Virus record (IMG/VR): IMGVR_UViG_3300036980_000702
Coordinates: 1-63,293 of that record
Reading direction: 5' to 3' (one strand)
Source: a virus
Taxonomy: Duplodnaviria > Caudoviricetes
Length of the DNA: 63,293 nt
Shown here: positions 1-63,293 of the stretch, piece by piece
Layout: each line of letters opens with the position of its first letter
How positions within the stretch are numbered: the first letter of the stretch is position 1
Translations under genes and position numbers: made by a program
The notes under the pieces: generated by a model
The model's database searches: none
Seen by the model: only the letters and a program-made list of their open reading frames with translations
What the model was told of the DNA's origin: nothing

Positions 1-127
1 GTTTGATTTCCTTTTCCTCAAAGTCAATACCAAGCCTGACGTTATCATCAAACTTGGTAGTGGCCGTAATTGTTTCCAAACTTAGGGAGTCGGGGTTAAA
101 ACTGAAATTGACCGTAGTCTCTCCGGT
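1..127. repeat. Terminal direct repeat (circular assembly overlap), identical to 63167-63293
   Basis: The first 127 bases match the last 127 bases exactly, and an ORF reads through the junction. Confidence 0.97.
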
Positions 128-505
128 TAACTGATGTTCCCCTTCCCCGATAGTTTTTCCAGTTTTGGAATTAATATACGTGTTTTTTTCTGTACCAGAT
201 ACCGGAATGACAACGGATTGACTTATAAGTGGTCTAATTTCCCCAGGAGTGGGTTCGGGAGTTTGCGGGTCACTACTACTTTGGCTATGCCTGATTTGTG
301 GAATCGGAGTAGGTTGCGGCTTGAATGTGACGCTTCCCGATAGGGTTCCAGTTCCGATACTGGACAGTTCAAAATCATGGTTTCCGGGAGTGGGGTTAAC
401 TGTTACTTTTTTTATTTCGGTAATGACTACCGGGCGACGTAAACCGTAACCGACAAAAAAGCCAACCAGAATTCCGAGTAGGACTAAAAAGAGTTTGTTT
501 TTCAT
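1..505 (-). CDS. N-terminal part of a 217-aa membrane-anchored protein spanning the circular junction; possible spanin-like lysis protein
   Basis: ATG at 505 after GGAGG; reads MKNKLFLVLLGILVGFFVGYGLRR (TM), then a Pro/Thr-rich stretch, and continues in frame into 63166-63018. Confidence 0.8.
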   Translation of the reverse strand, partial: MKNKLFLVLLGILVGFFVGYGLRRPVVITEIKKVTVNPTPGNHDFELSSIGTGTLSGSVTFKPQPTPIPQIRHSQSSSDPQTPEPTPGEIRPLISQSVVIPVSGTEKNTYINSKTGKTIGEGEHQLTGETTVNFSFNPDSLSLETITATTKFDDNVRLGIDFEEKEIK

Positions 506-558
506 GGGGCACCTCCAAACTAATTATACCATAAAACCAAACTATTTTAATTAATATA

Positions 559-587
559 TTGACACCGCGGTGTCACCGTGGTATTAT
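559..587 (+). promoter_or_regulatory. Sigma-A promoter with an overlapping 16-bp palindromic operator
   Basis: TTGACA-17-TATTAT with extended TG; TGACACCGCGGTGTCA at 560-575. Confidence 0.85.
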
Positions 588-619
588 AAAATATAAGAAA
601 AAACGGGGAGAAAAAGAAA

Positions 620-946
620 ATGAGAAAACTAATAACACAAGTCACGGTTAATAAAATCAATAAAATGGTTGAAAAAAATATGAAATATAGTAAAGAATTA
701 AAATATTTTCTTAATGAAATGCTTAGTCGGAAAGGTTGTTTCGGAACTACCTTAAAAGAAATGAGAAAATGGAATATACCAATGGAAAACCAAAGTCAAT
801 TTAATGTCTACGACTCAAACGTATTCCGCGGTATGGGAATCACCTTTGAAAAATACATGTCAGCAACATTTTGCTTAGATTTACATCACGTGTCTATAAA
901 GGATTTTAACGGACTTGTTGAAGCGTGTTACTTAAATCAAAAATAA
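620..946 (+). CDS. Hypothetical protein
   Basis: 108-aa ORF with GGGGAG RBS directly after the promoter. Confidence 0.75.
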   Translation: MRKLITQVTVNKINKMVEKNMKYSKELKYFLNEMLSRKGCFGTTLKEMRKWNIPMENQSQFNVYDSNVFRGMGITFEKYMSATFCLDLHHVSIKDFNGLVEACYLNQK

Positions 947-961
947 CTAAAGACAGGTAAC

Positions 962-987
962 AAAGGCCTACCGGGAGCCTCAATCCC
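962..987 (+). ncRNA. Repeated H-type pseudoknot motif, copy A (second stem partly degraded)
   Basis: AGGC-cta-CCGGGA-GCCT-caa-TCCC; matches copies at 38601, 39414 and 42239. Confidence 0.6.
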
Positions 988-1070
988 AAAATATGGAGGA
1001 GGTCCTGTACGAGTGGCGACAAAGATTAACCGGAGCCGATCCGGTTTTACAAATTGAAAGGAGACAATCG

Positions 1071-1220
1071 ATGAAAAAATGTAAAAACTGCGACGGTACT
1101 GGACTAGTACTGCGGAAACCCGGATCTATTTATATGTCCTGGGATAACTCTAGGCAACTTAAGGGAGTGGTTGAGAAAAAAGAAACTTGCCCAAAATGTT
1201 ATGGCAAGGGAATGAGGTGA
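1071..1220 (+). CDS. Small zinc-finger protein (DnaJ-type CxxCxGxG repeats)
   Basis: CKNCDGTG...CPKCYGKG; GAAAGGAG RBS favours the ATG at 1071 over 993. Confidence 0.75.
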   Translation: MKKCKNCDGTGLVLRKPGSIYMSWDNSRQLKGVVEKKETCPKCYGKGMR

Positions 1221-1224
1221 TACC

Positions 1225-1539
1225 ATGGACTTAACCGGGATGAAACCAGGGGAAGAACGATATCACAACATAACTCACCCAGTTACTCAAGAGGTTCTAA
1301 GTTGTGAATACATATATATATCCTTTGACGGGAGAATTTACAGGACAATTCATAAGGATCTTCGCACCTGCCGGACCCAGAAAACACGATGGTTGAAAGG
1401 GCAACTTAGACCGGGGGCGGTAGTTCTGTCAATTAGGCTTGAACCGAAAATTAACAAGAAACTAGAGGAAATGGCCGGAAATTTCGATGTTTCGAAATCG
1501 CAGCTTATAAATAGACTGATCGAAAACTTCTCCAGATAG
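1225..1539 (+). CDS. DUF3873-like domain fused to a C-terminal ribbon-helix-helix (RHH) domain
   Basis: N-terminal PGEERY...FDGRIY...CRTQKTRWL; C-terminal LSIRLEPKINKKLEEMA...SKSQLINRLI is RHH-like. Confidence 0.6.
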   Translation: MDLTGMKPGEERYHNITHPVTQEVLSCEYIYISFDGRIYRTIHKDLRTCRTQKTRWLKGQLRPGAVVLSIRLEPKINKKLEEMAGNFDVSKSQLINRLIENFSR

Positions 1540-1557
1540 CTGGAGAAGTTATGTAAT

Positions 1558-1587
1558 AAAAAAAGACCCGGATCACTCCGGGTCATT
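1558..1587. terminator. Intrinsic terminator-like hairpin
   Basis: GACCCGGA-tcac-TCCGGGTC preceded by an A-tract. Confidence 0.75.
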
Positions 1588-1625
1588 TGCCTAAAATAAT
1601 TGTATGACTAATTTTGAAAACGTTA

Positions 1626-1654
1626 TTTACAAAAAAATAAAAATGTGTTAACAT
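1626..1654 (+). promoter_or_regulatory. Sigma-A promoter of the 1.7-4.3 kb cassette
   Basis: TTTACA-17-TAACAT with extended TG. Confidence 0.65.
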
Positions 1655-1687
1655 AAAAACATAAACTATAAAAAGGAGGAGTAAAAA

Positions 1688-1816
1688 ACGGACCTTAAAT
1701 CAATCGGCATTGATTCAAAATTGGTTAATGACCTCAAGAGCAAAGTTGCGCAAAATGGAGAATCCATTAAGGAGGTAGTCGAAAAACTAATCCGTGATTA
1801 TCTTAAAAAAAATTAG
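1688..1816 (+). CDS. 42-aa RHH protein with an ACG start (absent from the ORF track)
   Basis: AGGAGGAG RBS then ACG-DLKSIGIDSKLVNDLKSKVAQNGESIKEVVEKLIRDYLKKN*. Confidence 0.6.
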   Translation, partial: TDLKSIGIDSKLVNDLKSKVAQNGESIKEVVEKLIRDYLKKN

Positions 1817-1835
1817 GAGAGGAGAAAAATTATTA

Positions 1836-3875
1836 ATGGAATTCAAAGATTTTAAAAAATTACTACAAGACAATTTTAGCTCGATTGCTCAAGAAACCAC
1901 CCATTTATTCGAAGTTGAGTTAGACAAGGACGAACTTTGGAACCTGTACTTAGATAGCTTTCCCACCGGAACCAATGAAATTTATCGGGAAAGACGGGAA
2001 CACGATTGTAGTTGCTGTCGGCATTTTATTAAGGCTATCGGCAATGTGGTCGTTATTAAGGACAACACAATTAAAACTATCTGGGATTTTGAAATTGACG
2101 ATCCTGTTTATGCTCCAGTAGTAAAGGCTTTATCGATGTTTGTTAGGACAAAGGTAGTTGCCGATGTTTGGTTTAGCAGAGAGGCTAATGTCGGAACGGA
2201 TAGCAACTATGAGGAGTCAACAGACAAGAGTATTATTCTTTGGCATCACTTTTCTCTAAAGCTTCCGAAGCAGTTTGTTAATAACAGAAGTGAATCTTTG
2301 GGAGAAATTAAAGGTTCCTTCAGAGACACTAGGAACGTGTTTAAGCGCTCCCTGGATGAGATTACCGAGGAAAGTATACTGACGGTACTTGAATTAATAT
2401 CCCAGAATTCCCTTTATAAAGGTGAGGAGTGGAAGGTCGTATTGCTTGAGTTTCTGAAATTCAAACGGGCTTACATGGCTTTACCGTCTGAGCATGAGAA
2501 AGAGAACTACACTTGGGAGCAGTCAGTCAAACTCGGTGGAGCCATGGGCAGAATCAGGAATCACAGTATCGGTACACTCCTGGTTAATATCAGCGAGGAT
2601 ATGGATTTAGATGAAGCAGTTAAGAAGTATGAAGTAATTGTGGCTCCAGAGAATTACAAACGGCCACAGGCCATCTTTACCAAAAAGATGTTGGAGGAAG
2701 CTAAAAAAACTATTGAAGAACTCGGATACCTGGATTCGCTTGGCCGAAGATATGCAACACTAGATGATATTACCGTAAATAATATCTTATTTTCTAATCG
2801 GGATTCAGCGAAACGAATTACCGGGGTCTTTGAAGAAATGGCTGGAGAAGTCGCGATTGACCCGAAGAAGTTTTCTAGGGTTGAAGAAATTTCAGTTGAT
2901 GATTTTTTGAATAATGTTTTGCCGACTGCGAAAGAACTTGAAATATTCCTAGAGAATCGGCACTCAAACAGTATGGTTTCTCTAATTGCACCGGAAAACG
3001 CTGGTACTCCAAGCATGTTTAAATGGAATAATCCTTTCAGTTGGGCGTATGCCGGGAATATTACCGATAGTTCGATGAAAGGGAATGTCAAGATGGCTGG
3101 CGGGAATGTCGAAGGAGTTCTTCGATTCTCGATTCAGTGGAATGACAGTGAATTCAATCCTAACGATTTCGATGCTCACTGCGTTGAGCCCAATTGGTAT
3201 GAGATTTATTACCCCAATAAGATGTCCTTAAGTCCAACAGGTGGAATGCTCGATGTTGATATTATCCGTCCAGTGAAAAGTGTTCCTGCTGTTGAAAATA
3301 TCACTTGGGCCAATACCAAGAAGATGGCAAAAGGTGTCTACCAATTCTTTGTCGAATGTTATTCGAATAATGGTGGACGGTCTGGGTTTAAAGCCGAAAT
3401 CGAATTTGGCGGCCAAATCTATGCCCTTGAATATAACAAGGAATTAAGACAAAAAGAACATGTTCAAGTGGCAGAGGTTACTTTTGACGGTACTAGCTTT
3501 AGTATTGTAGAGAAATTACCGTCTAGCATATCTTCACGAAAAGTGTGGGGATTACAAACCAACCAGTTTGTACCAGTTTCCGTGATGATGTACTCCCCGA
3601 ATTACTGGGACGAACAATGGGATATCGGTCATCGGCACTACTTCTTTATGCTGAAAGGTTGTGTTAATCCGGAAACCCCGAACGGCTTTTATAATGAATT
3701 CTTGAAAGAAGATCTATTGCAACATAAACGAGTCTTTGAGGCACTTGGTAGTAAGATGAGAGTTAAAGATGTCGAGGATCAGTTATCCGGTGTCGGATTC
3801 TCCTCGACCAAGCGAAACGAAGTCTTGGTAAAAGCAAAAGGTCAAACTGAACGAGTAGTCAAAATTAAATTTTAA
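1836..3875 (+). CDS. Large conserved phage protein with a Cys motif and a YfaP/DUF2135-like domain
   Basis: HDCSCCRHFI motif; LRFSIQWND...DFDAHCVEP...GGMLDVD...VENITW; AGGAGAGGAG RBS before the ATG at 1836. Confidence 0.7.
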   Translation: MEFKDFKKLLQDNFSSIAQETTHLFEVELDKDELWNLYLDSFPTGTNEIYRERREHDCSCCRHFIKAIGNVVVIKDNTIKTIWDFEIDDPVYAPVVKALSMFVRTKVVADVWFSREANVGTDSNYEESTDKSIILWHHFSLKLPKQFVNNRSESLGEIKGSFRDTRNVFKRSLDEITEESILTVLELISQNSLYKGEEWKVVLLEFLKFKRAYMALPSEHEKENYTWEQSVKLGGAMGRIRNHSIGTLLVNISEDMDLDEAVKKYEVIVAPENYKRPQAIFTKKMLEEAKKTIEELGYLDSLGRRYATLDDITVNNILFSNRDSAKRITGVFEEMAGEVAIDPKKFSRVEEISVDDFLNNVLPTAKELEIFLENRHSNSMVSLIAPENAGTPSMFKWNNPFSWAYAGNITDSSMKGNVKMAGGNVEGVLRFSIQWNDSEFNPNDFDAHCVEPNWYEIYYPNKMSLSPTGGMLDVDIIRPVKSVPAVENITWANTKKMAKGVYQFFVECYSNNGGRSGFKAEIEFGGQIYALEYNKELRQKEHVQVAEVTFDGTSFSIVEKLPSSISSRKVWGLQTNQFVPVSVMMYSPNYWDEQWDIGHRHYFFMLKGCVNPETPNGFYNEFLKEDLLQHKRVFEALGSKMRVKDVEDQLSGVGFSSTKRNEVLVKAKGQTERVVKIKF

Positions 3876-3890
3876 AGGATGGTGTTACAA

Positions 3891-4265
3891 ATGTTTGAAG
3901 TAGCGGCTAGGAATAAATATCGGTTTCCGTTTAAAGGTCTTATCAATGTTGAGGATTTATGGCAACTGGACGTAAATGATTTAGACATCGTTTTTAAGGC
4001 TTTAAACTCCGAGTTAAAGCAGGTTAAAGAGGAAAGCTTGCTTGAAGTAAAGTCAGAACAGGACAAAGAGCTGGATCTCAAGATTGAAATCGTGAAACAC
4101 ATCGTCAAGGTTAAACTTGATGAGGCCGCCTTACGGTCTAAGCTCAAAGAGAAGAAGGTTCAGGAGCAGAAAATATTAGCGATTATTTCGGGCAAGCAGG
4201 ATGAAAGCTTACAAGGCAAATCGTTGGAAGAATTACAAGCTATGCTGAGTGAATTAGGTAATTAA
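3891..4265 (+). CDS. Coiled-coil partner protein of the upstream gene
   Basis: MFEVAARNKYRFPFKGLINVEDLWQL start, charged helical C-terminus, co-transcribed. Confidence 0.7.
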   Translation: MFEVAARNKYRFPFKGLINVEDLWQLDVNDLDIVFKALNSELKQVKEESLLEVKSEQDKELDLKIEIVKHIVKVKLDEAALRSKLKEKKVQEQKILAIISGKQDESLQGKSLEELQAMLSELGN

Positions 4266-4278
4266 ATACAATTTCACC

Positions 4279-4311
4279 AAGTGACCCGGAGAGATCCGGG
4301 TCACTTCTTTA
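4279..4311. terminator. Terminator between convergent genes
   Basis: AAGTGACCCGGA-gaga-TCCGGGTCACTT followed by T-rich bases. Confidence 0.8.
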
Positions 4312-4488
4312 AGTACCACTTGCCGCCTGAGCGATAAAAACGGCGGTCGCCGCCCCGAGAAACATCCCGATTGCGGTAGTGTCTTTGCCGGCGAAAAAAC
4401 CGATAATCGCAACCAAAAGACAAACTAATCCATATAGACGTTTGGATGATTCAAGGGAACCGGCCATGAGAAAACCTTTTAGGTTCAT
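4309..4488 (-). CDS. Holin-like protein, 59 aa with two TM segments (absent from the ORF track)
   Basis: MNLKGFLMAGSLESSKRLYGLVCLLVAIIGFFAGKDTTAIGMFLGAATAVFIAQAASGT*; GAGGT RBS; lies after the endolysin. Confidence 0.7.
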   Translation of the reverse strand: MNLKGFLMAGSLESSKRLYGLVCLLVAIIGFFAGKDTTAIGMFLGAATAVFIAQAASGT

Positions 4489-4550
4489 GTTATACCTCTT
4501 TCAACACAAAATTCCAGTTTACTATCATTTTGTTGCTGTCAACAAAATGG

Positions 4551-5099
4551 TCAATAATCCAAAATAGCCCTCACAATAGCGTCCTTGTAACCTTCCCGGT
4601 ACTTTTTGAAATTTTCCACATCCGCCGCATTGTCGTGGAAAAACAACTCAATCAAACAGGCCGGGGCGTTGGTCCGGTCTAACTCTGCAAGATGACCGCC
4701 GTCCACCGTGGTCTCTTTGGTATCGGGATCTTCTTTGCCTCCCCTAATCAAAAGACCGTTGGCCTGGTGTAGATACTTTACCAATAGATCGGCCATCCGG
4801 TCGCCGCCGATGCTATCTTTGTGTATCCAGGCTTCCATTCCCCGGGCCTTACCCGATTCCTTCCCGCCCATCGCGTTAGAATGTAAGGCCAAGTGGAAGT
4901 CAGGTTTTGTTTTGTTCGAATCGACGATAACTTCGGTCAAAGTCATATCCGGTCGATTAATATAAATTGCAATTTGTCCTAATCTCGGATCTTTAATGAT
5001 ATCCTTAACCAATTCCTGCATCCTTGATTCTTCGGATACTCCGTCAACCCCGATGTTATTTTCTTGTGTCGATGCCGATAAATAAAGCTTTTTAATCAT
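4551..5099 (-). CDS. Endolysin, N-acetylmuramoyl-L-alanine amidase (Amidase_3)
   Basis: LYLSASTQ...E, ALHSNA, GMEAW and LIELFFHDN motifs; no cell-wall-binding domain. Confidence 0.9.
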   Translation of the reverse strand: MIKKLYLSASTQENNIGVDGVSEESRMQELVKDIIKDPRLGQIAIYINRPDMTLTEVIVDSNKTKPDFHLALHSNAMGGKESGKARGMEAWIHKDSIGGDRMADLLVKYLHQANGLLIRGGKEDPDTKETTVDGGHLAELDRTNAPACLIELFFHDNAADVENFKKYREGYKDAIVRAILDY

Positions 5100-5111
5100 G
5101 GATCCTCCTTA

Positions 5112-5140
5112 TTGCAATTTTTAAAGCAATGGGGTATAAT
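5112..5140 (+). promoter_or_regulatory. Sigma-A promoter antisense to the late operon
   Basis: TTGCAA-17-TATAAT; hairpin ATGCAGTC...GACTGCAT-TTTT about 110 bp downstream. Confidence 0.6.
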
Positions 5141-5547
5141 TATCTTAATTGAATAAAAGCCCCAAGCGAAGCAACTAACTTCGATTGAGGCGCTTCCCAC
5201 TAACCGACTACACCGGTCAATGAGTTTCTTGGCTTATTATAACACATGCAGTCACCTTTTGGGAAGACTGCATTTTTGATTTATCTGTAATCATAAGCAC
5301 ACGTGGGAAAAGACACGCCTGTCGATTGGGGATATAAGCCGGGAACGGGAACTTTATAGTGTTGGATGCTCCAATGCTGGGAAGACTTTTCTTTGCGGGT
5401 TTCTTTTCTTTCTTTTCTCTCTAAGTTCAACCGTTCTTCTCGGCTATTTCTTTCTTTTCAAACTGGTATTAAAGGTCTTAGACGTAACAAAACAACTTAA
5501 ATAGGTTTAATAGACCCAATATTGACAGCAGATCGCAACCCTAAAAA

Positions 5548-5763
5548 TTACCCCTTCATCAACAACGTTATCAAAAAAATGATGATAGTAACCATCGTTC
5601 CAAAAGACCACCTACTGCCCCATTTCAGACTACCTTTTATTTCCTTAATACTATTTTCTAAAAAATTATAACGTTGATCCTGAACCGCTGACGCTGTTTT
5701 CAAATCACTCACTTCCTTTTTTACTTCGTTAAATTCTTCGATTGATACCGTCAAAAAAATCAC
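5548..5763 (-). CDS. XhlA-like lysis membrane protein
   Basis: Coiled coil plus a single C-terminal TM segment, upstream of the amidase. Confidence 0.65.
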   Translation of the reverse strand: MIFLTVSIEEFNEVKKEVSDLKTASAVQDQRYNFLENSIKEIKGSLKWGSRWSFGTMVTIIIFLITLLMKG

Positions 5764-5874
5764 TCCCCTTAAAACGAATCCGTGGAAAAAGTATAATTAA
5801 TTACTGGATGGGTATAATATAAATACATTAAAGCCCTCTTAGCCGATCCACCTCTCGGATCGGTTCTTTTTTGT

Positions 5875-6732
5875 TTAATACCTTATAATATATTTAACCG
5901 CAACCCAGGGCTGAAGGTTATTGTGAGCCGTTCCAAGGCCAGATGAACTTGTAACTGGAGCGCTATATGCACCTGTATCACTTCCTCCGCAAGGCGGACG
6001 TGTTCCACTAGGAGTAGTTGGAGTAGAACCTCTTGGCGGGTACACATGACTATGCGTACCATTCTCGCCGGCTGTTAAAGCGTGGGTTTCTGCGCCGCCG
6101 TTGGCACCAAGGATATCTGCGTTAGGGTCGGTTACGTTATTCGCCGGAGTGCCACCTTCTCCGTAATCGTCCATGCTCAAAAAGACTCTTCCTCTTCCTT
6201 GTGGAGCTAGTAGTATTTTCTTATGCAATGCCCAGTCGGCTTCTGCGCTTGTTAGTCTAGTGCTAAGAACTCCTGCATCCGTATAAATCGGTGCAGTAGT
6301 ATTACTGTAGTCAATCCAGAGTTTCTGGAATAGGTTAAAGCAATCAGCATTGGCCCGGGCTGTTGCATTGCTCGAGGCATCACCAATTGATCTGCCATCT
6401 AACCAGAGCCATGACCCGTAAGCGGGAAGATTTTGCCATGGATGGGTCATAATATGACCAACTTCATAAATCATATTATATATAGCCATTGGTAAATTAG
6501 CATAAATAGCCCCATCGTCTTTTAATTGTATGCTTCCATTTACATTTTGTTCAAGACCATTCCCGACAACATCGGCATTAATTTTTATCTTAGTTACCGA
6601 ATCGTCATTAAGAATTTCCGTAGTCACTGACTTATCGGTTAAATTGTCAGTCCCTACTTTTTTGTTAAACATATCTTGCAGTCTTACCATTACTTCCCTA
6701 ACCGTCGATGCTGCATCATTAAATTTACTCAT
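5875..6732 (-). CDS. Tail fibre protein with a tail-collar domain
   Basis: WLWLDGRSIG...GRGRV...GGAETHALT..E...HSH...AHNNLQPWVAVKYIIRY. Confidence 0.85.
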   Translation of the reverse strand: MSKFNDAASTVREVMVRLQDMFNKKVGTDNLTDKSVTTEILNDDSVTKIKINADVVGNGLEQNVNGSIQLKDDGAIYANLPMAIYNMIYEVGHIMTHPWQNLPAYGSWLWLDGRSIGDASSNATARANADCFNLFQKLWIDYSNTTAPIYTDAGVLSTRLTSAEADWALHKKILLAPQGRGRVFLSMDDYGEGGTPANNVTDPNADILGANGGAETHALTAGENGTHSHVYPPRGSTPTTPSGTRPPCGGSDTGAYSAPVTSSSGLGTAHNNLQPWVAVKYIIRY

Positions 6733-6780
6733 AAATAAACCACCTTTCAAAAATTAAAGGGAGGTTTTTGGCCTCCCTTT

Positions 6781-9700
6781 TTACCATTTGTAAGTTGAAC
6801 CCCAGGACGATGATGATGGGGATTTTTTGGGCTTTGAAATAACCACTCCCATTTTTTGAAGTTCAAAAGTTAATTGTTGATATTTTTGAAAAGAAAGTGA
6901 TTGTTTAAGACCATCTAAGATCTCCAACCTTCTTTCAAGGCTTGGGGCTTTTAAAACCATACTCAAATTGCTATCTGAAATTGCTTTGGCCGCATAACGA
7001 TGATATCGATTTTTAAACTCATTTAATGTTTCATCTTTCCCTATGGTTTTATTCAACTTAAGTTGTGCATAAAGAGTTTTAATATTGTTCATGTCAGGAA
7101 TAGACTTGATTTTTTTAACTGAATCCACAATTATGTTTTCGACTTTAAGAGATTGTTGCGCTTTTTGTTTTGCTTCCTCATCTTGTTGCGCATATATTTT
7201 TTCCTGTTCTCCTTTGTCGGAATATCTCAGGAAGGAACCAAAAATATTTAATCCAGGCATTTTTAAAGCCTTTTCAATTTCGGTAGCGTTACGGTCCGAA
7301 TAGTCTCCAGGGTTATAAATTACGCTACCTCCGAGACTTTGCCATGAATTTTTTCCTAACGCTATTGTAGACGGACCAATTCCTGCTATGAATTGTTTTT
7401 GCGGTATTATTGGATTACCCCGGAATTCATCAATTGGGTTTTTACCTTTAATGTAATAAGTGTAAAGATTCCCCGCAACTTGAAGAACCGGGTTTAGACT
7501 ATAAGGATTATTTTGAGAAACAATATCCAGCGCCCCTTTATCTCCGGTAAATTTTCCGTGAGATAATGCCCAGGTGATTGCGCTCCAAGTTTGGCCCTCG
7601 TAGTCTTGCGGAATTCTCAAATACATTGCCTTACCGTTTTCAGCAATAGCAAGAGGAATGATATTATAGTTCTGTTTGTCGTATTCCGGGATTTTATCGA
7701 TAAGATCTTTTAACTCTTTGCTTCCGGCCACCGCTGCACCAACTAAAATCATTTTCGGAATAACATTGATCATCATGGTTTTCCAAATATAGCGAGAAGG
7801 ATTATCATTGAATGATTCGGCCATCGACCGGATTCCTTCTTTTCCAATATTGGAAAACATAAAAACATTATTGGTTATTTGATGTAATGCCCCCTGCCTT
7901 CTTGCGTCAGGAGTTCCGATTCTGGTCCTGACGATGTGCCCGATCTCTTGTTGTGAAAGATTGGTTTCGTTTTTTAGATATTTAAATCCGGTAACTTTTC
8001 CGGTCATTTCCGACACACGACCAACATCATTTAAAAATCCCCATGCTTGCTTTAGCTTGCCCTTCGCTCCTTTGTATTGTTCGGCCTGATTTGGGTTAAC
8101 TTGCCATTCGGTGGATAACCGTTCAATTTCATTGTCAAAACTAACATCCTTCCCAGAGTAAATTCTATCCGGGTTAAGCATGTAATTTTTTTTCATGGTC
8201 ATTATGTCTGCGCTAGTGTAATCTCCAAAAACATATTGGTAAACTTCTCGAACGGCTTTGTTATAGTACCCCAAAAGCTTAGGAACATCTCTTAATTGAA
8301 CCTGAGAAACGTTTTTTGTAGTGGAAGTAAAATCTTTTATTAAATTCCTTGCCATCCAGATCGGATTCCTTGATACTAAAATTTGTTTAATTGGACTTGT
8401 TAGGTTAGACAACAACTCAGCAAGTTTTGTGGCCTCTACCGGGTTTCTTTCGAATGTGGCGGCAATTTCTTTGTCGATATAGTATGACTTTGGTTTGCCG
8501 TCAACCAGAACAGTGAATACGGTTTGATTCGGATCTTTAGGATCTTTGGGACTCATTCCTTGTCCGTTAAATCCTAACTCCGCATCAGTTGCATAATTAC
8601 CTTCTTTAAGAGAGTCAATAACTGCACGTTTGGCAGTATTCAGTTTCGCGGCTCTCATCATCGAAATATCTTGCAATACGGTAGCAATAAAAGGATTTTC
8701 GATGTCTGACAAAGTACCTACCTGGTGGTAAATCTTCGCCGACATTCCACCCCCGATTTTATCTTCCAAATAGTGGGCCACGCTAAATTTAGCATAGTCT
8801 TTGTTTTCCCGCATGGTTTTAATTAACTCCGGTGAATACATCCCGGATTCTTCGGCGCGGTCAATTAATTGTTCGTGAATCGTCCGGTAATCCTTAATAA
8901 TACTTTCGAGCTTTCCAAATTTTTCTTGGCCTAACTTTGCGCTCAAATCTTTAAGCATCTGTTTTGCCGCCGCTTCGTCAAGTCCACGAGGATTGGCGAT
9001 AGTAGATCTTTCGGTTGAAGCCCGCTTCGCCAACATATATACTCCGATATCTTCAACATTCAGATCCGCATCGTTCATCGGAGATAATACCGACTTACTA
9101 ACATCGTCCATATATGCCCCGACTTCGGCGGCAATATACTTAGTTTCTTCGATGTTCCATTTGGCTTTTTGACCCAATTCCTTACTTTTACCGCCTTGCT
9201 TAATCCCCTTGTTAAGAAGTTCCAAAATAGGGTAATCTCTATCAATAAGGTATTTGGAAATAGTATCCGATATTGTCAAAGGTTCCTTCTGAGCCCGTTT
9301 TCTTGCTTCTTCACGCAACGGATTGGTTTCCTTAAGCATTTGACGAGCACCTTCGAGTCGATGTTGCCCAACAGCATCAGGATTAGTCAGCCGGTTTTGA
9401 ATATCTTCATAGGCGGCTTTAAACTCTGGCTTTTTATCAAGATGTTTGAAAAAAGCATTATGAAAAGTTGGAGCCTCTTTTTCCAACATCTTCGGATCAT
9501 TCAGTAACACTGATACCGCATCGGCATATAGTTCTTTTGACGAATTCCGGTATAAGGTGTATTTAGGATCTTTCTTCGGGTCAAACGGCTTCCATTTCAT
9601 TGAAAGATCTTTTAGTTCCTTGATAACATTGTTTTTAACTACCGGTGGTTCTTCATCCAAAGATGATTTCATGTACTTCTTCAGTGCAGCGATCCGTCCT

Positions 9701-12700
9701 AAAATGTTACCCCTGGACAATGTTTTTTCAGGAAAATAATCGTTCATATGGCCGATTTCGTGAGCCATTACCCTTGTGGCTAACTTGGAATCTTTGAAAA
9801 TGTCTGCCCGTAATAAAATATTGCTCCCCTTTTCGTTCGCTTGGAATCTCCCCAAAGCATCGCCCAGTTTTTCTTTTACATGCGGAGCCTTTCCTTCATT
9901 GATTTCTTTTGCCAATTCGACAAGTTCAGGGAGTTCTATTGGGGAACGTTCTGAAACGTTTTGATCAATTGCGTAACCGCCCATATCAGCATTAGATAAA
10001 CCCTTAGGGGTCTTGACTTGACTCTCTTTTTTAATCTCTTGCGGTAATTCTTTGTTTTGGAGAATACCTTTTTTAACGTTATTGATATCTTCATACCCCA
10101 ATGCCAACCCCAACTCCCGATGTCTCTTTGGTTCGGCATTATAGTTTTCCATAACTGCAATTAGATCCTTGTTTGTCTTGGCGATAACTGGTAGGTTATC
10201 GTTAGTCATCCCAAAAAACAAACCATTATCTTTAGATATTTTCTTGAGGTTATCAATTTCTGCCTCGGTTTTTTCTAGCCCAAGATATGCCGGTTTATCA
10301 CCGGAAACAACCTGATTAATTTCCCAAGCACGAGATTTATTTAGTAATTCAGGGGTATTCGGTTTACCACTCTGCTCAAGCTTTTTGATTTCGGACCAAT
10401 AAGGATTTTTTTGGATATATGGATTGAAAGTACCGTACTTTTTAGAATGTCCTAAAAGTACTTTTGATTCCTTCACCAACTCCGGGTAATCTTTAAGGAC
10501 TTCGGGAGGGACGGGTTTTCCTTCTTGCAACGCCAATTTAGAAACATAATCATAAGCAATAGGATATTTTTCTTTTAACCACTTTGAATCTTCTAATAAA
10601 GTCGTATAAGCTTCGGTTAAATTTTCATTTGGTCGATATTGACCGTTTATTCCGTTTTGAATTTTGCCATTCTCCTCGATTGGGCCAAACATTTTTTTGT
10701 TTTGCACAAGATCCCAAAACGTATTGTCTTTTGCTGCAACTTCTTCTAAACCGGAGTTATGGGAAATTTCATGAGAAACGATGTGCTTTTTAGAAACTTC
10801 GTTTTTAATCTCGAAAAACTTCGGTCCAATTTCTATTGTTCCATCTATTTTAGTTGTAGCCTCTTTTATAAGCGATGGGTTAAATTTAAATCCTTTAGGA
10901 GATTTGTTTTGAAACTCTTCCTTCGTCATCTGCCACGGTTCTTTACTACCACCCTCCACAACCTCACCAAACGCCCTAGGATTGGTTTTAACGGGTTGGT
11001 TTGGAGTTGGGGGAGTGTTGTTAACCACTTTAATTTGATCGGATGAAAAAGGAGAATAACTTTTGTTACCTTGTTCTATAGCTACTATTCCATCATATCC
11101 ACTATCAACAAGATAACCTCTTTTAAAAAGTTCAGAATTAAGAATTTCAAATGCTGGTTTTGGAGTTTCTTTTGAAAGTTTTTGACTTAATCCTTCTTCA
11201 ACAAAATCAGCCTGTTTTTTACCCGTAGCAACTTCTCCGTAGCTAAGACCAAGTTTATCGGCAAATTCTTTCCGGGTCATTTCGGTTTCTAAATTGCCTA
11301 ATCTTGTTACGTCAAAAGGTTTTTTAATTGATAAGTAAGATTTATATATGGTCGGATTCTTACCATTATACTCTGGTCTTGTAGCATAAGTTTTGGCATA
11401 TTCGAGAGAATCGGTAAACCATTGATGAGCAGCAAACGTATTGAATCCAGTCTTATCACCACCGGTTCCATGGTAAACAACCAACGGTTCCCCTTTTTCA
11501 TCGACTACTTTCGAATTTTCAAACCACTCTTTATCAACAGGAGGAGAAACAGAAACCGGCTCAGTTTGATTCGGTTTCGTTTGTTGTGATACAATTTTCA
11601 TTAAATTTCCTACATTACCTGTATTTTCGATCCCTTTGGTATTTGCCCCGATTCCGTTAGTTCCTTCAAGAAGGCTAGGGGGCTTTTCCCCTCGGGTACC
11701 TCTAAGACCTTGTTCGGTCCTGAGTTGTTTTGCGGCAAGAAGATTTGTGTCGGCTTCTTTGACATCTTTCCCAATTCCATAACTGAAACCTCCTCCCCTT
11801 ATTTCCATTGTCTGCCCGTCTGGAGTTGTAACTTTAATTATACTACTTTTCAAAACTTCGTCAACTTTTTTCATGGCATCATGGGTCTGTTCGGGAGTAT
11901 CGAATTGAGCAAAAAATTCATCACCCTGTTTGTGAAATACGTCTTCATGACCCAGACTTTTTAAACCGGTAGCCATATTTTTAAGTAACTGATCACCAGC
12001 CTCGTGACCGTAGTTGTCATTAACCCATTTAAGACCGTCAACATCCGCCTCAAGTTGGACCGGTTTCCGAAGTATAGGATTGTTCAATACTTCCTGGTAT
12101 ACCCGGTCATTAAGCATCCCGGTTTTGTCTTGAGTAAACAAGGCCGATTTCATTTCTTCTTGATTCATATTCTGAAGAGTTTCCCGAAGACGATCATTTA
12201 TTCTTCTCTCCGGGGTAACTTCCGACGGTCCCGTCACCGATTCCAATGCAATATTATTAACGTCAGCCGGTAGATTCTGGACTGGTTGCAGTTGTGCTTG
12301 CGGCCGTTGTTGAATGCCACGTTTTCCGCTTAAAGCCAACCCGGTTCCACCCAATAACGTTGCGGTACCAATCCCGGTTAACCCCGCTTGGACAGACTCC
12401 ACCCCGGCTTGTTTAACTTTGTTCCAATCCAATTGACCATTGGTGATAAACTGATCGGGCTTATAGATTACCTGCTTCGATAAACCGCTTACAATCTGAG
12501 ATGTGGCTTCCTGAATACCTTCCGCCGAAATGTTTTTCAGGTAACTAACCAATGATTGTTTGAACGGCTGAGTAAAAGTCTTTCCAAAGTTGCCGAGAGG
12601 TATCTTTTCTGTCAACCCTTCAACCACTCCCATGATGCTTCCATATGCCAACTGTTGGAGTACGCCTGCCCCTTCTTTCTCGGCTTCCTGTGCATACTGA

Positions 12701-13182
12701 CCAACGGCAATTACCCCAAAGGTTAACGGTGCAACTGGTCCAGTAGCCATTGCCCCGACGATTTGAGGGATGGGTTTGACGAGATTAAAAGCACCCTTTT
12801 CGATGTTACCGGATCTCTCCATTGCTACGTCTTGTTCTGCTGCTTTTTGATTCATAAAATCACGGACGTTAATATCAACATCTGCGCTCCGTTGATAGAC
12901 GTCTTTGATCGGTTTGGTTAAGAACGTATCCGGGATAACGTTTGCCATCAACTGTTTTTGAAATTTATCAGCATTGGCCAACCCAGAAATTAACCCCGCG
13001 CCGCCAGCGATTAAACCACGCCCAACCGCTCCAGGAAGATTTAATAGTTGCTGACCTAATGCCGGTTGTTTAAATTTTTGTTCGTATTGATCGATAGCGG
13101 AAAAATCAAGTTTGTTCTCAGGTTTTTTCTTCTGTAAATCTTTTTCGTATTGATCAACCATTGAAAAATCTAATTTCGCCAT
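6781..13182 (-). CDS. Large ejection/polyvalent protein (GGDEF, ART-like, two HExxH domains, LPD38-like C-terminus)
   Basis: DVDGLKWVNDNYGHEAGD...QGDEF; PLVVYHGT...GYDGI; HEISH and HEIGH...ELYAD; IPEYDKQNYNIIP...YLRIPQDYE; last gene of a podoviral ejection trio. Confidence 0.85.
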   Translation of the reverse strand: MAKLDFSMVDQYEKDLQKKKPENKLDFSAIDQYEQKFKQPALGQQLLNLPGAVGRGLIAGGAGLISGLANADKFQKQLMANVIPDTFLTKPIKDVYQRSADVDINVRDFMNQKAAEQDVAMERSGNIEKGAFNLVKPIPQIVGAMATGPVAPLTFGVIAVGQYAQEAEKEGAGVLQQLAYGSIMGVVEGLTEKIPLGNFGKTFTQPFKQSLVSYLKNISAEGIQEATSQIVSGLSKQVIYKPDQFITNGQLDWNKVKQAGVESVQAGLTGIGTATLLGGTGLALSGKRGIQQRPQAQLQPVQNLPADVNNIALESVTGPSEVTPERRINDRLRETLQNMNQEEMKSALFTQDKTGMLNDRVYQEVLNNPILRKPVQLEADVDGLKWVNDNYGHEAGDQLLKNMATGLKSLGHEDVFHKQGDEFFAQFDTPEQTHDAMKKVDEVLKSSIIKVTTPDGQTMEIRGGGFSYGIGKDVKEADTNLLAAKQLRTEQGLRGTRGEKPPSLLEGTNGIGANTKGIENTGNVGNLMKIVSQQTKPNQTEPVSVSPPVDKEWFENSKVVDEKGEPLVVYHGTGGDKTGFNTFAAHQWFTDSLEYAKTYATRPEYNGKNPTIYKSYLSIKKPFDVTRLGNLETEMTRKEFADKLGLSYGEVATGKKQADFVEEGLSQKLSKETPKPAFEILNSELFKRGYLVDSGYDGIVAIEQGNKSYSPFSSDQIKVVNNTPPTPNQPVKTNPRAFGEVVEGGSKEPWQMTKEEFQNKSPKGFKFNPSLIKEATTKIDGTIEIGPKFFEIKNEVSKKHIVSHEISHNSGLEEVAAKDNTFWDLVQNKKMFGPIEENGKIQNGINGQYRPNENLTEAYTTLLEDSKWLKEKYPIAYDYVSKLALQEGKPVPPEVLKDYPELVKESKVLLGHSKKYGTFNPYIQKNPYWSEIKKLEQSGKPNTPELLNKSRAWEINQVVSGDKPAYLGLEKTEAEIDNLKKISKDNGLFFGMTNDNLPVIAKTNKDLIAVMENYNAEPKRHRELGLALGYEDINNVKKGILQNKELPQEIKKESQVKTPKGLSNADMGGYAIDQNVSERSPIELPELVELAKEINEGKAPHVKEKLGDALGRFQANEKGSNILLRADIFKDSKLATRVMAHEIGHMNDYFPEKTLSRGNILGRIAALKKYMKSSLDEEPPVVKNNVIKELKDLSMKWKPFDPKKDPKYTLYRNSSKELYADAVSVLLNDPKMLEKEAPTFHNAFFKHLDKKPEFKAAYEDIQNRLTNPDAVGQHRLEGARQMLKETNPLREEARKRAQKEPLTISDTISKYLIDRDYPILELLNKGIKQGGKSKELGQKAKWNIEETKYIAAEVGAYMDDVSKSVLSPMNDADLNVEDIGVYMLAKRASTERSTIANPRGLDEAAAKQMLKDLSAKLGQEKFGKLESIIKDYRTIHEQLIDRAEESGMYSPELIKTMRENKDYAKFSVAHYLEDKIGGGMSAKIYHQVGTLSDIENPFIATVLQDISMMRAAKLNTAKRAVIDSLKEGNYATDAELGFNGQGMSPKDPKDPNQTVFTVLVDGKPKSYYIDKEIAATFERNPVEATKLAELLSNLTSPIKQILVSRNPIWMARNLIKDFTSTTKNVSQVQLRDVPKLLGYYNKAVREVYQYVFGDYTSADIMTMKKNYMLNPDRIYSGKDVSFDNEIERLSTEWQVNPNQAEQYKGAKGKLKQAWGFLNDVGRVSEMTGKVTGFKYLKNETNLSQQEIGHIVRTRIGTPDARRQGALHQITNNVFMFSNIGKEGIRSMAESFNDNPSRYIWKTMMINVIPKMILVGAAVAGSKELKDLIDKIPEYDKQNYNIIPLAIAENGKAMYLRIPQDYEGQTWSAITWALSHGKFTGDKGALDIVSQNNPYSLNPVLQVAGNLYTYYIKGKNPIDEFRGNPIIPQKQFIAGIGPSTIALGKNSWQSLGGSVIYNPGDYSDRNATEIEKALKMPGLNIFGSFLRYSDKGEQEKIYAQQDEEAKQKAQQSLKVENIIVDSVKKIKSIPDMNNIKTLYAQLKLNKTIGKDETLNEFKNRYHRYAAKAISDSNLSMVLKAPSLERRLEILDGLKQSLSFQKYQQLTFELQKMGVVISKPKKSPSSSSWGSTYKW

Positions 13183-13194
13183 CTTCAGTCACCT

Positions 13195-14574
13195 CTAACT
13201 ATTTAGTAATGGATATTTTTGTTTAACCAAAGAAACAAAGGTAATTTTTTTGGTCTTTGCTTCTTTTAAAAGTGCATCTATTTGAGGTTGAGTTATATTA
13301 CCTGGCAAGTTAATTCCTTGATAAGAAATTGTTTTATTCCCCGGTTTATTACTGATCAAAGACCGCGGTCCGCCGCCAAACAATATTCCCATCGGGCTTC
13401 CTTGACCAGGTTTAAATTTAACTCCCGGTTTATTCTGGGAAACTATTAGTTTTGTTCTCGGGTCCATGACTTGCTCGGTTCCCCAAACTTGGCCAACATT
13501 ATTTTCTGCATCTTGCACCAATTTATTATAAGCTGCATCGCTGCCAAGTCTTTCAATGATCCTGCTCCGATTATTTTTTAAGTCCTGAAGATAATCTTCC
13601 GGCCTCTTATACTGATCGGCCACCGCTGACAAACTATTTTTAAAGTTAATCTGATCCTGAGTGGGTTGTCCCGGTTTCGTTTCTTTGGAGGTTGGGTTGT
13701 AAGTACTCCAAATATCTGCTTCCAACTTCCTCTTTTTAAGATCAAGAAGTGGATCGGCAGTTTCGGTCTTTGGTATAAATGACTTCATAGCATCGTCAAT
13801 AACTCCATTATCACCCGTCTGATAAGCAGTAATCAAGATTCCTTTTCGTGGGTCATTGTCGGGAATTAAGTTAATAAACGATTCATATGCGGCGTTTTTC
13901 TGCCCCTGCAACGCTTGACCGGATTTATACTTCACGCCCTCACCCATCATATCAAAGTAGTCTTTTTTACTCAAATTTTGTGAAATAAGATTACCCGGTC
14001 CCTGTTCTTTGTAAGTATTCCCGGTAGGCATATCAGAAATAGTTTCATATTTAGTAACCTCTTGACCCGGAGTCCAGAAAAATCTCTCATATGGGGTTCC
14101 TTTAAACTGATCAGCAATTTCCGGAGTCATGGTAATATTATTTGCGGCTTCAAGTTTCGCCTTTTCTTTGTCACTATTCAATTTATCAAGCATCGAAAGA
14201 TAATCATTTTTAGAAATAGAACCAGGTAAGGTAACGTCCTTCATCTCCGTCGCCCCGGTGATATTAGTGGGAGTGGTTTCCTTCCCCCATAAGAACGGTT
14301 CAAACTGAGTACCTTTAAACTGATTGGCTATTTCCGGGGTAATCTGCATTTGGGAACCAGCCAGAATATCATTCTGCATTTTAGCCCGTTTTAATTCCTC
14401 ATCCTGAAGCAGTTTATTCCAATCATCCATATTTTTTTGTCTTTGCTGCGCGTCTATTTGTGCTTGTCCCTGATTATATCCATTGTACATATTAGAACCG
14501 CCGCCCGCAAGAGCGACGAACGGAAGGGCATCTTTGATTATTTTTCCCCAATCCCATTGAGCCATATTTATCAA
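13195..14574 (-). CDS. Putative ejection (internal virion) protein with an internal repeat
   Basis: Position, Q/G-rich N-terminus, duplicated TPEIAxQFKGT motif. Confidence 0.6.
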   Translation of the reverse strand: MINMAQWDWGKIIKDALPFVALAGGGSNMYNGYNQGQAQIDAQQRQKNMDDWNKLLQDEELKRAKMQNDILAGSQMQITPEIANQFKGTQFEPFLWGKETTPTNITGATEMKDVTLPGSISKNDYLSMLDKLNSDKEKAKLEAANNITMTPEIADQFKGTPYERFFWTPGQEVTKYETISDMPTGNTYKEQGPGNLISQNLSKKDYFDMMGEGVKYKSGQALQGQKNAAYESFINLIPDNDPRKGILITAYQTGDNGVIDDAMKSFIPKTETADPLLDLKKRKLEADIWSTYNPTSKETKPGQPTQDQINFKNSLSAVADQYKRPEDYLQDLKNNRSRIIERLGSDAAYNKLVQDAENNVGQVWGTEQVMDPRTKLIVSQNKPGVKFKPGQGSPMGILFGGGPRSLISNKPGNKTISYQGINLPGNITQPQIDALLKEAKTKKITFVSLVKQKYPLLNS

Positions 14575-14586
14575 TCTCCTTCATTC

Positions 14587-15348
14587 CTATTTTGGTTGTA
14601 ATTTAATATTAGAGGCCAATTGTCCTAACGCTTTTCCGGTGGCAGCATTGTTGGCCGCCCCAATTTGTTGATTTTGCATATATTGTTGATTATAAACCCC
14701 GGCATTGGCCATTTTTGCATTTTGCTGCATCTGGGCGTTCCACTGATTAAAAGCGTTTTTATCTGCGTTTTGAGATCCTAAAATACCGGAATAAGCCATT
14801 TGATTTTGAAGCGGAATCTGCCCCATTTGTGAAAGAGACGGAAGCATTCCCAACGCTTGAGATTTATTCAACTGAGTAGCATCTATATTTTTATTCCCAA
14901 CATTTGAAACAATATCCGATATTGCCTTATTTTCCCGTCCTTGCTGTCCTCCCCAGTCCATCCCAGCAACACCGGAACCAGAAAGACCTTGGCCAGCCAA
15001 ACGCGAAGAAATTCTATTTTCATCAACAGCAAACTGATTACGGGCCAGACCGGTTTGATCGGCGATCATCTTCTGTGTTTGTTCCGGAGTATAGGCGGAA
15101 TAACCTTCCCCCAAAACATTCTGGGTATAATTTTTACCCATATCAAATATAGGTTGGGATTGATTATTACTAACTAAATTACCTACTTGTCTAAGAGACT
15201 CTTCGTATTCCGGATTACTTTGATATTCAGTTGGGTTATATTTAACAATACTTTTGTTACTGGCCTTTTCAGCAGAGTGTGCTTGACTGGCCGAACTTGC
15301 TACTGATGCCGCTGCAACTATATATGGAATCGCTGGCATTTGCCACAC
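14587..15348 (-). CDS. Putative small ejection/pilot protein
   Basis: A/Q/N/G-rich, LAGQGLSGSG motif, podoviral gene order. Confidence 0.65.
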   Translation of the reverse strand: MWQMPAIPYIVAAASVASSASQAHSAEKASNKSIVKYNPTEYQSNPEYEESLRQVGNLVSNNQSQPIFDMGKNYTQNVLGEGYSAYTPEQTQKMIADQTGLARNQFAVDENRISSRLAGQGLSGSGVAGMDWGGQQGRENKAISDIVSNVGNKNIDATQLNKSQALGMLPSLSQMGQIPLQNQMAYSGILGSQNADKNAFNQWNAQMQQNAKMANAGVYNQQYMQNQQIGAANNAATGKALGQLASNIKLQPK

Positions 15349-15815
15349 TTCCTTTCAAATTCATCTTTAAACATTGACATTATAATTACATCTTCGTAAA
15401 TGTCCCCTCGCTTAACCGATTTTCTTTCTGTTCCTTCTCTTACAAAAGAACCGTCTCTGATATCATCGGGGAAGGATTTGACGTTGCTCGCCAGAGGTCT
15501 GATATAGATCCGGTTAAGATTCAACTGATAGAATCCATAACTTAAAACCGACCGGGTGATAATCCCGCCCAGTCGGTTATGTTTCTGATCGATAATCGCG
15601 ATCCCGTATTCAGCCTTTGAATTTTCATAGTCGATATTTTGCAGATTGGCCCAACCGATCAGTTTACCATCAACCCTGATTCCCCAAGAAAAAACCGATA
15701 GTTTCGGGTTAAGTGGTTCAGTATTCAAATAATAATAAATCTTCGGGTCCGTCATCCATTTTTCAATTTGTGGTCGGTCTTCTTCGGTTAGCAAGGTTAA
15801 ATTTATTGGAATCAC
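15318..15815 (-). CDS. GNAT acetyltransferase (RimL/SpeG-like)
   Basis: NIDYENSKAEYGIAI...GFYQLNLNRIY...FVREG. Confidence 0.85.
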   Translation of the reverse strand: MIPINLTLLTEEDRPQIEKWMTDPKIYYYLNTEPLNPKLSVFSWGIRVDGKLIGWANLQNIDYENSKAEYGIAIIDQKHNRLGGIITRSVLSYGFYQLNLNRIYIRPLASNVKSFPDDIRDGSFVREGTERKSVKRGDIYEDVIIMSMFKDEFERKCGKCQRFHI

Positions 15816-16257
15816 CGCTCTCGAATTCGCTTTTAAGTAAAGAATAAATCATAAGATCCTGGTATTTTCCATTAATAAAAAGGGCTTGTCTCTCCATTCC
15901 TTCATAGACAAACCCCAACTTTTCAGCGCAACTAATACAGGTTTTATTCTCCGGGTAAATCCTGCCGTATACTCGATTTAGTCCAATTTTTTCGAATGAT
16001 TCCCTGAGACATTCCTGGAAGGCCATAAGCCCTCCGGGTGATATCCCCCGTCGATCAAAAATATGAATACCGATCTCCGCTTTTCGACACGGAAGATTAA
16101 TGTTGAAAAGAAAAACGGAACCAACTAAGGTTCCATCGTCAAGCCTGATCCCGAATCGTTGCCACGGAAAAAAAGTGTAAACATCAATCGTGGTCAAAGG
16201 ATTATTAATATTGCTTACAAACTCTATTTCCTCCGGGGTTAAAAGGGTGGCTTTCAT
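15763..16257 (-). CDS. GNAT acetyltransferase (RimL/SpeG-like)
   Basis: KAEIGIHI...GLNRVYGRIYPENK...EKLGFVYEG. Confidence 0.88.
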   Translation of the reverse strand: MKATLLTPEEIEFVSNINNPLTTIDVYTFFPWQRFGIRLDDGTLVGSVFLFNINLPCRKAEIGIHIFDRRGISPGGLMAFQECLRESFEKIGLNRVYGRIYPENKTCISCAEKLGFVYEGMERQALFINGKYQDLMIYSLLKSEFESGDSNKFNLANRRRPTTN

Positions 16258-16469
16258 TTTTTATTTGCCCGTTTCCGTCCAGCGGCGGCCAATTGATTAA
16301 AACGCGCGTTACCAAGTTTTTTACGTCCGATACTAGCGGCAATCGCCTCCGCGCTTTGTTTACTCTTGCCCGTTTCCTGAATTTCATCGGTTAATTTTGC
16401 AAACTGTCCACCGCCACCTAATTTGGTTGATTTTCCCTCATAGGTTTTTGATATTTTTTTAGTTGCCAT
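16254..16469 (-). CDS. Small basic protein
   Basis: 71 aa, K/R/A-rich, stop overlaps the next start. Confidence 0.7.
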   Translation of the reverse strand: MATKKISKTYEGKSTKLGGGGQFAKLTDEIQETGKSKQSAEAIAASIGRKKLGNARFNQLAAAGRKRANKK

Positions 16470-16587
16470 AAAAGATTGCCCCTTTTATTTTTTATTTGAA
16501 ATTAAAGATTATCCGTGGTATATTATAAGTGACATTATTTTCATTTCCTTTCCCGTTTACCACCCGGTTGCCGCTGGGTGGTTTTTA

Positions 16588-16992
16588 TTATTCTTTTAAA
16601 CAATCGGGAATGGGGATTAACTTTGCAAAAACCGTAGTCTGCCAATCCGTGATATACTCCATTTCCAATCTAAAGATATCTTCAACAATGTTTTTAACTT
16701 GCAAAGAACCATCTCTAACCATATAACTAATTTGATCATCGAGTCTTTGCTGTGGCATATGGCATAACTCGTGAATTATGTTGTTTGCCTTTTCTTCGAT
16801 TGGTTCATTTGCAAAGTCATCGGCTATATTAATAACTGATACATAACGGCCTTCGATTGATTTAATAGACATGTTGTAGTCGTTATCCGCTGGAAGTTCG
16901 CTTATCCTGACTTCCCATTGTTCCAACCGAAGAGACTTCTGATAATACTTGATTGCCTCTGCAATTTTATCTTTCCATTCCTGAGATATCAT
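16588..16992 (-). CDS. HExxH putative metallopeptidase
   Basis: IIHELCH motif; GGAGGG RBS. Confidence 0.6.
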   Translation of the reverse strand: MISQEWKDKIAEAIKYYQKSLRLEQWEVRISELPADNDYNMSIKSIEGRYVSVINIADDFANEPIEEKANNIIHELCHMPQQRLDDQISYMVRDGSLQVKNIVEDIFRLEMEYITDWQTTVFAKLIPIPDCLKE

Positions 16993-17083
16993 TTTGCCCT
17001 CCGTATTTTTATGTAATATAAAAGGCCAGGAGTTACCCCGGCCTTACCATTAACACATTTTCTTTTTCATTGGCATGTCCTTT

Positions 17084-18151
17084 TTATGCATTTGGTCCGA
17101 CTAAAAATGTTTGGGAGTATATTCTCATAGTTCTACTAACGCTTGTTGTTGATAAATCATAATTAAACATCTCACTAAGACTATCGGAAGTTAAGGGTTC
17201 ATATTGAGAAGAAACTCCAAGGCTAACTCCATCAATAAAGAATTCAAAATGTATCCCATTCCAAACTATTTCATATGTATGTTCTGAATTATTTAAAGTA
17301 AACACCGGGCTAAAAGTAATGGTTTGAGTATTGGAACCATTATAACAAATTCCTTTCATTATACTGCCATCGAAATAAAAGTCGGCACCTTTTGAAGTGG
17401 TTTTACATAAACCGATATGCATGGAAGTAATGCTGGTAGCGTAATCTAATTTAATTGTAGTTCTCATTCTCATGATTCGTGCGAATGTAGGAATTGTTTC
17501 TTTGCCATTCGAATCATATACCCTACGAACCGGACGGGAAGCAACAAAGTTTGATGATCCAGAACTACCAGTAGAATATGCATCATACTCCAAATTACTA
17601 TACGAGGTCCCATTGCCAGTACCAGTAACTATCATTGCCGATTGGCGACCAATTTCGGGAGTCAATATTAAACCTTGGAATCCATATTGAAATAGATTCT
17701 TATTAAATCCGGTTACTGTTGCCGCGTTCAAGTTTGCAACTTCAGTAGTGCTTGTTACGACCAAGGGAGGGGTTCCGGTCGGAACGTCGGACGTAAAACT
17801 CTTGGCTCGAAGGTCGTAATCTCCAATATCCAGGTTTCCGGTGGCGGTTAATGAGGCGGTGCTTACTGGTCCGGTATGGGTTCCTGTTGTATTACCGGTT
17901 ACGTCTCCGGTCAGATTTCCAGTAACATCCCCGGTCACCGGCCCGATAAAGCTTGTCGCAGTGATTGCTCCGGCCGAAAACTCCCCGGACGCTCCCCGCT
18001 TAACTACCTTATTCGCGGTGTTAGTTGCAACACAGTCGGCGATTAATTGAACAACTGTGTCAAAGTAAAGTTTGATCGCCGAAGTCAAATTATTCAACAT
18101 CTGGTATGTAAGTTTTTCTCTTGTGAAATTCTTTGGTATTGTAAAGGCCAT
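17084..18151 (-). CDS. Tail fibre/spike protein
   Basis: TGDVTGNLTG repeats, GTPPLVVTSTTEVANLNA motif, C-terminal lectin-like beta domain. Confidence 0.8.
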   Translation of the reverse strand: MAFTIPKNFTREKLTYQMLNNLTSAIKLYFDTVVQLIADCVATNTANKVVKRGASGEFSAGAITATSFIGPVTGDVTGNLTGDVTGNTTGTHTGPVSTASLTATGNLDIGDYDLRAKSFTSDVPTGTPPLVVTSTTEVANLNAATVTGFNKNLFQYGFQGLILTPEIGRQSAMIVTGTGNGTSYSNLEYDAYSTGSSGSSNFVASRPVRRVYDSNGKETIPTFARIMRMRTTIKLDYATSITSMHIGLCKTTSKGADFYFDGSIMKGICYNGSNTQTITFSPVFTLNNSEHTYEIVWNGIHFEFFIDGVSLGVSSQYEPLTSDSLSEMFNYDLSTTSVSRTMRIYSQTFLVGPNA

Positions 18152-20008
18152 CTATAAAACCTCCCTGGTTATAGTAGATTTAATTTCCAGATAATCAAAA
18201 CTGTGTGGGGTTGGACCGGTCTCCTCAATTTCAAAATAAATACTTCTGAACCGGTTCGTATTATCTACCCGGTGAAGTGGACTGGTTGAAGAAGTGTCAA
18301 GTTCATCCTCACTCACTAATAGATCCCCGTCATCGGGAATATCCTCATCCCCAAGTTGAAACTCACCGAGATATGTTCCAATAAATGAAAAGGTATCCGT
18401 TACACTCCCGGAAGCGGGACTATCTTGATTGGCGTTCCACCGAATTGTAACCGATTGCCCGTCTTTCAGATTCATAATTTGAATGCTTCGGAGGCATTGT
18501 TCAAACCCCGGAATGTTGCATTCCATACGGGTTTTGAAGTAACAGGAGATATCCACATCGTTGTCGGTATTACCGGTAAACATAGTGTAAACATGACCTT
18601 CACTCGAAGACCCGGCGTGTAAGGTGTTATCCTCATATCGAATCATCCGGGACATTATTAATCCGTCCATTGGGTACCACTGACCGCGGTATGTATCAAA
18701 GACCATAGTCCTGTCATTATAAGTCCCGTTGTCAGTATTCGGATAAGTCAGCACAAAATAATGACCAAACCAACCGACGGCGCACTTGGCTTTATTGGTT
18801 TCACTAATATCCTTGAGTTCATCGTAGATGTTTGCCGAGATATTAACCGCTCCGGTTGAGTCTGAATATTGCCAAACCCCATCCGGTCCAAACCAACGGA
18901 GGAACCCATCCGGACAGTCAACCAAAGTTTTCTGATCGTACGCTCCGGACGGCGGGCCGGAAATAACCTGCAAAGTTCCACTGAACGGGAAAACGTCCGA
19001 AGGTTCGCCAATGATCCAATAGGTCTTATGTCTTTTGGTAACAAACAATCTGCCATTGTAACGTATCATCCCGGTAATGGCCTGACCATCGTCACGGTCA
19101 CAGGATACCCATGATGCAACGTCAACCCCGCCGTTAGTATGGAACCGGTCGTAATAATCACCCATAGAGAAATATACTCGGGTCGGATAATTCGGATCTC
19201 TGGTCAACCACATGCGTTCCTGGTGAACTACGGGAGTTTTACCATGCGGATGCACTCCGGAGATTGCAACACCGTTTTCATCAAGTAGTGAAAGGAGGGT
19301 GGCCCCACCGGTAGTCCCGAAATAAATATCAGTCCCATCAGTAAAGAAATATTTACCCCACCAGGAAACAAATTCGATTTCGTCCGCTGCAGTAAGCGAT
19401 GGGAAGGTTAGGGTATTGTTGGCAAGATCCGTATCGTCTCCAGTGTAAACCACAGATACCGAACCCGACAAACCCCATGTTCCAACCGCATCCAAGGTAA
19501 TAGTTCCATCTCCAGTTCGACTTCCGGTAGCCATCAAAAAAACAGGATTTACAGTTGAACCATAATAAATATCTACAGTTCGCGTTGTACTGGAGTTGGT
19601 TAACTGCCAGTGAATATCTACGTTCAGATCACTTCCACCAACCAAAATCCAATTGCTCAACTGGTTTGAAGCATCCCCGGCTTCAACGACCGAAGTCAAT
19701 AAAAACGGGCTAAAAACTGAAGAGTTCAAATCGTAGACTTTGGTCCCGCATTTCGCAAAAGTCCGGTAAGAAGCTCCGTCATAAAAACGAAAAAGCCCGG
19801 TTATTCCTACACCTGCCGAAAATAGTTCAACTTCATTATCACTGAGAAACCCTTCTCGTTTAGTTAATCCCTGGTCATTGGCGAAATAATTAAACATATT
19901 AGAAGATTCCCCAGGCTGAAGGTCGTTATTGCTAACCCCTAGTTTTACACCCTTAAATCCCCCAGTTTCAGGTTGACCGATTACCCATGTTCGATTATTA
20001 GAATTCAT
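18152..20008 (-). CDS. Podovirus tail nozzle / stabilisation protein
   Basis: 618-aa beta-propeller-like protein following the adaptor (HQERMW...RVYFS; DGQAITG). Confidence 0.75.
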   Translation of the reverse strand: MNSNNRTWVIGQPETGGFKGVKLGVSNNDLQPGESSNMFNYFANDQGLTKREGFLSDNEVELFSAGVGITGLFRFYDGASYRTFAKCGTKVYDLNSSVFSPFLLTSVVEAGDASNQLSNWILVGGSDLNVDIHWQLTNSSTTRTVDIYYGSTVNPVFLMATGSRTGDGTITLDAVGTWGLSGSVSVVYTGDDTDLANNTLTFPSLTAADEIEFVSWWGKYFFTDGTDIYFGTTGGATLLSLLDENGVAISGVHPHGKTPVVHQERMWLTRDPNYPTRVYFSMGDYYDRFHTNGGVDVASWVSCDRDDGQAITGMIRYNGRLFVTKRHKTYWIIGEPSDVFPFSGTLQVISGPPSGAYDQKTLVDCPDGFLRWFGPDGVWQYSDSTGAVNISANIYDELKDISETNKAKCAVGWFGHYFVLTYPNTDNGTYNDRTMVFDTYRGQWYPMDGLIMSRMIRYEDNTLHAGSSSEGHVYTMFTGNTDNDVDISCYFKTRMECNIPGFEQCLRSIQIMNLKDGQSVTIRWNANQDSPASGSVTDTFSFIGTYLGEFQLGDEDIPDDGDLLVSEDELDTSSTSPLHRVDNTNRFRSIYFEIEETGPTPHSFDYLEIKSTITREVL

Positions 20009-20017
20009 GTTTCACCT

Positions 20018-20647
20018 CTACAATTCTAGAGCCCGGTCGGCGTTCATCCCGGACGAAAGATAATTTTTGAACTTTGTTAACTCTGATTGATACTCGTTTC
20101 CCCAGTAGATTGCCCGTTCCGAATCCGTTCCTTTATCGATAGCAAACATCTTTGCAACCAAAAAGTAAGAGATCAAGTAATGCCAAGCGGTAGGAACCTT
20201 GGACGGAGTATCGGTTAAAGTCAGATCCGCTGTTGGTCCATCAAAATACACCCGATTTAAAGTATAAGCATCGGCGGGAATCGGGTTAATTCCCATCTTG
20301 TCAACTTCGAGGTAATATTCGATAGGAATTCCAACTGCATTTAAAAGATAACTTACTTCAATATTTTGATATGCAACCGGCGTTAATTTACCCAGGCCAT
20401 TGTAATCAATTGACCTCATAGCTACAAACCCGGTCGGGTAGGTGTATTCCCTTTGGTTCGCCGTGGTAGTCAAGACATCAGTTGTCCTGCTGCACCGCGC
20501 CTCCCGGCAAATCTCCGCATACCCCAAATTAACCTGGCGCAAAGGCCAAGTTCGAGTAGGAGAATCATATTTGGATGCCGGTGAAGACTTGTCACTCGTC
20601 TCGTCAAACAGGTTAAAACTTTCACTGATGATATCATCAGTAGTCAT
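20018..20647 (-). CDS. Head-tail adaptor (tail tubular protein A-like)
   Basis: QREYTYP...P.EYY...INPIP...PTAWHYLISY pattern and gene position. Confidence 0.75.
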   Translation of the reverse strand: MTTDDIISESFNLFDETSDKSSPASKYDSPTRTWPLRQVNLGYAEICREARCSRTTDVLTTTANQREYTYPTGFVAMRSIDYNGLGKLTPVAYQNIEVSYLLNAVGIPIEYYLEVDKMGINPIPADAYTLNRVYFDGPTADLTLTDTPSKVPTAWHYLISYFLVAKMFAIDKGTDSERAIYWGNEYQSELTKFKNYLSSGMNADRALEL

Positions 20648-20659
20648 AAAACCACTCCC

Positions 20660-21334
20660 TTATCTGCTATATATTATTTTCAATCCCCATATCCTAAAAG
20701 GCACCGTACCGGTACTTGATTTAAAATATAGGGTATTGCAACGCATTGGAAGACCTTCGGTGTGTTGCTCGGACTTTTTAACGGTCATATCGCCGGCCTG
20801 AGAGTTCGCCGTAGTAATAACGTTGGTGGTATCCGCCGCCGCGTGGGCTGATGCGTCAGCCATATGATCAGTAAGATCCGCGCTAATCTCATTCATACAA
20901 GTGATTGCCGCCGACAAAGTTGTTGGGTCAGCCGCCGTTACCTGGTGAGCCGTGCCCGCCCCAGGGTGATAAGTTCCCGTTTCGGCATCATGGGCGTTAG
21001 TGGCATCTTTCAAGGCATGGATAGCCGCGCAAATAGCCGCAACCGTTTTGGTAGTAGTGGTTGCCGGTGCATTGTTAACCACATCGGCGGTTGTGTGAGT
21101 GCCGGACCCCATAGCGCAATGGGCAACATATTGGGCGTAAACGTCCAAATAAAGCATGTAGACCGAATCCAAACCATGTATATTGGTATCCGCCCCGCTC
21201 GATTCATCAAAGTTAAAAATGACACTGTTTGTAGTGTCATCGTTGGCGGCAAAAATAATCTCATCAACCTCAAAAGATTGATGTTTTTCAGTAGCGACGG
21301 CGTTTGTTTCCAAGCAAACCAATACTTTTGCCAT
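20660..21334 (-). CDS. Putative virion protein with a His/Ala/Thr-rich insert
   Basis: Within the structural operon; repeated H...H..AD motifs. Confidence 0.55.
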   Translation of the reverse strand: MAKVLVCLETNAVATEKHQSFEVDEIIFAANDDTTNSVIFNFDESSGADTNIHGLDSVYMLYLDVYAQYVAHCAMGSGTHTTADVVNNAPATTTTKTVAAICAAIHALKDATNAHDAETGTYHPGAGTAHQVTAADPTTLSAAITCMNEISADLTDHMADASAHAAADTTNVITTANSQAGDMTVKKSEQHTEGLPMRCNTLYFKSSTGTVPFRIWGLKIIYSR

Positions 21335-21339
21335 TTATA

Positions 21340-21792
21340 TCAACTCGCTTTCACGTAAGAATGAACCCCGGGAGTAGAGTAAACTATTTTCCCTTTTTCG
21401 ATCTTTTTTAAAGTTTTTTCGCGGGTGTCATCCATGTTTTCTTGATTCCTGGTCCTAATATGATCATCTTTGGCATCCATCGCAGCGATTATTTCCTTCG
21501 CGTCCCTATACCCAGCCCTACCCCAGCGCATATCGTCATAAACATACTGGCCCCAATGTCTAAAGGTGGTCTGAACACTCCAATATTCAACCGGATACGT
21601 CAACTTGACAGTTTCTCGACTCGAACCGACTAAAAAACCAGGCACCATTATCGATTCCTGGTCAAAAGTAAGTTTTGATATTTCCCATTCTCCTGAACGT
21701 GGGTTCCATTCTACTTTTAAAAGTGGGTCGTGAAGTTCTTCTCTGATCCGTTTGGTTTCGTCCGGCTTGTAAATAGGTTCCATTGTTGTCAC
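21340..21792 (-). CDS. Hypothetical structural-operon protein
   Basis: Tightly packed 150-aa ORF. Confidence 0.6.
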   Translation of the reverse strand: MTTMEPIYKPDETKRIREELHDPLLKVEWNPRSGEWEISKLTFDQESIMVPGFLVGSSRETVKLTYPVEYWSVQTTFRHWGQYVYDDMRWGRAGYRDAKEIIAAMDAKDDHIRTRNQENMDDTREKTLKKIEKGKIVYSTPGVHSYVKAS

Positions 21793-22188
21793 CTACTCCG
21801 TTACAATTTTAAGATCAATTAAAATCTCGATCATCCCGGAAGTGGAGATATTCCCCAATTGACCAACGGTTAAGGGTTCGATATTAATATTAACATCAAC
21901 CTCATTCAGTTCTCGGAGTTCCTTGTCGAACTCGATTCTGTTTATATCTGTAATGACATACTGGTTATTGTTAACCAAAGGTTGGTCGTTTTCGTCTCTC
22001 GAACAATATTTTTTACATAAATCAATTCGGTTTTCCGTGTAGTTTTGACTCTCTGGCTCTATTACTGAAATTTGTTTCTTGATCAAAAACCTTGTAACTA
22101 CCGGGATTTTTTCACCAAGTAATTCCCGTAACGCCAAAACGATAACTTCCAAATATCCTAATTTTAAATTCATGATCAAGCCCTCCAA
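21793..22188 (-). CDS. DUF1617-like fibre-associated protein
   Basis: KKYCSRDENDQP...FDKELREL motif; follows the fibre-like gene. Confidence 0.55.
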   Translation of the reverse strand: MEGLIMNLKLGYLEVIVLALRELLGEKIPVVTRFLIKKQISVIEPESQNYTENRIDLCKKYCSRDENDQPLVNNNQYVITDINRIEFDKELRELNEVDVNINIEPLTVGQLGNISTSGMIEILIDLKIVTE

Positions 22189-22210
22189 TTATTTATTTAT
22201 TTTATAAAAC

Positions 22211-22238
22211 AGAGAAGGAGCCGTTAAGCCCCTTCTCT
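22211..22238 (-). terminator. Intrinsic terminator
   Basis: AGAGAAGG...CCTTCTCT hairpin downstream of the 852-aa gene. Confidence 0.6.
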
Positions 22239-22259
22239 TAAAACCATTTAATTTGTCGA

Positions 22260-24818
22260 TTAAGCATACGTTGATGCCTTTAAAAGGATATCGTAGTCTA
22301 CATTGTCTATGCGGCAACGTAAACCGTGAGTAGCTGATACTGAACCGGTAGTATGGAATATATTGGTCGCCGATGATGCGGCTCCTATCCCAACTATTTC
22401 AAATAGACAACCAACGTCTTGAAAAGCGGTAATCGCCGTACTATTGCCGCCTGTTCCCATAAATAAAAAGCTGGTTCTGTGATTTGGAGTACAATTTGTA
22501 GCGCAATTTATTTCCGCTTCTAATGCCGCATAAGTTCCGGCTAAACCCGACACATTAGATGCAGGTAAAACTATTTCGGCGCAAAACGCAGAAAGTAAAC
22601 CGGAAGCGCGACCGTTAGTATTACAATCGACCTGAGCTTTAAGCGCGTTGGCCCAGCCGCCGAGGACTACATTGGTAGACATATGAACGTACATACGTCC
22701 ACCGCAACCGCCTGCACCAGTTAAGGTAGTATCGAAAATGGTTGAATTAATGGAAGTACCGGTTCCGTCCGCGCAAGTCATATAAACAGCCATACCGTAG
22801 TTAGCTGCCGCTGTTAATACTAAGCCACTTGCACCTGTTCCAGCGCCAATTTTGATGCCATTTTCGGCTGAACCAACCGGCATATAGATACCATAAGGCC
22901 AGACGGGAGTCCCTGAACTTCTGATCAATAATGCCGCAGAAGTTCCGCTATTAACAATAGTACCTGTTCCGGCAATATTGATATCAATACCGGTAAAGCT
23001 GCATCCACTATTAACGGTTAAATTTCCCGTACCAATTGTAGTGGCCGCGTTAATAGTTGTTGCTTCCGCAGTTCCGCTTAACGTAAAGCTATTACCTATT
23101 TGATTGAAAATATATGCTGCCCTAAACCCCCCATTCGTCATAGACAAAGAGTCAAGTATTCTCAACTGGCTAAATGATCCACATTGAGTTTTACCGCCTG
23201 TTTGACTAAGAGAAAGTAAGTATCTACAACGCAGGGGACTTAGTACATCACCAACTGCCGCAACGCCACCATCATCACAGTAAATCTGGACGCCACCGCT
23301 ATTATCGGTATCACCCGCTAATACAAGCCCGGAACCGGAAGTATTAGCTTTCACACCGATTTGAATAGGTACCGAAACAGATCCCACTGGCATATATAAA
23401 CCAATAGGCCAAGCCAAACCCACTGTAGTCTTATGAGTCGCAAAACCGGCCATAATTCCGGCAGTGGCGGTAAAAGCTGACATGTGCTGAATCGCTGCAA
23501 ACCCAGCTAATAATCCACCTGAATCAACGGTTGTACCTGAACCACCCAAGCGGGCAGATATACCAGCTGCACAGTAACTCGTTTTGATGTGACACAAGGT
23601 ATTGGTTTCAAAAGTTCCCATAATACCAGCGTGATAATGTCCAAACGAAGCATTTTTAACTACCAGTTGACCGATCAAACCGTAGGTTTCCTGATTAAAA
23701 TCAGTATCGGCTCCTGCGGAAACTAAATGCCGGAAACGTCCGGCTTTTGCGCTGTATGCGCCAGTTAAATCGGCAATTGATTCAGCAAAAACTGACACAA
23801 CATCTAATTGACCGGTATCCACGCCATCACTCATGGTTGTCGCCAAAACAACAGCGTTCCCGGTAGCTTGACTGGCTTTCCACGCACCTACCCTAATTGC
23901 AGCAGAAGTTACTCCTCTTGCGATGCAAATTCCAGTTGCAATTGCTCCTGTAGATTCGTTCTTTAGGTAAATACCATAATCTACATTGCCCGTTGCGCTA
24001 TTGGTTAAAAGCAAAATGGAAGAATCTCCAGTACCAAGATCAACTGTGCTCTTCCAATCACCCCAAATTGCGGACATGTATTTAGCCACCGTTAAGGTTC
24101 CGCCTGTACATGCCTCTATCCCGCCATATAGACCGGTAACCAAAACCGCCGTCCCGTTTAATACTCCAGCCACATTTGCAAAAAACTGACCGCCAGTTAG
24201 AACTCCAACGGCAGGCCACGCTGAACCGGAGAGTGTTATTCCGGTAAGCAATTTGGCATAACCATAATTAGCGCACATAGCACCGGTTCCGGTTCCGGAT
24301 AGAGTATAGTCCGCCCCAATGCCTATCATCGTTCCAGACGTTGACAAAAACTCACCTTTAAACTCATTGATATAGGTAACATCATTAGGAGCTACACCGC
24401 CTGAATTATTGGTATTTGCATGAGTATGAATTTTAAGACCATAACCGCCAGCAGCAGGAGCAGCGTTTAAGGTGGCACCAGTATTGCCAGTTACCTTTAA
24501 AGCAGTAGTCCCGGCTCCAATATCAATACCAGTGGCGCTAGTGGTAATTCTAAGTCCAGTAGTAGGGGCTCCGGAAATATTGATACCGTAAGTCTTGGAA
24601 CCGGATAAAGTTAATGTCCCGGTATACGCGGCGTCATCGAATGCGCTATCGCCGGCAACAAAACTCGACCCGTTATAAATCTTGGCAACGAAGTTAGTTT
24701 TATCGATCCATTCATCTCCTCCCTGCAATGGAGTACCATCATTCCTTCTGGTCGGAGTAGTATCCAAATAAATACGACAATGTCCGTCAGTATTTGGGAA
24801 AACAAAAGATCTTTTCAA
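22260..24818 (-). CDS. G/T/A-rich beta-solenoid protein, probable head fibre or decoration protein
   Basis: 852 aa directly after the capsid gene; repeats WPIGLYMPVGS and WPYGIYMPVGS. Confidence 0.6.
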   Translation of the reverse strand: MKRSFVFPNTDGHCRIYLDTTPTRRNDGTPLQGGDEWIDKTNFVAKIYNGSSFVAGDSAFDDAAYTGTLTLSGSKTYGINISGAPTTGLRITTSATGIDIGAGTTALKVTGNTGATLNAAPAAGGYGLKIHTHANTNNSGGVAPNDVTYINEFKGEFLSTSGTMIGIGADYTLSGTGTGAMCANYGYAKLLTGITLSGSAWPAVGVLTGGQFFANVAGVLNGTAVLVTGLYGGIEACTGGTLTVAKYMSAIWGDWKSTVDLGTGDSSILLLTNSATGNVDYGIYLKNESTGAIATGICIARGVTSAAIRVGAWKASQATGNAVVLATTMSDGVDTGQLDVVSVFAESIADLTGAYSAKAGRFRHLVSAGADTDFNQETYGLIGQLVVKNASFGHYHAGIMGTFETNTLCHIKTSYCAAGISARLGGSGTTVDSGGLLAGFAAIQHMSAFTATAGIMAGFATHKTTVGLAWPIGLYMPVGSVSVPIQIGVKANTSGSGLVLAGDTDNSGGVQIYCDDGGVAAVGDVLSPLRCRYLLSLSQTGGKTQCGSFSQLRILDSLSMTNGGFRAAYIFNQIGNSFTLSGTAEATTINAATTIGTGNLTVNSGCSFTGIDINIAGTGTIVNSGTSAALLIRSSGTPVWPYGIYMPVGSAENGIKIGAGTGASGLVLTAAANYGMAVYMTCADGTGTSINSTIFDTTLTGAGGCGGRMYVHMSTNVVLGGWANALKAQVDCNTNGRASGLLSAFCAEIVLPASNVSGLAGTYAALEAEINCATNCTPNHRTSFLFMGTGGNSTAITAFQDVGCLFEIVGIGAASSATNIFHTTGSVSATHGLRCRIDNVDYDILLKASTYA

Positions 24819-24839
24819 TTTGATTCACCCTTTCGTTAG

Positions 24840-24862
24840 AAAAGGGGCGGTTTGTCCGCCCC
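24840..24862 (-). terminator. Terminator after the major capsid gene
   Basis: GGGGCGG-tttgt-CCGCCCC with a U-tract on the minus strand. Confidence 0.75.
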
Positions 24863-24875
24863 ACTTCTTTAATGA

Positions 24876-26210
24876 TTACGCCGAATAAGCGTCTTTCAGG
24901 TCATAGATGGTTCCGCCTACCTCGAAGTTCTCGCAACCGTATTCCATAGTACCGGAAAGGTAAGCCGTCGCTCCGTCATAACCATTGAGTCTCTGCCATA
25001 GTCCGCCGTTCTCGGTCACAAAGTCGATTTCCCTGGTCAAATACTTGGTCATAAGTTTGATTGGGTTAATTGAAATTGCATTTGAAAACATCAACGGAGG
25101 GCAAACCATCTTAACGCCTTCGCACATAACGGTCTGGTAGGGCCAACCTTCGATGGTTGCGTTTTCCATAACGTACATCCCGGAATTTTGTTTCATAACG
25201 ATAAACTTATTCATGATTGCTTTTTCGGCAACCATAACAAGGTCGTTCAGTTTGGCGTTTCGAACGTTTTGCAGGAAGTCTAGCACTTCGACAATATTCA
25301 GGATCGTCCACTCTTTCGGGATTCCGGTGGCTGCCCCGGTTTCAATTAATCCAGCATCACTAACCCGGCATACGTGGGGAATAAGGTATTCATTATTTGT
25401 AACAGTTCGATCCGCATCGGCGCTACCCCAAAGTTTGTTAGTGGTTTTACCAAACAAGGACTTCATACCTTCGAATTCCTTGTTATACCCACCCCTTTGG
25501 TAAATCAATTGACCGTCCGCCAGCAAAGCGGCCAGAGTATCGGCGGCGGCATTGGTTGCACATTTAAGTTTGATCACATTGCTACCGGAAATAGTCTGAA
25601 TTTGTAGTCCTTCGGTTGCAGTTCCGCTAACTGAAGCGTGACCGGAAGTTAAAATGTCAACAAATATTCCCCTTTTGAAGTACCGCACCGGCCAACGAGT
25701 TCCACATATAGCAGTTCCGCCGCCATCGTCAACCGTAACAGTTACCCAAGTGTCAGTTTCGTTTGTAACCGTCGCCGACGCAACACAGGCAATAGGAGTA
25801 ACCCCGGCATCGCCGATTCCCATTCTTTCAACGGTGCATTTTAACGCAGATTCAACGCCCCGCATTTCTGCGTCAACTAGTTTAATAGCCCCGGTTCTAA
25901 AACCATCGGACATATCAATCAGTTTTCGCCAGTACTTGATCTGCGCGTCAATGTGTTTGGGGGTTCCCCGGTACGTCTGGAACTGGCATTCTCCGGGAGT
26001 CGGTAAAGCCCCGGTAACATCTGAACTCATTCCGATACCCCACGAATAACCAGTCTGGACCTTAACATTAAAGTTGCTTCCAACCTTCTCAATTTTATTG
26101 GCCGCTTTCAAAATACTCGTCCAAAACTCTTCCTCATAAATAGTAGATTGTAATCCGGGTATATAAACTTCGTATAATACATCATTAATGCTATTAATAT
26201 CCATACTCAT
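24876..26210 (-). CDS. Major capsid protein
   Basis: 444 aa, after the scaffold gene, followed by a terminator; MGIGD and FEGM motifs. Confidence 0.75.
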   Translation of the reverse strand: MSMDINSINDVLYEVYIPGLQSTIYEEEFWTSILKAANKIEKVGSNFNVKVQTGYSWGIGMSSDVTGALPTPGECQFQTYRGTPKHIDAQIKYWRKLIDMSDGFRTGAIKLVDAEMRGVESALKCTVERMGIGDAGVTPIACVASATVTNETDTWVTVTVDDGGGTAICGTRWPVRYFKRGIFVDILTSGHASVSGTATEGLQIQTISGSNVIKLKCATNAAADTLAALLADGQLIYQRGGYNKEFEGMKSLFGKTTNKLWGSADADRTVTNNEYLIPHVCRVSDAGLIETGAATGIPKEWTILNIVEVLDFLQNVRNAKLNDLVMVAEKAIMNKFIVMKQNSGMYVMENATIEGWPYQTVMCEGVKMVCPPLMFSNAISINPIKLMTKYLTREIDFVTENGGLWQRLNGYDGATAYLSGTMEYGCENFEVGGTIYDLKDAYSA

Positions 26211-26229
26211 TTAAAAACACCTCTTTGTA

Positions 26230-27141
26230 TTAAGTTTGAACTCCTACCCTTCTCAGGGCCTCAGTTAATCTTTCATTTGGATCCGTAAAAACTTTTGGAG
26301 ACTCAACCGCTGGAGGACCGCCTCCGGGGGTCAAGGTGGCTACATTTGCGTTAGCCTTAACTTTATTGGTCAAATTTTGTGCCGTTTGAACCTGCGCCGC
26401 CGTTCTGATTGATTCTTCGTATTTGGTAAGACCTCCCGACAATTGAACAATCAACCCGTCGACCACCAAGGGATATTCTTCGATAGTCTTTATTGGAATG
26501 CCAAATTTTGCAACTTGGTCCCAAAAAGCGTTTTGCATTTCTTGAGGAATCATAGCGTTTGTTTTTGTCTTAATCCCTAACTCGTATTGTTGCTGAACCC
26601 AATTTTCAAGCTTCGAAAGTCTTGGATCGTATTTTTGATCGACTTTTTCTACCGTTCTGCTTTCAACACGGTTCCCAAATTCATCATAATCCGACACGTC
26701 ACCATAAGGAGATGTTTGCTTTTGTTGCTGTTGTTGATCTCCAAACAATTCTCCATATAACTGAAAAGCTAAGGCTCGGTCCTTTTGTAATGCGATTCGA
26801 ATTGCTCCAGGAACATCGGAATCAATTGCATCTGCATAGGCGGCACGTTCTAAAACCTGATCAATCGCCCTGCCGTTCAATGCTTTTTCATATTCGGAAG
26901 CTTTTTTTTGGGCTTCGTTCATTCCTCTGAGTGCCGCTTGGTGAGTATTCCAATCAACCATTTGCTGTTGAGTCATTCCGCCACTAGACGGCGTGTTTGC
27001 TTGGTCTTGTCTGGCAGAAGTGTCAACATTTGTATTTGCATTCCCATCGTCCATCGGAGGGGTTCCCGGTTCTCCGCCTGGTTCCGCAAAGAATTGCAGG
27101 TCGAAATCAAACCGTTTCACTTGCTCCATGTTTTGAATCAT
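26230..27141 (-). CDS. Capsid scaffolding protein
   Basis: FDLQFFAE N-terminal motif typical of Bacillota phage scaffolds; between portal and capsid. Confidence 0.8.
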   Translation of the reverse strand: MIQNMEQVKRFDFDLQFFAEPGGEPGTPPMDDGNANTNVDTSARQDQANTPSSGGMTQQQMVDWNTHQAALRGMNEAQKKASEYEKALNGRAIDQVLERAAYADAIDSDVPGAIRIALQKDRALAFQLYGELFGDQQQQQKQTSPYGDVSDYDEFGNRVESRTVEKVDQKYDPRLSKLENWVQQQYELGIKTKTNAMIPQEMQNAFWDQVAKFGIPIKTIEEYPLVVDGLIVQLSGGLTKYEESIRTAAQVQTAQNLTNKVKANANVATLTPGGGPPAVESPKVFTDPNERLTEALRRVGVQT

Positions 27142-27215
27142 TTTAATACCAACCTTTTTATTTTATTTGACGGCTTTTCAGCTTGGTCATAAACCACATA
27201 AAAAAGGAGTCCATT

Positions 27216-29393
27216 TTACTGAACTCCACCCGCTCCTGGAGGAGCAGCCCCGGCAGGAGGGTTCGAGCCGGGAATATTTTGACCTCCCATTCCAGGAGGT
27301 AACTGCATGGGTGGCGGAATCAAATAGCTTTTGTGACTTTCAAAATGAAAGTCTGTCGCAACTCTAAGTTCCGGATTTTGTAAACACATTTTTTCAAACC
27401 GAGTTGATTTTCGAAGCTGATTTAAGATTTCAACATGTAACTGGTGATCTTCGTAGTCCCGTGCCATCCGATAAATTGTTGGCTTAACCGGTTCGGGTCC
27501 AGGATCGGGAGGTGGTCCATTAAGTTTCATATTTTCAGCACTTACTTGATTAGTCATTAATGCTTGCACTGCCCCGGACCTGATCGACATTGCCTGTTGC
27601 CAAGCTTGCAAATTAGCCTGGTATTGTTGCATCAAAGGATGTTTCGATGCTACAATTTGATCGGTTTCCAATAATTGACCGGATTTAAACATTTGATTTT
27701 CGGCTTTAGCCATTTTGATATCTGCGGTATGCTCGGCATAAACATCTTCTAGCCCACCGCCGATCCCCTGTAGAAACATAAGCTTTTTTTGTGCCTGCGG
27801 GCTTTGAGGATTTCCGAAAGCCCCCATAGCGTAAAGCTGATCTGCTTTTTGCGTTCTTTGCATCGGGTCCATAAAGAACCACGGACCGTTGGCGATCACA
27901 ATGTCCTCTGATTTAATTTGGTCGGGAGTAAAGGAAAAGGCTATTGATTCGTTTTCTTCGCCGGTGATTTGGATCAATCTCCCGCTATCTTCAAAGTGAG
28001 TCACGCAAAGACGAAGCTTTTTAATGCATCTTTCTATATACCAATCAGCCAGGTTACTTAAAAGCGGACTTGATTGCATGGCATTTGCGTTTTGAAATAT
28101 CTGTGCTTGCTTTCCGCTTGTTATACTTGGATCAGGATTCCCTCTGGTGGTTTCGTACTGAGCAGATAAATCATTCATTCGTTGAATGATCATGTTATAT
28201 AAACCTATAAATTGTTGAACGTTAATCATTATCTGCTGAAACGAAGGAGGAAGCGCGCCTATTTTGTATTCAATATTTGCGAATCCTTCGCCATCAAAAC
28301 TTACTTCATTCAAATTATTAGAATTTTCTTGGCTGATCCACGCCCCCTTGAGTCGCTTTGTCGCCGCCATAATTTGAGAGTAAATCCTATTCAATTGCAT
28401 TTGATGCTCTATAAGATATTCAAAAATCGATTTATACCAATAATCACCCTGGATTTTCTTGTATCCGACATGTGAATAAGGGTGCCAAAAGTCAGGATAT
28501 TTTTCGGTTAATGCCTGATCCCATACTCCATCATAGAGAATCTTGTTGCTGCAATAGATAATCAACCGGCCATATGGATGTTCAGAATCGGGTTTAAAAT
28601 AAATTTCATATACCCGTGCGTGTCCCTTTAAAATGTTTTGTTTTTGATACTGCCCTATATTTCCGGTAGCCTTTAACTGTTCGATATCTTCAAGGTTCGA
28701 TTCTTCCTTGACTTCAACGCCCCAAATATTCTGAATGTCCTTAACCGGCTTCGCTGTCTCTTCTCCAATCCAAGGTAGATCCTCATCCCCTGGTATACCG
28801 CCCGGAACTAGCATTTTTTGAGGCGAGTTTATTTTCGAGGTAATATCACCAAGCTTTAACTGTTTTCCGTTATCGTCGGTTAACGGGGCCAATGTCGTAG
28901 GATGGAAAACAAAATTCCCCGCGTTTTTATCCCAGTAATCTTTCCCGTAAGCGTTCCCTGTAGGTTTCAGCCATCCCATAGCTTGTTTATAAAGCTTTTC
29001 TTCGCCTTTATGGTAATATATCAAAAGATGGGTACTATTAACCGCCGCGTCTTCGTCCTCATCTTCCCCGGTGGCCGCCCTAACTTGTGGGGTGAGAAAA
29101 GGAAAACTTGACTCTACTTTGGCCGTGATCCCGATATCGATAGTTGTGATATGAGGATCAATCGGCGTATTTGACGAGTTAGTTATTTCCTTTGTGGACC
29201 CGTCCGGCATTGTGATCATGGTTCCGTCTGATAGATTCATGACTCGTTTTTGCCAGTTATCTCGATAAATCAAATGTTTCTTCCGCAAAAACTCCTGAAC
29301 CACTTGCCAATCAAGTTTCAAGTCTGTTTTTTCAGCCTGAGAAATACAGTCAAGGACTAATGCTTCGGCCTCTTTTTCTTTGGTTGAGTTCAT
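27216..29393 (-). CDS. Portal protein (podovirus type)
   Basis: 725 aa, TSGKQ motif, DYEDHQLHV, P/Q-rich tail; between terminase and scaffold. Confidence 0.85.
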   Translation of the reverse strand: MNSTKEKEAEALVLDCISQAEKTDLKLDWQVVQEFLRKKHLIYRDNWQKRVMNLSDGTMITMPDGSTKEITNSSNTPIDPHITTIDIGITAKVESSFPFLTPQVRAATGEDEDEDAAVNSTHLLIYYHKGEEKLYKQAMGWLKPTGNAYGKDYWDKNAGNFVFHPTTLAPLTDDNGKQLKLGDITSKINSPQKMLVPGGIPGDEDLPWIGEETAKPVKDIQNIWGVEVKEESNLEDIEQLKATGNIGQYQKQNILKGHARVYEIYFKPDSEHPYGRLIIYCSNKILYDGVWDQALTEKYPDFWHPYSHVGYKKIQGDYWYKSIFEYLIEHQMQLNRIYSQIMAATKRLKGAWISQENSNNLNEVSFDGEGFANIEYKIGALPPSFQQIMINVQQFIGLYNMIIQRMNDLSAQYETTRGNPDPSITSGKQAQIFQNANAMQSSPLLSNLADWYIERCIKKLRLCVTHFEDSGRLIQITGEENESIAFSFTPDQIKSEDIVIANGPWFFMDPMQRTQKADQLYAMGAFGNPQSPQAQKKLMFLQGIGGGLEDVYAEHTADIKMAKAENQMFKSGQLLETDQIVASKHPLMQQYQANLQAWQQAMSIRSGAVQALMTNQVSAENMKLNGPPPDPGPEPVKPTIYRMARDYEDHQLHVEILNQLRKSTRFEKMCLQNPELRVATDFHFESHKSYLIPPPMQLPPGMGGQNIPGSNPPAGAAPPGAGGVQ

Positions 29394-29477
29394 CCAATCA
29401 CCCTCCTTCAGGCAAATAAAAAAAGCCCGATACTCCGTTGAAGGAATACCGGGCCGTAAGGCGCTTTAGTAAGTAAA

Positions 29478-29795
29478 TTATTCGATTATTTCTATATTAA
29501 AAGTGTTATTTTCTTTATAAGTTTTAGTAAGCTTCAGTTTCCGTTTACATTTGTTGTGGCAATGCAAGATTATCCAATGATCCTTCCCACCGGTTTCAAT
29601 GCCATCGGCGCGGGTTCGGATAAATATTCCGTCTATTGCTTCTCCTAAAATAGAATTACAGTCAGGACAGTGAAACACCTGTTTCCATATATGTTTATGG
29701 TCTTCATATTTTTTACAGTATTGATTTATTGTTTCAAAAGTAGTCCAAATTTCGCCACACTCGCATAAAAAAAATCGTTTAATTGGTTCTGTCAT
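29478..29795 (-). CDS. Cys-rich hypothetical protein
   Basis: CECG, CPDC and CHNKC motifs. Confidence 0.6.
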   Translation of the reverse strand: MTEPIKRFFLCECGEIWTTFETINQYCKKYEDHKHIWKQVFHCPDCNSILGEAIDGIFIRTRADGIETGGKDHWIILHCHNKCKRKLKLTKTYKENNTFNIEIIE

Positions 29796-29803
29796 TTTTT
29801 CTC

Positions 29804-29992
29804 CTATAGGTACTTATCAATAACATTAAACCAAATTACTACTAGACACCCTCCCGCCAACATGGTTAAAAGCGCAAATGAAATAGGGAAACCGTCTGTG
29901 TAATATCCGACTGAAAATCCGTATATTGCCGTAATAATTAAAGAAGCTAAACTTTGTATGGTTAATATAAAGTATCTGATTGGTTTTGTCAT
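29804..29992 (-). CDS. Small protein with two TM segments
   Basis: Two hydrophobic segments; overlaps the upstream stop. Confidence 0.55.
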   Translation of the reverse strand: MTKPIRYFILTIQSLASLIITAIYGFSVGYYTDGFPISFALLTMLAGGCLVVIWFNVIDKYL

Positions 29993-30621
29993 CCCCATAA
30001 CTCCCTACTAACTGCTTCGATTGTGTCATCGATGACATCAAAAAAGGAATGGGGTTGCTCTTGGGGATTTTCGTGATATATCCCCTGCCGTCTTTGGTAT
30101 TCGGCATAGAGGTATTTACGGTATTCGTCAGATGGACTATAAACTTCCTCCCTAACAACCTTCCATCCCTTCATTTCCTCTTCAACCCGTTCCTTCGCCC
30201 AGGATTCGATCTCTTCCGGGGTGTAGGGGTCGGGGTGATTGTATTCACGAACATAAGAAACTATGGAAATGTAGTGTAATTTATAGTCATCGGTTATCGA
30301 AATTTCAGAAGAACCTTTAAGCCGATTGTAGTATTCATTAATCTCTTCTTTGGTATTAAAAAGTTTCGCATGAGTTTTTCCGTCATTCGTTGTAAAAAAA
30401 ACTTTATGAGGTTCTGGTTTCTTGTAATTATCATGTTTTCCCTTCCAATACTCCAAGCGTTCAGCGCAGAAAGCGGGGAAGGGAACTTGGTTTGATTTCA
30501 ACTTTTCCTGAGCAAATCTTTCTGCTTGAGCTGGAATTGTTTTTTGAAGACCTTGAAGTTTAGCATCTAAAATATCGTTTTTAATCCGTAATTCGTTATA
30601 ATCTTTCTTGCTTATAAACAT
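29989..30621 (-). CDS. Hypothetical protein (MFISKK start)
   Basis: AGGAGGG RBS, 210 aa. Confidence 0.7.
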   Translation of the reverse strand: MFISKKDYNELRIKNDILDAKLQGLQKTIPAQAERFAQEKLKSNQVPFPAFCAERLEYWKGKHDNYKKPEPHKVFFTTNDGKTHAKLFNTKEEINEYYNRLKGSSEISITDDYKLHYISIVSYVREYNHPDPYTPEEIESWAKERVEEEMKGWKVVREEVYSPSDEYRKYLYAEYQRRQGIYHENPQEQPHSFFDVIDDTIEAVSRELWG

Positions 30622-30646
30622 AGACCCTCCTGATTGTTTTATTTCT

Positions 30647-30832
30647 CTACTCTTTTTTTAATTCGTCATATCGTATCCGCAAATTCAAAACATCTTGATA
30701 TGAACCACTCCATCCATAATCTCCGGGATTAGCTGTATTGATAGTACTACCTAATGCAGCAGTAGCGCAACCAGCCAATTGAACTTCTAATTGTTCGACT
30801 CTTTTTTTCAGTTCTTTCTTGCTTATAAACAT
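30647..30832 (-). CDS. Hypothetical protein (MFISKK start)
   Basis: AGGAGGG RBS; QLAGC...YGWS.SY motif. Confidence 0.7.
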   Translation of the reverse strand: MFISKKELKKRVEQLEVQLAGCATAALGSTINTANPGDYGWSGSYQDVLNLRIRYDELKKE

Positions 30833-30850
30833 TTGGCCCTCCTAAGTTTT

Positions 30851-31072
30851 CTATTTTACTCTTTTCATTTTAAAAACCGGATACACACACAAACCACAAT
30901 ACGGGTGCATTCCCCTAATTAAGGGCTGTTCGCAATGTTGACATGCAAAACCCCTAAGAACCATCATTGCAGTGGTTTTAATAGATATACTATTTTTCTC
31001 TTTACAATGCGGGCAGTTAAATTCATAATCAATCGTTGTAGTTGGTTCCTCTTGTTTTTTATCCCAAAACAT
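30851..31072 (-). CDS. Zinc-ribbon protein
   Basis: CPHC...CQHC motifs; RBS present. Confidence 0.65.
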   Translation of the reverse strand: MFWDKKQEEPTTTIDYEFNCPHCKEKNSISIKTTAMMVLRGFACQHCEQPLIRGMHPYCGLCVYPVFKMKRVK

Positions 31073-31176
31073 TTTTGCCCTCCTGAATTATTTTTATAAT
31101 AAACCAATAAATTTTGCAATTATCAGCGCCCAAGCAAAAGCTGTAATAGCAACCGGAAGTGGAATTCTATCCATAT

Positions 31177-31428
31177 TTAACATTTTAATTCCTTTATGCA
31201 CTCTAAAGTAACATCACATTGTAGGTGACTAACCAGCAGTTGCATATCACAGGGGTTGACGTTTGACCATCCGATGACAACCTTTTCTTCCACATCATTT
31301 TGCTCTGCAGCTATGCAAAGTTTGGTTATTTTGCCGGATTCAACCTTTTCCCTGACATCTTCCAGCAGCTGAAGCATCTGATCTCTCATGTGGGTGAAAT
31401 CGTTTTTAAGGTGAATGACGTTACTCAT
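31177..31428 (-). CDS. Hypothetical protein
   Basis: Coupled to the upstream stop codon. Confidence 0.6.
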   Translation of the reverse strand: MSNVIHLKNDFTHMRDQMLQLLEDVREKVESGKITKLCIAAEQNDVEEKVVIGWSNVNPCDMQLLVSHLQCDVTLECIKELKC

Positions 31429-31751
31429 TAAGATTTTACCTCTTTAACCTCAAAATCACCAGCCGGAAAACTAATAACCCCTTTTACGGGTTTGGGTTTC
31501 GATTCGGTGTTCAGGTTATGAGACAATACCGGGTCGCCTGTTTGGATTCGGTCCAGAAGGTAGTCTTCTCGCCGCTTCCAAAAGTCGTTCTGTTCTTTCA
31601 TCAGTCCTGTAATTGTACCAATATTCATCTGGGTGTCCTTTGCCCTTTCGTTGGCATATTCGAGCCATTTTGAGGTGCTGTAGGCGATTGTGGCCAGGGT
31701 TAAAATGAAGTTGGTAAGATAAGAAATAAAAGTTAGGATTTCTGGGTTCAT
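31428..31751 (-). CDS. Membrane-anchored hypothetical protein
   Basis: N-terminal TM segment; ATGA overlap with the upstream gene. Confidence 0.6.
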   Translation of the reverse strand: MNPEILTFISYLTNFILTLATIAYSTSKWLEYANERAKDTQMNIGTITGLMKEQNDFWKRREDYLLDRIQTGDPVLSHNLNTESKPKPVKGVISFPAGDFEVKEVKS

Positions 31752-32011
31752 TGGGTGCCCTCCATTTTTATGATTACTTCTCCGGTATTGGTTATGTTGG
31801 TTAATTTAACGTTAAATCCATTGCGTTCGATGATTGGGTCTTCTTTAATTGGTTCCGCTTTATGCATCAGAAAATATAGCATTTCCTTATTGGCATCTAC
31901 TTTGTAACCGATTGGCTTATGACATTGCGGACACCAAATAGGGTTCCTAACTGATATTGGTTCTCCTTCAATCTCTTCCCCACAATGTGGGCAGGTTAGT
32001 TTATATTTCAT
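31748..32011 (-). CDS. Zinc-ribbon protein
   Basis: CPHC...CPQC motifs. Confidence 0.65.
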   Translation of the reverse strand: MKYKLTCPHCGEEIEGEPISVRNPIWCPQCHKPIGYKVDANKEMLYFLMHKAEPIKEDPIIERNGFNVKLTNITNTGEVIIKMEGTQ

Positions 32012-32123
32012 TTCTTGCCCTCTTTCAGTATCCCAAAATATTCACCTGTTTTTTTATCATAGAGCCTAATGCTAGTTTGAGTGTTTTTATTTACTCCAGT
32101 CAATGGTTTTTTCATTGGTTTTT

Positions 32124-32537
32124 TCATTTCTTTGCCTTACCCGGTTTCTTCGGGGTTTTCTTCGGTCTTTTTTTATCGTCGGTTGGTTTGACTTCTAAAG
32201 GGTTCCCGGTCTTTGGTAGTTCGTTAACCGCTTCTTTGAAGGATGGATTGTCAGAGGTTCCATAAATTTTCTTATCAAGCGTCACTAGTGTAGTTAACGG
32301 TTGGCGTTCCTCCATGATTTTTTCGATTTTGGAATTAATCATTTCTTCGGTTAGTAAATCAGGGGATACTCGTCGTTTTAACTCCTCAATTTCTCCCTGC
32401 TGCTGAACCAAAACGTAAGCCAATAACCGCGTCAAGTTATGGTCGTTGATCATGTTCAGACCACCGGCCACCTTCTCAAGATCAATCTTTCCATCATTTA
32501 AATACTGATTGAGCGGGTATTCAATTTTTGGTAACAT
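32124..32537 (-). CDS. Hypothetical protein with a basic tail
   Basis: AGGAGGG RBS, 137 aa. Confidence 0.65.
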   Translation of the reverse strand: MLPKIEYPLNQYLNDGKIDLEKVAGGLNMINDHNLTRLLAYVLVQQQGEIEELKRRVSPDLLTEEMINSKIEKIMEERQPLTTLVTLDKKIYGTSDNPSFKEAVNELPKTGNPLEVKPTDDKKRPKKTPKKPGKAKK

Positions 32538-32550
32538 TGCGTTTGCCCTC

Positions 32551-32880
32551 CTACAATCTTTTATTTATCTGATATACTAAGTCTTCTATCGCTGCTGATA
32601 CCTCGGATACTTTATAAATCAAAGTTTCCAGACTGGAATCATTTTGTAGTTTCTTGGTATCATTCTCTTTTGGATCTACCGGGTAAGGTGTAAATAGTTT
32701 ACCTTGAATCTGATAAATATTCGATTCCGTCGAAGATAGGACTTCTAATAATCTTTCAATTTTTTCCCTTAGTATACCTTCTTGTGGTGATTGTATCCCT
32801 TGTGTTCCTAAAGACGTTCTATTCAAAGTTTTTTCGTTTTCGTTACTCGCTTCCACCACTTCGTTTAGGAATTGATTCAT
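32551..32880 (-). CDS. Hypothetical helical protein
   Basis: RBS supports the ATG at 32880 (MNQFLNEV). Confidence 0.6.
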   Translation of the reverse strand: MNQFLNEVVEASNENEKTLNRTSLGTQGIQSPQEGILREKIERLLEVLSSTESNIYQIQGKLFTPYPVDPKENDTKKLQNDSSLETLIYKVSEVSAAIEDLVYQINKRL

Positions 32881-32890
32881 TTTAACCCTC

Positions 32891-34507
32891 CTATAAAATA
32901 TCACTTGGACTGACCTTTTTAATCCCCGATTGTAGCCGAGTATTCCGATAGACAAATGCTTCTCCGGATTCTGCACCGTACTTCTCGACGATGAGGTCGT
33001 ATTCGGATTTAGTTGGTGCCGGGTAATCTTGTCTTAACTCATTTAGCGCCTGGCTCGTTGTGTCAGCCTGATCCTTATAACTAGATTTTGGAAATGCCGT
33101 CATTTCAGCCAAGTACTCCTCGACCCATGGAAATAAAGCGGGATGAGGTATATAAACATTTCCAGATTCAATAAGATAACTCACTGCCGCCAATCTGGCA
33201 ATTTTATCACCATCTGGCTCGCGTGGAACTATCCCGGATATTTTCCTTTGCAATGTTTTAATCGCCGCCGCTCCGTTAGCTTTCTTTTCAACTAATTTGT
33301 GCGAAGTATCAGGATGTTTGATATTTAGGTCAATGAAAGCCTCTAGCGTTTTAGGAAAGTCCATTTGTTCTCTAATCTGATCAAGCAAAAATCTATCAGC
33401 TACCCACTGGCCCCATTCCTCCCCAACTACAAAAGAAGAGTTTTCCGTATCATCAAAACTCATATCCCAAGATTGAATTTTAATATTAAACTTTTCAGGG
33501 AGATCGATTATCGGACAGCTAAAAAATGACCCATCTTCCATCTTAACGAGGATAGATGGTAATTCCCTTCCCTTTGGTTTCCAATATCTCCACCAATGAC
33601 GCTTAATCATTCCTCCACCTCTAGGAACCGGCCTTTGCTGATATTGTCCAGCATAAGCATAACTACCAAGACTTTTCTTGTAACTTTCAACTTCCTGTCG
33701 CCCGATTCTTTCGGGCCAAAGCAATTCTTTTTCTTCGGTGCGAGGATCATTAAATCCTATCGGGCTGATTACCATTGCCTTTTGCTCATATTCCATAGGC
33801 AAACATAAATGAATATATCCGGCTTGTTTTAAAGCTTCTCCAGAAACATCTCCTTCATGTATCCTTTGCATAACTACGACAATAGATCCAGTTTTAGGGT
33901 CGTTTAGTCGAGAGGGGATAACCTCTTTAAACCACAAGATAGTTGATTCCCGAATTGCTTCTGATTCCCCATCAATTACATTATGGGGATCGTCAATGAC
34001 TATGATATCTCCACCTTCTCCAGTTCCCATTCCACCTGTTGAAGTTGATTGCCGGTATCCTGTTTTATTGTTCTCAAACCGCTTCTTCTCATTTTGGTCT
34101 CCGGTTAACTGGTAAACATCTCCCCAGTTTTTCTGATACCATTCGGATTGAATAATGCGTCGACATTTTAAACTGTCTCTTGTGCTCAGAACGTCAGCGT
34201 AAGAAGCAAAAAGCCACCGACAAGATGGCTTTCCATGTGGCCCCCATACCCAGGTTGGCCAGAAAACAGCCACCGAAAGTGATTTCATACACCGGGGAGG
34301 GATATTAATTAATAATCGCTTGATTTGACCGTCTGTAACAGCTTGTAAGTGTTCGCTGATTGCGTCAAGATGCCAGTTAGATATAAATAGTGTGGCCGGT
34401 TCGACCACGTTCCAGGCTTGTTTTCCATAGTCAGCAAGACTTCTCCGGCAAAGTTCCTTCTTTAACGCCTCTTCTACTGCCGGGAGTTCGTTAGGGTTTA
34501 AGTTCAT
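32891..34507 (-). CDS. terL: Terminase large subunit
   Basis: INIPPRCMKS (Walker A), IVIDDPH (Walker B), VVMQRIH, YQQRP, SWD, EKKANG, DQADTTSQ. Confidence 0.95.
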   Translation of the reverse strand: MNLNPNELPAVEEALKKELCRRSLADYGKQAWNVVEPATLFISNWHLDAISEHLQAVTDGQIKRLLINIPPRCMKSLSVAVFWPTWVWGPHGKPSCRWLFASYADVLSTRDSLKCRRIIQSEWYQKNWGDVYQLTGDQNEKKRFENNKTGYRQSTSTGGMGTGEGGDIIVIDDPHNVIDGESEAIRESTILWFKEVIPSRLNDPKTGSIVVVMQRIHEGDVSGEALKQAGYIHLCLPMEYEQKAMVISPIGFNDPRTEEKELLWPERIGRQEVESYKKSLGSYAYAGQYQQRPVPRGGGMIKRHWWRYWKPKGRELPSILVKMEDGSFFSCPIIDLPEKFNIKIQSWDMSFDDTENSSFVVGEEWGQWVADRFLLDQIREQMDFPKTLEAFIDLNIKHPDTSHKLVEKKANGAAAIKTLQRKISGIVPREPDGDKIARLAAVSYLIESGNVYIPHPALFPWVEEYLAEMTAFPKSSYKDQADTTSQALNELRQDYPAPTKSEYDLIVEKYGAESGEAFVYRNTRLQSGIKKVSPSDIL

Positions 34508-34631
34508 TTGGTTTCCATCCAGATCCAAAATCGAAACACAAGTAACTCTAAAATAAATCCGCAGGCACATATTAAAATAACTTGGTAATCATATAGATCA
34601 AAATGAAAGTTTAACGATTCTATGATTTCTT

Positions 34632-34961
34632 TCATTCCTTCACCTCGAAATCCGAGCAATCACCGTGGTTTTTGCCTGAGCAAGAAGGGTAAATATCACT
34701 TCCGTAGACGAAATGTTTTTCTTTTATATTACAAAGATCTCCGGGAAGGCGTGGACCCATATAATGTTTACACTTCACGCAGATAGTAGGTTCATTGTGA
34801 AAAAAAGAAGCTTTCCAATGAGTGTAATCTCCAAAGCATTTAATTCCTAAATCTGAAATAAATTCTTGAACTCGTTCGTCATCCATCCAGGGTTCGTATT
34901 TGACCCATTCGCCATTGGATATTTCTTCTGCTGTTGATTCCTCTACACTAAACCTTTTCAT
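34632..34961 (-). CDS. Cys-rich hypothetical protein
   Basis: AGGAGGG RBS; CVKCKH motif. Confidence 0.6.
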   Translation of the reverse strand: MKRFSVEESTAEEISNGEWVKYEPWMDDERVQEFISDLGIKCFGDYTHWKASFFHNEPTICVKCKHYMGPRLPGDLCNIKEKHFVYGSDIYPSCSGKNHGDCSDFEVKE

Positions 34962-35103
34962 TTTCCCTCCTGGTTATCTTTATAAACGCAAGTAAAATCA
35001 AGGTCTAAAATTATTTTGAAAAAAGTATTGCACTTATTTTTGATTTGTGTTATACTTTATTTATCGAGAGGGAAACGCCCTCCGAAAGAAGGGGGATAAA
35101 AAA

Positions 35104-35529
35104 ATGAAAAAGAATTGTTACTTAGATAGCCCGTACGGACAAAAGAAAAACAGTCGTGGAATTCGAAACGCAATAGTAGCGGCATATATTTGGAGCATTC
35201 GCAAACAGTGGACAACTTACATGTATAACAAGTATTACCGTTTAACATCTGCTGAAGCCGCGCAAAAAACCATAGCGGGTGTTGGCGACATCAAAAGGGC
35301 GTGGAAAACGACTACATTAAGAGACAAAAACCGGATGTTTTACTCTAATTACTCTACACCGTGGGCATTCGCTCCTTTTCGCAGTGAACAATTTAACAAT
35401 ATGGTTGGCCTATATAAGGCAATCATTAAAGGAGAAATGACCATGTATCGCGATATGTGCAAAATGTTTGCTCCGAAAGTTTGGGAATACGCCGTTAATA
35501 AAGGGGTATATCCAGAATGTATGAGGTAA
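35104..35529 (+). CDS. Moron cargo protein inserted between terS and terL
   Basis: Own promoter (TTGCAC-17-TATACT, ~35028-35056) and GGGGG RBS before the ATG at 35104. Confidence 0.7.
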   Translation: MKKNCYLDSPYGQKKNSRGIRNAIVAAYIWSIRKQWTTYMYNKYYRLTSAEAAQKTIAGVGDIKRAWKTTTLRDKNRMFYSNYSTPWAFAPFRSEQFNNMVGLYKAIIKGEMTMYRDMCKMFAPKVWEYAVNKGVYPECMR

Positions 35530-35681
35530 AAAAACTATCCAGACAAGGCGGCCCCGGACGCGGCCAAGGCCGTCCCCCCAAACCCGGTGGCGCAATGCCA
35601 ACCCGCGCCATCAGGATGACGAATGAGGAAGTCCAAAAGGTCAAGGAATTTCTCAAAGAACTAAGAAAACCCTCTAAATAA
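35517..35681 (+). CDS. 54-aa DNA-binding protein (GRP/AT-hook-like motif plus RHH-like; absent from the ORF track)
   Basis: MYEVKKLSRQGGPGRGQGRPPKPGGAMPTRAIRMTNEEVQKVKEFLKELRKPSK*. Confidence 0.65.
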   Translation: MYEVKKLSRQGGPGRGQGRPPKPGGAMPTRAIRMTNEEVQKVKEFLKELRKPSK

Positions 35682-36186
35682 GAGGGTTTTTTTCTTTTTT
35701 CATAAGCTCAATCGTTGTTAACATAGTGACCAACTCCTCTTTTGAGAGTTTAGAGGGGTCGTATTGTGGTATCAATGGTTGTCCTTCCTTGCCAGTCAGT
35801 TCTCCCCGTGTAGTGGGATCTCCGTTAGATAGTGCTCTCTTGTCATACAGAGTGCCTATATAAATCGCCAGGTCTTTAAGCGAGATGTGCTCTTTAGTTA
35901 TTTGAGCCTCTTCTATCTGTTGTTTAGCAAGTCCCGTGGCTTTAAGTATTGATTCTTCGGCGTTTTTAAGGAACTGACGCTTCCAATCCACCGCCTCTTG
36001 GATAAGTTCTCCTTTTTTTAAGTTACGTAAACCTTCAAATTTATCTTTATTGGCATCTCTAATGCCTTGCACTGTACTAACTCCAATACCAAAAATTCCC
36101 GCTACATGAGTAAGGTTATTATTGGTTGCAAGCTCAATTAAAATTAACTCTCTCATTCTATCGCTGATTTGCTTGCCTTTACCCAT
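35674..36186 (-). CDS. terS: Terminase small subunit
   Basis: N-terminal HTH; ELTGKEGQPL and DPSKLSKEEL C-terminal motifs; upstream of terL. Confidence 0.75.
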   Translation of the reverse strand: MGKGKQISDRMRELILIELATNNNLTHVAGIFGIGVSTVQGIRDANKDKFEGLRNLKKGELIQEAVDWKRQFLKNAEESILKATGLAKQQIEEAQITKEHISLKDLAIYIGTLYDKRALSNGDPTTRGELTGKEGQPLIPQYDPSKLSKEELVTMLTTIELMKKEKNPLI

Positions 36187-36412
36187 AATATCACCCTCTT
36201 TAACTACTACTAATACACCAAAACCCTCATATTAACTCAACCCAAGATCTTAGACCCTCCATGAGTGGGTATCTACGTTTAGACCCACAAAACCACTCAC
36301 AAAAGGCTCTTAGGCCCCCTAATCCCCCACATAACAAAGCCACCTCGTCACCGGGGCGGCCTGTTTGGGTAGATCTCTCCACCACTCATTATAAACGGAT
36401 AGTATCACTTTT

Positions 36413-36919
36413 TCAAGGTGTTTTTAAAATATATTTTTCAGTTCTAATTTTTCTTCCGATGTGACTGTATATAAATTCCAGATCATCTTCGGAAACACCA
36501 TATCGTTTAAGTTTGTCCACAAAAACATACTTGATAAAGGCAATATTGCGCTTTAAAGTTGGTATACTCAGACTTATCGGCACTTTATTTTCTCTTAACG
36601 TTTCCTGAACCAACGAATACTGCATTCTTTGCCTATAATAATAGTGATAAACCTGGCATAAATCCGCCTCATTATGCTCCATCAGCCAAATTATATAATC
36701 GGTCACCATTAGCACTGTCTGGCACCGCTCTATCTGACTGATTTCTCCGTCCAACGGACTTTCAATAAAACCTTGGTCGCCGCCTCTGCCTCCCAACCCG
36801 ACAAGAAACGGTCTAACGGTAGTTCCGTGGTCCAAACAAAGATAGATCAATTTGGCCACATCCTCCAGGTTATAGAGTAGCCAGTCAATTGCCTTTGGTG
36901 TTATCTCCGACGTTTTCAA
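36413..36919 (-). CDS. Putative late-transcription regulator (ArpU/RinA-like)
   Basis: Directly upstream of terS; sigma region-4-like C-terminus. Confidence 0.5.
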   Translation of the reverse strand: MKTSEITPKAIDWLLYNLEDVAKLIYLCLDHGTTVRPFLVGLGGRGGDQGFIESPLDGEISQIERCQTVLMVTDYIIWLMEHNEADLCQVYHYYYRQRMQYSLVQETLRENKVPISLSIPTLKRNIAFIKYVFVDKLKRYGVSEDDLEFIYSHIGRKIRTEKYILKTP

Positions 36920-37401
36920 TCATCGCCTTCCCATATCATAAACTTAACCCGCTTTCTTTTTTTTAAACTCAACCCCAATACTCATTAAATGCTTTACCAG
37001 TTCCTTTTTTGTAAGGTTTTGGTAATAATCTATTGTTTTTGTTACCTGCTGTATCTCCTCCGCCCTCTCGCACATTTTTATATATTCTTGTGTAAAATTC
37101 ATTCTTTACCTCTTTTCTTGATATTTTTTTTCTTGCCTTATTGCCTCCTTAATATCTCCTCGCCCAATTTCTCCATCATCAGAATAATCTTTACTATCAT
37201 GATTTTTCATGAAATCATTACATTCATGACAAAAATATAAGGTGTAAATTGTATTATCAATATTTACAGACGCCTTAGCAATCGAACCTTTTGGTATAAT
37301 TATTTCACATCCAAAACATTCATGTTCTTTCCTAATTTTAACTATTTTTTCACTTAAACATAATGTCATTTTCTTTTTCTCCTCCTTTTTATTCAACTTT
37401 C

Positions 37402-37656
37402 TTAATCCAACGCCTCATCCGGCGGTAATATTTCTGGTTTAGCCGGACCAGTAAAAACGACCGTTGCGTTTAATTTTTTATTATTCTCTTTTTTCCTCTT
37501 TTTCCTCTTTCTTCTCCTCTCTAAACAATCCTCAAGTTCTGAGACGATCTGCGCGTTCATGGTCCGCCGATCCTCCTTGGCTGCCTGTTCGATCCCCCTT
37601 TTAACATTCGCCGGCAGGGAGATAGTTGTCCTCAAAATATCTTCACTTGTCATCAA
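37402..37656 (-). CDS. Arc-family RHH repressor
   Basis: TTISLPANVKRGIEQAAKEDRRTMNAQIV. Confidence 0.8.
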   Translation of the reverse strand: MMTSEDILRTTISLPANVKRGIEQAAKEDRRTMNAQIVSELEDCLERRRKRKKRKKENNKKLNATVVFTGPAKPEILPPDEALD

Positions 37657-37729
37657 AAATCATCACCTCGCCATTAATTATACTCCTTTCGCCCCTACAA
37701 ATCAACAAAAAATAATTTGAAAAAGGTAG

Positions 37730-37758
37730 TTGACAATACCCCGGTAGTGTGGTATCAT
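37730..37758 (+). promoter_or_regulatory. Repeated cassette promoter, copy 1
   Basis: TTGACAATACCCCGGTAGTGTGGTATCAT. Confidence 0.85.
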
Positions 37759-37791
37759 AAATTATAAATTAAATTTGAGGGGGAGAAAACA

Positions 37792-38592
37792 ATGGCAAAC
37801 CAAATAGTAGCAAAGCAAATCCATCCCAACGAGAGTGCAATCTTACACAGTATCAGTTACGACGCCGGAACGGATTGCGGACCGGCAGCGGGAATGAAAT
37901 TGACAGGCGGACGCCCAACCATTAATAATGGTCAAAAGGTTGTATTGTTTGACCAAAAGATTAAAGGCCAACGAATGGGACTCAAGTACGAAACCCGACC
38001 GGAACTAGCCGCCCTAGTGGCCGAATGGGAGGCCATCGAAGCCGAAAAACAGGCCAAAAGGGAATTTGAGTGGAAAATTAAACGCTTGGCGGAAGAAACT
38101 ATCGATATCCCTTTGGTAGCGGCCATGAATACCGAGGCCGACAGATTACGGGGACTCATTCCCCGAGAAAATATCGAAGTGACTATTACTCAAACCGGAG
38201 ATCTTGACGGTGACCCGATCCTTAAATATGAGGTAGACGGATTTGAGATTAGTTGGAGTGATGTAACTGTACATGGTTGGGCAACTGCGATTCGCCCCGG
38301 AGCAATGGGAGCATTTAAATCGGTTTGCGTAGCCTCTATTAATCTTGCAAAGCTGGCCGAACTTATGACGGCCAGGGATGAGGCTGAAAAAGCGGAGATT
38401 GAAGCCACCCAGAAAGCGGAGGAGGAGAAAATCCGGAAGTTCGAAACTGCCAAAACTACTGGTGAAAAAGTCCTCCTCCGTAAATGGACGGCTGATTGTA
38501 ACGACCACCGCGAGGAATGCAACGTGGACATAATTACCGAATGGGCAATGCCAGATGGCACAACCAAGACCGAACGGCAGCACACCTGGTAA
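37792..38592 (+). CDS. Accessory hypothetical protein
   Basis: GAGGGGGAG RBS; C-terminal KFETAKTTGEKVLL...EECNVD...AMPDGT..TERQHTW domain. Confidence 0.8.
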   Translation: MANQIVAKQIHPNESAILHSISYDAGTDCGPAAGMKLTGGRPTINNGQKVVLFDQKIKGQRMGLKYETRPELAALVAEWEAIEAEKQAKREFEWKIKRLAEETIDIPLVAAMNTEADRLRGLIPRENIEVTITQTGDLDGDPILKYEVDGFEISWSDVTVHGWATAIRPGAMGAFKSVCVASINLAKLAELMTARDEAEKAEIEATQKAEEEKIRKFETAKTTGEKVLLRKWTADCNDHREECNVDIITEWAMPDGTTKTERQHTW

Positions 38593-38600
38593 ACACTCAA

Positions 38601-38627
38601 AGGCCCACCGGGAGCCTCAATTCCGGT
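38601..38627 (+). ncRNA. Repeated H-type pseudoknot motif, copy B
   Basis: AGGC-cca-CCGGGA-GCCT-caa-TTCCGG. Confidence 0.65.
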
Positions 38628-38653
38628 AAAAAATAAAAAAACGGAGGAAAAAA

Positions 38654-38938
38654 ATGAAAAAATACGATTGGCAAACCATTCAGATTTGGAACGGTTCGGA
38701 TGATAGAACAAAACTCGTATGTTGTGATTCGCCCCATCAATACACCCAAAAGGATATTATCGAGGCTTTGGCAGAATTTAGACAGACAAACGGCATGGGT
38801 GGTTGGTTTTTCGATTTTGACGGTAGAAAACACGAAGATCCCGCCGATGCCTCTACATGGGGACCTAAATCGCCCAATGAAATTAATTGGGCTGGTTTTC
38901 CTGTTTTTAAAGATGGCGAGTGGGTTTTGTCTGAATAG
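38654..38938 (+). CDS. Accessory hypothetical protein
   Basis: GGAGG RBS, 94 aa. Confidence 0.7.
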   Translation: MKKYDWQTIQIWNGSDDRTKLVCCDSPHQYTQKDIIEALAEFRQTNGMGGWFFDFDGRKHEDPADASTWGPKSPNEINWAGFPVFKDGEWVLSE

Positions 38939-39033
38939 TCGGCGTAGGAATCGTGCGGGGGCGCAAGCCCCACCCTAAGAAGGGGATTAGGAAAGGGAGA
39001 GTTGATAAATGGATTCCGGAGGAGGGAAAGTAA

Positions 39034-39198
39034 ATGAACAAGGCGGGAAAAGTTGATTTTGAACAATATTTTTACACTTTCTTTAGTTGGTCATCTTTGG
39101 ATTTTAATAGAAATTACAGGCATATAAAAACATTATACCTCAAAGATTACTTAAATTATTGTAAATCAATCGACCAAGAACCCGTTAGAGCAAGATAA
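39034..39198 (+). CDS. 54-aa accessory protein (absent from the ORF track)
   Basis: GGAGGAGGG RBS; MNKAGKVDFEQYF... Confidence 0.55.
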   Translation: MNKAGKVDFEQYFYTFFSWSSLDFNRNYRHIKTLYLKDYLNYCKSIDQEPVRAR

Positions 39199-39233
39199 CC
39201 GACATCTAACCGGAAAAAAGGAGGGAAAACAGG

Positions 39234-39359
39234 ATGGTACATATGGTAAAATTTCTTCGATATTGGGATAACAACGGACAACACGACCGAATTTTTTCCC
39301 AAGAGTTGTTGGAAAAACTTCAGAAAATCAAATGTAGGTATATTACTTGGTCAATGTAA
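39234..39359 (+). CDS. 41-aa accessory protein (absent from the ORF track)
   Basis: AAGGAGG RBS; MVHMVKFLRYWDNNG... Confidence 0.5.
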   Translation: MVHMVKFLRYWDNNGQHDRIFSQELLEKLQKIKCRYITWSM

Positions 39360-39413
39360 AGTTGCGGAACTGGGTTGGTAAAAATCGAATGAGGCACACT
39401 TGGTAGTATTCAA

Positions 39414-39439
39414 AGGCCCACCGGGAGCCTCAATCCCGG
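39414..39439 (+). ncRNA. Repeated H-type pseudoknot motif, copy C
   Basis: AGGC-cca-CCGGGA-GCCT-caa-TCCCGG. Confidence 0.65.
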
Positions 39440-39463
39440 CTTAAGGAAAGGATAGTGCTGGGA

Positions 39464-39619
39464 ATGACACTCCGAGAAGCAGAAAAATATTTAGCCGATG
39501 TAGCTATGAATGGGATTAAATCCGCTAGTAATACTGATAAAGAAGAAATTTTACTTCGAAAAGAACTTGGCTTAGATATGGAATCAGTAAGGGCATTCGC
39601 TAAACAACATATGTTTTAA
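39464..39619 (+). CDS. 51-aa accessory protein (absent from the ORF track)
   Basis: MTLREAEKYLADVAMNG...; purine-rich RBS. Confidence 0.5.
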   Translation: MTLREAEKYLADVAMNGIKSASNTDKEEILLRKELGLDMESVRAFAKQHMF

Positions 39620-39634
39620 AATAAAAAAGTTCTC

Positions 39635-39686
39635 TTCCTTTTCCTTTTTATCTCCCCGCAGGAGGGATAAATTAGCGAAGGAGGAT
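39635..39686 (+). repeat. 52-bp cassette-head repeat (hairpin plus RBS), copy 1
   Basis: 51 of 52 bases identical to 41406-41457. Confidence 0.9.
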
Positions 39687-39691
39687 TGACG

Positions 39692-39868
39692 ATGATAAGA
39701 ATACAATACCAGACTGACGGCGATTATCCGTGCCTTGTAACACAAGGTGCTGATAGCGTAGAGGACGCCGAGAGACTGATTAAAGTTCTTAAGGCGGCCG
39801 ATGAAGCGCACGGTCATCAAACTCGACGTTATATAATTATTAAAACCAAGGAGGATCACAATGCCTAA
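39692..39868 (+). CDS. Cassette cargo protein
   Basis: AAGGAGG RBS inside the repeat. Confidence 0.65.
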   Translation: MIRIQYQTDGDYPCLVTQGADSVEDAERLIKVLKAADEAHGHQTRRYIIIKTKEDHNA

Positions 39869-40091
39869 ATCAAACGACCGCCAACAACTACAGATCTGGT
39901 TTGTCGGCGGGGAACAAATGAAAATGAAAAGAAACCTAGATTTGGAATCCTTTAATACCGGGGTTCCGCGAGGGGAAATCATCCGGGAATCAATTTCTAT
40001 CCGCAACTACATCAAAAAAATATTGGACGAAGAATCATCTCTAGCAGAAAAAACCCTGCTAGACCTGGTAAAAAAACATTTTGAAAAATAG
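39861..40091 (+). CDS. RHH-like regulator, paralog 1 (MPK...KKHFEK)
   Basis: Paralog of 41951-42181; beta strand then helices (RQQLQIWF...GEIIRESI). Confidence 0.65.
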   Translation: MPKSNDRQQLQIWFVGGEQMKMKRNLDLESFNTGVPRGEIIRESISIRNYIKKILDEESSLAEKTLLDLVKKHFEK

Positions 40092-40092
40092 A

Positions 40093-40121
40093 TTAACAAT
40101 ACCGCGGTAGTGTGGTATCAT
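40093..40121 (+). promoter_or_regulatory. Repeated cassette promoter, copy 2
   Basis: TTAACAATACCGCGGTAGTGTGGTATCAT; contains the palindrome TACCGCGGTA. Confidence 0.8.
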
Positions 40122-40172
40122 TGAAAATGTCAGACGGGGACGCCGCCTGAACAAACGAGGAGGTAAGCAAAA

Positions 40173-40634
40173 ATGACAAACGAAATTTACAAAACCATCA
40201 AAATAAAGGGAATCAAGGTGGAATGCATCGATGAAACAGACGGATTCACGCTGGATATTAATGACCAAAAATACTACTATGACAACATTTCAATGGGAAT
40301 TGATAAGATCATTAACGGAGAAAAATATTTTCACACTATCGAGGAAATTATGTCAGTAACTAACTTCGATCTCCCGGAAACCTACCACCTTACCAGCGGC
40401 GGCTGGTCAGAGAAAATCACCGCCAAAAACATCCAAGAGGCTCGGGACATAGCTGATAATAGAATCGGCTACAACCAGGAAGACATGAAAGACATGAATA
40501 TTCTTGATGAAGACGGCAATCTGATTTGTTACCGGTATTGGAGCCAAACTTTGGGAGGTTTGGAGGATCAAGAGGACGCAATCGAATATGGTACTTTTGG
40601 ATACTACACCGATTGGACGGACGCAGGGGCCTAA
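40173..40634 (+). CDS. Acidic accessory protein
   Basis: GAGGAGG RBS, 153 aa. Confidence 0.75.
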   Translation: MTNEIYKTIKIKGIKVECIDETDGFTLDINDQKYYYDNISMGIDKIINGEKYFHTIEEIMSVTNFDLPETYHLTSGGWSEKITAKNIQEARDIADNRIGYNQEDMKDMNILDEDGNLICYRYWSQTLGGLEDQEDAIEYGTFGYYTDWTDAGA

Positions 40635-40642
40635 TCGCCCCA

Positions 40643-40693
40643 CCCTCTCCCGCAAAGCGGGACTGATGAGCCGGATGATTCCCGGCGAAAGGG
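40643..40693 (+). ncRNA. Hammerhead ribozyme (type III)
   Basis: CCC-UC / stem I UCCCGC-aaa-GCGGGA / CUGAUGA / stem II GCCGG-augauuc-CCGGC / GAAA-GGG; the catalytic core is complete. Confidence 0.9.
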
Positions 40694-40714
40694 AAAAATT
40701 AGGAGGAAAGAAAA

Positions 40715-41239
40715 ATGTTAACAGAATTAATTTCCCCGACACACAAAACCCCATACGTTTTAGATTATATCCTTTCAAAAGGTTTAATCCGGTCGGGATT
40801 GACCGGAACAATCCGGATCGAACTTAAACACACTTGTTTTTACGGCAGTAAAGATTTTTACGTATATGTGGAAAACCTATCTTGTTCGGAAAGCCACTGG
40901 ACTGATTCCGTAAATTTTAGGATTGATGGAATCATTCCGATGCATGCAACCGAAGCCGGAAAACTATCATATGGGTTTGGTTGCGGATGTGATACTAGTC
41001 ACGGAGACCAATTTCCATCCGAAGCCCCTCCGGATAATCCGGGTTGGGACGATTATAAAAAATATGATGGCGAAGGATCTGTTGTAAAATGCTGGATAGA
41101 TTCCGCCCACATAGAGATAGACATTAGCCAAATCCCAAGTGGCGATCCCGCATTAGGAATAATTACAGTATTAATCGAGACTTTGTTGGCCAGGCAATGC
41201 TTCTCAGAGGAGGTAAAGAAAGATGGGAAAATGTCATGA
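40715..41239 (+). CDS. Accessory hypothetical protein
   Basis: AGGAGG RBS just downstream of the hammerhead. Confidence 0.7.
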   Translation: MLTELISPTHKTPYVLDYILSKGLIRSGLTGTIRIELKHTCFYGSKDFYVYVENLSCSESHWTDSVNFRIDGIIPMHATEAGKLSYGFGCGCDTSHGDQFPSEAPPDNPGWDDYKKYDGEGSVVKCWIDSAHIEIDISQIPSGDPALGIITVLIETLLARQCFSEEVKKDGKMS

Positions 41240-41396
41240 ATGTCTCAAAAAAGAATTAGATGAGTTGGAAACATTTAAAGAACATGAGTGCATTAATTGT
41301 GGTGAAGTTTATTATGGAAATGATTCTAATTTTTGTGATTCTTTTTGTAAAGAAGAATATAAAATTATGGAGGAAACGGCGAGAGAGTGTGTTTAA
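41223..41396 (+). CDS. 57-aa Cys-rich protein (absent from the ORF track)
   Basis: GAGGAGG RBS; MGKCHEC...CINCG...FCDSFC. Confidence 0.65.
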   Translation: MGKCHECLKKELDELETFKEHECINCGEVYYGNDSNFCDSFCKEEYKIMEETARECV

Positions 41397-41405
41397 AAAC
41401 ATTTT

Positions 41406-41457
41406 TTCCTTTTCCTTTTTATCTCCCCGCAGGAGGGATAAATTAGCAAAGGAGGAT
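41406..41457 (+). repeat. 52-bp cassette-head repeat, copy 2
   Basis: 51 of 52 bases identical to 39635-39686. Confidence 0.9.
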
Positions 41458-41461
41458 CGTC

Positions 41462-41938
41462 ATGAAAACGGGATATGTAAACCCCAAACTGCTTGCAAAA
41501 AGAGACCAATTAATTTTACAAGTAGAAACACTCAATCGGAAATTACATGGCGGAGCCACTGCGGAAGTGGCCAAATATTTCCATTTAGGGATGGTGGGTG
41601 GATCTGGAAAACCAGTACAGAAATTAAACCGGGTCAGGTCTCAGGAGATTGATCGCCGGATTGATGGTGCCGTCTTGGCTGTCAATCTCCAAAAAGAACT
41701 TAATTATGTCGAATTTCAAATCCGATATCAGGAAACTGCCCCACTGAGGGCCGCAATAAAAGATGCGGCAGTTGAAAAATTGGGGAGTCTATTTGATACT
41801 ATCGAAGTTGGAGATCAAATTGATATTGGCGGGAATTGTCCATTTACCGTGATTAAGAAAAATAGAAAAACAGTTGTTACGGAATCTGGAAGCAAATGGA
41901 CTGCGGCGGAAATTTTTAAGGTAATTAAAAAATCTTAA
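41462..41938 (+). CDS. Cassette cargo protein with an SH3-like C-terminus
   Basis: IEVGDQIDIGG...VIKKNRKTVVTESG. Confidence 0.7.
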   Translation: MKTGYVNPKLLAKRDQLILQVETLNRKLHGGATAEVAKYFHLGMVGGSGKPVQKLNRVRSQEIDRRIDGAVLAVNLQKELNYVEFQIRYQETAPLRAAIKDAAVEKLGSLFDTIEVGDQIDIGGNCPFTVIKKNRKTVVTESGSKWTAAEIFKVIKKS

Positions 41939-41950
41939 AGGAGGATCGCA

Positions 41951-42181
41951 ATGCCTAAAAAAATAGTAGACCCCAACCGCCAGCAATACAATATTTGGTT
42001 TGTGGGGGAAGATCAAATCAAACAAAAACGGGCGTTAGAGCTTGAAACATTCCAAACCGGGATCCCCATGGCTGAAAATATCCGAGAGGCAATTGCAATT
42101 CGGGCTTATCTCAAAGATTTTTTTGGGGACGAAACCGTAATTCCCCTGCTAGATCTAGTAAAAAAACATTTTGAAAAATAG
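41951..42181 (+). CDS. RHH-like regulator, paralog 2 (MPK...KKHFEK)
   Basis: Paralog of 39861-40091. Confidence 0.65.
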   Translation: MPKKIVDPNRQQYNIWFVGEDQIKQKRALELETFQTGIPMAENIREAIAIRAYLKDFFGDETVIPLLDLVKKHFEK

Positions 42182-42182
42182 A

Positions 42183-42211
42183 TTGACAATACCCCGGTAG
42201 TGTGGTATTAT
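42183..42211 (+). promoter_or_regulatory. Repeated cassette promoter, copy 3
   Basis: TTGACAATACCCCGGTAGTGTGGTATTAT. Confidence 0.85.
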
Positions 42212-42238
42212 AAGATATAAGATAAAAATGTAAACATA

Positions 42239-42262
42239 AGGCCCACCGGGAGCCTATCCCGG
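42239..42262 (+). ncRNA. Repeated H-type pseudoknot motif, copy D
   Basis: AGGC-cca-CCGGGA-GCCT-a-TCCCGG. Confidence 0.65.
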
Positions 42263-42283
42263 AATATGGAGGAGGTAAGGTAG

Positions 42284-42550
42284 ATGAAAAAAATATTTAT
42301 TAGCTCTTTTAGCGGTAAGTTTGATAAAGTAGTCACCTTGTGCTTAACAGCAGGAGGAAAAAGGCTTGGTGAAATAAACAAGTACCACAATGATCAAGGG
42401 GAGATTTGGGAAGTTAAAAGTTTACCGTTTTTCCCTCGCCGTACCCCCGTAAAATGGATGGAACATTTAAATTGTCATGTTGGCGGACAGCCGATTTGGC
42501 ACCCATTTAACTCCGCGATTTGCGATGGACGCCAAACATACTGTATTTAA
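42284..42550 (+). CDS. Accessory hypothetical protein
   Basis: GGAGGAGG RBS, 88 aa. Confidence 0.7.
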   Translation: MKKIFISSFSGKFDKVVTLCLTAGGKRLGEINKYHNDQGEIWEVKSLPFFPRRTPVKWMEHLNCHVGGQPIWHPFNSAICDGRQTYCI

Positions 42551-42570
42551 CCAGGGGCCTAACCGCCCCA

Positions 42571-42627
42571 CCTCTAACGTACCGATGCCGGGAACCAAAG
42601 CCCCGGAGGAAGAAGACGGATGGGAGG
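42571..42627 (+). ncRNA. Twister-ribozyme-like element (variant or degenerate)
   Basis: P1 CCUC/GAGG, UAA, P2 CGU/ACG, P4 CCGGG/CCCGG with loop AACCAAAGC, GA-UGG pairing with CCA; two core deviations. Confidence 0.45.
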
Positions 42628-42750
42628 AAAATAAGGAAAGGAAAAATACTATGCGGAAAAAACTTGTCTTTTATGCCGTTAAATTAATCAGAGGCTTTGG
42701 CCTCCGTCCTCCGTAGACGCCGGAATTAAAAATATTATAATTAGTAAAAC

Positions 42751-42780
42751 AAAAGCCCGGTTAATCCGGGCTGATTTTAT
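42751..42780. terminator. Bidirectional terminator closing the accessory region
   Basis: AAAAGCCCGG-ttaat-CCGGGCT between convergent transcription units. Confidence 0.75.
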
Positions 42781-42823
42781 TTAATTGACCTATTCCTCAA
42801 TTTCTTCTACTTCCACTTCTATT

Positions 42824-43234
42824 TTATATTATTATCATTTTATATTCCGGATATCGTTTTTCAAACAACTTTCGCTTTTGTTTTGCAATTTGACTCCAAA
42901 ATCCTTTTGCTTCATGAATTTCAATTAAAACATCTTCGCAAGGTGGAAGTATATCAAAATTATATTTTATTATCACGAAATCTGCTCGATAATAAATTGG
43001 TTTTATCCATTCTTCTCCTTTCCAATATCCCTCATTAATTAAAAAGTTAACTTGTGGGAAAAAATCAATTATCTCTCCTGCCAGCTTAAGCAGTTTAAGC
43101 TGGCAATAATAATCCGCCTCTTTTTTTGAATCCCAAATCCTCCCATCAACTTCGGTTTTTTGACTATGATATTTTGATCCTTTAAATTGAGTTTTATTTC
43201 GGTATTCCGCCGCCGACATTCGCTCCTGTTTCAT
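42824..43234 (-). CDS. DUF1064 family endonuclease
   Basis: SKYHSQKTEVDGRIWDSKKEA...YRADF...EAKG. Confidence 0.85.
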   Translation of the reverse strand: MKQERMSAAEYRNKTQFKGSKYHSQKTEVDGRIWDSKKEADYYCQLKLLKLAGEIIDFFPQVNFLINEGYWKGEEWIKPIYYRADFVIIKYNFDILPPCEDVLIEIHEAKGFWSQIAKQKRKLFEKRYPEYKMIII

Positions 43235-43542
43235 ATTTTACAACCCTCCCCACAACTTTTGAATAGGCTCTACAAAGTTTTATTGGGGGTTCTCCGGTAC
43301 CAGATCTAGTTATGTTGTTGTTAAAATATTCCAAATGAATAAAGGCCTCATAATCCATTTAATGTAATCTCTCCTCCTCGTCTCTCATTTTTGCCAACTT
43401 TTTAAATGCCGGAGCTATCGGGCACTCGCACCAGTGGAGATCTCCGTCACAAAAAACCACCGGAAACATCTCCTTATCGGTGACGTTCCATGAATCATGG
43501 ATGCAGATTGTCATACCGTCGCAAGTAGAATGATATTGGCAT

Positions 43543-44166
43543 TTATTCTGCATAATAACCCCGATCTGTTAACTTTTTTATGTGCCTTTCCCTGGCGGCA
43601 GTTATATCGATTCCATCCCGTTCAAGAATTCGAAAATAGGTTTCGAACGCTTGCATAACATCAAACGCTTCTTCGAGATCTTTTTCCGATCCAAGATCTC
43701 CAATATCGTCAAATTCATCAAATTCTTCCCATATTACCTCGATTTGTTCTTGTGGTGATTCCGTCTTCGCCCACTTCGTCGCTGGAAAACTATATTTCAT
43801 TTCGGGTTTTACTTCCGGATTTTTGCCAATTTCCACACGGAATATAGATTCTTCGCCACGCCACGCCGCAACTAAATGCAAAAAATCATCCCACATCCCA
43901 TCGGAAACTCCGTAATCAAGAAAAATATATGCTATATCGGCACGCTCTATAACGGCTTGATTTGCCAATATCCCCTTTTTACGATCATCGAGGTTACTGT
44001 CATTTAATACTCTCGGATATGAACCTTGCCCACCAACTGGGGCAAATCCTCTATCGAAAAGATATTGCTGACATCGATCATAATAAATTTGATATGTTTT
44101 TGTTTCTTCCTCTGTTTCCCCATGACACCGGGAAATTATTGCCGCTACTTTTAGTTCATTACTCAT
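43543..44166 (-). CDS. Nucleoside deoxyribosyltransferase-like domain fused to a MazG-like domain
   Basis: LDYGVSDGM motif; C-terminal EEFDE...EEAFDVMQAFET...RGYY. Confidence 0.55.
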   Translation of the reverse strand: MSNELKVAAIISRCHGETEEETKTYQIYYDRCQQYLFDRGFAPVGGQGSYPRVLNDSNLDDRKKGILANQAVIERADIAYIFLDYGVSDGMWDDFLHLVAAWRGEESIFRVEIGKNPEVKPEMKYSFPATKWAKTESPQEQIEVIWEEFDEFDDIGDLGSEKDLEEAFDVMQAFETYFRILERDGIDITAARERHIKKLTDRGYYAE

Positions 44167-44461
44167 TTATTTGCCTCGCTTCCAAATCCGTTTTTGATTA
44201 TTCTACCGTACATCAAAACATGTTCATTTCTGCATCCCATAAAATTACAATTGTGATCCCTTCCTTTTGGATTTCCAAGTATAATTATTTGATTATCTTT
44301 GATATAAATCCCGGTAATATTTTTCGGATCAATATTCAATTCCATCCATCCATTTGGTATACTCATTGCATAACCTCCGCAATCAAATTATTTGCACCTA
44401 TTTTGCCACCGTTTTATTCAAATTGTAGGCCTTTAAGTATCCTGACCCCAAAATATTTGGA

Positions 44462-44719
44462 TTAAATTTGAGGCGTTTTTGGGCGTTCTATGAAAAAGCA
44501 AACTGTACATTGTTTTATTTCATCACCGACTCCGGGCATTCTTACAAAAAAGTGCTCTCCCCCATTAAGACATGGGGCTTTTCTCGGATAAAAAGCAGGG
44601 TTCCACTCAACATCAAAAAGAAAAATTTTTCCGCAAAAAGGACACTCACATTCATTGTCGCTGGGGTTGAGTTCTTCCAGTTCATTAATTTCACAATTGC
44701 AATATGGGCATTCTAACAT
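44462..44719 (-). CDS. Zinc-ribbon protein
   Basis: CPYC...CPFC...APCLNGGEH motifs. Confidence 0.65.
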   Translation of the reverse strand: MLECPYCNCEINELEELNPSDNECECPFCGKIFLFDVEWNPAFYPRKAPCLNGGEHFFVRMPGVGDEIKQCTVCFFIERPKTPQI

Positions 44720-45265
44720 TTTGAATCCTCCTTATAAATTAAATATCCCGCATTTTCTAATCGCTTTTTTAATTCCGGTCGTGCGTCGACTAGCGCTTGA
44801 AAAGATTCAAACTCGCCTTTTTCGACTCCTCGTAATAAAATGATTTTGAAGGTTTCTTTTTTGATATTTTAAATATTCCACCAGAATCGGTTTTCCCATA
44901 AACAATATTTTCAACTGATATCCCAAATTCATCGTTTTAATATTTTGACATATGCTCATTGTCGTACGAAAAATGGCTGATAAACCTAAATGATAGTTCC
45001 TTTTGATCCATTTATATCCTCCTTTATCTGCCTTATAATTTCCCGGACATCCTTCGGACCATAAATTCCTTTTTGCCTTAATGAACTTTTTATTCTGCTA
45101 TCCATAATCCGTTCAGGAAATCTCAGCAAATGAAGTTGTCTTTTTAAAATAACAACTTGTATTATTTTATAAATATCTTCCGCATCCGTACCACCGGTTT
45201 CATTTATTCCCTCAACAATCAATTCGCGAGCAGACTGAGGATAATGAGGAGTAAAATCATCCATG

Positions 45266-45925
45266 TCACACCTCAACCAAATGGAATTTTCGGACGATTA
45301 TCCAGGGTTTTTCCCAATCAAGATCAGAGTAATTAAGAAAGAAACATATCCTGTAGGCTTTAGCGGGTAACGTTTTAAGTGAATCTTCACTCGGATTTAC
45401 CCCGATTTCCTTCGCCTCTTCCTCCGTTACATCCTCTATTTTGCAAATCCGAATAGAGTCGATTTCAAAAAAAATCCGAGCGGCCCATTGGGGCATGTGA
45501 ACAGGTGATTTCCACTTGCCTTCTTTTAATCCGCTTATTTTTTCAGGAAATATTTTATGATCAACCAAATAATCACCGGTATTTAAATTCAACGAATTAG
45601 CATTTCCATAACTCATCATACCCGCTTTATAACACATTCTAACTCGAGGATGGTGAAGATTATATGGAGCCCAAGTTTCTTTTCCGAAATACCATTCTCC
45701 AACATTTCCGTATTTACGTCCCGGTCCTAATTTCATCGGTAAATTTCCTTCCGTTTTACACGGATATACCATTCCGATATCTGATTTTGGTCCGGTAGAA
45801 TCAAGGCAAACCATAAAATTAGTAGTTTCCGGTGGTGGTTGCGGATTCAACGGCCTAATTAAAATAGTTTGCCGACCTTCCAAAATCGGATATACCTCAT
45901 TTTGATTGATAATTAGTGATTTCAT
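45266..45925 (-). CDS. ASCH-like domain protein
   Basis: ILEGRQT..RP...ETW...WKSPVHMPQWAARI...EEAKEIG. Confidence 0.75.
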   Translation of the reverse strand: MKSLIINQNEVYPILEGRQTILIRPLNPQPPPETTNFMVCLDSTGPKSDIGMVYPCKTEGNLPMKLGPGRKYGNVGEWYFGKETWAPYNLHHPRVRMCYKAGMMSYGNANSLNLNTGDYLVDHKIFPEKISGLKEGKWKSPVHMPQWAARIFFEIDSIRICKIEDVTEEEAKEIGVNPSEDSLKTLPAKAYRICFFLNYSDLDWEKPWIIVRKFHLVEV

Positions 45926-46551
45926 TTTTTCTCCTTTATCAATAAAAATTGCTCCCCTATATATCGGGAGTAGGCCGGGGGAATGGCTTCATCAAGTTCT
46001 GTTTTAATCATCCAGTCAATTTGCATTGCTTCTTTTATTTCGGCAGTTGTAGGTTCTTTTCTTGTTGGATCAGTTTTTCTTCTCGGAGATCCTGAAACCA
46101 AAACCGGTGTTTTTCCATGATTGCAAGGAGGTAACATGTAAGTATGTAACCACGGTATTTCAAAATAACGATGCCTAAAAAGATTAAGCCCAAACATTGT
46201 GCCACATAACATAACCGGATTATTAAGTAAATGACGCGCCCCGCCCACATTTTCAATTACATACGGTTTTCCAGACATTTGAATTAACTCCCGCGTAAAT
46301 CCAATCAAATCCGGGTGGTTTTCTTTTTTATCGGCTGGCGTCAAAACAGAATACTTTTGACAAGGCGGAGACGCAGACACAAGATCAAACTCCTTTAAAA
46401 ATTCTGGGTCTAATTTTGTAACATCGGCTTGGATAAACTCAAACGGGTAATGGGGTTGAAAATCGATATCGATTCCGGTAACTTCAAATCCCGTTTGATG
46501 ATATCCCATAGACATCCCACCGGCCCCACAATACAAATCTAATATCTTCAT
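45922..46551 (-). CDS. Short C5-cytosine DNA methyltransferase-like protein
   Basis: DLYCGAGG, SPPCQ, IENV, RHRYFE and EAIPP motifs. Confidence 0.85.
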   Translation of the reverse strand: MKILDLYCGAGGMSMGYHQTGFEVTGIDIDFQPHYPFEFIQADVTKLDPEFLKEFDLVSASPPCQKYSVLTPADKKENHPDLIGFTRELIQMSGKPYVIENVGGARHLLNNPVMLCGTMFGLNLFRHRYFEIPWLHTYMLPPCNHGKTPVLVSGSPRRKTDPTRKEPTTAEIKEAMQIDWMIKTELDEAIPPAYSRYIGEQFLLIKEKK

Positions 46552-47243
46552 TTTCTCAACCCCGCAATTCTCCCCCTGCTGCAGATTACTTTTTCGACAT
46601 AAGGCCGAGCTATATTTTTAAATCCATTACCGTTTCCGGCGTTGTAAATAGCCAGCGCGGTTTCGTATCCATATTTTTTTCTCAGGTCAACAAAACATCG
46701 AATCCCCACTCTCAAACATGCCTTCCAATTGTACAAATCCCACTGGTTGTAATGGTATCGACTGCGATAATTTTTGAATGTTTGAGGCATAACCTGGAGA
46801 TATCCAATTGCCCCTTTTTTGCTCCGGGCAGTTGAAACAAATCGGGATTCTTGATCGGCAATGGCAAATATCTCTACCGGGTCCGCCCCCTCCTGCCGGC
46901 AGACAAAATATACCTGGCGGGTAAAGTTGGCGGTATCCTCATCTGTAATATTGGGATTTATTTTTTGGATATAACCAAAAATATTGGTTGATTTATTGGC
47001 GATAATTCCGCGATAAATTTCCTCGTGGATTTCATTTATTTCCCGGATCTCCCGGACGTGTTCGTTTTTTAAATTAGCTATATCCCGATCAAAAATAACT
47101 TTTTGATCACGGATAAGAGATTGGTATTTTATATCCCTTTCTTGTTGCAGTTTATTTCCGGTATCAAACACACCCCATACATAGACACCAATCAAACCCA
47201 AAAACACCGGAAAAATTATTACCCATAAACGATCAGATTTCAT
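46548..47243 (-). CDS. Membrane-anchored lytic transglycosylase (SLT family)
   Basis: QESRF...SKKGAIGYLQVMP...YNAG; N-terminal TM segment. Confidence 0.9.
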   Translation of the reverse strand: MKSDRLWVIIFPVFLGLIGVYVWGVFDTGNKLQQERDIKYQSLIRDQKVIFDRDIANLKNEHVREIREINEIHEEIYRGIIANKSTNIFGYIQKINPNITDEDTANFTRQVYFVCRQEGADPVEIFAIADQESRFVSTARSKKGAIGYLQVMPQTFKNYRSRYHYNQWDLYNWKACLRVGIRCFVDLRKKYGYETALAIYNAGNGNGFKNIARPYVEKVICSRGRIAGLRK

Positions 47244-47511
47244 TTTAGCGCTCCTTTTTTTAATTTTTTTTCTAATTTTATTAATTTTTTTGTTGATTTA
47301 TCAAATTCCTCGCAAGTTTTTATAATATCATCACAAGTTATATTAAATTTATCAATTATGTTCATTTTCCCACCTCGTTCCTCTCTTTTTCTCCTTATCC
47401 CAACTACACGTTAGACAAGGATCTTTGTACGTTTTGTCTTTGTTTTGACATTCAATGCAGCAATAATAAAAGTTTAGATCTATGTATCCTTTGCCGATAA
47501 AAAGCGGTAGT

Positions 47512-47946
47512 TCAATTTTCATTGATAATTGTCATTAACGCCGCCTTAACTATTGCCTCCGGTAAAGTTTTGGTCATCGGACTTTGCAAAAGAGGGTCTG
47601 GATCCGCCCATTCCTCTTGATCAAATCCTACCCAATGCAAGCCATTCCCCTCAAAATCCCCCCGACAAACATACCGGTACTTTAATTCCATCATTTTTTC
47701 CACCACTAACCAGGCGTCTTTAATTTTCGTTGAATATTCAAGAATTTTTGAACTACATAATGAAAAATCTAATTTGCCTGTTGCTTTTATCCCTCCTCCG
47801 TCTTTATTTAAAGAATAAATATATGTTTTTTCTTTATCTTTTTTAGTCATACAATGAGCAATTTGATAATTAAAAATATAATAAGCAACCCATAAATCTA
47901 ATATTTTACCTGGCGGTTCATTCAAGATTTGTTCGATAGTTAACAT
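47512..47946 (-). CDS. Phage ABA-sandwich domain protein
   Basis: YSTKIKDAWLVVEKM...PEAIVKAAL. Confidence 0.7.
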   Translation of the reverse strand: MLTIEQILNEPPGKILDLWVAYYIFNYQIAHCMTKKDKEKTYIYSLNKDGGGIKATGKLDFSLCSSKILEYSTKIKDAWLVVEKMMELKYRYVCRGDFEGNGLHWVGFDQEEWADPDPLLQSPMTKTLPEAIVKAALMTIINEN

Positions 47947-48184
47947 TCCTCTTCCTCCTCCTTGTGAGGGCAATCATCGTGTTTGCAAACTTCTCCGGGG
48001 TGATTCACTATGATTTCTTCAAAATATTCATCGCATTTTATGCGTAAATCATCATTATATTCGCAATCGGCGCATTCGAGATGTGGGTATTTCATCCATC
48101 CTGACATGATTCTTCCTCCTCAAAAGATTATATTTTAACGGTTTCCCGGTAATTTTCATATTAAAGGGGGGATTCCCCCCCTTC

Positions 48185-48901
48185 TTACATCGACCCTGCT
48201 AAAATCTGATATCCAGGGAGTAACTCTTTCAACCGTGAAATTTCCCATCCCACAGCCTCACTCCAATACCGGTTAAATTTCGGACAGGTAAGCGTAAATA
48301 ATGGTTTTTGCCCTTCTTCACGCGGTTTCTGCAACTCCAGTGAAATTTCCATGTCCACAACCTCGGAAGCTCCAAAAACAAGCGGTAAGGTAATTTCAAA
48401 TTGCCGCGGTATTTTGGTGGTGGTTTCAGCGTCTTTGATCTTAATCGCCACGGTGATATTATCCCGATCTTCATAGCCGAAATCTCCGATGATTGATGTT
48501 GCGTAAGAAAGATATTGAGCCTTTCCTAAGAGATCATCCATTTCATGGACCTCTTCCGGTTGTCGAAGCTTCAGAAAATCAACAAATTGCTTCTGCGGCA
48601 AAGCTTTGTTCAAAACCGCAACCCATTCGTCCCATTCAGCAGAAGTTTTAAATACAAATTTGCCATGATCTTTTGGCCGATCCATGATGGAATCGTCAAG
48701 GATGATTCCGATCCCTTTGTTATCAAAAAAGATTAAAGTCTTATCGGAATATCCACGAAATTTTACCAATTCTGCAATCGCGTCGATGGTATCCAGACGG
48801 TAATCGGTTCCGCCAGGATAAAAAACTTTCTTTTCCCCGGTAAATATGTTTAATTCGGTGCTCCCGGTTTCGGGGCTAACCAATACTTTAATTTCATCCA
48901 A
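48185..48901 (-). CDS. DUF2303-like protein
   Basis: QKQFVDFL, IPRQFEITLPLVFG; paired with the upstream small gene. Confidence 0.55.
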   Translation of the reverse strand: MDEIKVLVSPETGSTELNIFTGEKKVFYPGGTDYRLDTIDAIAELVKFRGYSDKTLIFFDNKGIGIILDDSIMDRPKDHGKFVFKTSAEWDEWVAVLNKALPQKQFVDFLKLRQPEEVHEMDDLLGKAQYLSYATSIIGDFGYEDRDNITVAIKIKDAETTTKIPRQFEITLPLVFGASEVVDMEISLELQKPREEGQKPLFTLTCPKFNRYWSEAVGWEISRLKELLPGYQILAGSM

Positions 48902-48902
48902 A

Positions 48903-49223
48903 TTACTTACCTCCCATATCTTCGACTAATTTTAACTGCCTTACGTTGTCCGGTTTCGGGGGATCGACTTTTAAAAGCGATCCATCGGAAATCTCGGCAA
49001 TACATGACATCTTTCGTTTTGGAGCTTTTGGAGTTACGGTGTATTCGATTGCCGCGATAGTTATAGTGTTTTCGATTCGTTTAATTCTCAAGTTGATCGC
49101 AATCGTCCCAACTTCTCCCGGAAGTAGTTTACTTAGTATATTTGAATAAGATTTCTGAAACTCCTCCTCCAACGCCCCTTCGCAAATATTTCCTAGTGTT
49201 ACGTACTCTTTAACTGCTTCGAT
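48903..49223 (-). CDS. Partner of the DUF2303-like gene; start probably non-canonical
   Basis: Frame is open up to a GGGGGT RBS followed by ATT/ATC; LGNICEGALEEEF motif. Confidence 0.5.
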   Translation of the reverse strand: MEAVKEYVTLGNICEGALEEEFQKSYSNILSKLLPGEVGTIAINLRIKRIENTITIAAIEYTVTPKAPKRKMSCIAEISDGSLLKVDPPKPDNVRQLKLVEDMGGK

Positions 49224-49265
49224 AATGTTTACCCCCTTTTATTTTTTTATTGCTGGGATTATTTT

Positions 49266-49667
49266 TTAAGATAAATCACCACCTTTATATTTACACATTT
49301 CTTGATTTCTTCGAATAATAGTTTGTAATGGTGGAGCAAATAAAGAATCTGTAATCACGGTAATATTTTTATTTAATCGATAAGGTTCCCCGGCCTGGCA
49401 AATACAAGTGGCCCCGTTTTCATAATTAAATCCGTCTAATTGTGCCCAATAAGTAGCTATTCCAGTATCGCAACATATCCAACATTTAACCGCTTCTCTC
49501 GGTATAGCGCTGGTTCTTATTAAAATAGATCCGCATTGACAAATTCTTTTAAATTGACGTTCTGACCACTCAAATTGATTGCCACAATTTGCGCAGCGGT
49601 TAATTTTATATTTTTCGCTTAATTCTTTGATTACGTCCTTGAGATTAGGTAATAAATCCATCTTCAC
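49266..49667 (-). CDS. Zinc-binding replication-associated protein
   Basis: CANC, CQCG, CWICCDTG and CICQAG motifs. Confidence 0.6.
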   Translation of the reverse strand: MKMDLLPNLKDVIKELSEKYKINRCANCGNQFEWSERQFKRICQCGSILIRTSAIPREAVKCWICCDTGIATYWAQLDGFNYENGATCICQAGEPYRLNKNITVITDSLFAPPLQTIIRRNQEMCKYKGGDLS

Positions 49668-49697
49668 CCATCCTTTTTGCCGCTTCGTTAAACATTT

Positions 49698-50213
49698 TTA
49701 TATTCCGTTTAATTTAACAACATTACCAGTTAAATACCCGGCCCGTTTGTTAATAACATCATTCTTTTCTCTGTCAAAATTGGCCTCATAAATTCTCATA
49801 AATTGACTTCTAAGATATTCTTGATTTTCCGATTCAAACATTTCCCGGAGTCCTATTTGATCAACCGTTTTTTCGATAATAGGATTGCTCCAAGTTGGTC
49901 TTTCCCCAGCATATTGGAACCTTATGGAGTTTGTCCCACTTGTAATGTATTTCCTAACTTCTCCCCACGCTTCCTCAGGCGAAGCTAATTCTGACGTTGA
50001 AAAACTCATTGCCGCTTCTCGGATCTCTGCAATTGTCGGAAAAAATTTTGATGTGATGATTACTTTTGTCAATGCCTTTTCCGCCAGTTCGTAGGGAATA
50101 TCTTTTAAAAACTTTTCCCAAATAACAACCGTTGGTTCCGGGTCTTTCTCTTGCATATTTGGAAAACTAGCCAAAGCTAATGATACAAGTTTTAGAATTT
50201 CAGGTCTTTCCAT
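49698..50213 (-). CDS. Replicative helicase loader/inhibitor (G39P-like)
   Basis: W...LKDIPYE...SKFFPTIAEIR...EAWGEV. Confidence 0.85.
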   Translation of the reverse strand: MERPEILKLVSLALASFPNMQEKDPEPTVVIWEKFLKDIPYELAEKALTKVIITSKFFPTIAEIREAAMSFSTSELASPEEAWGEVRKYITSGTNSIRFQYAGERPTWSNPIIEKTVDQIGLREMFESENQEYLRSQFMRIYEANFDREKNDVINKRAGYLTGNVVKLNGI

Positions 50214-50994
50214 TTCGTGCCTCCTCCATCATTAATTCCAGTTTAGCTAAGGCTTTTGGTTTTTGGGGTAGTCCTCCGTTGCTCTTGTTTTCTCGTCTAT
50301 TCCAGTTGAGAATAGTCGCGTAATGCGATTTGTATTTGTATCCTTTAGAGGCAATCCCGAGATCGAGTTCTTCGATTTTTTCTTTTGTGGATGGTTCTCC
50401 AAACTTGTCCACCAATTTTATATACTCATCGGGAGTGAGCATAACTGTCTTGTTTTCCCCGTATACTACTTTTAGATCTTCCTTAGATCTTCTTTTAAGA
50501 TCCTTACCAAGATCTTTAAGATCCGTATTCGTAATCGAGAGCGTATTCGTATTCGTATACGGAGCCGAATTATGTTGATTTCCGTTACTATCATTTGATA
50601 TCAGTTGATTGCAGATTAATTCAGGATCTATCAAAGTACTTTCTTCATCGTCGAATGATGGATATTTAGGTTTTAAAGCCCTTGTTTGCTGGTGATCTAC
50701 CCAATTTAAAAATTGAAGATAATATTTACCTTTGTTTTCGTAAATACAAATCGTTCCTTGTTTAGTCAATCCATAAAGCCATTCGACAATTTGTGATAGT
50801 TTGATAGTAAAATTTCCTTCAGCATCAAGTTTTAGAGGGAAACACTTTGCGCGAACAATTGCTGGTTTTGCTTCCATTCTGCCATAATCTTCACAGTTGA
50901 CAATTAGCCGGAAAAATAGACGTTCTTCTTCCAAAGAAAAGCGGTCTATAGTTTCACTAGTTAAAATTGATTCTTTTAAAATTCTATTTGGCAT
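50200..50994 (-). CDS. Phage replication initiator
   Basis: MPNRILKESI...EDYGR...NWVDHQ; C-terminal KYKSHYATILNW; internal iterons. Confidence 0.8.
   Translation of the reverse strand: MPNRILKESILTSETIDRFSLEEERLFFRLIVNCEDYGRMEAKPAIVRAKCFPLKLDAEGNFTIKLSQIVEWLYGLTKQGTICIYENKGKYYLQFLNWVDHQQTRALKPKYPSFDDEESTLIDPELICNQLISNDSNGNQHNSAPYTNTNTLSITNTDLKDLGKDLKRRSKEDLKVVYGENKTVMLTPDEYIKLVDKFGEPSTKEKIEELDLGIASKGYKYKSHYATILNWNRRENKSNGGLPQKPKALAKLELMMEEARNGKT
50473..50560. repeat. Putative replication origin iterons inside the initiator gene
   Basis: Five AGATC(T/C) units within ~52 bp, followed by CGTATT repeats. Confidence 0.55.
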
Positions 50995-51011
50995 CTCCTT
51001 TTCGCCCTTCT

Positions 51012-51434
51012 TTAATGCCTTTCTTCATTGCGGTTAATATCATCTAAACCTTTTGATCCGTGGTCGTAAGCACTCACCCATATTTCTACTTCTCGCATGT
51101 GTATATCATTGGCAATTTCGACAGCTTCCCTAACACAATTTTTAGCATCCCAATAAACCTCCGTAGCAGTAAATCTCAAAATAACATAGCCTTGTTTGAT
51201 TAAAAACCTTTCTCTTTCGTAGTCGTACAGTCTTTGAGACTTTGTTTTGTGATATTCGTGACCATCAATTTCAATTGCACAATTGTTATATACGAAATCA
51301 ACCCTATATTTTCCGATGGTTACTTGAGGTGTTAATTCCGTCAAAAGATCACCTTCGCATTCTTGAAATTCATCATAAAATTTCTGTTCAATCTCGTTCA
51401 TTCGTCGAATTACCTCCTTTTTTAAACCACTCAA
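51012..51434 (-). CDS. DUF559/Vsr-like endonuclease
   Basis: YRVDF...IEIDGHEYH...GYVILRF. Confidence 0.85.
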   Translation of the reverse strand: MSGLKKEVIRRMNEIEQKFYDEFQECEGDLLTELTPQVTIGKYRVDFVYNNCAIEIDGHEYHKTKSQRLYDYERERFLIKQGYVILRFTATEVYWDAKNCVREAVEIANDIHMREVEIWVSAYDHGSKGLDDINRNEERH

Positions 51435-51579
51435 AGGTTTCTTCCCGAATAAATCTTACGGATTTCCCGACTTTATAATGAGGACAACCGTTTTTAATAG
51501 CGTTATCAATAGCGGTCATGCTCACTTGTAGTTCAGCGCAAAGATCCTTCTTTGTAAGTGCTTGATCTATTTTAATCAC
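51388..51579 (-). CDS. Excisionase-like HTH protein
   Basis: LTKKDLCAELQVS...PHYKVGKSVRF. Confidence 0.8.
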   Translation of the reverse strand: MIKIDQALTKKDLCAELQVSMTAIDNAIKNGCPHYKVGKSVRFIREETFEWFKKGGNSTNERD

Positions 51580-51653
51580 CCTCTCTCGTGTTTTATTGTA
51601 TCATTTCATTGTCACAAAATCAACCATCTTTCCCAAAAAAATAAGGTCATTTT

Positions 51654-52463
51654 TCATGACCTTATTTCCCCAGTCGGAAACTCCCTAATTAATTCCCCAG
51701 GCCAATACGGAGCCAGATTTTGTTTCATAAATAGTGGTATTCCGTATTTTCGAGAATTATTTACAATATCCTCAATCCATTTTGCAATGGGAGGAACCGC
51801 CCCTGGTCCGGTCTGCGCCCCAATAATAATCCAATCTACAAATAAAATGTATCCACGGGGAATCGGTCCAAGAAGCGGTTCAAAACTCATAAAAACTTTG
51901 TAACCACCATCCTTCGCTCGGCATAAATGAACCATACGATCACTAGCAATGATAGTCGTTTCGTCACCGCGGATGATTTTATCAACGTCATCCCCGGCTC
52001 CAGTGACGGTTGTCCCAAGGTATATCTTATTTTTATTAATCCAATCAGATGTGTTACCATACCGTAAAAATGTACGATGGATATTAAAGGGATCTTTTGA
52101 TAAAAATAAGTATGCATGCTGAGGATGGGCTTGAACACATGCTAAAATAACCTTTTTCCATTCCTCTTTTATCCACCATCCTCCCAAATCACCCATTGAC
52201 CCCATAAAAATACGAAGAGGGTCATTGAGATTTTTTTCTGGCCACCCCTTTAATTTCCGCTGTTTTATTATTTTTGGATTTAATTTTGCGGTTTTTAAAC
52301 CTTGAAGTCGTTCAAGTTCCGGGCGGGGATTAAACCTCTCATTTATCGGCCCCTCGCCAAACCATCGCGCTATTTTACGACCATAGCAATATGGGCACCC
52401 GTGTAGGCAACCTGGGACGGGATTGAGTGTAAGATCAGCCCAGTCGATATTGGTTAAGTTCAT
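51654..52463 (-). CDS. DUF5131 (gp37/gp68) radical-SAM-like protein
   Basis: IDWAD...GCLHGCPYCY, SMGD, SFEPLL, WIIIGAQTG, FMKQ. Confidence 0.9.
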   Translation of the reverse strand: MNLTNIDWADLTLNPVPGCLHGCPYCYGRKIARWFGEGPINERFNPRPELERLQGLKTAKLNPKIIKQRKLKGWPEKNLNDPLRIFMGSMGDLGGWWIKEEWKKVILACVQAHPQHAYLFLSKDPFNIHRTFLRYGNTSDWINKNKIYLGTTVTGAGDDVDKIIRGDETTIIASDRMVHLCRAKDGGYKVFMSFEPLLGPIPRGYILFVDWIIIGAQTGPGAVPPIAKWIEDIVNNSRKYGIPLFMKQNLAPYWPGELIREFPTGEIRS

Positions 52464-52930
52464 TTTTCTTTTGTAACCTCACTTTTTAATATTTCCTTAT
52501 ATTCCCAATAGTAATAAACTTCTCCAGTGTACGTACTTCGTAGTTTTAAATATTCTTCCTGATCTGCTTTTAATCCGCAAAAAACATAACATTGTTTCAA
52601 TTCCCTTTTTATATTGACTATCACCGAAATTATTTTTGAACCCAAAGCCTTGCCAAGTTCATTGCGACCATTGTCCCACCATTGGCCAGATGCCTTTATA
52701 ATAGTTCCATCCATCATTGGGATATCAAATTTGCATCCGCCAAAAGCTTCCCAACCTACAGATGGGTTTTCATATTTATAAACCTCAACAAAAATTCCAT
52801 ATTTATCTATACCAAATAAATAATTACCATATTTTTCATATTTAATTTCAGGATATTCATTTAAAACAAGAGCTTCGCCATTATTAACTTTAACAACGGC
52901 CTCGATTTTATAATTATCATTTTTAACCAT
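52460..52930 (-). CDS. Hypothetical protein
   Basis: RBS supports MVKNDNY; EAFGGCKF...GQWWD. Confidence 0.6.
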   Translation of the reverse strand: MVKNDNYKIEAVVKVNNGEALVLNEYPEIKYEKYGNYLFGIDKYGIFVEVYKYENPSVGWEAFGGCKFDIPMMDGTIIKASGQWWDNGRNELGKALGSKIISVIVNIKRELKQCYVFCGLKADQEEYLKLRSTYTGEVYYYWEYKEILKSEVTKEK

Positions 52931-53225
52931 TTTCCTTCCTTTCCTCATGCCATTCGATAATCTCAAATTCGTAAGCTTTAAGACCGATTTCTCCACTCGG
53001 AGTAATCGCCACCATAGCCCCGTGGCTATTGACCCAAACCTCATATTCGTGATCTTTTATGGCCATCACGATTGGCAGTCCCAGCAGTACGGATATTCCC
53101 GGAATATCCGATTCTGATGTAACGGTTTTTGCCATTAATATCTTTTTTGGAACTTTCCCGCGCCATGAAGCCGGGTATGAATCAGACTGTCCTTTTAATG
53201 CCAAACTTTCATAAGATGATTTCAT
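52923..53225 (-). CDS. Hypothetical protein
   Basis: GGAGG RBS; WVNSHGAM...LKAYEFEI. Confidence 0.6.
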   Translation of the reverse strand: MKSSYESLALKGQSDSYPASWRGKVPKKILMAKTVTSESDIPGISVLLGLPIVMAIKDHEYEVWVNSHGAMVAITPSGEIGLKAYEFEIIEWHEERKENG

Positions 53226-53554
53226 TTTTATTTTTCCTCCTCATTTGTTCTTCAACTTTATTTTTAAGATAGTCTGACCAATGCTCCTCTATTTTTTCAT
53301 TGATCAAACATTTTTCCTTACAATACAAAAATACCCCTTCTTGATCGTCGATTTGTTTTGCGGGACATTCAGGAGGGCAACCGCCATTTTCACCTGAACG
53401 AAGAGACGAGATAGCAGCGGCTAATAATTTTTCAAGTACTATAATTTTATTTTCTTGAAATTCGATTATTGATTGATTTTTGTTAATAATAGTGTTCAAA
53501 TCTTCAATTTTTTCACTTAAATCCCTTACAAAATCTACTCTTTCCTTATCCATT

Positions 53555-53926
53555 CTACACCTCCAAAAAGTATGCCCAACATTTTTCCGATGGATCACTT
53601 GGTGTGCAGTTTTTTTCACACCATTCTTCTGATTTTTCGCATTGATTTAGTAATTCGGCCGGACAGTCATCCTCATGCAACTCCAAAAGACAGTCACGAA
53701 ATTTTTTCAGAGTTTCAATCTGTACTTTTTGACATTCAATGTTTTGTTGGATATCAATTAGATCTTGTTGCAAAGTTTCAACAATCGGCCTGATTTTGTT
53801 TAAAATTTCAATTCTGCCCCGATGAAAAAGGACTTTTTTTGATCCAGTTTGACCACGATCCATTATGTTTAATTTTGCAACTGTAATTCGCTTGATTTCT
53901 TTATCTATCTCAACTAAATAGTCCAT
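53555..53926 (-). CDS. Coiled-coil and Cys-rich hypothetical protein
   Basis: AAGGAG RBS; the adjacent gene (53209-53553) has a similar architecture. Confidence 0.6.
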   Translation of the reverse strand: MDYLVEIDKEIKRITVAKLNIMDRGQTGSKKVLFHRGRIEILNKIRPIVETLQQDLIDIQQNIECQKVQIETLKKFRDCLLELHEDDCPAELLNQCEKSEEWCEKNCTPSDPSEKCWAYFLEV

Positions 53927-53969
53927 TTTTCTCCTTTCGTGGGCCGGTGGTTAGACCGGCCCTGGGTAG

Positions 53970-54896
53970 TTAACCTAAATTGGTAAATTTGTATTGGATA
54001 TAATCAGCAGGTTCAACGGTATACCCATTTCGATGAATCCATTTTCCAGAGATTAAAAAATTACCAATGCTTACCCGTTCCCGCTTATCAAGTTTCTTTT
54101 TAATGAATTTATCAATTTCATCAAACTCTTTTGATACCGGATAAAGTTCCGCTCGTCTCTCGACCATCTCCAAAAATTCGAGATCATCAATAAATTCCAA
54201 TCCATCCCTAACCATTGGAGGTAAACAAACATGATCAAAAGCGCAATACTCACAAACCGAATAATCATCAATTCTTTCCGGTAAAGTGTTGTTTGCTACA
54301 TGGTTTTCCACTCGTTCGGTTTTTTGGAGAAGAGATTCCATATAAACCAAATCAAGTTTTATCGGTATAATTTTCGGCTTAAATCTAGGAATGGATTTGA
54401 TGTAAAAAAATCCCTCCTCCTCGGCTTTGATGTAAAGATAGGTAATAAGCTGAGCTGGGTACTTTCTAATCCATGATTTTTTAGAGTTAAAGAAATCCTG
54501 GAGGCAGTTAAGGCGGTCGAAGTCCAAGATGTTTAACCCCTTTATTTCCCCAGTGATTACAACCCCGTCACCAAAGTCAACCCGAACGTCAAGGTGAGCG
54601 GAAATTCTCGGTCTGCTTTCCATGATCGCTTTGTCGGGTTCCGGGCGATAAACCCGGAATCCTGCTTTTTCCAAATCTTTGATTGCCAAATCTTCAACCA
54701 TGCGGCCACCCTGAAAAACAAACTCTAATTCCGGGTCATGTGGTTTCCGATCAGCCCAATTTACAATGGAATGAACCAAATAACGTTCACATGGATGACC
54801 GATTTCCGAAGCTCGGACAACATATTGAGGCATAATTTTTATGTCAGATTTTACCGAATCATAGATCCTATTTAGGATCAGTTTTGGATCCATCAT
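53970..54896 (-). CDS. Cas4-like PD-(D/E)xK exonuclease
   Basis: RASEIGHPCER, HLD...EIK, Q...Y, C-terminal CEYCAFDHVC. Confidence 0.8.
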   Translation of the reverse strand: MMDPKLILNRIYDSVKSDIKIMPQYVVRASEIGHPCERYLVHSIVNWADRKPHDPELEFVFQGGRMVEDLAIKDLEKAGFRVYRPEPDKAIMESRPRISAHLDVRVDFGDGVVITGEIKGLNILDFDRLNCLQDFFNSKKSWIRKYPAQLITYLYIKAEEEGFFYIKSIPRFKPKIIPIKLDLVYMESLLQKTERVENHVANNTLPERIDDYSVCEYCAFDHVCLPPMVRDGLEFIDDLEFLEMVERRAELYPVSKEFDEIDKFIKKKLDKRERVSIGNFLISGKWIHRNGYTVEPADYIQYKFTNLG

Positions 54897-55680
54897 TTGA
54901 TTTTGCCGCCTTCCATTTGTCATATCCTTCCAAAACCTTGTCGTAAACTTTAGGAATCTGTTTTTCAGTTAAGGATTCGATCTTGGATTTGCCGGGGACT
55001 TCCTTTCCGTCACCAGCAGTAAAAGAAGTTAATTTCACCAGCAAGGCAGCACATTTTGTCTCATCATTGTTACACATTTCTTTAATCATATCCCAAATTT
55101 TGGTTCGTTTATCTTGAAATTCGGGCGACATTTCCTTATTATCTTTGGAATCATATTCAACCCCTTTAATTTTTGTAACATCCAAACCAGATTCCCTTAA
55201 TTCATCGATAGTAATGTTTTTGAGACCAAGTAAATGACCAATTCCATTTCCGATACAATTGGTTAATGCTGATTTTTGAACATCGCCTTTATCAATTTCC
55301 GATAATGGTTTATCGATACCTCCCTTGCCTTTGCTAAAAAATGAATCCCGACTAGACCGGGAACCAATCGCTTCAACCTCAATATCTTTCATCGAAAAAT
55401 AACCTTTATACTCGAATCGAAAATGACCATCGTCTTCCAAAAAATAGGAGCACGGATCAATCCTCCATGAAATCCCATACAACCTAGCTATTTTAGCGCT
55501 GCCGGACTCTTGTAAATAAGGTTTACCATTTTGTAAAATCCAATCAGAAGGATTACTTACCTTGAAGGCGTAAATTCTTATTTTTCGAATTGCCTCAATT
55601 CTTTTTTCAGCGTCCCTAGCTATTTCAATCAATCGGTCATCATATATTGCCGGTAGTTGGTTTTGGTCAATATTTTCCAA
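54868..55680 (-). CDS. Putative single-strand annealing (recombination) protein
   Basis: KPYLQESGSAKIA motif; adjacent to the exonuclease. Confidence 0.55.
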   Translation of the reverse strand: MENIDQNQLPAIYDDRLIEIARDAEKRIEAIRKIRIYAFKVSNPSDWILQNGKPYLQESGSAKIARLYGISWRIDPCSYFLEDDGHFRFEYKGYFSMKDIEVEAIGSRSSRDSFFSKGKGGIDKPLSEIDKGDVQKSALTNCIGNGIGHLLGLKNITIDELRESGLDVTKIKGVEYDSKDNKEMSPEFQDKRTKIWDMIKEMCNNDETKCAALLVKLTSFTAGDGKEVPGKSKIESLTEKQIPKVYDKVLEGYDKWKAAKSNDGSKTDPK

Positions 55681-56136
55681 TTATTTTTCCTCCCTCTCAA
55701 ATTTAATTTCTGTGATATCAAACACCTTGTTAACTTGGCCGGTTTCGTCTTCAAGAATTGCTCCAATATCAATTGATCCTTTTTGAAATGTTTCGGAAGA
55801 ATAGGAATTTGGTTGAAAAAAACCTTCTTGAAACCACTGATGAAAATAATATAGTTGATCATGATAAAAACATTTTATAAGTTTGTTCATTTCGCTGTTC
55901 TCCTTTGTTTGTTTTACCACCGCCATTTTCAAAGCCTCTTCTTTAATCCAATTTTCCTCCTTCGGATCAAGTTGATATTTCTTTAATTCTGCTATTCCAG
56001 CTTGGTTGATTTTGCCATTTTCAACCTGTTCGGCAATAATCTGAACAATCGGTAGTATGTATGCGTAATTCATGCCCGGATCGCCCCCACAAATTTTTCT
56101 TCCCCGTTCGGAAACAAATGGTAAAATCGAATCCAA
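55681..56136 (-). CDS. Hypothetical protein
   Basis: FHQW...AILEDETGQV C-terminal domain; start uncertain. Confidence 0.45.
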   Translation of the reverse strand: MDSILPFVSERGRKICGGDPGMNYAYILPIVQIIAEQVENGKINQAGIAELKKYQLDPKEENWIKEEALKMAVVKQTKENSEMNKLIKCFYHDQLYYFHQWFQEGFFQPNSYSSETFQKGSIDIGAILEDETGQVNKVFDITEIKFEREEK

Positions 56137-56964
56137 CCATTTTGGAAAATAGATATGAGTCTAGGCATTGTTAAAAACCTCCTTTCTGACTTTGTAATAA
56201 ATCACTCCTCCCCTCTCCTCTGCGTCAAACACTTGCCAACGCGGCCATAGGAGAGGATATTTCTCTTGCATTTCAAACTGCGAGATCTCAATAATAATCC
56301 TCATTTAATCATCCTTATTTTTAGTTTAGTCGGGTGCATGTATATTCCGTAATTATTTTCACTATTCCAAGTTCTTTATCAATTAAATTTTTGATATTTC
56401 GCGGTAAATTATCATAATCGCCAAATTCATCCAATAATTTTTTTACCTTCCAATTTTTATCCGCTAACTCTTGCAGTTTTAGATCAAATTCATCTTTACT
56501 GATTTCCATTTTTACCCTCCTTATTTTTTAGTGAAGGCTTTTCACCTTCTCGGACTCCCGGAGTTTCTGCCGTGGTTGACGGGTCGTTTACCCCTACCGA
56601 CTCCCTAATATATAGTCTATACTTTTGGTGCTGGGAAAACCCAATCTTTGACCAAAAGACACACCCGCATTTCTGCGCCGTCAACCTATACTTTTTAAAC
56701 TGGCGTTCCGGTATTTCAACCGGATAGTTTTGATGCACCCTCTCGGTTTTTAGGCCAGGGATCAGAGTTCCTTTACTCCCGGATACGGATTTTTCTTTTT
56801 TCGGTCAGTTCCGCTCGACAGACCGCCGCCAGTTTCGGACCAATCAGTCCGGAGGAAGATTTGTTTGATTGACAGCTCACCAGGGCATCAACAGGGATAT
56901 GGTGATCGTGTCGGTTATATCCCCTTTCAAACAAATCTTCATCGGGAGCGATTGGCTCCCTTAA

Positions 56965-57165
56965 TTACAGATTTTTCCATTCGTCAATATCAATTCCTAG
57001 AGCATCACAAATTCCTTTTTTAACTATCGGCAAAGGATTTACTTTACCGGTTTCTATGTCCGAAATTGTGGCTCTCGAAACATGTACAATATTTGCCAAA
57101 TCCCGCTGAGTCCATCCCTTGTTGATTCTCTCTGTTTTCAACCAATTAAATTTCAATCTCATCAC
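56965..57165 (-). CDS. XRE/Cro-family HTH regulator
   Basis: WTQRDLANIVHVSRATISDIETGKVNP. Confidence 0.9.
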   Translation of the reverse strand: MMRLKFNWLKTERINKGWTQRDLANIVHVSRATISDIETGKVNPLPIVKKGICDALGIDIDEWKNL

Positions 57166-57174
57166 CCAAACTGG

Positions 57175-57214
57175 ATTATATCAAATACTTTACATTTTGT
57201 CAACTACTTTACAT
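57175..57214 (-). promoter_or_regulatory. Consensus sigma-A promoter with direct-repeat operator
   Basis: TTGACA-17-TATAAT; TACTTTACAT at 57186 and 57205. Confidence 0.85.
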
Positions 57215-57277
57215 CAATTCCCGCAAGGATTTCGCAATGGGGTTGAGCAGGATCGAAAATACATTTTGATAAATTGA

Positions 57278-57305
57278 AAGAGGCGGTCGATTAAAACCGC
57301 CTCTT
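57278..57305. terminator. Terminator hairpin
   Basis: AAGAGGCGGT...ACCGCCTCTT. Confidence 0.7.
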
Positions 57306-57307
57306 GG

Positions 57308-57616
57308 TTACTTCTGGATTATATTTCGTTTTAATACTTCCTTATCAAACCTCTGCGCTAAATGTTCAAATTCATTTTGGGTGGCGGCTAATTTCTTCCG
57401 CTCGTGATATAAATTAACCTTTTGTTCGATCAGAACATCAATTTTTTGATCAAACTCTTCTTGTTCTGCTTGAGTTAGCTTAACTTTAATCCCTTTTTCT
57501 TTATCAAAAACTCTAACATGATCGACTTTCGGATTTTTTAAAAAATCAGTCATTCTTTCAAGATTAAAATCTTCAATCGGACCAAAAGTTCCATCTCGGT
57601 TAATTGGTAACATCAT
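57308..57616 (-). CDS. Hypothetical protein
   Basis: AAGGAGG RBS, 102 aa. Confidence 0.65.
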   Translation of the reverse strand: MMLPINRDGTFGPIEDFNLERMTDFLKNPKVDHVRVFDKEKGIKVKLTQAEQEEFDQKIDVLIEQKVNLYHERKKLAATQNEFEHLAQRFDKEVLKRNIIQK

Positions 57617-58071
57617 TTGACCTCCTTTAATATTTTAATCGCCTTTTCAGCGTTTTCCCTCGTTAACGCTTCTGTGTATTTTGTTTGTACAAGATAGGGT
57701 AAAAGATCGCCCATATTATTACCATCGTCGATTATGACAAAATTTTCTGGTTCTTCATTACCCCGCCAAATCCAATCAATTAACCATCTTTTTACTTCTA
57801 TGCCTCTAATTGCTTCAGAAATACGTGGAGTTTGAGACAAACAACGACCCGGTATTACTCCATTATTATCCAAAATATCTTTTAAAAATTCGATATCCCC
57901 CCGCCACGCGCTCGAAACTACAATATAAGCACCAGTTTGTTCGAGGATATAATTAAGATTTTTAACCGCTTTTTCTCCAAATTTAGTTTTGGCAGGATTT
58001 CCGGGATTTCCCACAATGCAAGTACCTTTTGGATTCATTACTCCGTCGAAATCAAGGAAGATTATTTTCAT
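57613..58071 (-). CDS. HAD-family phosphatase (HAD_SAK_2-like)
   Basis: IFLDFDGV, VVSSAWR, RGIEV..WL, FVIIDD. Confidence 0.88.
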   Translation of the reverse strand: MKIIFLDFDGVMNPKGTCIVGNPGNPAKTKFGEKAVKNLNYILEQTGAYIVVSSAWRGDIEFLKDILDNNGVIPGRCLSQTPRISEAIRGIEVKRWLIDWIWRGNEEPENFVIIDDGNNMGDLLPYLVQTKYTEALTRENAEKAIKILKEVK

Positions 58072-58277
58072 TTTACCTCCAAATCTGGCGGGATTTCGAT
58101 AGGAGGGAGTGGAATTATAAAAAATTGCCAATGGGTTATATATCTACTTTTTAAATAATCTTCCTTATTATTTTTCCAATAACTTTTAATATATTCTTTA
58201 CATACAAATCCCCCTGCAACTACCCAAATATCTTTGTCAATTGGCGGTAACTCATCTTCTATTTTTATCCAGTTCAT
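58068..58277 (-). CDS. DUF551 protein
   Basis: WIKIEDELP...ITHWQ..P.PP. Confidence 0.8.
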   Translation of the reverse strand: MNWIKIEDELPPIDKDIWVVAGGFVCKEYIKSYWKNNKEDYLKSRYITHWQFFIIPLPPIEIPPDLEVK

Positions 58278-58278
58278 T

Positions 58279-58584
58279 TTAATCCTCCTCTATCATTTTT
58301 ACCATATCTGGGCCAAGATCTTTCATAAGCACCAGCACTGTATTTTTAAATCCATTTTCTTTTACAATTAATCCGTCTTTGTTGACTAAAAATCGAAACT
58401 CCTGAAATTTTTTTTCCTGGTCTTTTAATACCTTTTTAAGTTGTGTATCGAAATGATAACCTTGTTTATCGCAAATCATTTTAACTTCTTTAACCATATC
58501 GATGGCGATGTTGGTTAAGACTAATATTTGGTTTTTGGTCTTTGATTCCCGGATAAAGATTTCATAGTATTGGGTAGCTCTCAT
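58279..58584 (-). CDS. Hypothetical protein
   Basis: Packed ORF with RBS. Confidence 0.6.
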   Translation of the reverse strand: MRATQYYEIFIRESKTKNQILVLTNIAIDMVKEVKMICDKQGYHFDTQLKKVLKDQEKKFQEFRFLVNKDGLIVKENGFKNTVLVLMKDLGPDMVKMIEED

Positions 58585-59341
58585 TTACCATCCTTCCTTG
58601 ATTCCAATAATATCTTTTAATTTAACATAACATTGATTTCTATGTTGTCTAAGAGTAAATCCAATACAAACTTCATCAAACAACCACGGTCCAGGATCAC
58701 GAGATATCCATCCAAAACCAATAGTCGAATAGCCATTTACAAAATGTTGTAATTGCACTTTAGTTCCTGCCGGGGGTACCTGATTCACTTCCATTTTCTC
58801 CTCCTTTTTCCATTCTTAAAATAAATTGCCTTAAAGAATCACCAACAGTCATTTTTTGTTTATTGTTCATTTCTCCCAAAATATTACAATCAAAGCCGCT
58901 AACCATAAATAAACTATACCTAAATAAAATATCGCCTTGCAAATTCTAACTAAGATGGGACAGGCAATTTTATTTTTCTTCATTGTTTTCCTCCGTCAAC
59001 TCCAATATTTTTCTACCATTTAATCTATCGAGCAAACTGAGTTCAATGAATTTATCATCAGCCAAAAAAGCTCCAATCGAAGCACCTCCGGAAGAATTAA
59101 TAATATCACTATCATATTCCTCTTTAGGATTCATGTTTCCTCCTTTATTTTTCTTCATTGTTTTCCTCCTATGCCACTTTTATTTTTTAGTTTGACAATT
59201 GCAAATATAAACCCATATACAATTTTCTTTTTTTTCGTACTCCGAAGGTTTCCCGCAATAATTACATAATAAAGTTATCTCATTATGTAATCCACATCGA
59301 CATTCTATTTTAGGTTTCATTCATTCTTCCTTCCTTCCATA

Positions 59342-59878
59342 TTATTCAGCGGCGAGTGTTGCTTCCAAACTAAAATTTTCCGGTAATAATTCTGGGTTTT
59401 TGAATATATTTCCAAGGTTAGTCCAACAATCAGAATTGAACAATTCATTGTCAGGGATGATAATATTTCCGTCATGATATCCAGACAAATAATCCCAACA
59501 AATGCACTGCTTACTTTTAAAAATATTAAGCAAACAAATTATACCCAAACGGTGTTGGCCAATATCAAAACGATAAAATTCTTTTCCATTGCAATCAGTA
59601 AAATTAGCAAATGGCATAACTAAAGCGGAAAAAAGTTTTTCTATCTCCCAATTTTTGTAATAATGATCCTTAAATTTACCATCTTTATAAACCTCGATAT
59701 AATCATCGTCGGTTATTTTTTCAGTCCATTGAATACCATGATTTGTAACTAAAACCTTATAACAATTTGCTGGACAAGGATATTGACCTTTATGCCAAAT
59801 AGACTTTCCAAGAGGGAACCAATAATCTCCATCATAAATTAATTTTCCTTCTGCGAGTGCCCGATATTTATATATCAT
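59342..59878 (-). CDS. YopX-like protein
   Basis: YKYRA...DCNGKEFYRFDI...LGNIFKNPELL. Confidence 0.75.
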   Translation of the reverse strand: MIYKYRALAEGKLIYDGDYWFPLGKSIWHKGQYPCPANCYKVLVTNHGIQWTEKITDDDYIEVYKDGKFKDHYYKNWEIEKLFSALVMPFANFTDCNGKEFYRFDIGQHRLGIICLLNIFKSKQCICWDYLSGYHDGNIIIPDNELFNSDCWTNLGNIFKNPELLPENFSLEATLAAE

Positions 59879-60103
59879 TTTTTCCTCCCATTAAAAAATA
59901 CATATAATAGAAGCAATACAAATAAAATAAATAAAAATGAACCAACCAAAACAACCCATTGTTCCAAAACCGGATGCCGATCACAAAATGATAATTTCTG
60001 ACCCGTCATTATTTTTATATCAGTTAATAATTTTCGTGCGCGATATGAAGCTTGAAACATTATTCCTCCTATGCCGCTTTTATTTATTAATCCATTACCA
60101 ATT

Positions 60104-60388
60104 TTATTTCCCAAAATATCTATTTTTTAATCTGTTTGCCGTAGATTCTTGATTGTTATAAACCTTCGGTTCTTCTTTGGTTTCTACGGCAATTTCTTCC
60201 AATGGTTTTATGGGTTCAATTGTTTCCGCCAGTTGAACTTGAGAAACAATTTTTGTTTTACCTTGAGTTTTAATCAACAACCGGAGAGATTTTGAAAAAT
60301 CCCTTCCTTCCTCGTCAAGTCGCTTAAACCATAGAACGATTTCGGGATCTTCGACATCGTCGAATCGAAAAGATTTAATATGTTTCAT
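60104..60388 (-). CDS. ParR-like centromere-binding protein
   Basis: Directly after the actin-like gene; RHH-like SFRFDD...FSKSLRLLI with a flexible tail. Confidence 0.65.
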   Translation of the reverse strand: MKHIKSFRFDDVEDPEIVLWFKRLDEEGRDFSKSLRLLIKTQGKTKIVSQVQLAETIEPIKPLEEIAVETKEEPKVYNNQESTANRLKNRYFGK

Positions 60389-60396
60389 AGCCGCTC

Positions 60397-61395
60397 CTAC
60401 TTAAAACTAAGTTGATAGAGTATGTATGCGCCGTAACAGTTCAACATTTGAAATGCCTGCGGAAAAAGTATTTCCTGATTAAGTTTATAGCGCGCTTCGA
60501 AGTATGGTTTTAAAGGTTTAGCTCCACCTCCGGCCAAAAGAATATATCGATATCGGGACATATTTTTTAATCGGCTTGCAAGTTGGGTGGAAATCTCGGA
60601 TTCCAATTTGGAGTATTGTTTCGCCAATGCTGCATCGTAATTAATTTCAAACTGCCCGTTAAAAATTCTCTCGTTGTAAAATATTGTTTTAGTTAGTTCT
60701 CCGATGGAAATATCTTTTCCTTGATCTTCGAGCCACCTTTGAAGCCCATCATAAGCTTTAAACATTCCAAAATTGATCGAACCGGAACCGGTATCTAATG
60801 GTTCTCCCTCGGGATTCATTGATACATAATTAACGGTTTGATCCCCGATATCTAAAACCAAAACATTACTATTATAAACTTTTGGATAAACCAAATTAAG
60901 ATTCAGATCATAACAATATCCAAAATAGGCCGCTTCTGCCTCGGGGATAACGTGGCAATCATCAATAACAAAATCAATTACCTTCCCCTTCATATCCCCG
61001 GCACCGTGGACGATTTTATGAACCCCCAAAAAAGCCTCTTTGATCTTATCTCTTTGTTTTCCCCAGTCGCCAGCCGGGCAATTTGCCAGAAGGGTAACGT
61101 GTTCCCGGTTGCCGGTCAACATTGAGCAGGCCGTTAAGGTCTGAATTTCATTTTGCATGTTGGTTTTATCTTCGTCCCGGTTTTGCAAAATTCCATCAGG
61201 GAATTGGCGAATAGCAAGATCCCCAACTGCCCAATCGTCTCCCTTGTAATTAACCAGGATGTCGCTTGGCCGCGTGTTGGTTAAAAGATTGAACCCGTCC
61301 GACTTGGCAATAACCGATTGAAAAACCTCGGTTTTAGTCCCACGTAATCGTTTTGTAAACGCTCTTCCGCTGTCAACGATAACAATATTTTCCAT
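60397..61395 (-). CDS. parM: ParM/StbA-family actin-like ATPase
   Basis: VDSGRAFTK, PEA, LDIGDQTVN and LAGGGA actin motifs. Confidence 0.9.
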   Translation of the reverse strand: MENIVIVDSGRAFTKRLRGTKTEVFQSVIAKSDGFNLLTNTRPSDILVNYKGDDWAVGDLAIRQFPDGILQNRDEDKTNMQNEIQTLTACSMLTGNREHVTLLANCPAGDWGKQRDKIKEAFLGVHKIVHGAGDMKGKVIDFVIDDCHVIPEAEAAYFGYCYDLNLNLVYPKVYNSNVLVLDIGDQTVNYVSMNPEGEPLDTGSGSINFGMFKAYDGLQRWLEDQGKDISIGELTKTIFYNERIFNGQFEINYDAALAKQYSKLESEISTQLASRLKNMSRYRYILLAGGGAKPLKPYFEARYKLNQEILFPQAFQMLNCYGAYILYQLSFK

Positions 61396-61819
61396 ACGGT
61401 TTCCTCCTGTATTAAATTTAATAATTGTATTACAGCAGTTATATTACTTTTTACTTTTCCGCTAAATGTCTCCTTTTCGCCAAACAATGCAAACAATGTT
61501 TGCAAGTTACAAAATTTGGATCGGTTGTGATAAATTTATTGTCAATAGCCAAATTGCAAATAGACCACGATCCCCAATCAGACAGTTTTCCACCGAAAAG
61601 GTGGATTTTTAGATTAGACATTGATATTATCCTTTATCATCCAGATATTAACTTCCTCTTCGGTGATTTCCTTCCAATTAATTAATTTTGGTTTGTAATA
61701 TAATTTTTGATTCTGTTTCCAGATAAAAGGATGTTCTGATATGATTATTTCTCGATCATCCCAATAGCATATATTTGGATCATCCATATATTTAAAATAA
61801 ATCCAATAATATTTACTGG

Positions 61820-62002
61820 TCACTTCAGTTCCTCCTCAATCTTTGGCAGACTTCTTTTAATACATTCCCGGACAATCATCGACTTACTGATCTCTTTACT
61901 TCCATTTTTTTGAGCTTCCCTAACCAAATCAGTAATTTTTTTGTTAATATCTTTTTTGATATAAAAATAAACACCTTCATAGTCTGGCAATTTTCTTGAC
62001 AC
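61820..62002 (-). CDS. RHH protein
   Basis: VYFYIKKDINKKI...ISKSMIVRECI. Confidence 0.7.
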   Translation of the reverse strand: MSRKLPDYEGVYFYIKKDINKKITDLVREAQKNGSKEISKSMIVRECIKRSLPKIEEELK

Positions 62003-62066
62003 CTCCCTTGATATTATGATATGATGCTATCATAATTTAAAATGGTTGTCAAGAAAAGGGATTGAA

Positions 62067-62240
62067 ATGGAAAAAACATTAGAAACAATTGTTATGATTA
62101 ATGAAGAATTGGACCAAGTAATATTTATAGATGAGGAAGGATTTGTTTGTATTGAAGATTGTACTAATAATGTAATATGTTGGGATAGAGAAGATGTAAT
62201 GAAAGTCTTAGATTTTCTCACAGACTTCCTGGACAAATAG
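62067..62240 (+). CDS. Small acidic protein
   Basis: AAGGG RBS; MEKTLETIVMINEE...; ends before the hairpin at 62268. Confidence 0.5.
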   Translation: MEKTLETIVMINEELDQVIFIDEEGFVCIEDCTNNVICWDREDVMKVLDFLTDFLDK

Positions 62241-62267
62241 AAATTTCTAAAAAATATAAAGATATAT

Positions 62268-62455
62268 AGGAAACCCCTCTAAAGGAGGGGTTTCCTTATG
62301 TGCTGGGTCGGTGCGCATCCGATCCAGTTTCGACTCCGGACTCGTCCGGGTGTCGCTCCGCCCAAAATGGCATGTAGCCAGGGGGCGTTCCTGTCCACGC
62401 AACTTGCAACCAAACAATAATTGTTCAGCCCAACTGCTGGCGGACACTGCAATGT
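62268..62455 (-). ncRNA. Putative stand-alone structured ncRNA (~185 nt)
   Basis: Promoter TTGACA-17-TAAAAT (62490-62462), GC-rich multi-stem body, terminator AGGAAACCCCTC...GAGGGGTTTCCT. Confidence 0.65.
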
Positions 62456-62594
62456 ATCTATATTTTACCTTTTGAATTAAAGTTTGTCAATAACAAACAA
62501 AAACCACCGGGTGAAAAGTCCGATGGTTTTTGCCATAAGAAAGAATATAAAATGAAGGAGAAAAATGAACAAAGATCCCTTGCGGGCGGAAATG

Positions 62595-62750
62595 TCAGTT
62601 TGATTTTAATTTAGCTTGCAATGATGGATAAGTCTTTTTTAAAACTGTTAATACTGCTGTGTTACAACCAGAACAAACTTCCCCAAGAGTACATCCGGGG
62701 TTTTCTTTAATAAAATCATATAAGCGTTGTTCTTTTTTAGTCAGTTCCAT
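62595..62750 (-). CDS. 51-aa winged-HTH protein, probably leaderless (absent from the ORF track)
   Basis: MELTKKEQRLYDFIKENPGCTLGEV...; TTGACA-17-TAAAAT ends 6 nt before the ATG. Confidence 0.6.
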   Translation of the reverse strand: MELTKKEQRLYDFIKENPGCTLGEVCSGCNTAVLTVLKKTYPSLQAKLKSN

Positions 62751-62791
62751 GTACTTATTTTAAATCATTAGTTTGCAAATGTCAATTGTTT

Positions 62792-62875
62792 TGGTTGATA
62801 GGGATGGATTCGAACCACCGCGCCCGGAGGAGCTGGTTTACAGCCAGCCGCAATCGACCACTCTGCCACCTATCA
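62792..62875 (-). tRNA. tRNA-Tyr (GTA)
   Basis: Acceptor TGATAGG/CCTATCA, anticodon arm GCTGG-CTGTAAA-CCAGC, variable arm, GGTTCGAATCC, encoded CCA. Confidence 0.93.
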
Positions 62876-62883
62876 GTATTGTT

Positions 62884-62975
62884 TGGCGGAAGGTGAAAGA
62901 TTTGAACTCTCACACCGTATCACTACGGTTTAAACGGTTTTCAAGACCGCCTCCTTACCATTCGGACAACCTCCC
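62884..62975 (-). tRNA. tRNA-Ser (TGA)
   Basis: Acceptor GGGAGGT/ACCTTCC, G73, anticodon TGA, long variable arm, encoded CCA. Confidence 0.93.
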
Positions 62976-63017
62976 GTAACAAATATTATATATGCTATTT
63001 GTTTATATTGTCAATGG

Positions 63018-63293
63018 TTAAAACTTTTTCCCGGTTATAACTAATAATCGGTTGTCAGTCCCGATCTCCACCCGAACCCCGACCAACCATTCCCGCCAGT
63101 ATAGATTACCTTGACCGTAGATCCCGGAATCAGTCCCGGAGAAGATTCCGGCTTCCCAGGTTTTTGGTTTGATTTCCTTTTCCTCAAAGTCAATACCAAG
63201 CCTGACGTTATCATCAAACTTGGTAGTGGCCGTAATTGTTTCCAAACTTAGGGAGTCGGGGTTAAAACTGAAATTGACCGTAGTCTCTCCGGT
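63018..63293 (-). CDS. C-terminal part of the junction-spanning 217-aa protein
   Basis: Ends ...WEAGIFSGTDSGIYGQGNLYWREWLVGVRVEIGTDNRLLVITGKKF*. Confidence 0.75.
   Translation of the reverse strand, partial: TGETTVNFSFNPDSLSLETITATTKFDDNVRLGIDFEEKEIKPKTWEAGIFSGTDSGIYGQGNLYWREWLVGVRVEIGTDNRLLVITGKKF
63167..63293. repeat. Terminal direct repeat (copy of 1-127)
   Basis: Exact 127-bp match. Confidence 0.97.

What the first reader, a model, noticed from the sequence alone, without database searches (positions are those of the whole stretch)
38958..42627. One ribozyme slot filled by different elements
Seen: three gene ends carry a GGGGC-loop-GCCCC hairpin followed by ACC(C)T (38958, 40626, 42554; the last two share AGGGGCCTAAyCGCCCCACC). 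At 40643 a hammerhead follows and at 42571 a twister-like fold. At 38973 only the hammerhead-like ends CCCT...GAAAGGGA remain, without a core. Inference: an interchangeable self-cleavage module. Cleavage would leave the upstream mRNA ending a few nt after a protective hairpin, and the downstream mRNA with a 5'-OH that resists monophosphate-dependent decay.
Basis: partly seen in the sequence, partly recalled or inferred. Interest (0 to 1): 0.8.

Follow-up and report, generated by a model that had tools for sequence, protein, structure and literature searches.

The report
Hairpin-led ribozymes and a new junction RNA
Between small accessory genes of an uncultured phage sit a hammerhead ribozyme and a weakened twister ribozyme, each led by the same small hairpin, and a third element that is an uncatalogued four-armed RNA found in the same gene-junction slot of other phages.

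Summary
The three hairpins are real: 3 matches against 0.01 expected.

**Site 2** is an intact type III hammerhead, though below Rfam's cut-off (25.7 bits against 48.5).

**Site 3** is a true relative of phage type-P1 twisters. A model built without it ranks it first in the genome (29.1 bits). It carries A where 7 of 7 comparison twisters have the pseudoknot G, so it may cut poorly.

Both predicted cuts fall exactly 6 nt after the hairpin.

**Site 1** is not a gutted hammerhead. It belongs to an uncatalogued four-way-junction RNA family:
- 24 strong copies in 17 DNA sources
- 12 of 17 pairs with compensatory changes
- always placed between a stop codon and the next ribosome-binding site, sometimes in arrays, and beside twister, twister-sister or hammerhead ribozymes

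**What is already in print:** that ribozyme classes swap in phage gene junctions, and the upstream hairpin "P0" of twisters and hatchets.

**What I did not find in print:**
- the same kind of hairpin precedes phage type III hammerheads (11 of 12 and 31 of 48, against about 0.3 background)
- the site 1 RNA family

No cleavage was tested and no RNA data exist. This scan has noted ribozyme-punctuated phage operons, with unknown modules in the same slot, on other DNA before.

The parts
38936..38989 (+). Site 1: four-way-junction RNA of an uncatalogued family. P1 is 38936-40 with 38985-89. Pa (the invariant arm) is 38943-46 with 38954-57. P2 is 38958-62 with 38967-71. Pb is 38973-76 with 38981-84.
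   Evidence: MFE fold. RNAalifold on 9 sequences gives the same four helices. Covariation. Model R1 scores it 82.3 bits; it was a training row.
38958..38971 (+). It is arm P2 of the site 1 junction, not a ribozyme leader.
   Evidence: The arm varies with compensatory changes in relatives.
40626..40641 (+). P0-like leader hairpin of the hammerhead: 5 G/C pairs and a 6-nt loop. The loop holds the TAA stop (40632-34) of ORF 40173..40634.
   Evidence: -9.0 kcal/mol.
40643..40693 (+). Type III hammerhead. Stem III is CCCU/AGGG, C17 is at 40647, stem I is 40648-62, CUGAUGA is 40663-69, stem II is 40670-86, GAAA is 40687-90. The predicted cut is between 40647 and 40648.
   Evidence: Rfam RF00008 gives 25.7 bits, E 0.027, full model length. 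The MFE equals the hammerhead fold. It is 93% identical over 55 nt to a copy in the phage record G001.
42554..42569 (+). P0 hairpin of the twister, near-identical to the one at 40626. Its loop TAA (42560-62) is in frame, 4 codons after the real stop of ORF 42284..42550.
42571..42627 (+). Type-P1 twister relative. P1 is 42571-74 with 42624-27. The predicted cut is U42575|A42576. P2 is 42578-80 with 42616-18. P4 is 42588-92 with 42602-06. Loop L4 is 42593-601. The predicted general-base G is 42619. A42581 stands where the pseudoknot-1 G is expected.
   Evidence: MFE fold. Model R2, built from 4 other phage twisters, gives 29.1 bits, E about 9e-6, and ranks it first in the whole window with filters off. 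Deviation.
37730..37758 (+). Promoter-like site heading the plus-strand accessory array. Similar sites lie at 40093-40121 and 42183-42211.
   Evidence: Consensus scan only: 11, 10 and 11 of 12 hexamer matches, each with an extended -10 TG.
42754..42772 (+). Terminator-like hairpin that ends the array.
   Evidence: Consensus scan only.

Best explanation
The plus-strand accessory array (about 37.7-42.8 kb) of this complete 63-kb phage is probably transcribed as polycistronic RNA. Its gene junctions carry RNA 'punctuation' modules.

Two modules are self-cleaving ribozymes of different classes: a type III hammerhead and a type-P1 twister. Each is led by a near-identical 5-bp G/C hairpin of the P0 kind. 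In both, the cut falls at the 5' edge of the ribozyme, 6 nt after the hairpin. The upstream gene's RNA would therefore end in hairpin + 6 nt + 2',3'-cyclic phosphate. The downstream RNA would begin with a 5'-OH on the folded ribozyme body.

I infer that the hairpin gives the upstream product the structured 3' end that this cutting geometry would otherwise deny it. Permuted forms (type-P5 twisters; by topology also type I and II hammerheads) end the upstream product in one of their own hairpins.

The twister copy has a pseudoknot-1 defect (A-C in place of G-C) and may be slow or dead.

The third site is a different module. It is a compact four-way-junction RNA with one invariant arm (GGCGU-NNN-AAUCGUGCG). 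In other phages it fills the same stop-codon-to-RBS slot, also in arrays and next to ribozymes. It most likely marks a processing or insulation point as well, by self-cleavage or by recruiting a nuclease or protein.

Shown: the sequences, folds, homology, covariation and placement. Inferred: transcription as one RNA, any cleavage, any effect on stability.
For: - **Record.** The window is a complete virus record with terminal repeats.
- **Hairpins.** 3 matches against 0.01 expected. They are not terminators.
- **Hammerhead.** Full core and fold. A 93%-identical copy in G001 is preceded by a hairpin of different sequence (GGCGG...CCGCC).
- **Twister.** It is the top hit of an independent model (29.1 bits, next best 13.3). 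It has UAA at the cut, and P1, P2, P4, a CCA/UGG pseudoknot 2 and the general-base G by hand alignment.
- **Same offset.** Both cuts are 6 nt after the hairpin.
- **P0 in print.** Twister. Hatchet, whose cut is at the very 5' end: (abstract).
- **Upstream hairpin counts** (closed hairpin of -8 kcal/mol or better, ending 0-6 nt before stem III):
  - 11 of 12 type III hammerheads, background 0.32, binomial tail 3e-5
  - an independent bait with another stem III: 31 of 48, background 0.287, tail 3e-7
  - type-P1-like twisters: 6 of 8, background 0.23
- **G001.** It carries Twister-P5 (50.9 bits), twister-sister (43.3), a site 1 relative, the hammerhead and a second Twister-P5 (34.0, below cut-off) on one strand within 2.4 kb.
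- **Site 1 family.**
  - 24 copies with E at or below 2e-7 in 17 sources
  - 12 of 17 pairs with compensatory change; 96.3% of cells paired against 80% shuffled and at most 58% slid
  - in 24 of 24 copies the upstream ORF ends 34 nt before to 9 nt after GGCG; in 23 of 24 an SD-led start follows 3-36 nt after the motif
  - flanking genes differ between copies
  - Twister-P5 lies 180 and about 290 nt upstream in L275 and L274
Against: - No cleavage, transcript or RNA-end data exist for this phage.
- **Rfam on the twister.** No twister hit at site 3, even at E up to 10 on 116 bases. RF03160 finds nothing in the genome.
- **Pseudoknot defect.**
  - The position of A42581 is G in 7 of 7 comparison twisters.
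  - Every substitution of the equivalent G13 in the rice twister left relative activity below 0.2 (PMC5113685, whole text).
  - Non-wobble mismatches in this 2-bp pseudoknot strongly lower cleavage (PMC11662667 section 32).
- **P0 in vitro.** P0 lowered cleavage from 0.85 to 0.40 mean fraction cleaved. This fits an inhibitory or regulatory role as well as a protective one.
- **The hairpin is not universal.** 17 of 48 and 1 of 12 hammerheads lack it. It is also no more frequent with short stems III (24 of 38) than with long ones (7 of 10).
- **Weak statistics.** Background is high (about 0.3) in these GC-rich loci. The hammerhead samples were chosen with baits taken from one stem III each, and several come from the same contig.
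- **Weak hammerhead features.** Stem III has only 4 pairs, and the Rfam score is below the gathering cut-off.
Confidence: 0.6

Rival explanations
1. The leader hairpin serves the ribozyme, not the product. It would stack on the short stem III or P1, shield the fold from upstream coding RNA, or form an alternative pairing that delays or gates cleavage.
For: - P0 abuts the ribozyme (gap 0-6 nt) in most cases.
- Stem III here has only 4 pairs.
- In several phage twisters the hairpin sits 0-1 nt from the cut and no P1 is evident (L261, L168).
- P0 lowered cleavage in vitro, and the authors suggest inhibitory interactions (PMC11662667 section 33).
- The stop codon of the upstream ORF lies in the hairpin loop, so terminating ribosomes would melt it.
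Against: - The same kind of hairpin accompanies three unrelated folds (hammerhead III, twister P1, hatchet) whose only shared trait is a cut at the 5' edge.
- Hairpin frequency does not rise with shorter stem III.
- Neither role was tested here, and the two are not exclusive.
Confidence: 0.3
2. Only the hammerhead is active. The twister at 42571-42627 is a decaying relic, and the shared leader merely records a past duplication or recombination between modules.
For: - A-C mismatch in the 2-bp pseudoknot 1; 7 of 7 comparison twisters have G.
- Mutational data.
- No Rfam hit.
- It is followed only by a 21-codon ORF and the array's terminator.
- The 20-nt leader is more alike between sites 2 and 3 than a hairpin needs to be.
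Against: - All other defining positions are kept.
- The third pair of pseudoknot 2 is changed on both sides (C-G to A-U), which suggests selection after divergence.
- 71% of single mutants of the rice twister keep detectable activity.
- About 94% of natural candidates tested were active despite imperfections (abstract of PMC11662667).
Confidence: 0.45
3. The site 1 four-way junction is a new class of self-cleaving ribozyme.
For: - It has the gene-junction placement, the array habit and the neighbourhood of known ribozymes. That neighbourhood is the association that led to twister-sister, pistol and hatchet.
- It is compact (about 55-130 nt), with about 14 invariant nucleotides in one arm and covarying stems.
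- No Rfam 15 family matched it in the five evalue-mode scans that covered copies.
Against: - The conserved letters lie in a hairpin arm, not in junction strands or internal loops as in known small ribozymes.
- A single invariant arm fits a protein-binding site as well.
- Several motifs with the same associations did not cleave when tested (PMC5737381 passages).
- No assay was run.
Confidence: 0.2
4. The site 1 junction is a recognition site for a host or phage protein. It could be a cloverleaf-shaped processing signal for a tRNA-type or double-strand nuclease, or a regulatory protein site that couples termination of the upstream ORF to the next gene.
For: - Cloverleaf order of helices, with a 2-nt, 0-nt, 1-nt, 0-nt linker pattern.
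- The invariant arm includes its U-G pair.
- The upstream stop codon often lies in P1 or in the invariant arm (3 of 24 in the arm itself).
- A 3' half-copy alone precedes an RBS in L274.
- Earlier notes of this scan describe mini-tRNA look-alikes in such slots; this is a lead only.
Against: - ARAGORN finds no tRNA in 38000-43000.
- The arms lack T-loop or D-loop features by eye.
- No co-occurring protein was identified, and the flanking genes differ.
Confidence: 0.4

Closest known systems
Clusters of self-cleaving ribozymes that flank single genes in phages and prophages (Perreault et al. 2011, PMC3088659; Weinberg et al. 2019 review, PMC6765202)
   Same: Several ribozymes of different classes on one strand between small, non-conserved genes. 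The papers propose processing of long phage transcripts into gene-length RNAs, and state that the class of ribozyme seems not to matter (passages seen).
   Different: In the passages I saw, those papers do not describe a leader hairpin before type III hammerheads. A 'find' in PMC3088659 for 'upstream hairpin', 'additional stem' and 'terminator' gave 0 occurrences. Nor do they describe a non-ribozyme four-way junction in the same slot.
Type III hammerhead ribozyme (Rfam RF00008)
   Same: Full catalytic core, three stems, CUC cleavage triplet, open stem III.
   Different: It scores 25.7 bits against a gathering cut-off of 48.5. Stem III has 4 pairs. It is preceded by a separate closed hairpin 1 nt upstream.
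Type-P1 twister ribozyme with optional P0 stem (Rfam RF03160; Roth et al. 2014, as described in PMC6154101 and PMC11662667)
   Same: Order P0-P1-U|AA-P2-P4/L4-P2'-G-A-pseudoknot-P1'. No P3 or P5, like the rice Osa-1-4 twister. P0 lies immediately upstream.
   Different: A in place of the pseudoknot-1 G, one extra base at the start of L4, P2 of 3 pairs, no Rfam hit.
RAGATH motifs: RNAs associated with genes associated with twister and hammerhead (name recalled; Weinberg et al. 2015, not held here). Rfam holds RAGATH-6 and RAGATH-18 (seen in PMC13085918).
   Same: The site 1 family has this kind of association and is a conserved structured RNA of unknown function.
   Different: No Rfam 15 family matched any copy at the thresholds used.

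Membership tests
Hammerhead ribozyme, type III | Core C3-U-G-A-N-G-A9, G12-A-A14, A15.1-U16.1 pair and H17 | tested here: met
   CUGAUGA 40663-69, GAAA 40687-90, U40646-A40690, C40647. Criteria as listed in PMC3088659.
Hammerhead ribozyme, type III | Three stems around the core with pairs adjacent to it; stems I and II closed, stem III open | tested here: met
   The MFE shows stem I 6 bp, stem II 5 bp, stem III 4 bp. My descriptor scan finds it.
Hammerhead ribozyme, type III | Rfam RF00008 gathering score | tested here: not met
   25.7 bits against 48.5, E 0.027 on 4.5 kb. Not listed in the whole-window scan.
Hammerhead ribozyme, type III | Self-cleavage after H17 | not testable with these tools
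   No assay and no RNA data.
Twister ribozyme, type P1 | N|A cut site followed by a second A; general-base G after the 3' strand of P2 | tested here: met
   U42575|A42576 A42577; G42619 A42620. The importance of these positions is described in PMC11662667 section 32.
Twister ribozyme, type P1 | Stems P1, P2, P4 | tested here: met
   4-5, 3 and 5 pairs in the MFE.
Twister ribozyme, type P1 | Pseudoknot 1 (T2): two pairs between GC after P2 and GC in L4 | tested here: not met
   A42581 faces C42601, so one of the two pairs is left. 7 of 7 comparison twisters have G. Model R2 aligns a deletion there.
Twister ribozyme, type P1 | Pseudoknot 2 (T1) between L4 and the 3' strand of L1 | tested here: met
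   C42595-G42623, C42596-G42622, A42597-U42621, by hand. The third pair is changed on both sides relative to CCC/GGG in the four model sequences.
Twister ribozyme, type P1 | Match to a family covariance model | tested here: inconclusive
   Rfam RF03160 gives none at E up to 10. My model R2, built from 4 phage twisters without P3, gives 29.1 bits, E about 9e-6, rank 1 of the window.
   CCCU pairs with the nearer AGGG as arm Pb, which is conserved and covarying in relatives. The GAAAGGG at 38991 is not conserved and not rare.
Any Rfam 15 family, for site 1 | Covariance-model match | tested here: not met
   No hit on the motif in the window region at E up to 10, nor on copies in L150, L272 and L273-275.
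tRNA or tRNA-like, for site 1 | Cloverleaf with T and D loop features, detectable by ARAGORN | tested here: not met
   0 genes in 38000-43000. Only the helix order resembles a cloverleaf.
Intrinsic terminator, for the three hairpins | G+C-rich hairpin followed by a T run | tested here: not met
   Followed by ACC(C)T. Absent from the terminator-like list. Contrast the hairpin at 24844.
Lambdoid nut/boxB-type antitermination site, for arm Pb of site 1 | boxA plus a boxB hairpin with a GNRA-like pentaloop, bound by an N protein | not tested
   The resemblance of the Pb stem to boxB is recalled only. The Pb loop varies in sequence and length among family members, which speaks against a specific loop reader.

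The most novel reading that the evidence does not exclude
The site 1 element founds a new class of catalytic or nuclease-guiding 'punctuation' RNA: a four-way junction with an invariant GGCGU-NNN-AAUCGUGCG arm that phages use interchangeably with hammerhead, twister and twister-sister ribozymes. Separately, the P0 hairpin is a general device, shared by at least three ribozyme classes that cut at their 5' edge, which gives the upstream messenger a protected 3' end without stopping transcription.
Probability: 0.25. Interest if true: 0.85.

Novelty: new variant of a known kind. Interest (0 to 1): 0.6.

Why it matters
What self-cleaving ribozymes do in bacteria and phages is an open question; the 2019 review says so. 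Two things here make it more testable.

First, there is a simple structural rule. Ribozymes that cut at their 5' edge tend to carry a closed hairpin just upstream, and here two classes share the same hairpin at the same 6-nt offset. This predicts that the upstream RNA is the beneficiary. It can be tested by deleting the hairpin.

Second, a conserved non-ribozyme RNA sits in the ribozymes' slot. Either it is a new ribozyme class, or it shows that phages reach the same end through a protein-dependent route. Either answer would say what the slot is for.

Tried and rejected
- **Generic hairpin bait** (GGGGC-N-GCCCCACCYYT, viral contigs). I inspected 120 matches in 120 loci. Nearly all are longer terminator-type hairpins in which ACC pairs with an upstream GGT. 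A loose hammerhead regex hit 1 of 120 (L038), which by eye has no stems. Twisters were not screened there. The bait was uninformative.
- **Exact leader** GGGGCCTAAYCGCCCCACC. It gave 1 unrelated viral hit (L121, a longer hairpin before an RBS), 0 in metagenome contigs and 0 in genome contigs.
- **Synteny.**
  - The best TerL relative is 56% identical.
  - Rfam at gathering score found only a tRNA in 11 of these 18 TerL-relative loci (140 kb).
  - There was no DNA match of 38900-42800 in the phage collection.
  - The 153-aa protein upstream of the hammerhead has no relative.
  - The 10 array ORFs have no Pfam family and one weak PHROG.
- **TerL in other records.** TerL of the window was not found in G001-G004. 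These records are 34-84% complete, so this does not prove they are unrelated.
- **Twister P4/L4 bait**. Most of the 119 loci were plain GNRA-loop hairpins. Only those with the TCCCAAGC loop were used.
- **First twister alignment.** A3 was ungapped and mis-registered, so I discarded it for A4.
- **Site 1 bait in genome contigs:** 0 matches.
- **Chance hits left out of counts:** L279, and L285, L286, L292, L296-298 and L300, because by eye they show no fold. In one search, L140, L143/L147 and L145 did not pass the stem filter. L141 and the L142 copy at 653 also failed it, and I added them by eye.
- **Whole-window Rfam in evalue mode**: no ribozyme listed. The hammerhead itself was lost at that scale.
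- **Sequencing runs:** no RNA holder listed. The single DNA holder may be the source sample.
- **Earlier-findings look-ups by sequence** found nothing.
- **Papers not held:** Roth 2014 and Weinberg 2015. Supplements were not opened, so RAGATH lists and hammerhead alignments there may bear on both novelty claims.
- **Searches behind 'not found in print':**, plus the passages named above.

Full report
**What the window is.** It is a complete IMG/VR virus record of 63,293 bases with direct terminal repeats. Its large terminase is at most 56% identical to any other in the viral collection and about 43% identical to named phages. The finding lies in a plus-strand array of small ORFs (about 37.7-42.8 kb) between minus-strand operons. 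The array has three promoter-like sites (37730, 40093, 42183) and one terminator-like hairpin (42754). None of 10 array ORFs has a Pfam family, and one has a weak PHROG match.

**The observation.** GGGGC-N(3-9)-GCCCCACC occurs three times, at 38958, 40626 and 42554, all on the + strand, against 0.01 expected. The hairpins are not followed by T runs and are not among the terminator-like sites. The only other GGGGC...GCCCC hairpin in the genome (24844, minus strand, after the major head gene) is an ordinary terminator. At site 2 the stop codon of ORF 40173..40634 is the TAA in the hairpin loop. At site 3 the loop TAA is in frame, four codons after the real stop.

**Site 2, the hammerhead.**
- The region 40643-40693 has the complete hammerhead core and folds as a type III hammerhead in the minimum-energy structure: stem I 6 bp, stem II 5 bp, stem III 4 bp.
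- Rfam RF00008 matches over its full length, but at 25.7 bits against a cut-off of 48.5.
- The predicted cut is after C40647.
- A 93%-identical copy (55 nt) lies in another virus record, G001 (63,875 bases, 75% complete), in otherwise unalignable DNA. There it is preceded by a hairpin of different sequence, two bases before stem III.

**Site 3, the twister.**
- The minimum-energy fold gives P1, P2 and P4 in the order of a type-P1 twister.
- Rfam gives no twister hit, even at E up to 10 on 116 bases, and RF03160 finds nothing in the genome.
- I therefore built a model (R2) from four phage twisters of the same P3-less layout found in other contigs, leaving the window out. With filters off over the whole window and both strands, site 3 is the top hit: 29.1 bits, E about 9e-6 (rough), full model length. 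The next hit scores 13.3 bits.
- By hand alignment it keeps U|AA, the general-base G, P4 and the AAGC end of loop L4. Pseudoknot 2 has its third pair changed on both sides.
- It has A42581 where the pseudoknot-1 G stands in 7 of 7 comparison twisters, and one extra base at the start of L4.
- The literature bears on that A:
  - In the rice twister, every substitution of that G left relative activity under 0.2 (PMC5113685, whole text read).
  - Among natural twisters, non-wobble mismatches in this two-pair pseudoknot strongly lowered cleavage (PMC11662667, sections 32 and 38 read).
- So this is a genuine twister relative whose activity is doubtful.

**The shared geometry.** Reading together, the hammerhead cut is 6 nt after the last base of its hairpin (40641 to 40647), and the twister cut is also 6 nt after its hairpin (42569 to 42575).

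**The hairpin elsewhere.** As an exact sequence, the leader is found nowhere else that is relevant. As a structure, it is common.
- The hairpin immediately upstream of a twister is the published optional P0/L0 stem. It is present in about 10-21% of twisters, has no known role, and lowers cleavage in vitro (PMC6154101 passages; PMC11662667 section 33).
- Hatchet ribozymes cut at the very 5' end of their motif (abstract of PMC6561176). They also have a dispensable P0 hairpin (PMC4604424 passage).
- For hammerheads I found no such description in the passages and searches listed under Tried and rejected.
- I tested it in two samples. The criterion was a self-closed hairpin of -8 kcal/mol or better that ends 0-6 nt before stem III.
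  - Sample one had 12 distinct type III hammerheads. Seven trace to a bait with this hammerhead's stem III, and five came from a structure scan of loci fetched for other reasons. 11 of 12 met the criterion, against 0.32 of 300 matched random windows, binomial tail 3e-5. Of the five that did not come from the bait, 4 met it.
  - Sample two used a bait with a different stem III. Of 125 raw matches in 119 loci, 48 distinct ones passed the stem filters, and 31 of 48 met the criterion against 0.287 background, tail 3e-7.
- The hairpin is thus frequent, not universal, and not more frequent when stem III is short (24 of 38 against 7 of 10).
- Among type-P1-like phage twisters in my loci, 6 of 8 have it, against 0.23 background. 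One of the six (L168) is a weak case.

**Why a protective role is my preferred reading.**
- In type III hammerheads, type-P1 twisters and hatchets, the cut leaves the upstream RNA with only a few unpaired bases of the ribozyme.
- In the type-P5 twisters of G001, L274 and L275, the cut falls right after the closed P1 hairpin.
- By the known topology of type I and II hammerheads, the upstream product ends in stem III. This is my reasoning and was not tested.
- A hairpin added only where the fold itself supplies none fits a need of the product.
- This remains inference. The rival, that P0 helps or gates folding, is not excluded, and the in vitro inhibition by P0 fits it.

**Site 1.** The DNA search of G001 with 37700-42800 returned, besides the hammerhead, only one other match: 48 nt at 94% identity covering site 1.
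- Baits from the conserved flanks found further copies in viral and metagenome contigs. A bait from the 5' half alone found many more.
- RNAalifold on nine sequences predicts a four-way junction:
  - an outer stem P1
  - an arm Pa
  - an arm Pb, which is CCCU-loop-AGGG
- Single-sequence folds agree for the window and L276, and roughly for G001 and L273. The L283 fold departs.
- A covariance model (R1) finds 24 copies with E at or below 2e-7 in 17 sources. Nine of these are its training rows. There are up to four copies per contig at 0.7-1 kb spacing (L288 x4, L301 x3, L294 x2, L295 x2).
- On the 33-row model-fitted alignment, 12 of 17 pairs show compensatory changes (P1 5 of 5, P2 4 of 4, Pb 3 of 4). 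96.3% of cells are paired, against 80% after shuffling and at most 58% when partners are slid. That alignment leans towards the model.
- P1 lay outside every bait and already showed three compensatory pairs in the plain MAFFT alignment.
- Arm Pa and the two bases before it are invariant (GGCGU-NNN-AAUCGUGCG), also in the four copies that lack the exact bait. The loop of Pb varies.
- In 24 of 24 copies the longest upstream open frame ends between 34 nt before and 9 nt after the first G of GGCG. In 23 of 24 an SD-led start codon follows 3-36 nt after the motif.
- Flanking proteins differ between copies, so this is not a leader of one gene family.
- No Rfam 15 family matches it, and ARAGORN sees no tRNA.

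**Company the site 1 motif keeps.**
- In G001, one strand carries five elements within 2.4 kb, each between small ORFs:
  - Twister-P5 (50.9 bits, cut-off 37.6)
  - twister-sister (43.3 bits, cut-off 34)
  - the site 1 motif
  - the hammerhead
  - a second Twister-P5 (34.0 bits, below cut-off)
- In L275 and L274, a Twister-P5 (57.4 and 48.7 bits) lies 180 and about 290 nt upstream on the same strand. In L273 none was found.
- L294 has a weak twister-like hit upstream of its two copies (22.8 bits).
- Known self-cleaving ribozymes thus lie within about 1.7 kb on the same strand in 4 of the first 5 records examined: the window, G001, L274 and L275, but not L273.
- The window's terminase has no match in G001-G004. 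These are incomplete records, so the RNA modules seem to be shared between phages that are not close kin, though I cannot prove that.

**What is known and what is not.** Arrays of hammerheads flanking single, non-conserved genes in prophages, with the suggestion that they cut long transcripts into gene-length RNAs, date from 2011 (PMC3088659 passages). I did not find in print (a) the P0-type hairpin as a frequent companion of phage type III hammerheads, with one explanation for P0 across three classes, or (b) the site 1 family.

**Earlier notes of this scan.** They describe similar ribozyme-punctuated phage operons with uncatalogued modules or mini-tRNA look-alikes in the same slot on other DNA. 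None matched this motif by sequence. I treat them as leads only.

**Verdict.** The kind of system is known. The shared leader at a fixed 6-nt offset, its generality before type III hammerheads, and the four-way-junction family are the new parts. All functional statements await cleavage and stability assays.

Noticed in passing
window 39630-39685 and 41403-41458: A near-identical intergenic block of about 55 nt (T-rich run, then CCCCGCAGGAGGG, then an RBS) precedes two different ORFs in the same array. Its function is unknown.
   Followed up: no
window 39414-39440 and 42239-42262: A repeated GGCCCACCGGGAGCC...CCCGG element lies just upstream of RBSs. I did not examine it.
   Followed up: no
window 39861-40091 and 41951-42181: Two paralogous 76-aa ORFs each end immediately before a near-identical promoter-like site (40093, 42183). 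They look like cassette boundaries with a possible regulator.
   Followed up: no
L274 11202-11278: A half-copy of the site 1 motif (arm Pb plus the 3' strand of P1, 17.3 bits) stands alone just before an RBS. It overlaps the end of the upstream ORF.
   Followed up: partly
L290 10492-10558, L291 8982-9046, L303 5258-5357: These are variants that keep the invariant arm of the site 1 family but seem to lack arm Pb. They score 17-22 bits with R1 and may be three-way-junction forms. This was judged by eye only.
   Followed up: partly
L142 (minus strand, about 650-1640 of the reverse complement): Three type III hammerheads lie within 1 kb, each directly preceded by a long G+C-rich hairpin (-19 to -36 kcal/mol).
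   Followed up: partly
L261, L168/L214/L231: In these phage twisters a closed hairpin abuts the cut site (gap 0) and no P1 pairing with the 3' end is evident. The hairpin may stand in for P1.
   Followed up: partly
window 62250-62342 (minus strand): A weak sub-threshold Rfam match (BSnc120, 25 bits) lies in the region that another first-reader note (e1-6276570) flags as an unassigned structured RNA near the tRNAs.
   Followed up: no

Follow-up and report, generated by a model that had tools for sequence, protein, structure and literature searches.

A candidate small RNA gene with its own predicted promoter and terminator beside the tRNA genes of a Caudoviricetes phage

What is encoded by a short G+C-rich island, set in A+T-rich DNA among the small genes that neighbor the tRNAs of a phage genome? 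The window (the whole stretch of DNA analysed here, 63,293 nt of a Caudoviricetes virus) had been described in a first-pass annotation as carrying, on its minus strand at 62268-62490, a novel phage RNA. That inference is reasonable but unproven. It would appear, on balance, that minus-strand positions 62262-62455 hold an independently transcribed non-coding RNA gene of about 190 nt that belongs to no known family. The argument rests on how transcription signals, coding potential and predicted fold line up along this unit, and on how well several other explanations account for the same observations.

The record, IMGVR_UViG_3300036980_000702, begins and ends with the same 127 nt, and IMG/VR assigns it direct terminal repeats and estimates it to be 100% complete; the identical ends imply a complete circular phage genome of 63,166 bp. 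Its G+C content is 39.9%, almost all of its genes lie on the minus strand, and it encodes a large terminase, a major head protein and an amidase. Relatives of the terminase were found at 18 loci in IMG/VR (33-56% identity), and the best match in named phages has 43% identity, so the collections searched contain no close relative of this phage. An actin-like segregation protein with ALP_N and MreB-like_C domains (60397-61395) has relatives at 34-53% identity, with one locus in IMG/VR, 11 in metagenomes and six in genomes. Five of those six genomes are metagenome-assembled genomes (MAGs) labelled Bacillota or Firmicutes, and four of these MAGs (G020-G023) belong to a set of 58 genomes making up one class. 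Together with promoters of the sigma-A type and GGAGG ribosome sites, these relatives tentatively suggest a host in the Bacillota. The loci of the relatives have in common with this phage the actin-like gene, the small partner gene that lies downstream of it, and nothing else; the small genes that neighbor the RNA unit are not conserved in them, and for the gene upstream of the tRNAs no relative locus was found. Among public sequencing runs, the stretch is present in one DNA run, a sediment metagenome that is likely its source and that yields one identical contig with no variants of the stretch; it is present in no RNA run.

At the genome's early end, the unit has tRNAs and small ORFan proteins for company. 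It also lies upstream of, and about 4 kb from, a gene for an RNA-repair-type HAD domain protein. Both Rfam and ARAGORN place tRNA-Ser(TGA) at 62884-62975 and tRNA-Tyr(GTA) at 62792-62875 on the minus strand, behind a promoter with a perfect 12/12 match to consensus (63014-62985). Next on the same strand comes orf51, a small gene of 51 codons (62595-62750) with its own promoter at 62785-62757, whose mRNA is probably leaderless because the ATG falls 7 nt after the -10 box. Its intrinsic terminator (62496-62534), a 15-bp hairpin followed by UUUUUGUUUGUU, has a folding energy of -20 kcal/mol (z -5.46, equalled by 0 of 200 shuffles) and stops 6 nt ahead of the -35 box of the RNA unit. By its sequence, this terminator is expected to insulate the RNA unit against transcription arriving from upstream.

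The near-consensus minus-strand promoter noticed earlier is readily seen at 62490-62462. It is a predicted promoter of the sigma-70/sigma-A type, matching consensus at 11 of 12 positions, with TTGACA (62490-62485), a 17-nt spacer and TAAAAT (62467-62462). The whole genome has 12 sites that score at least 11/12, against 2.8 +/- 1.5 in 30 mononucleotide shuffles, and these sites are located at gene starts. Three of them stand in tandem, beginning at 63014, 62785 and 62490, and that of the RNA unit is the third. The RNA probably starts at A62455, 7 nt past the -10 box, which would leave a single-stranded 5' leader, ACAUUGCAG, of about 9 nt (62447-62455) that is unpaired in the predicted fold; the leader would reach about 13 nt if the start were further upstream.

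At the other end, the 12-bp terminator that had been proposed is present at 62296-62268, with seven G-C pairs in its stem. It is predicted to work in both directions, at -22 kcal/mol on the minus strand (z -4.68) and -24.5 kcal/mol on the plus strand, and would be common to the RNA unit and to a convergent small gene, orf64. A break in the minus-strand U tract (UUUCCUAUAUAUCUUU) makes a degree of read-through conceivable. (Promoter and terminator alike are predictions made from matches to consensus.) The gene orf64 (62046-62240, plus strand, 57-64 codons; 57 aa from the ATG at 62067) has its own promoter at 61996-62025, and its overlap with the RNA unit is confined to the terminator, about 30 nt. 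Its product is very acidic and has no hydrophobic stretch; its best family, DUF7369, scores 17.9 bits, under the cut-off of 27, and it is an ORFan that matches only itself among 5.8 billion protein clusters. Searches of Pfam, PHROG and NCBIfam assign no family to orf51, orf64, orf60 or orf69. Read from its sequence signals, the unit is thus a transcriptionally insulated, non-coding, promoter-to-terminator segment.

Could the unit instead encode a small protein (of 66, 57, 37 or 25 codons), or regulate downstream genes in cis as a leader or attenuator? On the minus strand, all three frames run open through the region (66, 57 and 37 aa), and the terminator does follow a structured, leader-like RNA. 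Open frames are expected in G+C-rich sequence, however, and no start in any of the three is preceded by a Shine-Dalgarno sequence, which bears out the earlier remark that no ribosome-binding site leads an open reading frame here. The G+C content is even across the three codon positions (0.58/0.59/0.59), unlike the 0.49/0.34/0.40 of a real phage gene. None of the three overlapping frames compared with Pfam (minus strand, 66 and 57 aa; plus strand, 54 aa) has a match there, and for the 66-aa frame 5.8 billion protein clusters yield no homologue. The 57-aa frame gave nine weak matches among 1.84 billion representatives, the best with an E-value of 1.3e-9 and none below 1e-10. Eight of the nine are proteins of 506-1657 aa that match over 3-12 short stretches each, and one is a protein of 143 aa; the two inspected (P0017 and P0020) are tandem-repeat proteins rather than relatives, and no frame of the unit has a credible homologue. 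A leader, riboswitch or attenuator would have nothing to control, because the next gene (orf64) is convergent. Coding or cis-acting roles of this kind are most improbable.

The contrast in base composition is sharp. Positions 62300-62399 have a G+C of 0.65 and the flanks 0.28-0.35, in agreement with the G+C-rich RNA in A+T-rich surroundings that had been described. The RNA body comprises about 150 nt at 59-65% G+C, and 120-nt windows within 62271-62450 reach 0.62, the highest of the genome; the G+C of the unit, 0.58, is that of the neighboring tRNA-Tyr. The unit is present once in the phage genome. A second G+C island, at 35491-35670, was set aside, as it appears to belong to a small coding gene.

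In its best predicted fold, the RNA forms four successive hairpins and the terminator, at -81.7 kcal/mol (z -4.99, 0 of 200 shuffles). Hairpin 1 (62392-62446) spans 55 nt and has 24 pairs (7 + 4 + 13) beneath a UUA apical loop, with two single-base bulges, a 2-nt internal loop and six G-U pairs (-21.8 kcal/mol, z -2.89, 3 of 200 shuffles). Hairpin 2 (62359-62387) pairs CGCCC with GGGCG around UGGC-UACAU-GCCA (-13.7 kcal/mol, z -2.89, 1 of 200), and hairpin 3 (62331-62355) pairs CGAC with GUCG around CCGGA-CGAG-UCCGG (-10.6 kcal/mol, z -1.37, 18 of 200). Hairpin 4 (62304-62327) consists of CUGG-A-UCGG, a 7-nt loop (AUGCGCA) and CCGA-C-CCAG, with a z-score, computed on a slightly shorter piece, of -1.61 (13 of 200). 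Taken singly, hairpins 1 and 2 beat the shuffles, and hairpins 3 and 4 are not significant. The single-stranded parts are the 5' end of about 9 nt, the 7-nt loop and a few short linkers; nearly all of the rest is paired.

This fold keeps many of the helices that had been drawn by eye and dissolves the architecture that was to hold them together. The hairpins GCUGAACAA/UUGUUUGGU, UGGC/GCCA and CUGG-UCGG/CCGA-CCAG all lie within the minimum-free-energy structure. So does the CCGGAC/GUCCGG hairpin, with five pairs (CCGGA/UCCGG) rather than six, as the sixth would leave a 2-nt loop. The proposed GCGU/ACGC hairpin is absent from the best fold, its 5' strand being taken by hairpin 1. A long-range helix, GUGUC-CGCC with GGCG..GACAC, had been said to enclose the hairpins; it can be drawn as nine standard pairs, but forcing it gives -70.9 kcal/mol against -81.7 for the free fold, a cost of 10.8 kcal/mol, and its pair probability is about zero. 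The constrained-fold comparison therefore disfavors a three-way architecture closed by this helix. What stands of the earlier description is an RNA with its own predicted promoter and terminator, no sign of coding and no known family; the specific long-range architecture is unsupported, and the roles offered for the RNA (decoy, antitoxin or scaffold) are unsupported suggestions too.

The same folding results supply the case for no functional RNA at all. The island could be foreign or decayed G+C-rich DNA, or a site acting at the DNA level (an origin, a partition site or a recombination site), that lies by chance between terminators, with a promoter that serves another purpose or none. Without the terminator, the 158-nt body barely beats its shuffles (z -1.97; 8 of 200 fold as well). 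The opposite strand of the unit folds almost as well as the minus strand (-80.6 kcal/mol, z -4.65), so the strand assignment rests on the promoter and on hairpin 1, whose six G-U pairs would be mismatches on the other strand. The island is conserved in no relative. For a DNA-level site in particular, the cumulative GC skew turns nearby (minimum at 62007), the island lies about 0.9 kb upstream of the actin-like segregation gene, and (C/U)GGA words recur at a loose 10-12-nt spacing at 62317-62360. Yet the skew turn follows gene orientation, and Tandem Repeats Finder (score 30) reports no array in the RNA region, a negative result on which 11-nt iterons were also rejected. With a strong promoter right where the island begins and a terminator right where it stops, the layout is that of an RNA gene, and four hairpins fit between the two signals without overlap. 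A chance island or DNA site is, on these grounds, unlikely.

If the unit does encode an RNA, it resembles none of the families for which models exist. Rfam 15, run over the whole window at gathering score, finds the two tRNAs and nothing else. At E<=10 with lax filters, the region 62100-62700 gives 18 matches, all of them anchored on terminator hairpins and far under their gathering scores; the best reaches 25 bits where its family requires 114. ARAGORN reports no tmRNA, places its two tRNAs elsewhere and finds nothing at 62268-62490, and no match to the tRNA clan appears at E<=10. The Infernal/Rfam check suggested at first reading has thus been run and returns no known family for the unit, pRNA, tracrRNA, riboswitches and ribozymes included; that the RNA lacks SRP, RNase P, tmRNA and 6S signatures is upheld by the gathering-score search and ARAGORN.

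Partner proteins offer another route to a known class, and several classes were tried. A Y RNA or YrlA acting with Ro finds no Rfam match, and the TROVE domain is absent from the phage (control genomes were positive). A retron or other RNA associated with a reverse transcriptase is likewise rejected, RVT_1 being absent from the phage with positive controls. A sponge of the CsrA/Rsm type was considered in view of the GGA words in the RNA, seven against 3.3 +/- 1.4 in shuffles (p 0.013 for GGA). Some trinucleotide reaches seven in 57% of shuffles, so the excess loses its significance when the free choice of word is taken into account; most of the GGA words lie in stems of the best fold, and the phage has no CsrA gene.

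Nor is a relative of the RNA found in any collection searched. By blastn (word size 11), the unit matches nothing in 50,697 phage records and 72,556 plasmids. Four RNA patterns, exact or in IUPAC code, hit one, zero, one and five stretches in IMG/VR, all of them chance matches in G+C-rich contigs without wider likeness. Searches by nhmmer and blastn over 34 loci (313,782 bases) yield no homologue. The covariance model R1, built from the single RNA sequence and its best fold, recovers itself (189 bits) and four 17-nt matches at an E-value of 3.5 over 31 sources, and nothing over seven whole virus records, six Bacillota loci, five whole genomes and the 58 genomes of one class. DNA searches give a 17-nt chance match in four of 18 virus records, two chance matches in coding DNA among 401 genomes of one Bacillota phylum, and, among the 58 genomes of one class, one 29-nt match inside a gene read by eye as PEP carboxykinase. 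With no homologue in the collections searched, there is no covariation by which the helices could be judged.

Convergent antisense RNAs that have their 3' end or terminator in common with the facing gene are well known, as in OOP/cII of phage lambda and RNA II/fst of the par locus of pAD1, and the type I antitoxin RNAs of Bacillus subtilis prophages have the same convergent arrangement. A base-pairing role is the first to weigh against the one we prefer. The RNA could act in trans on host or phage mRNAs, with the pairing made by its unpaired leader (ACAUUGCAG), by the 7-nt loop that caps hairpin 4 or by the 3' linker; alternatively, it could act on the convergent orf64 mRNA through the fully complementary terminator hairpin, with read-through transcripts antisense to orf64. 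The free 5' end of about 9 nt suits the first form, while the convergent layout, the common bidirectional terminator and the interrupted minus-strand U tract suit the second. As in the lambda, pAD1 and B. subtilis systems, a small RNA runs towards a small gene and the 3' ends are complementary. In contrast to them, the overlap here is the terminator, without further complementary repeats, and the orf64 protein that faces the RNA is acidic and soluble-looking rather than a hydrophobic toxin; a convergent type I toxin-antitoxin pair is rejected on these two grounds.

Complementarity itself gives the base-pairing role little to work with. That to the orf64 mRNA is confined to the terminator, with no match of at least 9 nt to 62025-62240. 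The best complementarity found in the phage is 15 of 16 nt, which is at chance level (E-value 0.56), within the actin-like coding region, and a 10-nt match to the 5' end falls inside an open reading frame rather than at its start. Very little of the RNA is single-stranded in any case. On the other side, the small RNAs of phages described so far are mostly base-pairing regulators, according to a review of them (PMC12197685). We regard an antisense regulator as a possibility of the minor sort.

A different precedent comes from viral RNAs, described in two 2026 preprints, that imitate CRISPR guides. The viral single-guide RNA (vsgRNA) is described as an 89-nt RNA with a 14-nt guide, a stem with a short-loop cap and a tail ending in a terminator (10.64898/2026.06.01.729453), and rAcrIIA1 as an RNA of about 111 nt with a duplex and three stem-loops (10.64898/2026.06.03.729762); both accounts have these RNAs, each with its own promoter, load into Cas9 and disable it. 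As so described, they resemble the present unit in being intergenic phage small RNAs with their own -35/-10 promoter, a short unpaired 5' end, a long duplex-like hairpin, stem-loops, a terminator and small accessory genes nearby. Racr, a solitary-CRISPR-repeat RNA anti-CRISPR defined by its likeness to a CRISPR repeat (PMC10651486), is likewise a small non-coding phage RNA, and a would-be protein decoy in the same sense. The RNA here might then be a long-scaffold analogue of vsgRNA and rAcrIIA1, or a Racr, with hairpin 3 and the following ..GUCGAAAC as its repeat-like part.

In a long-scaffold decoy of RNA-guided or RNA-binding defence, such as a guide mimic aimed at a nuclease of a sediment Bacillota host that is of the Cas9 type or otherwise uses a tracrRNA, hairpin 1 would play the part of the repeat:anti-repeat duplex, with the 9-13 nt or so of unpaired 5' end as a truncated, binding-only guide. 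The predicted anatomy is compatible in outline: after a short unpaired 5' end come a bulged 24-pair hairpin (its first seven pairs uninterrupted), three more hairpins and a terminator, all under the unit's own promoter and in a phage context of small ORFan proteins. The 32-nt stretch around hairpin 3, with its ..GUCGAAAC tail, may resemble type I repeats.

Against these likenesses stand differences of size, sequence and company. At about 190 nt the RNA is roughly twice the length of the known examples (89-111 nt), and the IMG/VR screen for vsgRNAs, as described, retained hits shorter than 120 nt and no longer ones (10.64898/2026.06.01.729453). The published vsgRNAs and rAcrIIA1 are recognisably homologous to the crRNA repeat and tracrRNA of their hosts; the RNA here has no detectable relative, no tracrRNA or other Rfam match that passes its gathering score in the E<=10 search, and no likeness to the 50,697 phage records, a collection expected to include Streptococcus phages. 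No repeat-like or tracrRNA-like match was found in 401 + 58 Bacillota genomes, a choice of genomes that depends on the tentative host assignment. Cas9 (TIGR01865) is found in 0 of 58 genomes from the candidate host class, which is the class holding prophages with the nearest actin-like genes and is itself a tentative assignment; of 14 control genomes none gave a match above the cut-off and one gave a match beneath it, so that this zero comes without a positive control. For the Racr form, the pattern of hairpin 3 plus tail has zero matches in IMG/VR, and no CRISPR repeat is matched either there or in the 459 Bacillota genomes, whereas likeness to a repeat is what defines Racr. Finally, about 80% of vsgRNA and rAcrIIA1 loci, as reported, adjoin Acr or Aca genes, while the neighbors here (orf51, orf64, orf60 and orf69) show no Acr, Aca or other family in Pfam, PHROG or NCBIfam. 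A guide mimic, in the vsgRNA, rAcrIIA1 or Racr form, is accordingly a very unlikely reading, and the chance that the RNA is a long-scaffold decoy of such a defence is just as slim.

As a candidate, the unit would be a new member of two known kinds of element, phage small RNAs and G+C-rich intergenic RNA candidates. Phage T4 encodes, beside its tRNA genes, RNAs C and D (species 1 and 2), which are stable, folded RNAs of 100-150 nt and of unknown function. The RNA here, known from sequence alone, is likewise encoded beside phage tRNA genes. RNAs C and D are processed out of the transcript of the tRNA cluster; this unit differs in having its own promoter, with a protein gene and a terminator between it and the tRNAs.

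The second kind comes from the DIMPL and GC-IGR approaches, in which G+C-rich intergenic regions of A+T-rich genomes are taken as orphan structured RNA candidates (PMC8723152, PMC11109978). As presented in those sources, such candidates are hairpin-dense intergenic G+C islands with their own promoter and terminator and no family match, which describes the present unit equally well. The published candidates are cellular and were accepted on covarying homologues, whereas the element here is in a phage and has no homologue in the collections searched. The unit is thus a credible candidate for an orphan phage gene of a small RNA, though an unproven one.

What such an RNA might do can be sketched from its anatomy and context. 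The host RNA polymerase would transcribe it early and at a high level, the unit being the last of three promoter units set back to back (the tRNAs, the leaderless small gene and the RNA). The product would then accumulate as a stable folded molecule and act in trans, possibly by binding and tying up a host protein or ribonucleoprotein, a decoy that would serve host take-over or anti-defence. Settings near phage tRNAs and small ORFans tend to hold functions in host take-over and anti-defence. We tentatively favor this protein-binding or decoy role over antisense regulation because nearly all bases are paired, no significant complementarity to phage transcripts was found, and the unit has this tRNA/ORFan setting; the suggestion is made with reserve.

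Few small RNAs are described for phages, mostly from enterobacterial prophages, and some have recently been shown to be direct decoys of host immunity. The present value of this unit is that of a single unconserved candidate, and of a target for a cheap bench test. If the reading is right, a strongly expressed, stable early RNA beside the tRNAs would add a case from outside the model systems, and if that RNA binds a host factor, it would provide a handle on that factor.

The promoters at 61996-62052 form a divergent, overlapping, face-to-face pair, one on the plus strand (61996-62025) and one on the minus strand (62052-62024), which parts orf64, the acidic ORFan gene convergent with the RNA gene, from a small operon whose first gene has 60 codons. 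This arrangement looks like a genetic switch; the cumulative GC skew reaches its minimum within the same region, at 62007. Upstream of the RNA gene, the 51-codon gene starts 7 nt past its -10 box (62748-62785), so its mRNA is probably leaderless; its protein has no family match. The genome has one more G+C island (35517-35680), which was considered as a further RNA gene and rejected, as it reads as a small coding frame rich in Gly, Pro and Arg with a terminator behind it.

Short repeated elements occur elsewhere in the genome. A 68-nt repeat is found in three copies (37691-37758, 40054-40121 and 42144-42211), each preceding a plus-strand gene and each containing a promoter (TTGACA with an extended -10) with the common spacer ACCCCGGTAGTGTGG; these are probably co-regulated promoters sharing one operator. 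A second repeat, of 63 nt, occurs at 39624 and 41395. We read as a candidate cis element a 30-nt G+C-rich sequence (CAAAGGCCCACCGGGAGCCTCAATYCC..) that is 83-100% conserved over three intergenic sites (960-989, 38597-38626 and 39410-39439), positioned directly past a stop codon and ahead of the next ribosome site, the flanks of the three sites being unrelated to each other.

The 693-aa protein encoded at 1794-3875 has no match in Pfam, NCBIfam or PDB. The protein (PHROG 1735) occurs in 557 phage records from many hosts, and proteins of large Bacillus phages are 68% identical to it. In the protein at 57613-58131 a HAD domain is recognised (E 2e-21) that is the one found in RNA-repair proteins of the "Swiss Army Knife" type, and a role in countering host tRNA-cutting defences is possible; the two tRNA genes lie in the same early region.

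The 127-nt ends of the window (1-127 and 63167-63293) are identical, and the record is therefore a closed circle. One minus-strand gene spans the junction (2-505 continuing into 63018-63166). The region 60104-61395 encodes an actin-like (ParM/Alp-type) protein and a small, conserved downstream partner; the relatives are found in Bacillota MAGs belonging to one small class. The actin-like protein with its conserved partner suggests plasmid-like segregation, and the phage may therefore persist as a phage-plasmid.
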